A DNA stretch of 25,222 bases, counting the filler, from Dimargaris cristalligena (taxonomy: Eukaryota): the NCBI GenBank assembly GCA_003614675.1. It is 12 parts of 12 records of this genome, joined end to end, with 100 filler letters (N's around TTAATTAATTAA, not from the genome) between each part and the next. Parts side by side here need not be neighbours in the genome. Positions count along the whole stretch, not along the records: positions 4,236 to 6,252 come from ML004418.1; positions 6,353 to 8,368 come from ML004419.1; 10 more parts are not named here. The stretch is one strand, 5' to 3'. The position numbers and the translations under genes are program-made. Below the pieces are notes generated by a model that did not search any database, was not told the origin of the DNA, and was given only the letters and a program-made list of their open reading frames with translations. Shown here piece after piece: positions 1 through 25,222 of this stretch. Each line of letters starts with the position of its first letter. Within the stretch, counting starts at the first letter, position 1.

Positions 1-369
1 ACTGAGCTGGGCGAGCGCGTGACCCGCACTACCCTTGTGCTCCGTGACGACAAGGTGACTCTGTTTAGTGAGGATGGTCGGGTCGACCTGACCCTGCCCA
101 AACCGACCTATTTGAGCGGAGCCGGAGCATCTGAGGCCGCGGGTTCCGTCAAAACCCCCATGCCCTGTAAGATTTCGCAGGTCTTGGTGGAAGCTGGTCA
201 GACGGTGGAGAAGAATACGCCCCTAGTGATTCTGGAGGCCATGAAGATGGAGCACGTCGTACGGGCCCCATTCGCCGGTAAGATCAAGGAAGTCTTCTAC
301 CAGGTCGGCGATATGGTACCGGAGAATAAGAGCCTAGTTGAATTGGAGAATACCGAAGACGCCAAATAG
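1..369 (+). CDS. MCCC1: 3' end of a biotin-dependent carboxylase alpha subunit (biotinyl carrier domain), most likely 3-methylcrotonyl-CoA carboxylase alpha; 5'-truncated
   Basis: Frame open from base 1 (TELGERVTRTTL...). Biotin attachment motif EAMKMEH preceded by TPMPCKISQVLVEAGQTV; the protein ends just after the lipoyl/biotinyl domain (TAG 367-369), as in MCC/PCC alpha subunits. MCC versus PCC/urea carboxylase is inference. Confidence 0.75.
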   Translation, partial: TELGERVTRTTLVLRDDKVTLFSEDGRVDLTLPKPTYLSGAGASEAAGSVKTPMPCKISQVLVEAGQTVEKNTPLVILEAMKMEHVVRAPFAGKIKEVFYQVGDMVPENKSLVELENTEDAK

Positions 370-743
370 GTGTCCCGACAACTACAGGAATGGAGGGCCT
401 AATGCCTTGGGCACTTTCATTCGTATTATGAGGGAGTTACTATTCGCCATGATGACCCTGGCGCTTCTTTCGGGGCAGTCGCCATAATCCTTCATTGCGT
501 TTGCCACTATAGACTTCAGTTATCTTGGAGAGTATTGACCTGTTATTACTATTGCCCATTTGTGAATCAATATCAATATATATTTTTGTGTGATCGGGTT
601 GGAAAGAGTGATGGATAGCTACGCACCATGCCAGATACGATAGCAGCAGATGGTTTATTACTGTATACCTTAAATGAAGATAATCGGCAAGAAAAAAACT
701 AGAAAAGGCGATTGGAGTGTGTACGCGGTGTATGGGAAACCGA

Positions 744-1789
744 TTAAAACCCGGGCTTGGGGTTAGAATTCTTACAGCTAGGTGGGATTTCGGATTCCGG
801 ATCAATAGGATCATGGAGCACTTCACCAATGTAGTAGTACTTATAGTGGTTGTCGTAGAACTTTTGCCAGCCTTTCACAGACTGGCTCAATTCCAAATGA
901 TATAAAGTTGATATCCACCATGGTTGCAGGGGTGGTACATGTATAGTAGGTTAGTATATAATAATATCGAATTCGTTCGGAAATCTACCCCCGAAGATGC
1001 AAAAGGCGAGGCTAGCCTACCATTTTCCCGATCTAAGCGGCCTGTGCCATTAGCACCGGTTTCTTCACTGAAGCCCCAATATTTCACCCTAAAGGTAAGG
1101 TGAATTGAAGTTGTTGGAAGGTATTTAATCGTATAGTGGAATTCGGGAAACTTACATCCAACTGGTACTGCGTGAGTCCGCGGAGATCATGGGTATAGTG
1201 GGCCGGAAAGCGCAGGCAATTGGTGCCCCACGCACGGGCAGCGTCGCGTCCGGCGAAGAACTCGTAAGAACCGCCCTGTAATTCCATATATGCAAATGTA
1301 ATACGTTAGTAAGTACCATTCCGTGGGTGGGTGTTTCTATTTTTTTAGCATCGCGGTAATGGCAAAGTGGAAAATGAGGGCCTTTGAATTTCGCCAAAGA
1401 AAATACGAATAGATGGCCAGCTTGGGGTTTCCGTTGGTTCTTCTCATTAAGTATATATATATATATATATATATTTAACACTATACTTACCCGGCCGTAC
1501 CAATCGATACCCTCAGATACATCATAGACACGGCCACTATTGGATAGAGCCCATTGATTAAAGTACGGTTTGGGGGAGGGGTTATTAGTCGGTGATTGTA
1601 GGTATGAATCAAGTGATATATACGACCTTCGAGTCACACTAGAGCATCCGGATTTTGATAGATGAGACTTCAAATGAAATAGCTAAGGATAGGCCTAGTG
1701 ACTTACGCAATAGCGATGTAAATCGGGAGGGATTCGTCGGACCCATCAAACTTCGCCAGCTCCGCCTCGGTCAGGACCAGCTTTTTGCG
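744..1789 (-). CDS. MAPR family cytochrome b5-like heme/steroid-binding protein (Dap1/neuferricin-like), 4 exons, 5' exon(s) missing
   Basis: Hand-spliced exons 1789-1707, 1536-1491, 1275-1156, 881-744, with GTAAGT donors, AG acceptors and consistent phase. Product: RKKLVLTEAELAKFDGSDESLPIYIAIAGRVYDVSEGIDWYGRGGSYEFFAGRDAARAWGTNC...SVKGWQKFYDNHYKYYYIGEVLHDPIDPESEIPPSCKNSNPKPGF*. The ELAKFDG, IYIAI-G-VYDVS, YGxGGSY-FAGRDA and KY-IG motifs are diagnostic. Confidence 0.9.
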
Positions 1790-2018
1790 CTGGATAGTAG
1801 AACAATCAGAACCAGAGGAAATGGTTCAAAATAGGTAAATCGAGGAAGGTGGAGAGAAAGGGAGTTGGGAAGGGTGAATTCGCGTTGGTTGGAATGCGGC
1901 AAGGTTTGGTTCAGGGGGATTTATATGTAAATTAGGATGACCGGCTGGAGGAACCGTATCCGCCCTCCATTTTACAGCACATCCAACCCCCCCCCCCCCC
2001 AAATGAGACCCATTAAAA

Positions 2019-2118
2019 NNNNNNNNNNNNNNNNNNNNNNNNNNNNNNNNNNNNNNNNNNNNTTAATTAATTAANNNNNNNNNNNNNNNNNNNNNNNNNN
2101 NNNNNNNNNNNNNNNNNN
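2019..2118. other. Artificial contig linker (44 N + TTAATTAATTAA + 44 N); identical linkers at 4136-4235, 6253-6352, 8369-8468, 10485-10584, 12596-12695, 14707-14806, 16813-16912, 18918-19017, 21021-21120, 23123-23222
   Basis: Eleven identical 100-bp spacers whose core gives stops in all six frames; flanking contigs decrease in length down to 2000 bp. Confidence 0.98.
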
Positions 2119-2424
2119 GCTCCGCTTTTGTACGTATTGCGATCATTCCCCTCTACTTATTTGCATAGCAACCCTCAAGCCTGCCCGGCCACTTCGATAA
2201 GAAGTCAAAAGGAGGGGGAAAAGAAGCTGGCGGTGGGCGGAAAGGCGAGGTGCTGGTCGGATGATGTGCGATTCCCCTGCCCGACGGACGTCGCCATTGC
2301 AGCGCCTCATCTTCCGATGCACGTTCACACTTCCAACCCCGCCGCCACAAAGATACACCATCATCGCAACTGGCACGTTATGTTGAGAAATCAGACAAAA
2401 GAGAAAACCGTTCTCGTTACATCT

Positions 2425-2844
2425 TCACATCAGCATCCCAGCCGTCGAAGCATACAAAGTGCGGAATACCAACCGCCGACGCAGCTCCTTCTTCGGATCC
2501 AGAGGCCCGCAGTAGCAGCTCGCAAACAACCCCTTCTGCCTCTTCACCGCCGATTGATCAACGCCATCCTCCAACGCCCCCAGACCCCGCTTCAGAGGAA
2601 CACTCGTCGTGTCGCTCGCGTCCTGGTCCGCCCGCTGCTGCATCCCGCCGCTCCTCCCGTCGCCCGCGTCGGCGGTCGCGGAGACTTGCGCCGCGGCTGC
2701 GCCTCCCCCGTGACGTTGAATAGCGTCGGGGTCGGTCGCATTGGAGGTGTGAAGCGGAAGGTGTTGGTTGGGAAACGCGTGGGAGGAGCCGGGGGTGGGT
2801 GTGGCGGTGGGGAGGGAGGTGCGGGGTGGTGGGTTTGGAGCCAT
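2425..2844 (-). CDS. Hypothetical low-complexity protein (possible first exon or pseudogene)
   Basis: ATG-initiated 139-aa ORF with a disordered P/A/G-rich N-terminus, an NLS-like KR...KRQK and a CYCG motif. No family recognised. Confidence 0.3.
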   Translation of the reverse strand: MAPNPPPRTSLPTATPTPGSSHAFPNQHLPLHTSNATDPDAIQRHGGGAAAAQVSATADAGDGRSGGMQQRADQDASDTTSVPLKRGLGALEDGVDQSAVKRQKGLFASCYCGPLDPKKELRRRLVFRTLYASTAGMLM

Positions 2845-2952
2845 GTCGGGGGAGAGGGTTGGCGTGGCTTTTGATGCAAGGTTGTGGAGGTGGGCTGCTC
2901 AAGGCGGGTGGTTCGTGGATTGCTTCGCGAAGCGCGTGCTTGTAACGCGCCA

Positions 2953-3313
2953 GGAATAGCTTCGGAGTTCGGACGACAGTCTTGTTCGAGCTCCCCAGGA
3001 GTATTCTGATGGAACCCCGGCGCAAGGTTCGGGACTCTGACTTCCTACATCTGCCTTTCCCCGGCTCGATGCCTCGCGTCGCTCGCTCCACCGAACATCG
3101 CGAAGTTCTTCCCCCAAAGTCCCCCTTTTTTTGGGAAGCAGTCGAGTCGAATGTTCCCAGAGGTGTTTGCGAGGGGGAGAATAGTGCGACTTGGTGGTTG
3201 CTTCAACGGCTTCAACCGCACCATACACACGCATCCGCCATTTAAGTGGTTGAACCTCAACGGGGGAAGCCAACTGCCAGTTCAATCCCATTGCTCCGTC
3301 GATTAGGGCAGCC
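2953..3313 (+). repeat. Diverged direct repeat, copy 1 (about 360 bp)
   Basis: Shares collinear blocks with 3724-4087: GGAATAGCTTC, CTTGTTCGAGCTC, TCGCGTCGCTCGCT, GGAAGCAGTCGAGTCGAATG, GCTTCAACGGCTTCAACCGCACCA, GAAGCCAACTGCCAGTTCAA. Confidence 0.85.
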
Positions 3314-3723
3314 TTCCACCGGACCTCTCGAAGTCTGCCTTGGGTTTCGATGCCATATCCCAGATAAAACCTTGAGAGTCCTTCGGGCTTGAACATTGCT
3401 GGCAGTCTGGACGGATTTTCCGCCAAGACTTTGTGCGTGGATGGAGGAGGAAAACAGCATGGTTGGTTCAAAGTTTCGACCCCACGGGATCCCGAGAACT
3501 TGTATTCATTTCTGATCAATAGGTTAAAAAGGAGACCGCCCCCCCCCCCTTCCAATCTGTCTCCGTTATTCACGAGCTCCGAAAGCCAGGCTGGCTCACA
3601 ACGTTTCCTCCGCGCAAAGTCTGATCGCCAACGCCCTCCTTCATCCAAAGACAGTCTGGGGAATTACTGTCTTTTTGTTATATACATTTTTCGGCTCTGC
3701 TGCTGCGCCTGACCTTCCTGCAT

Positions 3724-4087
3724 GGAATAGCTTCAGACTTTCTCATCCTTGTTCGAGCTCGCCAACATGTTCAGATGGAGCCCCGGCACAACTTCCGGGA
3801 CTTCGACTTCCGACTTGCATTTCCCCAGTTCGCTGCATCGCGTCGCTCGCTTCACCGAATAGTCTGTAGCTCTGTCTCCTTTCGCCTTTTTTTTGGAAGC
3901 AGTCGAGTCGAATGGACAAGAACCCGTGTGATCATTCCCCGAGGTGTTTGTGATAAGCAAAAAAGTACGACTTTGTGGCTGCTTCAACGGCTTCAACCGC
4001 ACCACACCACACACGAGAAGCTTGCATCCTCCAGAAGCCAACTGCCAGTTCAACCCCATCGCTCCCTCGATTACATACGAGGCAGCC
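3724..4087 (+). repeat. Diverged direct repeat, copy 2 (about 360 bp)
   Basis: Same blocks as 2953-3313, offset by about 770 bp, with indels between the blocks. Confidence 0.85.
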
Positions 4088-4235
4088 GCGAGCGGTCCAC
4101 CGAACCGATTCGCGATAATCAAACTGCCAACGTCTNNNNNNNNNNNNNNNNNNNNNNNNNNNNNNNNNNNNNNNNNNNNTTAATTAATTAANNNNNNNNN
4201 NNNNNNNNNNNNNNNNNNNNNNNNNNNNNNNNNNN

Positions 4236-4859
4236 CTCATAATTAAAGATATAAAGAAAAGTCTTGATGTTGTTGACTTTGTTCCAAATGAAGATAGGAT
4301 ATTTGCATTCTTGAAAGGTACTACACCAGAGTCCATCAGGGCAATAATAATAGGACAAGATCCCTACCAAAGAAGTCAAGAAGCCATCGGTATAGCATTC
4401 TCGGTTCCTAAGAGATTAGGATATATTACACAATCTGTGAAAAACATACATAAGGAGTTGGAGCTAGAGTATGGCAGCAAGTTTCAAGATCCTCGTCACG
4501 CCTCCCTTAGAAGGTGGAGATCACAACAGGTACTTCTTATTAACAGTGCGCTAACTGTCCCTCCTTATGGAAGATATCATGATCCTAACGATATAAGAAA
4601 CAAGAAACACTACGACATATGGTTTTCTCTTATAGTAACTTTATTAAATTATCTTACTAAAATGCATAATAAGATGATCATAATGATGTGGGGTCATATT
4701 GCTAAAAGGTTTGAAGATGAGATCGAGAAGAAACCCTCATTCCTCTATCTGTTTGCTCCTCATCCAGTCAATCGAGAGGGTAAGTTTTTGGGTAATGGAA
4801 ACTTTAAGGCTGCAGATGAGTATATGGGAAAGAGAAAGGTTAATTGGTGTGATCTATAA
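4236..4859 (+). CDS. ung: Family-1 uracil-DNA glycosylase, large DNA virus-like; 5'-truncated
   Basis: Frame open from the contig edge (LIIKDIKKSLDVVDFVPNEDRIFAFLKGTTPESIRAIII...). Water-activating loop GQDPY, AIGIAFSV, SVKNIHKEL, uracil-binding VLLINSALTV, IMMWG and C-terminal HP motif (HPVNR). No introns. Confidence 0.93.
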   Translation, partial: LIIKDIKKSLDVVDFVPNEDRIFAFLKGTTPESIRAIIIGQDPYQRSQEAIGIAFSVPKRLGYITQSVKNIHKELELEYGSKFQDPRHASLRRWRSQQVLLINSALTVPPYGRYHDPNDIRNKKHYDIWFSLIVTLLNYLTKMHNKMIIMMWGHIAKRFEDEIEKKPSFLYLFAPHPVNREGKFLGNGNFKAADEYMGKRKVNWCDL

Positions 4860-4886
4860 AAGCTTTTTAAAGTACAAACTGTCTAG

Positions 4887-6251
4887 TTAGTTCCTTCTTC
4901 TTTCAGCACCTCTGATTACTGTTTTGTTCTTGTTCTCCTTCTTTCTGAATGATGCATTTATAACTACTCTATCTCTATTGATCTTGAATTTCCTTCCTTC
5001 TAGGTATTCTCTAAAGTATCTTGAGTCTTTAGCTCTAGTTCCAGGGTTATTGACTTCATTCCATTCCTTATATTTAAGGTACATGTCTGTTTCAAATACC
5101 ATTGCCTTAGGATTCGGTTCCATGACAACACACTCACTAAGGTACATAGCAATAGGATCTCCTTTAACTATGAACCTCTGAGTTGCATCTGCTATTATCT
5201 TGGAGTGGGGAAGACCTTGAGACTGGTATTTGTCATAGTATTTGTGAAGAAGATATCTTGCGAAGTGAGTGGTGACTCCTCTCAGTTTATTCATTAGGTC
5301 TTTGTCCATTTTCTTACAGTACATCCTACTTGATTCGTCTTCTAATATTTCCTTGTCGGGATCTGAAGAGAAACTAGTCATGAAGGGGATCACTATAACT
5401 CTCCAGGCAAGAGCTTTGTCTATAACACCCATGCTAAAGTCTAGGTTAGCAGATACTATGACTTTACAGTCTATCTTGATCTTTCTCATACTCTCAAACA
5501 GGTTTCTGCAAGTAGTGTAAAGTTCTCCACCCGTTATGGCTTTAGCGAAACCTGAGTTGAAAGTTGAGTTCTTGTCAGGTTCCTGGTACATTACTACTCT
5601 TACTTTGTCCATTAGCATCATATCAGGAGAAGCACCAGATGCTGCAGTTCTTTTTCCCATGATCTGGCTGGTTGGAGGTCTATGTGAGTAAGATCCAAAT
5701 GTGAGATCTATCAGGTTACACAGAAGAGTTTTTCCATTGTTACCATCTCCTAAAAACACAGTCATAAGCTTATCTCTGTTTCCTTGTTGAAGCATCGAAG
5801 AGAGATAGGTAAGAGCATACTCCCTTACAGATTTATCTAGAAAGATAGAGTCTATAAAGGAGTAGAGTTCCTTCTTCTGTTCATTAATTTCCTCTTTAGT
5901 TAAAGATTCATCATACTGATAGTTACAATCCATTGATTTGATCATATAGTCATCTGGTCTTCCTGGTCTGAACCTTTGGTCGTTGGATGATTCTAAGTCG
6001 TATATGCCATCCTTGAATCTTACTAACTGTTTAGTATCTGCCATCTCTATGAAGGATGAATCAACAAACTTGTGTTGTACTATCGTGAAAAGCTTTATAG
6101 TTAGTGAACCACCACTCTTGATAGTTGCAACTATGTTGTCTATTGCTGACTTGGTAGTCTTATCCTTGCAGAGTCTTGATGCAGAGGATATGGTATTGAC
6201 AAATCTAGTCTCGATAAGATTCTTTACTTCATACTCTGTTATCTTGTTCCA
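4887..6251 (-). CDS. D5-like primase-helicase (SF3 helicase, NCLDV type); 5'-truncated, primase domain off-contig
   Basis: Frame open from 6251 (WNKITEYEVKNLIETRF...DSSFIEMADTKQLVRFKDGIYDL). D5_N motifs F-DGIYDL and FRPGRPDDYMIKS; Walker A GDGNNGKT; Walker B VVMYQEP; FNSGFAKAITGGE; sensor VSAN; WRVIVIPF Arg-finger region; C-terminal winged-helix-like DPIAMYLSEC...DMYLKYKEW. Confidence 0.93.
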   Translation of the reverse strand, partial: WNKITEYEVKNLIETRFVNTISSASRLCKDKTTKSAIDNIVATIKSGGSLTIKLFTIVQHKFVDSSFIEMADTKQLVRFKDGIYDLESSNDQRFRPGRPDDYMIKSMDCNYQYDESLTKEEINEQKKELYSFIDSIFLDKSVREYALTYLSSMLQQGNRDKLMTVFLGDGNNGKTLLCNLIDLTFGSYSHRPPTSQIMGKRTAASGASPDMMLMDKVRVVMYQEPDKNSTFNSGFAKAITGGELYTTCRNLFESMRKIKIDCKVIVSANLDFSMGVIDKALAWRVIVIPFMTSFSSDPDKEILEDESSRMYCKKMDKDLMNKLRGVTTHFARYLLHKYYDKYQSQGLPHSKIIADATQRFIVKGDPIAMYLSECVVMEPNPKAMVFETDMYLKYKEWNEVNNPGTRAKDSRYFREYLEGRKFKINRDRVVINASFRKKENKNKTVIRGAERRRN

Positions 6252-6423
6252 CNNNNNNNNNNNNNNNNNNNNNNNNNNNNNNNNNNNNNNNNNNNNTTAA
6301 TTAATTAANNNNNNNNNNNNNNNNNNNNNNNNNNNNNNNNNNNNNNNNNNNNTAGACGGTCAAAGAGATGGAGGGGGCTATAAAAGAAAGGTAAAAATAG
6401 CCTCGAACGATGACGGTCTGGAT

Positions 6424-8368
6424 ATGGACTGGCCCTTCGGCGATAATGCCTTCGACACCAATTCACTACTAGATTTATCGGCCACGGACGATTCACAGCC
6501 CCCGCCGGCCACCAGTGGTGCCCCGGCTAGAACCGCTCCCACCACCAGTGGCCCAGCTGATTTGCAGCGGCTGCCCCACCCAAGTGCCGCCCCCCTCGGC
6601 ATGGCCCACCATCCTATGGCTAATATGTCCCAAACCAACATGTCCCAAACCAACATGGCACGGCCTCTATCCGCCCATCCCATGTCAACTCCGGGCCCAA
6701 TAGGACCGCCTCCCGTCAGCGCTCCCGCCTCGATGCATGGCCAGCCCATGCAGTTTCCCCCATCGGCCGGGCGACCGGCTCCGATCCCGCTAGTCAACCC
6801 CACAGCCCCTGGCCCTCCCCGGCCATTCCCAATGAATATGGCCACCCTCCAGATGCTCGCGGCCAACGGTCAGCTTACCCCACAGATGCATGCCCAATTT
6901 ATGCAACAAATGGCTAACGCCCAGCGTATGTACGGTAATCAACCCGGAGTCATGCACCAAATGGCCCCTCCCGGTAACTTTGGTCCCGGTATGAACCAAC
7001 CCGGCGGGCCCTACCCCGGTATGTCCGTCAACCCGATGATGAACCATCTCAACAACCCTATGCTTAAAGGACCACCCAAGGCCGGTAATCAAGGCCACCC
7101 CCACCTCGGGCACCCCCGTCCCGGTGGGAATCCGTACCCGCCCCATATGGGAGGCCTCACGATGGGCCCCCCCGGCGGATTGCCGGTAAATCTTCCGCGG
7201 TCGACGACGCCCACCCAGAACCCCAATTTCCGGCAGTCCCCCATGTCTTCGCCTGCTACTCACATGGCCGGCGGTGGTGGCGGCGCTCTCCAGTCCCCGC
7301 CCATCCCGGCGTCCAAACTCCCCGGTACCGGCTGGAATCCTGCCGCTTCGGTGGACAGTCCCACCCTCCGGGGCATGGGCAGTCCCCTCTCGCAGACACC
7401 CGGTATCGCCAAATCGACTACTCCCGGAAAGAGTGCCGCGAAACCCTCACTTAAGGGTGGTCCGATGGACGGGACCGACTCTATGGCTCACCAGCCTAAA
7501 GAGACCCCTCCTAAAACGCCTGGCCCGGGTAAACAGGGTAGTGAATCGCGGGCGTCCGAGGAACCCGTCGCTACTCCCCGGAAACTGACCTATAATCCCA
7601 TGGTCGCCGGTAAAACCACTCTAAAGAAAATTGAACAACTGCAGGCGGGACTGACCTTCCCGGAGGATTGTATCAATCCCGGTATGCTCCGGCGTCTTCT
7701 GGACATGTCTTATGCCGAGTTCTCCGCCTTCTGTACCGAATTCCTAAAGGATTTCGTAGTGAAGAACCCGGAGCGACGTAACGTGAAAGAGTTCAAAAAC
7801 CCCCAGCTCGATAATACCGATGTGGATCTGCAGAAACTCTTCTGGTTCGTCATTGGGTCGGGCGGCTTTCTCGAAGTGGCCAAGCAAAAGCTATGGAAGG
7901 CCATCGGCCTGGAAATGCGGGTCAGCCAAAACAACCCAGCGGCCCCACTACTTCGTCGCTGGTACGATGACTTTTTACTGCCCCTCGAAGAGGCCTTTGT
8001 GTACCCGCGGGACGGGGACGCCATTGCCGAGATGGAGGCCAATGTAGCAGCCAAGAACCGCAAATCGAAGATGGCCAAGCGGAAAGCTAACCAGCTTGAG
8101 CCTATCATGTCACCGTCCATGTCAAGTCCCGGGGAGACCCCCGAACCTCTACCGAGTGACCTTCACCACGGATCCACGCCCAACCCCTTCACGCCCAGTA
8201 AAACACCCACGACGGCCGCCCATACCCCGAATACGAACTCGTTGAATGCGTACCATCCTGCTAAACGGTCCCGCAATACGTCCGTCTCCCAGATGAACCC
8301 GAACGTGACCAAGTCGGTACCCGCGCCTACCCCGCAATCGTGGCATGCCTCGGAGTATCAGTCCAACC
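6424..8368 (+). CDS. ARID/BRIGHT domain chromatin protein (Swi1/ARID1-like architecture) with a long P/G/M/Q/N-rich N-terminus; 3'-truncated
   Basis: Uninterrupted ORF to the contig end. ARID at about 7720-8000: PQLDNTDVDLQKLFWFVIGSGGFLEVAKQKLWKAIGLEM...LLRRWYDDFLLPLEEAF. TATAAAAG lies about 40 bp upstream of the ATG. Confidence 0.85.
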
Positions 8369-8468
8369 NNNNNNNNNNNNNNNNNNNNNNNNNNNNNNNN
8401 NNNNNNNNNNNNTTAATTAATTAANNNNNNNNNNNNNNNNNNNNNNNNNNNNNNNNNNNNNNNNNNNN

Positions 8469-10484
8469 AGCAGTCTGGATAGCAGCCCTGACATCTTTAG
8501 CTAAAGGATCAGGAGGCAGAGAACAAAAAAGAGGAGATTTGGAAAGGTCACTAGCATATCTAGTAGTATGCAGGACAGAGGCAAGAAGGTGTAAAAGGGA
8601 ATCAGGTGGCAAGGAATTATATCTAAGGTAATACTTGGCAGTAAGGGTCTCTACCCTAATGGCCATAGGTGGAAGGTGTGAAATATGTTATAGGACAGAG
8701 GTGGAAGCAGACTTATAGGCCCCAACCAGCATTCTCAGGCAGGACCCTTGTATCCTTTTGAACTTTTTCAGTAGGCTATCATTCCAGGTGGAGATGGCTA
8801 GGCCATACTCCATAACTGGTCTGATAAGGGAAGCATAGAGCCTGGAACTAAGGTGGAGGTTAAAGCCAGATTTGTTAAGACCAATATGGGAGAAAGCAGA
8901 GAGCCTCTTGATAACCTTAGGGGTAAGGTAATCCAGGAGAGCATTAGTAGAAAGGCCAGAGGTAAGGAAAGGAACCCCTAGGTAAAGGAATGAGTCAACT
9001 GGGGGGAGAAGTTCACCATAGAGGGAGAAGGAGTGGTGGGAAGATGGGCAGAGTACAGCACATTTTGTAGGGCTCCACCGGTAGCCAGTGGCTAAGGAAT
9101 GTTCCTCAGCCAACTTGAGCATCCTGGTAACAGCTGCCACTGAGCCATATAGGGCCACATCATCAGCATAAAGAAGAGAATTAATGGCTCCAGAGGGAGA
9201 ATCAGAGTCAGGAAGAAGGGGAACAATAGGGGTAGTGGGGGTGGCAACAGCCCTTAGAGCAGCTGGGAGGGAGTTAATATAAATGGAATATAGGTGGGGA
9301 CTAAGAACAGAACCCTGAAGTACACCTGTAGAGGGGGAGAAGGGGGTAGAGGAGAAGTTGGACAAGACCACTGAGACTTTGATATCATCAAAGAGGTGGG
9401 CAAGGAGAGAAACAAGAGCAGGTGGAGCAGTAGAAGAGAGGGCTTGCCAAATAATCCTGCGATCAACAGTATCATAGGCAGCCTTGATGTCCAGAAAAAC
9501 AGTTACAGGGTAGTGGTGATGGTGAAAGTAGTACTCCTTAATCAGGTCATGTAAACACAGGGCCTGGTCAAGAGCACTCCTCTGTGGCCTAAAGCCACCC
9601 TGGGCAGGATCAAGAGGGGGAGAGTACATATGTAAAAGTGGAGCTAAACAATACTCAAAAAGCTTCCTAAATACAGAAGTAAGGGAAATGGGCCTGTAGT
9701 TGGCTGGGTCAGCTTTGTCCCCCTTCTTATAGATGGGGAACACCTGGGCCATCCTCCACAGAGGTGAAGTTAGGGACCAGGACCAACACAGGGTAAAAAG
9801 AGGGGCTAGAATATGGGAAAGGGTAGAAGAAATAGGTCTAAGCATCTCAGCCCTGATATGATCAGCCCCAGGAGCCTTGGCTCTAGGGAGGCAAGTGATG
9901 GCATCAGCTATCATAGAGGGGGTAAAAAGAAAGGAAGGTGGGGAAAAGGGGGTGTTAGCTGGACTGAGTGTAGGGGGTCTACTGCTAGGGAGCCACTTAC
10001 CATTAAAGGTAGATGAGAGCTGGGCTGCCATGGTATCTACAGCTGCTTGGGGACCATCAGGGTGGGAGTAGGTAGCCTGTCTCTGACGTCGTCTGTTAAT
10101 TCTGCTGACCTTACACAGGGCTGTAGAAAAATCCTGCTCCAGATCAGAGCAGAACTTGTGCCAGGTAGCCCTCTTGTGTTGGCGGACTAGGTGGCGAAAG
10201 GAGGATTGGGATTCTTGGTAGGCAACCCAGGTGTGGGCCTTGTCAATGCCAGAGGCCTGGCGCCAGAGTCGGTATTGGGAGTTTCGATGTCTAGCAGCTT
10301 GGGCAAGGGAGGGGGACCAACAGGGTGTATGATTAGGAGGGTGGGAGCCCTGGGGGCCAACTGAGGCATCCAGGGATGAGTAGATGGCCTCATTAAGGGA
10401 GGCAGTCAAAGCAGGGATATCAGGGGCAGTAGTAGGAGGGTCTGAAACCAGGCAGGTAAGGGTATGTAGGAGGGGGGTAGAGGT
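8469..10484 (-). mobile_element. Non-LTR retrotransposon (LINE) reverse transcriptase fragment with one in-frame stop
   Basis: One reading frame spans the whole contig: KAPGADHI, W-MAQVFPIYKKGD, NYRPISLTS, QGGFRPQRSALDQ, FLDIKAAYDTV, GVLQGSVLSPHLYSIYIN, LYADD, YLGV, RPVMEYGL. TAA at 8690-8688 is followed in frame by HISHLPPMAIRVETL... Confidence 0.95.
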
Positions 10485-10584
10485 NNNNNNNNNNNNNNNN
10501 NNNNNNNNNNNNNNNNNNNNNNNNNNNNTTAATTAATTAANNNNNNNNNNNNNNNNNNNNNNNNNNNNNNNNNNNNNNNNNNNN

Positions 10585-11240
10585 CAATATTACTAGTTAA
10601 AAATAAAATTCCCATATATTCTCCCATACACATATAATGCAAACCCTTATATAGCTGGGCTGAATTTCACCCATATGCTTATTTTTAGTGTCCTATATAT
10701 TTCCGCCAATCCATACTACCAGTTTAAAGAGGATCCGGCGAACTAATAATTAACAGGGAGATGAACGAAAGTGTCGCCTCAAGCAGAAAATGAGCTGGTG
10801 CTAATGAACCAGCGAGTCAAGGCTGACGCAATTACTGGGAAGCTTTATGATAAATGGTCGGCCAGGCATAGTTGACAATTATTATTATCCTTAGATGGGT
10901 CACAATATATATATAATATGATGATAAAATGGTATATGTAAATATGGCAAGTAGACCCAGGGCTATGCTACAGTATAGGGGAAGCCAGCGGCTTCAAAAC
11001 GCGAGTACTCGGTCAACCGGAGGACACTGTGACGGCCAAATCCTCCTCTCCCTTTCGTTTTCCCTATCGGCTGGCTGCTTCCAATGCACCTTCACCGTAG
11101 GCACTGCCAAAACGAATGAATATGGGTGAAATTCGGCCCAGCTATAGAAGGGTTTACATTATACGTGTATGGGAAAATATATGGGAAATGTATTTTTAAC
11201 TAGTAATATTGGTTGAATCTAATGGATTTTTCGTTATACA
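10585..11240. mobile_element. Non-autonomous TIR element (MITE / foldback-like), left end cut by the contig edge
   Basis: 92-bp inverted repeats 10585-10676 and 11120-11211 with 7 mismatches by hand alignment, around a non-coding core of about 440 bp. The right TIR extends to about 11240 by homology with 23223-23339. Confidence 0.8.
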
Positions 11241-11847
11241 GCTTGGATGAACTTCTCCCATATGGAAATGTGGTTTCACCCTAAAGTTGGGCCCGCTGCG
11301 ATGCTTCAATACAACCGACAGGGAAGGGAAGACCATCATTGCACTAAGCTAACTTAATTGGTTTAGCCTGGCTTTAAAAAAAAATGGGCCAACCAAGACA
11401 ACACCATGACCTTTTGGTAAAATGTATCGACTACTGTGCATGGCGCTGTATCTTCCAAGTTTCGTATATTATACTACCACATTTAGTAGACCATTTAATG
11501 TTTAACGAAATGAACCGGATTGGTCTGTGCCCCCTCCACTCCCCCCCCCATACACATGAACGGCAAATAACTCGGGGCCTTGGAACACACTTGGTCTACC
11601 ACATGCTTTGAACCGTATCCCCCACTTCCTTTCACAGGCACCAGGCCGTTTAGTCCACGTCTTTTATAAGCGGACCACTCCGCCTCTGCTTCACCAGCTT
11701 TCTTATCGAATACCCATCATTTCGCCCAGCCTGTGGAAATTTTAATTTACAGTGGATTCTTTTTGAACCGCCTTCTCCAATCTCCGACCTCCTCTTACCG
11801 TCTTAATATTTTCCTAATACTCTGCCCGACAATTCTTTAAACTAATC

Positions 11848-12595
11848 ATGCGGCTATCTACTATTATAATGACCACCTTGGCTGTCGCAGGTGTCGGCCA
11901 ACTCAATACCAAGGCCTATCCGGTTTCCACGCCTGACTCGCCGGAACCTGAAACTGCGGTGGATAATACCTCTGTGTCGCGGAGCTCGAATGCCCTAACT
12001 GTGAAACCGGTGGTGCCAGCGTTATGGGGGGCATTGTATCCACTAACGGAGGAACAGCCGGGTACGAAGTGCGAGGCTATTAGCCAGGCACTGTATAATG
12101 TACTTGACGCCCCTAAGAGTTTCCTTAACGCATTGAAGAAGGGCAAGACTGGTTTTACCAAGAAATCCCGACGCCAGCAGGACAGCGAATATGTAAGTGG
12201 CAGAGTCGATGGCTATTTGTTTCATTCCGTACTAATCCATGAGACTTCCATTGCATGGATATGTACCCCAAAGTCCACTTTTATACTGGTATATCATACA
12301 GTGGGACCCATACTCTCTCACTCATACCTGCCCCCGTCTATCTATCTATCTATATATATATATATATATAACTATATTTCTCAATGATAGATTTTTCGTC
12401 GGTTAATCAACTACCTGTTATCGGGGGAAGATGCCCAATGCATGGGGCCAGTGGTGAACCGACTACGTACTTCTGGCCCCAAACGATCCGCCCCGGTCTA
12501 CGACTATTTTTTGGGTATGGCGGCCATTGAACCTAGTGACAAATGGGTGGAACAGTTCCTACGGATTGACCAATTCGATCAGCACACTCTAGTGA
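11848..12595 (+). CDS. Secreted protein (signal peptide) of unknown function, 2 exons visible; 3'-truncated
   Basis: MRLSTIIMTTLAVAGVGQLNTKA-YPV signal peptide. Exon 1 11848-12192; intron 12193-12390 (GTAAGT...TAG, containing a (CTAT)n/(TA)n microsatellite); exon 2 from 12391 in frame (IFRRLINYLLSGEDAQCMGPVVNRL...). Confidence 0.75.
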
Positions 12596-13071
12596 NNNNN
12601 NNNNNNNNNNNNNNNNNNNNNNNNNNNNNNNNNNNNNNNTTAATTAATTAANNNNNNNNNNNNNNNNNNNNNNNNNNNNNNNNNNNNNNNNNNNNGGGAG
12701 GGGAGTTCCCAGACAATCATATTAGCCATCACAAAGGATAGGTAATACTTGGGTAACCAATAAATTCAATGTGAAAAAATAGAAGGGAAAAAGAGAAAGC
12801 TATTCTTAACTGTACTTTGAACAGGGGCACAGGCGAGCCAGGGGCAGTGTGAATGCAGGGGTACAGTCTGGTCAGAGGCAGGGGTGCATCATAGTTAAAG
12901 GTATATAATATACTAATAGAATAAATACTATACTAATGAAAATGGAGAGAAAATGACTATATTTATCAGGGGCATACTTCCAATAAGTGATAAAAATAAA
13001 TAAAAAATAAAAGTAGGTAAAAATGTGGTAAGTTCACCATACAGGGAATAATAAGCTGAGGAATTTAACTG

Positions 13072-13400
13072 GTCCCAGTGGGGTCTGGTTATATAGATAT
13101 ATGGACAGCTCCAGAGGGAGGTCCCAAGGGGAGAATACTACTAAGGTTATAGGATAGGTAAATAGGCCAACTGGATAGTTGCAGGTATCCAGAAGACTCT
13201 AAAGGTAGCTGGAAAAGTCTTCAGATTTACACTTGAGTAATTGGTGTGAAGAGGTAGAGTCCAGAAGGGGAAGGGTTATATAATATAGGATGATCCCATA
13301 GTACCAGGGGTGACCATGGGAAAGCTAATATGGTACTATAAGGCCTAATATGGTTGGATATTTAAGCTAGCTGCATTAGGGTAGATTAGATGGGCCAGTA
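13072..13400. mobile_element. Degenerate copy of LTR family A
   Basis: Collinear with about 13704-14032: GTCCCAGTGGGG, GCTCCAGAGGGAGGTCC, CATAGTACCAGGGGTGAC, TAATATGG-ACTATAAGGCC. Confidence 0.8.
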
Positions 13401-13451
13401 TATATATAAAAGGCTATAGATGGCTTTATGGTAAATAAATAGGACTAGCCA

Positions 13452-14032
13452 TGTCACCCAGGTTAACCACTCTTAGTCCATCAAGAGTCCCAAGGATAGG
13501 CTTCTAACAGTAGGTGGGGCTTAGACTCAGCCAAGCAGGCTACTAGTATTAGGATGGGGTGTAGTACTAACCAATAAAGGATAAGTGCAGGTAAAATGCA
13601 AGGGACAGGCAGTAGACACACTTACTAGTTAGCGCCAGGGGGAATGAGCATATAGAGTTTATTGAGGTAAACTGGGGGATATGAATAAGCTACCCTTGAA
13701 CCAGTCCCAGTGGGGCCTGGTTATATATATATAGGGAAAGCTCCAGAGGGAGGTCCTAAGGGAAATACTACTATGGCTAAGGTGTGGATAAGTAAAGAAT
13801 CTGACTAGATGGCTTTGCATCAGGAGGACTCTCATGGGAACTGGAAGAGTCTTGGATTAGTGAGCTGAGTATTTGGAGTACAAAGAGTTGGGGTTGAATG
13901 AGTGGGGTTACATAATAAAAGATGACCTCATAGTACCAGGGGTGACTATGGGAGCGTTAATATGGCACTATAAGGCCAAAATGGGATGGGTAATTATTAG
14001 GTCTGGATTAAGTCAGATTTAGAGGGCCGACA
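13452..14032. mobile_element. Solo LTR, family A (581 bp), TSD AGCCA
   Basis: Begins TGTCAC and ends CCGACA (TG...CA, inverted TGTC/GACA). AGCCA directly flanks both sides (13447-13451, 14033-14037). Both termini recur at 14647-14706 and 14807-14875. Confidence 0.9.
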
Positions 14033-14417
14033 AGCCAGACCAGCTTTACTGGTAAAGGGTTATTTCCCTGCTTATATTACTTATAATAGTTTTATCATAA
14101 TGTTATATAACTTTATTAGATTTTGCCCAAGTTCCTCTAGAATATCCTAATCTGGCTAATCATGCCTCATCTTAGTAAGTTTAATTAGTACCTATTAAAG
14201 ATCAATAGCTTATAATCAATGTTGAAACTTGTCCCTATAGATACCCTCCCTAGTATGTGTCCTAGGCTTAGGTACACACTTTTTACATTTAAAGTTCACC
14301 CCAACTAATCATAAATCCTGGTTGATGGACACCCCCAGTCAATAGATTGCTAGACAATGCACTCAACTGTAGGACTAGTGTGACCAATTATTGGGACAAA
14401 ACACATTTATTGATATA

Positions 14418-14646
14418 TTAGAAGGAAGTGTGGTAACGATTTGTATGAAAAGTATTAATGTGACCCATAAGATATTCTTTGTTGGAGAATCTTACTTTAC
14501 ACATTGTGCAGGCAAAGAGGGGTTTTTCCTCATTCTGTGATTTTAAATGATCATAATAATATTTAGAGCCAGTGAATCTATGAGGGCAATATATACAGGA
14601 TAAGTATTCCATAGCCTGGTGCGATTTTAAATGCTTATAGTAATAA
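14418..14646 (-). pseudogene. C2H2 zinc-finger array remnant truncated by an LTR insertion
   Basis: YYYKHLKSH-QAMEYLS-CIYCPHRFTGSKYYYDHLKSQ-NEEKPLFA-CTMCKVRFSNKEYLMGHINTFH: tail of one finger, one finger with the last His replaced by Gln, one intact finger and an EKP linker. The frame abuts the LTR at 14647. Confidence 0.7.
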
Positions 14647-14706
14647 TGTCGCCCCTCCTAATCCGTCCTAATCCAACCGATATGACCGCCGTCATATCAG
14701 GCCGTA
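14647..14706 (-). mobile_element. Terminus of a CpG-retaining LTR family A copy (inverted relative to 13452-14032)
   Basis: Reverse complement TACGGCCTGATATG...GGATTAGGACGGATTAGGAGGGGCGACA matches the ends of the 13452-14032 and 21236-21454 copies. Confidence 0.75.
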
Positions 14707-14806
14707 NNNNNNNNNNNNNNNNNNNNNNNNNNNNNNNNNNNNNNNNNNNNTTAATTAATTAANNNNNNNNNNNNNNNNNNNNNNNNNNNNNNNNNNNNNN
14801 NNNNNN

Positions 14807-14875
14807 GCCCCGCCTACTGTTAGAAGCCTACCCCCGAGACTCTTGACGGACTAAGAGTGGTTAACTCAGGCGACA
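14807..14875 (-). mobile_element. Opposite terminus of a CpG-retaining LTR family A copy (inverted)
   Basis: Reverse complement matches 13452-13520 at 59/69 positions with no gaps. Confidence 0.9.
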
Positions 14876-15530
14876 TTACGCTCATTTGACAAATCCACAT
14901 ATCACAATGACTAAACGAGCTGTAGTGCACATGCATAAAGATCTGGTGGAAAATATATTGTAACTATAGAAAAGACAAAATGACATTAAATTGGGTCAAC
15001 CGATAGGAAGAAAGAAGATAACGGGAAATATAAGTAACTATATTGGACACTAGAGCTCAGACCTTTTACTTTAGGGAAAGATCTAATTTCATAAATTTTC
15101 TTTCCTCTCCTCAATTGGTATAATAAGTTCGCAAATCAAAATATTGGGTATTCCCTATAACTTTGCCTATAGCATTGGTTATTGCACCTAGTTTATTTTA
15201 TTATTTCAAAAATAGATACGTAGAAAATCTGGATTGTCTCGTTCCTTCTCCAAATTATCTGAATAGCATGGTATAATCATGCCCTGTCTTCAAAAATCTC
15301 ATTGATCTGGCGATTCGGCAGAACCGACTGCCGAGATAACTGGCACTACAAAAACAGTACCAGTGGTGGTATTGACCAATACATATTAGTAAAGAACACC
15401 AGGTGGTAGTAACGGTAAAACGATAATATAGTGCCAGGTACTAACCCGTGGGTAACTTATAGGAATCAATTTTGGGGTAAGCCGGATAGTAATCCTCCAA
15501 GGAGTAAACGGCTCGTAACCTGGAGGTATT

Positions 15531-15789
15531 TGTTAGAATGGGAAATTTAAGGGTAAATGCAATTAGATTCAAATGTAACTATAAAGATTTAAAGAAGAGA
15601 GAAAGGACCGCAAGGGGCAAAGCTAGACACCCGCGGTTGGCTTTATTGGGTTGGAAATAGTAGTATTGATGATAAAAACGTTGTTTCGAATATGGGATGA
15701 TATAATCCTAGATATGGTATAGTCCCGAGTATAGGACGAACCAATCAGAATGGTGGAATCGGTGGGGCGGGAGAAATGAATTTCCAACA
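15531..15789. mobile_element. Solo LTR, family B (259 bp), TSD GTATT
   Basis: TGTTAGAA...TTCCAACA termini; GTATT at 15526-15530 and 15790-15794; homologous to 21681-22363. Confidence 0.9.
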
Positions 15790-18676
15790 GTATTTATATA
15801 CAACCGAACGATCCCAAGAAAAGGTTTAATACTAGTAAAGGAGAGTTGGAATATATAATCCGGTATCAGGAAGGCTGTGGAAAATGGGTGGGCACTTTGA
15901 CCTTCACTACGACTATGATGGGCGATCTCCTAACATGTTGGCCGGGTTAAATAGTCAATTGACATGGTGCACCAGGTGTTGCTATGGGATAGGTGGTATG
16001 AGAAAATAAGACCTGATTCTAGCGGCGACTGGGGCAGAAGTCTAGTCATCATTAATTTGTGTGGCATGCTAATTTAGTCTAAGGCTTCACATAGTTTTCG
16101 CTGGTCCGATGGCTATTCTGGCCCACCTAGAATGGGCTCTAAGGAAACATGGACTTACAACGACATCACTGATTATTGAATTACTTGCATATTGGTTGCA
16201 TAAGCTATACCCCTCTCACTATGCTCCGGTCTTCTTCGTACTCGACAAGCAAACAAAACCGACTTTTGGTGCGGCAAATCCACCATACCACAGCCAGACA
16301 GCCTAATCTTGCGCCTACTGTTTTCCTAGCCAGTACACCTCCCTTATTGGTGTGACCCATGCCTCTCACCAAATCTCTAATATATAGTTGCATCATATAT
16401 TGCATGGAAGTAACGACTTATGCAAGAGTATGCGATGTGGTTGCGCCGCCCTTCCAACCAACCATTATCACCCCTCCCCCCTCTCCAACGAAATACGTTA
16501 ATAATAAGTGAGATGGTGTTCAGCAATGGTTAATAAATATCAGACGTGGTCCTCCTCAATCGAACAGTGCATCTCTTTCTTTTAGCGATATTTTTTTAAG
16601 ATATTGACCCGCCTCCGTAAAAGGTTGTTCCACTCTAAAAGCTATTATATTATCTTCCATTGACGGTCGGACTTAACCTGTAACATTGTTTCGCTTACCG
16701 ATATGAGTAACTCGGCTTTCTCCAAATGTATCAGCCAGAAATTTCCGCTGTCTATATTACCAATTACAGAAAACTTCGCCCAAGATTACAATGGGGTCAG
16801 AGCGCCGCTTGANNNNNNNNNNNNNNNNNNNNNNNNNNNNNNNNNNNNNNNNNNNNTTAATTAATTAANNNNNNNNNNNNNNNNNNNNNNNNNNNNNNNN
16901 NNNNNNNNNNNNAAAAGTAATATTACAATCTAAAAGACATTTATGTCAAGAAGTATATGTCCCAGAAACATATATAAACATTTGTTTACCCCACAAAAAT
17001 AGTAGAAAGCAAAAATATATGAACAGATATAAAAATAAATAAGTGGCGTAACATACCTTGCCATAAGCCCATTTAATGGGCTTTACTATGGGTGAACGTG
17101 GATCGGCAACAGGGTAGTCCCTGTTGACCCGATCTTGATTTCTTAATAATATTCTCTTGATAAATGTCATGTTACAATATTGTGGATGTGAACGGGTTTT
17201 CTGATGACCATAGCAGGTGGGGAGATGGCCACATTTATACCGAGTGGTGCCATATATCACCCAGGCCAGTGTAACGGTCATCGCAGGCTGGATAGGGGTG
17301 ATGCTATACTGAATAGCACCAAATGGACTCGCCACAGGGTCAAGAAGACCAAGCTGTCATATGGGCCACATATTTTTTATTATTCATTATTAAACAAAAG
17401 CTAGTGTATTGTGTTTGATGATCGTGAATTTAACCTGGAATCATCCACCGTGGAAAAGAATGTGAGCATTATTTACGGGATGGAAGAACCATAGTATCCT
17501 TGGTCACCCTAGGCCAGTTGGCAAGCGGTTTTCCCACCCTCTATGAATTTAATGGAACACACAGTTCCTTCAGTTTGGGTGGCCGAGTCATCGGAAAGGG
17601 ACATAAGGCAGAAGCATCTATATATTCCATGTAGTTCCCAATTGTAGACAATTCAGCATTGTCTATCGGCCAAAGTCATTACACACAGCTACACGACTCG
17701 GTTACATTGTGAATACCACCTTTGCAATATTCCTGAAGGTCCCAGGGTCGGGAGTGAACCTATTCCGAAAGAACGGCGGCTTATTCACTGGGCAAGTATT
17801 ATTCCCCCATTTGTTCCGACAATTCTTCATATTAGCGCGTTGATACAGCGCCACCAGGGCCGCCGTGTACCAGCCCGACCACCCCTGCCAACGGACTCGT
17901 GACCAGGCCACCACAAGCGCCTACTCCTCCCTTGGTATCGATTGGGCCCAAGACCACTTCGTCAATTAACAGGGATCATGATTAGTACTCCAGCAAAAAA
18001 GTGAATGATTTCCTCGCCCCGATATGGCTCCTTAGATGACTACATTCCTATCCGCTTATTATTATCTTCTATGTTAGGCATCATTCCTACTTCATCGCTA
18101 CTATTAATAAAACCACTCGTCTATACTCGTTAATCAACAAATGCACCACCACCCGCTCGTGCAGTGGGCGATAACAGTGATGTCTTCTTGCCTTACCTTC
18201 ACTGGCTTTTATGAATCATTCTAAAATCGGCATTCTTTATCATCGTGATAGATAAATATAACATCCATAGCATTGTGTGGAAGTCCGGGGGACTGACTAC
18301 TGCTAACATATACAGTAAAGGAAGAATTTAGGATAATAACCCGGTGGCATCAGCCCCAGTACATGAAATAGTCGTGAAATGTCAGATGCAGGATCTAAAA
18401 GCGACAATGTTGCTGTGGTTATGATAAGAACTCTGGATTATAAACTAAGGAGTATTTGGGGAGGGCGGTCTCACATTGCGTGAATTATATTTTATTTTAG
18501 TAAATTAAATAACGGCAAGGTGTAAAGCACATTCACCTTAGTTAGGGTACAATGCTTTGACAAAGAACTTCCATTCTACTGTGGGTGCACTGGTGAATAG
18601 GGTAGCAGGGTGTTCAGTTACTTAATTCGACGGCCATAGTATATATACGGAGGGGGAGAGAGAAATATCTTTTATT

Positions 18677-18917
18677 TTATGCAGTTGGTCTTCTCTGTCT
18701 TATCCGCCGCTGGTGTCCTGAAAAATGAACCACAGTTGGCTTCGGTTTTCCACCGCCACTCTGGAAATCGTTTTTGTCCAAGATGGATACCACATTGATG
18801 CCTACGCCAACCTCATCGCGTGTCTGGAGCCGCTCCCCACCTCTTTCTTCTCCGCTGGATGAAGGGTCGGACCATTTGGCGTCAGCGGCTGCCTCTTGCA
18901 CAATCATGGTATTGCTG
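18677..18917 (-). CDS. Probable 3' end of an unidentified gene
   Basis: Frame open from the contig edge (SNTMIVQEAAADAKW...RQRRPTA*), GC-richer than its flank, with AATAAA right after the stop. No domain recognised. Confidence 0.4.
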
Positions 18918-19457
18918 NNNNNNNNNNNNNNNNNNNNNNNNNNNNNNNNNNNNNNNNNNNNTTAATTAATTAANNNNNNNNNNNNNNNNNNNNNNNNNNN
19001 NNNNNNNNNNNNNNNNNATGCCTTGGCTCACAATACTCCAGAATATCGATTTTTGGAGTATTGATGACCATCCAGTCATTTACATGATTAACTCAGTCTT
19101 ATCACTATAGCCAATTCGCCAAGCACAAGTCCGCCTATACTAGACTATGGGCAATTCCCATATTAGGTTTAATTTGGGTGGGATGAAGCGGCTCCTTCCC
19201 ACTACTAAACTACGTGTCTGCTTATAATTCCACTTAAGCCAGAACCCCCAAAACAGTGCATGTCCAGTCAATTCGGGTTGCACGAATAATTGGGTTTTTA
19301 TTACCCCCGTGTAGGGTCCGAGAGCCACCAAACATAGACAAGTAAAGGTGAGCTTGAGCAGCGAGAGGAGTCAATAAAAAAATCGTAGATGGATGGAACG
19401 GTGAAGTTGAGTGGGATGTAGTCGACTAGGGTCAGTGTGGCCCAGATAGGCCGGTTA

Positions 19458-19730
19458 TTAGGCAACAGGTTCAGTCGATTGATCCGCAGTAGCATCCATT
19501 CTGGAATTCTGCTTGTTGCGGCGTTTACCACCACCTTGATGTTTCTTGTCATCCTTCCTGCCGCGCCGGACGAGGGATTGGGGCTGGGTGGGGACATCAC
19601 TGCGGCGCACTAGGGAAGCGCTCGAGGGGAGAACGGAGGTGCTGGGCCCATTGGCGGAGCTGGCGAGGGCCACGGTGCCGACAAGCGCGGAGACCGCCAG
19701 GAGGGACTTGAGGACCAGGGAAGACTGCAT
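19458..19730 (-). CDS. Small secreted peptide precursor with dibasic (Kex2-type) sites
   Basis: 90 aa; hydrophobic signal MQSSLVLKSLLAVSALVGTVALA; repeated SLVRR x2 and KRR; GC-rich third codon positions; pyrimidine-rich 5' leader and TATA box upstream. Confidence 0.75.
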   Translation of the reverse strand: MQSSLVLKSLLAVSALVGTVALASSANGPSTSVLPSSASLVRRSDVPTQPQSLVRRGRKDDKKHQGGGKRRNKQNSRMDATADQSTEPVA

Positions 19731-19915
19731 GGTGAAGACTAATGAAGCTGCGATACGAAGTAAAACGGTAGGTAAAGTGGGGTATGGTAAATGGAAAATG
19801 GCAGAACAAATGTGTAGTAATGAGGGTGAGTGGAAACGGCTGGTAGAAGATAGAATGTGCGAATTGCTGATGATGAATGTGAGGATATGGTAAACAAGAG
19901 GGGGGTAGGGGCAGG

Positions 19916-19923
19916 CTTTTATA
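19916..19923 (-). promoter_or_regulatory. TATA box (TATAAAAG) of the secreted peptide gene
   Basis: Consensus TATAAAAG about 190 bp upstream of ATG 19730, followed by a C/T-rich tract. Confidence 0.5.
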
Positions 19924-20726
19924 CGAAATTATGGTAGGCTGGCACCTAGTGGAGGCTTACCGGTTGCCCTTGCCCAAATGGCTATTCTACCTATACAGCC
20001 TCATAGGCCGGCCCGCCGATTACCTCGTTGCACCAGCACCATGCGCGGTATCTAGTACAGGTGGCGGGAAACCATTATCCATCCCAGCCGACTCTGGCAC
20101 TACAGGGGTGAATTAGCCCCGCCACGACCAGCCGTAGCCTACGGGACAGAGCAGTTCGCCGTATGTTCGAGGATAGTCGTCTTTGTGCCCGTGGCGATAA
20201 TGCTGTACTGGCCAATCGGCTAGATTACCCTGCTCTGTGGATCCCGCAACTAGTTGGACTCTGGACTTAATGGCGATTGGCCTCAACGATGAGCGGCAGC
20301 ATTCTCCCGTTGCCCCTACTACTACCTCAGCAGGATGCTACGTTTCCGATCCGTCTATACCTTACTCCGACAGTGTTGTTGGCAGTGCTACCAATATGCA
20401 GACATTCCGATAGACCCTGTCGCATCCCTCGCTCCTCTCAGTTTGAACCATGCAGGTCGGGTAGACCGGCCCAATACCCGAGTAGCCGATGGCCGTCGAT
20501 GATTTGGTTTAGGATGGACGGTTATGTTTTAAACATGTCTGTGTAATAATGGTTGTGGTTTGCATTAACACAAGGAAGTCGGCCAGTCTCTATTGATGCG
20601 CCTTTTGGTTTCGGTTTCTTTCCAACCTTATTGGAGCGGAAATAACATCCGCCGTGCTACCGGCCGTTCCCTCCGGTTCAATATACACAGAGTTTTAAGT
20701 CCGCCTGCCGCCCTTTCAGAATAATC

Positions 20727-21020
20727 ATGCCCGAGAAGGAGAGTCTCAGAGAATGGGTTAAGTGGGCCCAGCGCCAATATGAACATGGGTTCAGTCCAGC
20801 CGCTATCTAGAGTATGGGGGATACTAGCCAGTTCATAGCGATTGCCGATTTGCTACTCATCGCCACCGCTTCTTTTAACTCTGAATCATGAATTTGACCA
20901 AATGGCCGATCGTTTTCGGGGGGCCTATGGAACCCTGTCTGAACTACCGCCCACTTATTTTGAACGGGGCTGTCTAGGGTATGGGGAGTGGGTATATTTC
21001 CATGAAATCCTGCCACTCAT
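20727..21020 (+). CDS. Candidate 5' end of a spliced gene (unknown; weak PARG-like resemblance)
   Basis: MPEKESLREW (20727-20756), a possible intron 20757-20838 (GTTAAGT...CATAG), then in-frame RLPICYSSPPLLLTLNHEFDQMADRFRGAYGTLSELPPTYFERGCLGYGEWVYFHEILPL open to the contig end. Confidence 0.3.
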
Positions 21021-21235
21021 NNNNNNNNNNNNNNNNNNNNNNNNNNNNNNNNNNNNNNNNNNNNTTAATTAATTAANNNNNNNNNNNNNNNNNNNNNNNN
21101 NNNNNNNNNNNNNNNNNNNNCTAGCTGCCACCTCTTGGAACAGCAAGTCTATCATCACCTTTCCCTTTTTATCACCTATCTTTTCAAATAAAGTTCAGTT
21201 TTCAAGTATTTGAGTTCAGTTCTTTATATGGTCCT

Positions 21236-21454
21236 TGTATCAGGAAGACTTTTATGGGAACTGGAAGAGGCCTCGGATTGACAGTGGAGTAATTAGTGTG
21301 AACACTGGAGAGCCTGACCAGAGGGGTTATATATGATAATTAATGTCCCCATAGTACTGGGGGTGACCATGGGAGGGGGCTAATATGGTGCTATAAGGCC
21401 TGATATGCTGGGCAATCATCTAGTCCAGATTAGGTTGGATTAGGAGGACTGATA
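21236..21454. mobile_element. Partial degenerate LTR family A copy
   Basis: ATGGGAACTGGAAGAG, CATAGTAC-GGGGGTGACCATGGG, CTATAAGGCCTGATATG and GGATTAGGAGG shared with 13816-14032 and 14647-14706. Confidence 0.8.
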
Positions 21455-21680
21455 ATAGCCACTCCAGTAGTGAGTGAGGGTGAGATGGGAGTGGTAAGGG
21501 TGAAGATAACACTGATGATGATAAGGACTCTGCCTCTCTTAGAAAGACAGAATGGTAATGGGACATAAGATATAATATAAATTAACAAATACCATAATTA
21601 TGTAAAAAATAATCAAATATTTCAATGAAATTGGCTGCTAATAATGGCTAACGGAATCCTGGCTACTTTTGGCTTCAACC

Positions 21681-22363
21681 TGTTGGAAATATAGATTTAA
21701 TAGTAAATGTAAGTGCCTTCAGATGAAACCAAAAAGATTTAAAGAAGAGAGAAAGAACCACAAGGGGCAAAGCTAGATGTCAGTGGTTGGTTTTATTGTA
21801 TTGGAAATAACAGTAATGATGATAAAAACATTGTTCCGAGTATAGGGTGTGGTGCCTCCACCACATTACTCTATTCCCCATTTCCCCTTTACCGATTTCC
21901 CTCTTGTCCTCTTCTGTGTTCATCATGGGATCATCATGAATTCCCATGATCCATTGTTCTTCCTTCCCCTTCCTTTGCTAAGCCTTTCCCATGACTTAAC
22001 TAAGCCTGATTGGTCCATATTTCTGTCTTATGACTAAGTCACCTAGCTTATGACTAATGGACCATTTTCCCTCCTGTTTTCTACTCGTTTCCAACCTAAA
22101 CCATTGGATATAAATAAACTCTTGTCTACCCTCTTGGAAGGACAGACAACCTTGGCTCCCATTACATTCTCTTGACTTCCTTGACCCCTACTTAGAGTAT
22201 CTTAATATCACCTTGGCTTCAGGTAACAACTTAATTTTTTGTCAGTTTGGCCCTTTTGGCACTTCAAGGGTAATATGATCATAGATATAGAATAATCCCA
22301 GGTATAAAGATGGACCAATCAGAGTAAAGGATTCGGAGGGGTGGGAGAAATGAATTTCCAACA
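21681..22363. mobile_element. Solo LTR, family B, TSD CAACC, interrupted by a nested element
   Basis: TGTTGGAAAT...ATTTCCAACA (10-bp perfect inverted termini); CAACC at 21676-21680 and 22364-22368. Removing the insert and one TSD copy leaves 260 bp versus 259 bp for 15531-15789. Confidence 0.9.
21848..22266. mobile_element. Solo LTR, family C (419 bp), nested in LTR B, TSD AGGG
   Basis: TGTGGTGCC...GGCACTTCA termini (TG...CA, imperfect inverted repeat); AGGG on both sides; absent from the 15531-15789 homologue; internal TATAAATAAA near 22109. Confidence 0.8.
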
Positions 22364-23222
22364 CAACCTTGAAGATCCATCCATTGTTACATGTATAGCA
22401 ATAAGAAATAATGTATAGATAATAATAATCATAAGCAAGAGAAAAGAAAACCTCCTCAAATCATTAAATGGAGCAGAGGCGCTAGTATATAGTAAAAACG
22501 GTATCTCCAGGATGTTGCTGCTGGGGATAGTGGCTTATTCATCATAATATCAAAAAGGAATGATTTGCACTTTACACTATAATAAACAAATGGACAGGTT
22601 ATTTTAAAGAAGTGTTCAGCAACAAAATTATATAACAATTTATATAAAGATGCTTGGGAGAGGATACTCATGAATAATCATAAGATAATAATGGTTAGGA
22701 AATTGTACTTTGTAGTCATAACCATACTCATAATGCCACCCATATTCTTTCTCCCCAAATCAGGGAGGGAAAAGGCAGGTTTAAATATATCATTCAGATA
22801 TGAGTAATTCTTGTAATATTGCCGGGATGTTTACAAGGTCACCGGGGATGGTTATATGTCATCAATAACCTCTGCTCTCCCTTATTGGACTGTCTTATCA
22901 GGGATTGCTTTCTGCACAAAGTTTCAGTGGCGACAAAGGTATATATTGTTGAGGCAATGGCTTTTGCCTCTGTCGAAATAATATTAAAAGATACAGAAAT
23001 GATCATACTTGATAAAATTGATAAAAAATTGGCTTTCCCCATACCTGCATTTTGCAGAAATACACAAATCCCACCCATTTAACCATATTTAGAACATTTA
23101 AAATGGTAGCTCATTTGACTAANNNNNNNNNNNNNNNNNNNNNNNNNNNNNNNNNNNNNNNNNNNNTTAATTAATTAANNNNNNNNNNNNNNNNNNNNNN
23201 NNNNNNNNNNNNNNNNNNNNNN

Positions 23223-23339
23223 TATAATAAATAATCCATTTGATGAGGTAAATATTACTGGTCAAAAGTTATTCTCCCACATATTATCCCATACATATAT
23301 TGTGTAAAATCTTATACAGTTGGGTTGAAGTTCACCCAT
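23223..23339. repeat. Diverged copy of the MITE TIR seen at 10585-11240
   Basis: TATAA...AATCCATT...AATATTACT-GT-AAAA...CCCATACA...TTCACCCAT is collinear with the reverse complement of 11120-11238. Confidence 0.7.
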
Positions 23340-24891
23340 GTATTTCAACATTCTTAAAAACCAATTCCACCCACCACCCCCTTGTCTATGGAGGTAACTA
23401 TCCATAGATTCTCCCATACTCATAGGCACACACTACGATCTCTTACTCCTCCAACTAGCTTGTAACAATACTATAATAATTGAACACGTGGTCTGGCAAT
23501 ACCTTGATAGACCTATACCTGAGTTAACACCCGCATTAGAATGCCTGATTTTGCAGGATGTGACTTTCAGTATATCTAACTGGCTGAATCGACACGTATG
23601 GCATTCCCATATTTCCCAAACCTCTAATTGACATTTTAAAGATATCATCTAAAAACTGGAAAAGCGGTACATACAAATACATCATAGCATGCTACATACT
23701 TATGGGTTTTCGGCCATTCTGTTTGCAAGCATTAGAGGGTTGGCTTATTAGAATGGGCTCAACCACAATGCTGGTGCGTTTGCCAGTGCTAAAGTAGCCA
23801 TATCCCAAAGACCTGGGAACCAACCGTCAGAGGGATGTAAAGACCATTCGGAAAACATGAAAAACAATAAAGTTGGATGTGTAGTGACCGACAACCTTGG
23901 ACAGGGAGGCAGAACTGGATTTCATTAGATCAACAGTCCGCTCTTCAAGATCCCTCAGGCGCTGCAGGTTAGGTTCGAAGGGGGCTCCACTTTCCACTAA
24001 ATCTTCGGGGTCCTCCTCAGTGGACTCGGTGATTAAAACAGTTTCACGATTATCAAATATTACAAGTAATAAATCAATCCTCACTCCCGCGACTTGGAAG
24101 AAAAGGGAATAATTATTATTATATTAATTATAAATAATCGAACTGTTATAATAGGCAATAATTAGTGGAAAGAAAAATGCCGTTTGAAATGAATATAATA
24201 TTTATTCGAAATAATTAGTCATTACAAATAGGATAAAAAATTGTGAAGGAAATGTGATGGTATGGCAGAACGTCGTACTCTGCTTCGAAGAGGGCGCTCT
24301 GTACTAGAGATACGAAAAATGGTCGTTTCAATATGAAAATTTACATTATATATTTTAAATCGTCATAAATTCGTTATATTGTACAGTCGTTTGTAGAAAT
24401 AATAAATGTTACAAATCGGTACTAACTTCCCTAAAGTCATGGAAAAGATTCGCATACAACTCGTCATATCGGATAAAATCAATTGCAAACGTCAAAATAC
24501 TCAATAATCATCGAATCGCCATCGGAATCGGTGGGTAAACTGATAACCGAATGGTGAAGCTTAATCGGTACAGTGCTGACGGCACTACAGATGCTGGCTT
24601 CTATGTTTCAAGATATAAATGCGTGCAATGGCAATTACTGTTAGAGAAAACTGAAATAAGGCATGTATATAGAGTGGCGATCGAACTTTGAACAAACGCG
24701 TATGCGGTGAAACGTAATATCTACTATCTAAATTAAAAGAATAGTCTTATAACGGGTGACCATCCCCTCCCCCCTCATACAGCACATCTCCGACACTTGC
24801 CCATGCGTTTTCGGCATTTATGACTTATTTGAAGTTCCCAGTCGTAGGCCCACTAATACAATTGGTCTTATTTATTTGATCCTCCTTGGTA

Positions 24892-25221
24892 TCAATGAAA
24901 TGCTTTGACCAATACTTTAGACATACCGATTAGGACAGCGCCATCAATTTCGGAAGTTCCATTTTTGAAATGATAAACGGGTGCATTTGTTGGGCCGGTG
25001 GTTTGAGGAACCCCTCTCCCGGGACTAAGGCTGGGGCTGAGCCCCGCGCCATGCTCAGGATTAGATGGGCCACCGGACGTCGGGTTTGGAGGGCTTGAGG
25101 AACCTAGGTGGAACATACCGAATTCGGGTAGCGGTCCTTCGGCAATACGGATGGGATCGGAGCTGTGCTCGGAACCGGTACTGGGGTACAGCGGAATTAA
25201 TTCCAGGTTGATGGATCCTAT
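24892..25221 (-). CDS. 3' end of an unidentified gene
   Basis: Frame open from the window edge: IGSINLELIPLYPSTGSEHSSDPIRIAEGPLPEFGMFHLG...VYHFKNGTSEIDGAVLIGMSKVLVKAFH*. CpG-rich like the other host genes. Confidence 0.6.
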   Translation of the reverse strand: MGSINLELIPLYPSTGSEHSSDPIRIAEGPLPEFGMFHLGSSSPPNPTSGGPSNPEHGAGLSPSLSPGRGVPQTTGPTNAPVYHFKNGTSEIDGAVLIGMSKVLVKAFH

Positions 25222-25222
25222 G

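Follow-up and report, generated by a model that had tools for sequence, protein, structure and literature searches.

A 2017-bp contig in the assembly of the fungus Dimargaris cristalligena is, in our judgment, probably a fragment of a virus of the Nucleocytoviricota lineage, integrated or free, that accompanies a Dimargaritales-like fungus and carries two intact replication and repair genes, one for a uracil-DNA glycosylase (UNG) and one for a D5-like SF3 helicase. It is the third of the 12 whole contigs, 2018 to 2000 bp long, that are ordered by size and joined by N spacers to form the window, the entire stretch of 25,222 nucleotides analyzed here, in which it occupies positions 4236–6252.

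A uracil-DNA glycosylase and a D5-like helicase in convergent frames

Translation of the contig confirmed two uninterrupted convergent open frames, 27 bp apart and both running off the contig, as the earlier note had described them (Table 1). At the base composition of the contig, frames of this length have a chance probability of ~1e-6 for the plus-strand frame and 6e-15 for the minus-strand frame. The spacer between the two stop codons holds no significant hairpin (z-scores of 1.61 and 0.03), a repeat search returned no meaningful repeats, tRNA and Rfam scans of the window gave no match, and the 2017-bp contig contains no host-virus junction. On the remaining 11 contigs of the window nothing related to the UNG or D5 genes was found, and no Nucleocytoviricota hallmark genes were seen among them.

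Table 1. Coordinates of the reading frames, domains and motifs, counted along the window
Feature	Position	Strand	Remarks
Plus-strand frame	open from contig edge 4236 to TAA 4857-4859	+	207 codons, from translation
Minus-strand frame	open from contig edge 6251 to stop 4887-4889	-	454 codons, from translation
Spacer between convergent stop codons	4860-4886		27 bp, from sequence
Uracil-DNA glycosylase family 1, 3' part of gene	4236..4859	+	207 codons + TAA; 5' end off contig
GQDPY, water-activating loop with catalytic Asp	4353..4367	+	aligned to GQDPY of solved UNGs
VLLINSALT, uracil-recognizing Asn	4530..4556	+	aligned to GVLLLNTVLTV of solved UNGs
APHPVNREGKF, catalytic His kept	4755..4787	+	aphp..vnregkflg vs APHPspLSAHRGFLG of solved UNGs
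D5-like protein: D5_N, SF3 helicase, C-terminal part	4887..6251	-	454 codons + stop; N-terminal ~300 codons off contig
D5_N domain, residues 26-115	5907..6176	-	Pfam PF08706, 26.6 bits, cut-off 22.4
Walker A GDGNNGKT, residues 168-175	5727..5750	-	aligned to GKGNNGKS of Marseillevirus D5
Walker B VVMYQEPD, residues 219-226	5574..5597	-	Y222, E224, P225 invariant in clade alignment
SF3 motif C IVSANL, sensor Asn269	5442..5459	-	N269 invariant in 19/19 sequences
LAWRVIVIPF, Arg284 = candidate arginine finger	5382..5411	-	R284, P289, F290 invariant in 19/19 sequences

The plus-strand product matches the Pfam UDG family (PF03167) with 33 bits (cut-off 24.3, E 7.3e-8). It also matches the TIGR00628 model 'ung' (5.6e-35), where its 121 bits lie under the equivalog cut-off of 185.75, the protein being divergent and without its N terminus; a full-length relative, P0009, likewise stays under this cut-off with 133 bits. 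Forty-five solved UNG sequences match at E ≤ 0.01, the best at 1.5e-19, and alignment with them places the family 1 catalytic motifs, with Asp in GQDPY, Asn in LLxN and His in HP, all of which are present. Compared with the solved enzymes, the DNA-intercalation loop lacks two residues and has Val in place of Leu or Phe, a departure from the canonical loop, and the alignments with solved UNGs and with P0009 reveal an insert around PPYGRYHDPNDIRNKK. A word-based search found, apart from the protein itself, P0009 as the only relative (40% identity by BLASTP, 48% in a MAFFT alignment), and the sequence PHPVNR.GKF occurs in this only close relative as well. The contig protein belongs to the fold family of cellular UNG, herpesvirus UL2 and poxvirus D4 and has their catalytic Asp, Asn and His motifs, yet it is only ~27–31% identical to any named UNG. 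It is about equally distant from the bacterial, phage, human and herpesvirus enzymes, with phage and bacterial copies not exceeding 31% identity, and is uninformative about its origin; it is a divergent, generic family 1 enzyme.

In poxviruses the D4 and D5 genes are neighbors, and D4 is a processivity factor. The two genes of the contig are convergent instead, and a poxvirus-like UNG-D5 module is no more than a possibility: the UNG is generic, and the linkage is backed only by the contigs of P0009 and of the closest D5 relative, P0010, which have the same length (35,190 bp, from ENA in the case of P0009) and the same source. Among the loci fetched from the IMG/VR and metagenome scans described below, none carries both UNG and D5.

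Placement of the helicase and its N-terminal part

The motifs of the D5-like protein that had been read from the sequence before (VVMYQEPD, KAITGGE and LAWRVIVIPF) were all found, together with the Walker A motif GDGNNGKT, in which Gly-168 and Lys-174 are invariant in seven of seven clade members. Walker A, Walker B and motif C all align with the corresponding motifs of ASFV C962R and Marseillevirus D5. The Pfam core model DUF5906 does not reach an E value of 0.01 on the contig protein; its relatives do match that model. Solved structures matched best by sequence are ASFV C962R (2.1e-12) and poxvirus D5/E5 (5e-7). A Protein Atlas search with the helicase part does not discriminate: all that it listed were generic D5_N/DUF5906 clusters with many phage members.

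We searched 1.84 billion representative sequences with the D5-like protein and obtained 13,960 matches at E ≤ 1e-3, of which 213 reached E ≤ 1e-30. The six best, the protein itself aside, have E values of 1e-64 to 1e-93 and 32–38% identity; they come from assemblies of Blyttiomyces helicus, Lobulomyces angularis, Gaertneriomyces sp. and Sphagnum troendelagicum and from two metagenomic or run-assembly contigs. A fifth relative from a eukaryote genome, that of Boothiomyces sp., belongs to the next tier of matches, which brings the relatives, counted by assembly, to four chytrid genomes and one moss genome in addition to metagenomic contigs. The accessions of these chytrid and moss proteins are RKO93912.1, KAJ3393396.1, KAJ3177354.1, KAJ3319281.1 and CAK9189256.1. 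Phylogenies were computed with FastTree (153 rows) and with IQ-TREE under a site-mixture model (63 rows), from sets of rows to which virophage and Polinton-like-virus helicases did not belong. The contig protein falls in a 14-row clade (support of 97 in both trees) that lies inside a 31-row clade (99 with FastTree and 100 with IQ-TREE), and this larger clade groups with AEP-bearing D5 proteins that include Marseillevirus D5 (P0053), with a support of 99 in the IQ-TREE analysis. With the Marseillevirus anchor in these trees and the best structural matches, the helicase can be assigned to the D5 type of Nucleocytoviricota rather than to the P4 type of phages or plasmids, in agreement with the assignment made in the earlier note.

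The same data bear on bacterial or phage contamination, that is, on a P4-type primase-helicase beside a bacterial ung gene. Phage and plasmid primase models do match the D5-like protein (phrog_1156 'DNA primase' at 2.6e-42; TIGR01613 at 1.1e-25, under its cut-off), and phage-rich clusters were listed by the feature-based Atlas search. In both trees, however, the four phage and bacterial P4-type rows split off as an outgroup with a support of 99; the best phage match by tblastn (4e-16), among 139 matching records, is only 25.7% identical, and the nearest relatives are found in eukaryote assemblies. The contig carries no terminator-like site in a bacterial-type terminator scan, and its promoter-like sites are at chance level (6 found, 6.1 expected). 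When one genome for each of 185,579 prokaryote species was scanned, 0 of 41 pattern matches could be confirmed as relatives, a weak negative because the scan rests on two patterns. We regard contamination of this kind as extremely improbable.

A gene context is available for one member of the 31-row clade, P0031, which is encoded on a 40,098-bp IMG/VR contig (L008). The 22 kb around it contain genes for PolB, two Rpb1 pieces, a capping enzyme, MutS and an XPG nuclease; P0031 comes from the deepest-branching part of that clade and stands outside the closest 14-row clade. The IMG/VR scans returned only this contig and an unrelated virus, L009, of 88.8 kb, which has terminal repeats and a 23%-identical UNG but no D5 and no capsid match, and a metagenome scan added four distant relatives with 23–25% identity.

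The earlier note had called the protein a primase-helicase. Giant-virus D5 proteins of 900 residues begin with an AEP primase and PriCT-2 part of ~450 residues; the contig ends before the corresponding part, and in the six closest full-length relatives this part is only ~300 residues long and has no detectable AEP domain, so the designation as a primase is not supported. The Pfam model AEP_C962R found the domain in 0 of these six, and a local AEP model in 0 of 30 clade-mates of the contig protein as against 102 of 163 proteins in the whole set. For the six relatives, the first ~300 residues matched no Pfam family and no solved structure, and a profile-profile comparison with the giant-virus AEP region reached a probability of only 29%, on the PriCT/D5_N part. 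The contig protein thus appears to belong to a D5 sublineage without a detectable AEP primase domain. This sublineage, common to four chytrid assemblies and one moss assembly, offers a handle for finding related elements, and it poses the question of what primes DNA synthesis in these viruses.

Short contigs and a primase domain that escapes detection would also suit a small eukaryotic dsDNA element that combines a UNG with a D5-type helicase and has lost or replaced its primase. Such an element could be a Polinton-like virus, could resemble a virophage or could be a giant-virus relative of small size. The closest metagenome and run-assembly relatives lie on contigs of only 35,190 and 21,644 bp and further clade members on contigs of 14–35 kb, and a much smaller virus would also agree with the 17–35 kb of the relatives' contigs. 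The unmatched N-terminal 300 residues of the closest relatives have parallels in such elements: in chytrid Polinton-like viruses, SF3 helicases are joined to primase or polymerase domains that are only weakly recognizable (bioRxiv 10.64898/2026.06.19.733378, in its accessible text), and the AEP domain of the 35–45-kb mriyaviruses has either become inactive or given way to a domain whose fold is not known (PMC11253617, likewise). The size of a metagenome contig is, however, only a lower bound on that of the genome, and the helicase part is nested with strong support among giant-virus D5 proteins in two trees, with a clade-mate on a contig that encodes PolB, RNA polymerase and capping enzyme. 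The SF3 helicases of mriyaviruses are described as far from those of giant viruses and phage-derived in appearance (PMC11253617, accessible text), unlike the contig protein, and neither report uses the word 'uracil' in its main text. A small element is in our view unlikely.

For the fragment of a Nucleocytoviricota-lineage virus that we favor, we infer from sequence the enzymatic activities of both proteins and the formation of a hexamer. The UNG would cut uracil, derived from dUTP incorporation or from cytosine deamination, out of the viral DNA and thereby begin base-excision repair, and an AT-rich genome would be especially exposed. The D5-like protein would assemble into a hexameric ring of the SF3 helicase type and open the replication fork at the expense of ATP; as its sublineage has no detectable AEP domain, priming would probably be left to another protein or to the host.

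Composition, sequencing depth and the link to a host

The AT-richness by which the contig had been set apart from its neighbors distinguishes it less well than the earlier note assumed: its GC content is 0.375, and 4 of the 11 other window contigs have a GC content of 0.41 or less. The part of the claim that stands is that the contig has long uninterrupted frames with foreign codon usage. GC3 is 0.34–0.39 in the UNG and D5 frames, and 40 of their 42 arginine codons are AGR (29 of 29 in the D5 frame), as opposed to a GC3 of 0.66–0.69 and CGN in 28 of 29 arginine codons in two host ORFs of the window. By these values the contig is foreign in composition to the host genes of the window. CpG is also depleted, with an observed/expected ratio of 0.28 (20 observed versus 71 expected, Poisson P 1e-12), and the depletion extends to codon positions 2-3 and 3-1. 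Within the same window the ratio is 0.08–0.17 in a retroelement contig and two repeat contigs and 0.91–0.93 in host-gene ORFs; L008, the related virus contig, equals the UNG/D5 contig in GC content, yet its ratio is 1.04.

The UNG/D5 contig is present in four of four runs of the likely source study. Its depth is 518 in X1 and ~3200 in X3, compared with 2.6–37 for the other contigs compared, values that were taken from contigs of apparently small, uneven libraries and do not equate to copy number. A 4756-bp contig in X3 extends the sequence by 4119 bp beyond position 6252. No RNA run is listed among the public runs that contain the contig. In X1 there are also short diverged matches, one of 76 bp with 11 mismatches and one of 86 bp with 9 mismatches, with GC-rich flanks, which might be degraded second copies or chance.

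Depth and codon usage bear on whether UNG and D5 could be fungal nuclear genes that were acquired from a giant virus long ago and domesticated, with no viral genome present. Both frames are intact, the version of the D5-like protein in the protein collection (385 residues) begins at the first Met in the manner of a gene model, and lone capsid genes are reported on otherwise fungal contigs in three chytrids (PMC13533422, in the part of the text available). The contrast in GC3 and arginine codons with the host ORFs nevertheless indicates no adaptation to the host, the genes are without introns and packed 27 bp apart, and the depth is far above that of the neighboring contigs compared. Domestication therefore seems very unlikely, and we infer a viral state and, with more reserve, a Dimargaritales-like host.

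Contig 1 of the window encodes the C terminus of the alpha subunit of methylcrotonoyl-CoA carboxylase, which is 71% identical to the protein of Tieghemiomyces, 66% to that of Dimargaris verticillata and 61% to that of Dispira; the next-ranked matches are other early-diverging fungi, and 302 of 1059 candidates were significant. Sequence similarity thus supports a fungal assembly, with a host contig that comes closest to Dimargaritales, a non-zoosporic group. The connection of the UNG/D5 contig with such a fungus is not secure, because its sequence occurs under three organism labels in three studies and, for organism B, in only one of three listed runs. In X5, from another study, seven of eight contigs compared are at least 99% identical, and X6, from another study, yielded two 151-bp contigs with one mismatch each; parts of the UNG/D5 contig are without cover in X5 and X6.

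These observations lend some weight to a viral origin in another eukaryote that shared the sample, for instance a protist or the host on which the parasite lives, or to carry-over between libraries. Near-identical pieces under several labels would be expected from such a source, the two other listed runs of organism B contain next to none of the words of the contig, and codon usage is opposite to that of the window's host genes. Moreover, Dimargaritales are mycoparasites (PMC13533422, accessible text), so a second fungus may be present in the culture. Against this stand the presence in every run of the likely source study at very high depth, a CpG depletion that is shared with the retroelement and repeat contigs of this assembly and is absent from the virus contig of equal GC content, and a capsid gene reported in a Dimargaris genome (PMC13533422, same portion); an empty run is, besides, no proof of absence. 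We consider another source possible but doubtful.

A more specific form of the reading that we favor can be proposed, tentatively and with much doubt. It would place the virus, at high copy number and possibly replicating, in a non-zoosporic, mycoparasitic zoopagomycete; its lineage would also be present in chytrid and moss genomes, its D5 primase would have been swapped for an unfamiliar domain, and its CpG would have been purged as in the host repeats. Under this proposal, purging by the pressure that shapes host repeats would imply a long nuclear, methylation-exposed life style.

Comparison with known viruses and elements

Giant viruses and endogenous elements were reported in fungi in 2026 (PLoS Biol, PMC13533422), so the 'undescribed lineage' suggested for the contig is of a kind that is already known. 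Before that description of giant viruses in zoosporic fungi, dsDNA viruses of fungi were not known. According to the accessible text of the report, the host range is put down partly to wall-less swimming cells open to virus entry, the Allomyces viruses count a D5-like helicase-primase as one of their hallmark genes, and one capsid-gene hit falls in the non-zoosporic Dimargaris cristalligena. 'Ariadnavirales' were considered as a home for the contig and rejected because, as far as the available description goes, they lack D5-like genes.

The contig resembles the Mycodnaviridae and the fungal giant-virus elements (PMC13533422, accessible text) in that giant-virus genes occur in assemblies of early-diverging fungi. 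It differs in that those viruses come from zoosporic fungi, whereas its neighbor in the assembly is Dimargaritales-like and non-zoosporic, and in that most of those viral contigs have host-like coverage, in contrast to its very high depth. Intact giant-virus-type replication genes add to the recent evidence that ties such viruses to early-diverging fungi. If the host link holds, deeply covered genes of this type in a fungus without swimming cells would stretch the picture of the host range and would point to a second, culturable fungal group in which to seek active infection.

Two other groups show partial likeness. The SF3_hel2 protein of mriyaviruses (PMC11253617, accessible text) is also an SF3 helicase of a Nucleocytoviricota relative in which the N-terminal primase is replaced by a domain without relatives, and the authors take priming to be either unnecessary or accomplished in another way; SF3_hel2 belongs to another helicase family, whereas the contig protein is a D5 of giant-virus type. 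The Polinton-like viruses of chytrids (bioRxiv 10.64898/2026.06.19.733378, accessible text) are also DNA elements of early-diverging fungi. The element described here is known from two genes alone and differs from them in that its helicase groups with giant-virus D5, with a clade-mate on a contig with PolB and RNA polymerase. With the D5 proteins of Nucleocytoviricota (vaccinia D5 or mpox E5, ASFV C962R and Marseillevirus D5) the contig protein has in common the D5_N domain, the SF3 core motifs and the C-terminal region, and with Marseillevirus D5 it is collinear over 423 residues (26% identity, E 1e-42).

The UNG and D5 genes of contig 3

The 12 contigs of the window, sorted by length from 2018 to 2000 bp and separated by N spacers with an all-frame stop linker, are not one locus. 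On the third of these (ML004418.1), two long convergent open frames had been described in the earlier note as a giant-virus module of uracil-DNA glycosylase (UNG) and a D5-like SF3 helicase, and both frames were recovered, with 27 bp between their stop codons. The probability of such open frames arising by chance at the base composition of the contig is ~1e-6 for UNG and ~6e-15 for D5. The AT-richness seen in the earlier note is not unique to the contig: its GC content is 0.375, and 4 of the 11 other contigs are at or below 0.41. No long frames occur in these four, three of which have dispersed repeats in common.

Features of the contig carrying the UNG and D5 frames (positions along the window)
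Feature	Position	Strand	Length	Remark
Finding contig	4236-6252		2017 bp	contig 3 of the window
UNG frame	open from contig edge to TAA at 4857-4859	+	207 codons	
D5 frame	open from edge at 6251 to stop at 4887-4889	-	454 codons	

Judged from its sequence, the plus-strand frame encodes a predicted family-1 uracil-DNA glycosylase. It scored 33 bits against Pfam UDG (cut-off 24.3) and 5.6e-35 against TIGR00628 (121 bits, under the equivalog cut-off of 185.75), and among solved UNG sequences 45 distinct ones match it at E <= 0.01, the best at 1.5e-19. It retains the catalytic Asp in GQDPY, Asn in VLLINSALT and His in APHP; the loop following the His lacks two residues relative to the solved enzymes shown and has Val in place of their Leu or Phe. 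Approximately the first 90 residues are missing, mostly a non-conserved extension according to the alignment with a single close relative, P0009. This 334-residue protein was the only relative besides the window's own protein in a word-based search (2 significant of 120 candidates); it is 40% identical to UNG by BLASTP (48% over aligned columns) and has the same shortened PHPVNR.GKF loop. Phage and bacterial copies are about 27-31% identical (79 records). By solved-structure scores UNG is at a roughly equal distance from the listed enzymes, which points to no particular origin.

The minus-strand frame is assigned by homology to a D5-like protein, of which it covers the D5_N and SF3-helicase regions and the C-terminal part. 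It matched Pfam D5_N with 26.6 bits (cut-off 22.4) and phrog_1156, "DNA primase," at 2.6e-42, and by sequence the best of seven matching solved structures were ASFV C962R (2.1e-12) and poxvirus D5/mpox E5 (5e-7). Of the helicase motifs, the earlier note had named the QEP Walker B (VVMYQEPD) and the WR..IPF block; both are there, as are Walker A (GDGNNGKT) and motif C (IVSANL), and all four are invariant across the relatives. HMMER, run in full against 1.84 billion representatives, yielded 13,960 matches with E values of 1e-3 or less, 213 of them at or below 1e-30. The top six besides the window's own protein (E 1e-64 to 1e-93, 32-38% identity, 743-796 residues) comprise one protein each from a 35,190-bp ENA contig and a 21,644-bp Logan contig, together with annotated proteins of the Blyttiomyces helicus, Sphagnum troendelagicum, Lobulomyces angularis and Gaertneriomyces sp. 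JEL0708 assemblies; a Boothiomyces sp. protein falls in the next tier. Organism names were attached to 6 of the 30 matches checked from the top 150, namely these five eukaryote-assembly proteins and the Marseillevirus D5. The remaining top matches mostly have 850-1000 residues, and three of the four scanned contain AEP_C962R, PriCT_2 and D5_N, the fourth having AEP_C962R and D5_N. A local AEP model detected the domain in 102 of all 163 proteins compared. The best phage match by tblastn (139 records matched) is 25.7% identical (E 4e-16), none of the 41 matches from a pattern scan of prokaryote genomes was confirmed as a relative, and phage or bacterial contamination is judged exceedingly improbable.

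Phylogeny and N-terminal region of the D5 lineage

Trees were built from the part of each protein that is homologous with the window D5, with FastTree on 153 rows (three short-cover rows dropped) and with IQ-TREE under the LG+C20 site-mixture model on a chosen subset of 63 rows. The window D5 falls in a 14-row clade (support 97 in both trees) that includes all five eukaryote-genome proteins, and this clade is nested in one of 31 rows (99 and 100). In the IQ-TREE tree it also belongs to a 50-row clade (99) with AEP-bearing proteins, including the Marseillevirus D5. The outgroup, with support of 99 in both trees, consists of two phage and two bacterial P4-type rows. D5 branching with P4-type primases, which the earlier note had named as a refutation, is thus not what the trees show, and the giant-virus affinity of the helicase stands. 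P0031, a remoter member of the 31-row clade that is 29% identical to the window D5, lies on a 40,098-bp IMG/VR contig, and the 22 kb around it hold PolB, Rpb1 pieces, capping enzyme, MutS and XPG nuclease, a typical giant-virus gene set. We consider it likely that contig 3 is a fragment of a Nucleocytoviricota-lineage virus genome. Virophage and Polinton-like-virus helicases are absent from the sampling of the trees, and a smaller Polinton-like or other small element with a giant-virus-type helicase is an unlikely source.

The contig stops short of the N-terminal part of the D5 gene, where a primase domain would lie. No AEP domain was found by Pfam in the six closest full-length relatives (P0010-P0015), and the local AEP model detected none in the 30 other members of the 31-row clade. 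A profile of the first 300 residues of the six relatives gave no match to Pfam or to solved structures (best E 0.039). When this profile was compared with one of the 450 N-terminal residues of D5 proteins that have an AEP domain, only the PriCT/D5_N part was aligned, with 29% probability, and the first 180 residues were left unaligned. Residues 1-300 of P0010-P0015 have a conserved pattern (M..V.., H..C, FPFI), which suggests a small alpha/beta domain. L008, a stretch of 22,220 bases from the IMG/VR contig of P0031, shows DUF5757 together with PolB, a split Rpb1, capping enzyme, MutS and XPG nuclease, and its own D5 (an 819-codon frame) is likewise without a detectable AEP domain.

Host identity, composition and public runs

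Contig 1 carries, at 1-369, the C-terminus of methylcrotonoyl-CoA carboxylase alpha (biotinyl domain), with best matches in Tieghemiomyces parasiticus (71%), Dimargaris verticillata (66%) and Dispira parvispora (61%), followed by other early-diverging fungi (Mucoromycota, Glomeromycota and chytrids; 302 significant of 1059 candidates). A GC-rich ARID/BRIGHT DNA-binding domain frame (6424-8367) is uninterrupted for 648 codons and runs off its contig, and an intact reverse-transcriptase ORF of 573 codons (8688-10409, minus strand, contig 8469-10484) matches Pfam RVT_1 at 7.4e-26. From these three contigs the assembly is therefore fungal and Dimargaritales-like. The Dimargaritales are a non-zoosporic, mycoparasitic group.

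Against the two host ORFs of the window, which have a GC3 of 0.66-0.69 and CGN in 28 of 29 Arg codons, the viral-type contig is compositionally foreign (GC3 of 0.34-0.39; AGR in 40 of 42 Arg codons for D5 and UNG). Its CpG observed/expected ratio is 0.28 (20 seen versus 71 expected, P 1e-12), with only a slight accompanying TpG/CpA excess, and within D5 the depletion is found at codon positions 2-3 (4 versus 15.6 expected) and 3-1 (7 versus 27.1). L008, with the same GC (0.37), has a ratio of 1.04. The ratios of the 12 contigs fall into two groups, about 0.1-0.3 and 0.7-1.0. The depleted group includes the reverse-transcriptase contig (0.08), whose ORF probably belongs to a young retroelement subject to CpG-directed pressure in this genome, together with two of the three dispersed-repeat contigs (0.16 and 0.17); whole contigs without signs of repeats or retroelements have 0.72-1.00, and the two host ORFs 0.91-0.93. 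The AT-rich contigs at 12696-14706, 14807-16812 and 21121-23122 share dispersed repeats at 70-86% identity and have no long frames. Contig 3 would thus appear to have been long under the same CpG-directed pressure as the host repeats, for which nuclear cytosine methylation would be the simplest cause, with selection keeping both frames intact. Domestication of transferred genes is very unlikely.

The contig is present in all four runs of one study (X1-X4), which is possibly the source of the assembly and hence not independent. Matching contigs have depths of 518 in X1 and about 3200 in X3, and other contigs touching the stretch 2.6-37; the values are depths of contigs assembled from small and uneven data sets, not copy numbers. 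A 4756-bp contig of X3 begins at 5616 and extends 4119 bp past 6252, which shows that public data contain more of the element, and the X1 and X3 contigs both end 98 bp upstream of 4236. In X1, contigs at 5839-5914 and 6129-6214 (3-5x) match 76-86 bp of D5 with 86-90% identity before continuing into GC-rich sequence, and may be either chance matches or decayed second copies beside host DNA. From 2 kb alone an integrated provirus and an episome are indistinguishable.

Two other studies, each labelled with a different organism, also have near-identical pieces. In X5, seven of the eight matching contigs are at least 99% identical to contig 3 (depth 2-8), and in X6 two contigs of 151 bp differ from it by one mismatch each. 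Two further runs of the X5 study have next to none of the contig's words, an absence that is no proof; of the three listed runs of that organism, one has the contig. This spread over labels keeps alive the idea of a virus of another organism in the samples, or of carry-over between libraries. Judged independently of what the element is, we regard a virus that is not this fungus's own as unlikely. The CpG depletion like that of host repeats favours, although it does not prove, a real, long-term association with the fungal host.

Comparison with known viral systems

The ENA contigs of P0009 and of P0010, the closest D5 relative, are identical in length (35,190 bp) and source, from which we infer that UNG and D5 homologues lie on one contig in that relative; none of the relatives' loci examined had both. 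In poxviruses D4 and D5 are neighbours. UNG and D5 on contig 3 are convergent.

Giant-virus genes in fungi are already known, and the finding is not a first. A 2026 PLoS Biol paper (PMC13533422) describes the Mycodnaviridae as giant viruses of fungi. Of 141 fungal genomes, it reports capsid genes in 17, with one match in a non-zoosporic fungus, Dimargaris cristalligena; the viruses of Allomyces are integrated and apparently active, and D5-like helicase-primase is counted among the hallmark genes. This was the only relevant work among the matches listed for giant viruses or NCLDV in Dimargaris, and no paper mentioning Blyttiomyces was among those listed for that genus with giant viruses. As far as homology can tell, contig 3 adds replication genes of the giant-virus lineage from an assembly that is Dimargaritales-like, with a D5 sublineage also represented by copies in chytrid and moss genomes. 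Although the fragment is small, it stands out by its non-zoosporic host, by genes that are intact and deeply covered, by its CpG signature and by a D5 lineage without a detectable primase. In mriyaviruses, according to PMC11253617, the AEP domain of the SF3 helicase protein has either been inactivated or given way to a domain of unknown fold, a parallel to the D5 sublineage that is one of analogy and not of membership, because their helicases are not close to giant-virus D5.
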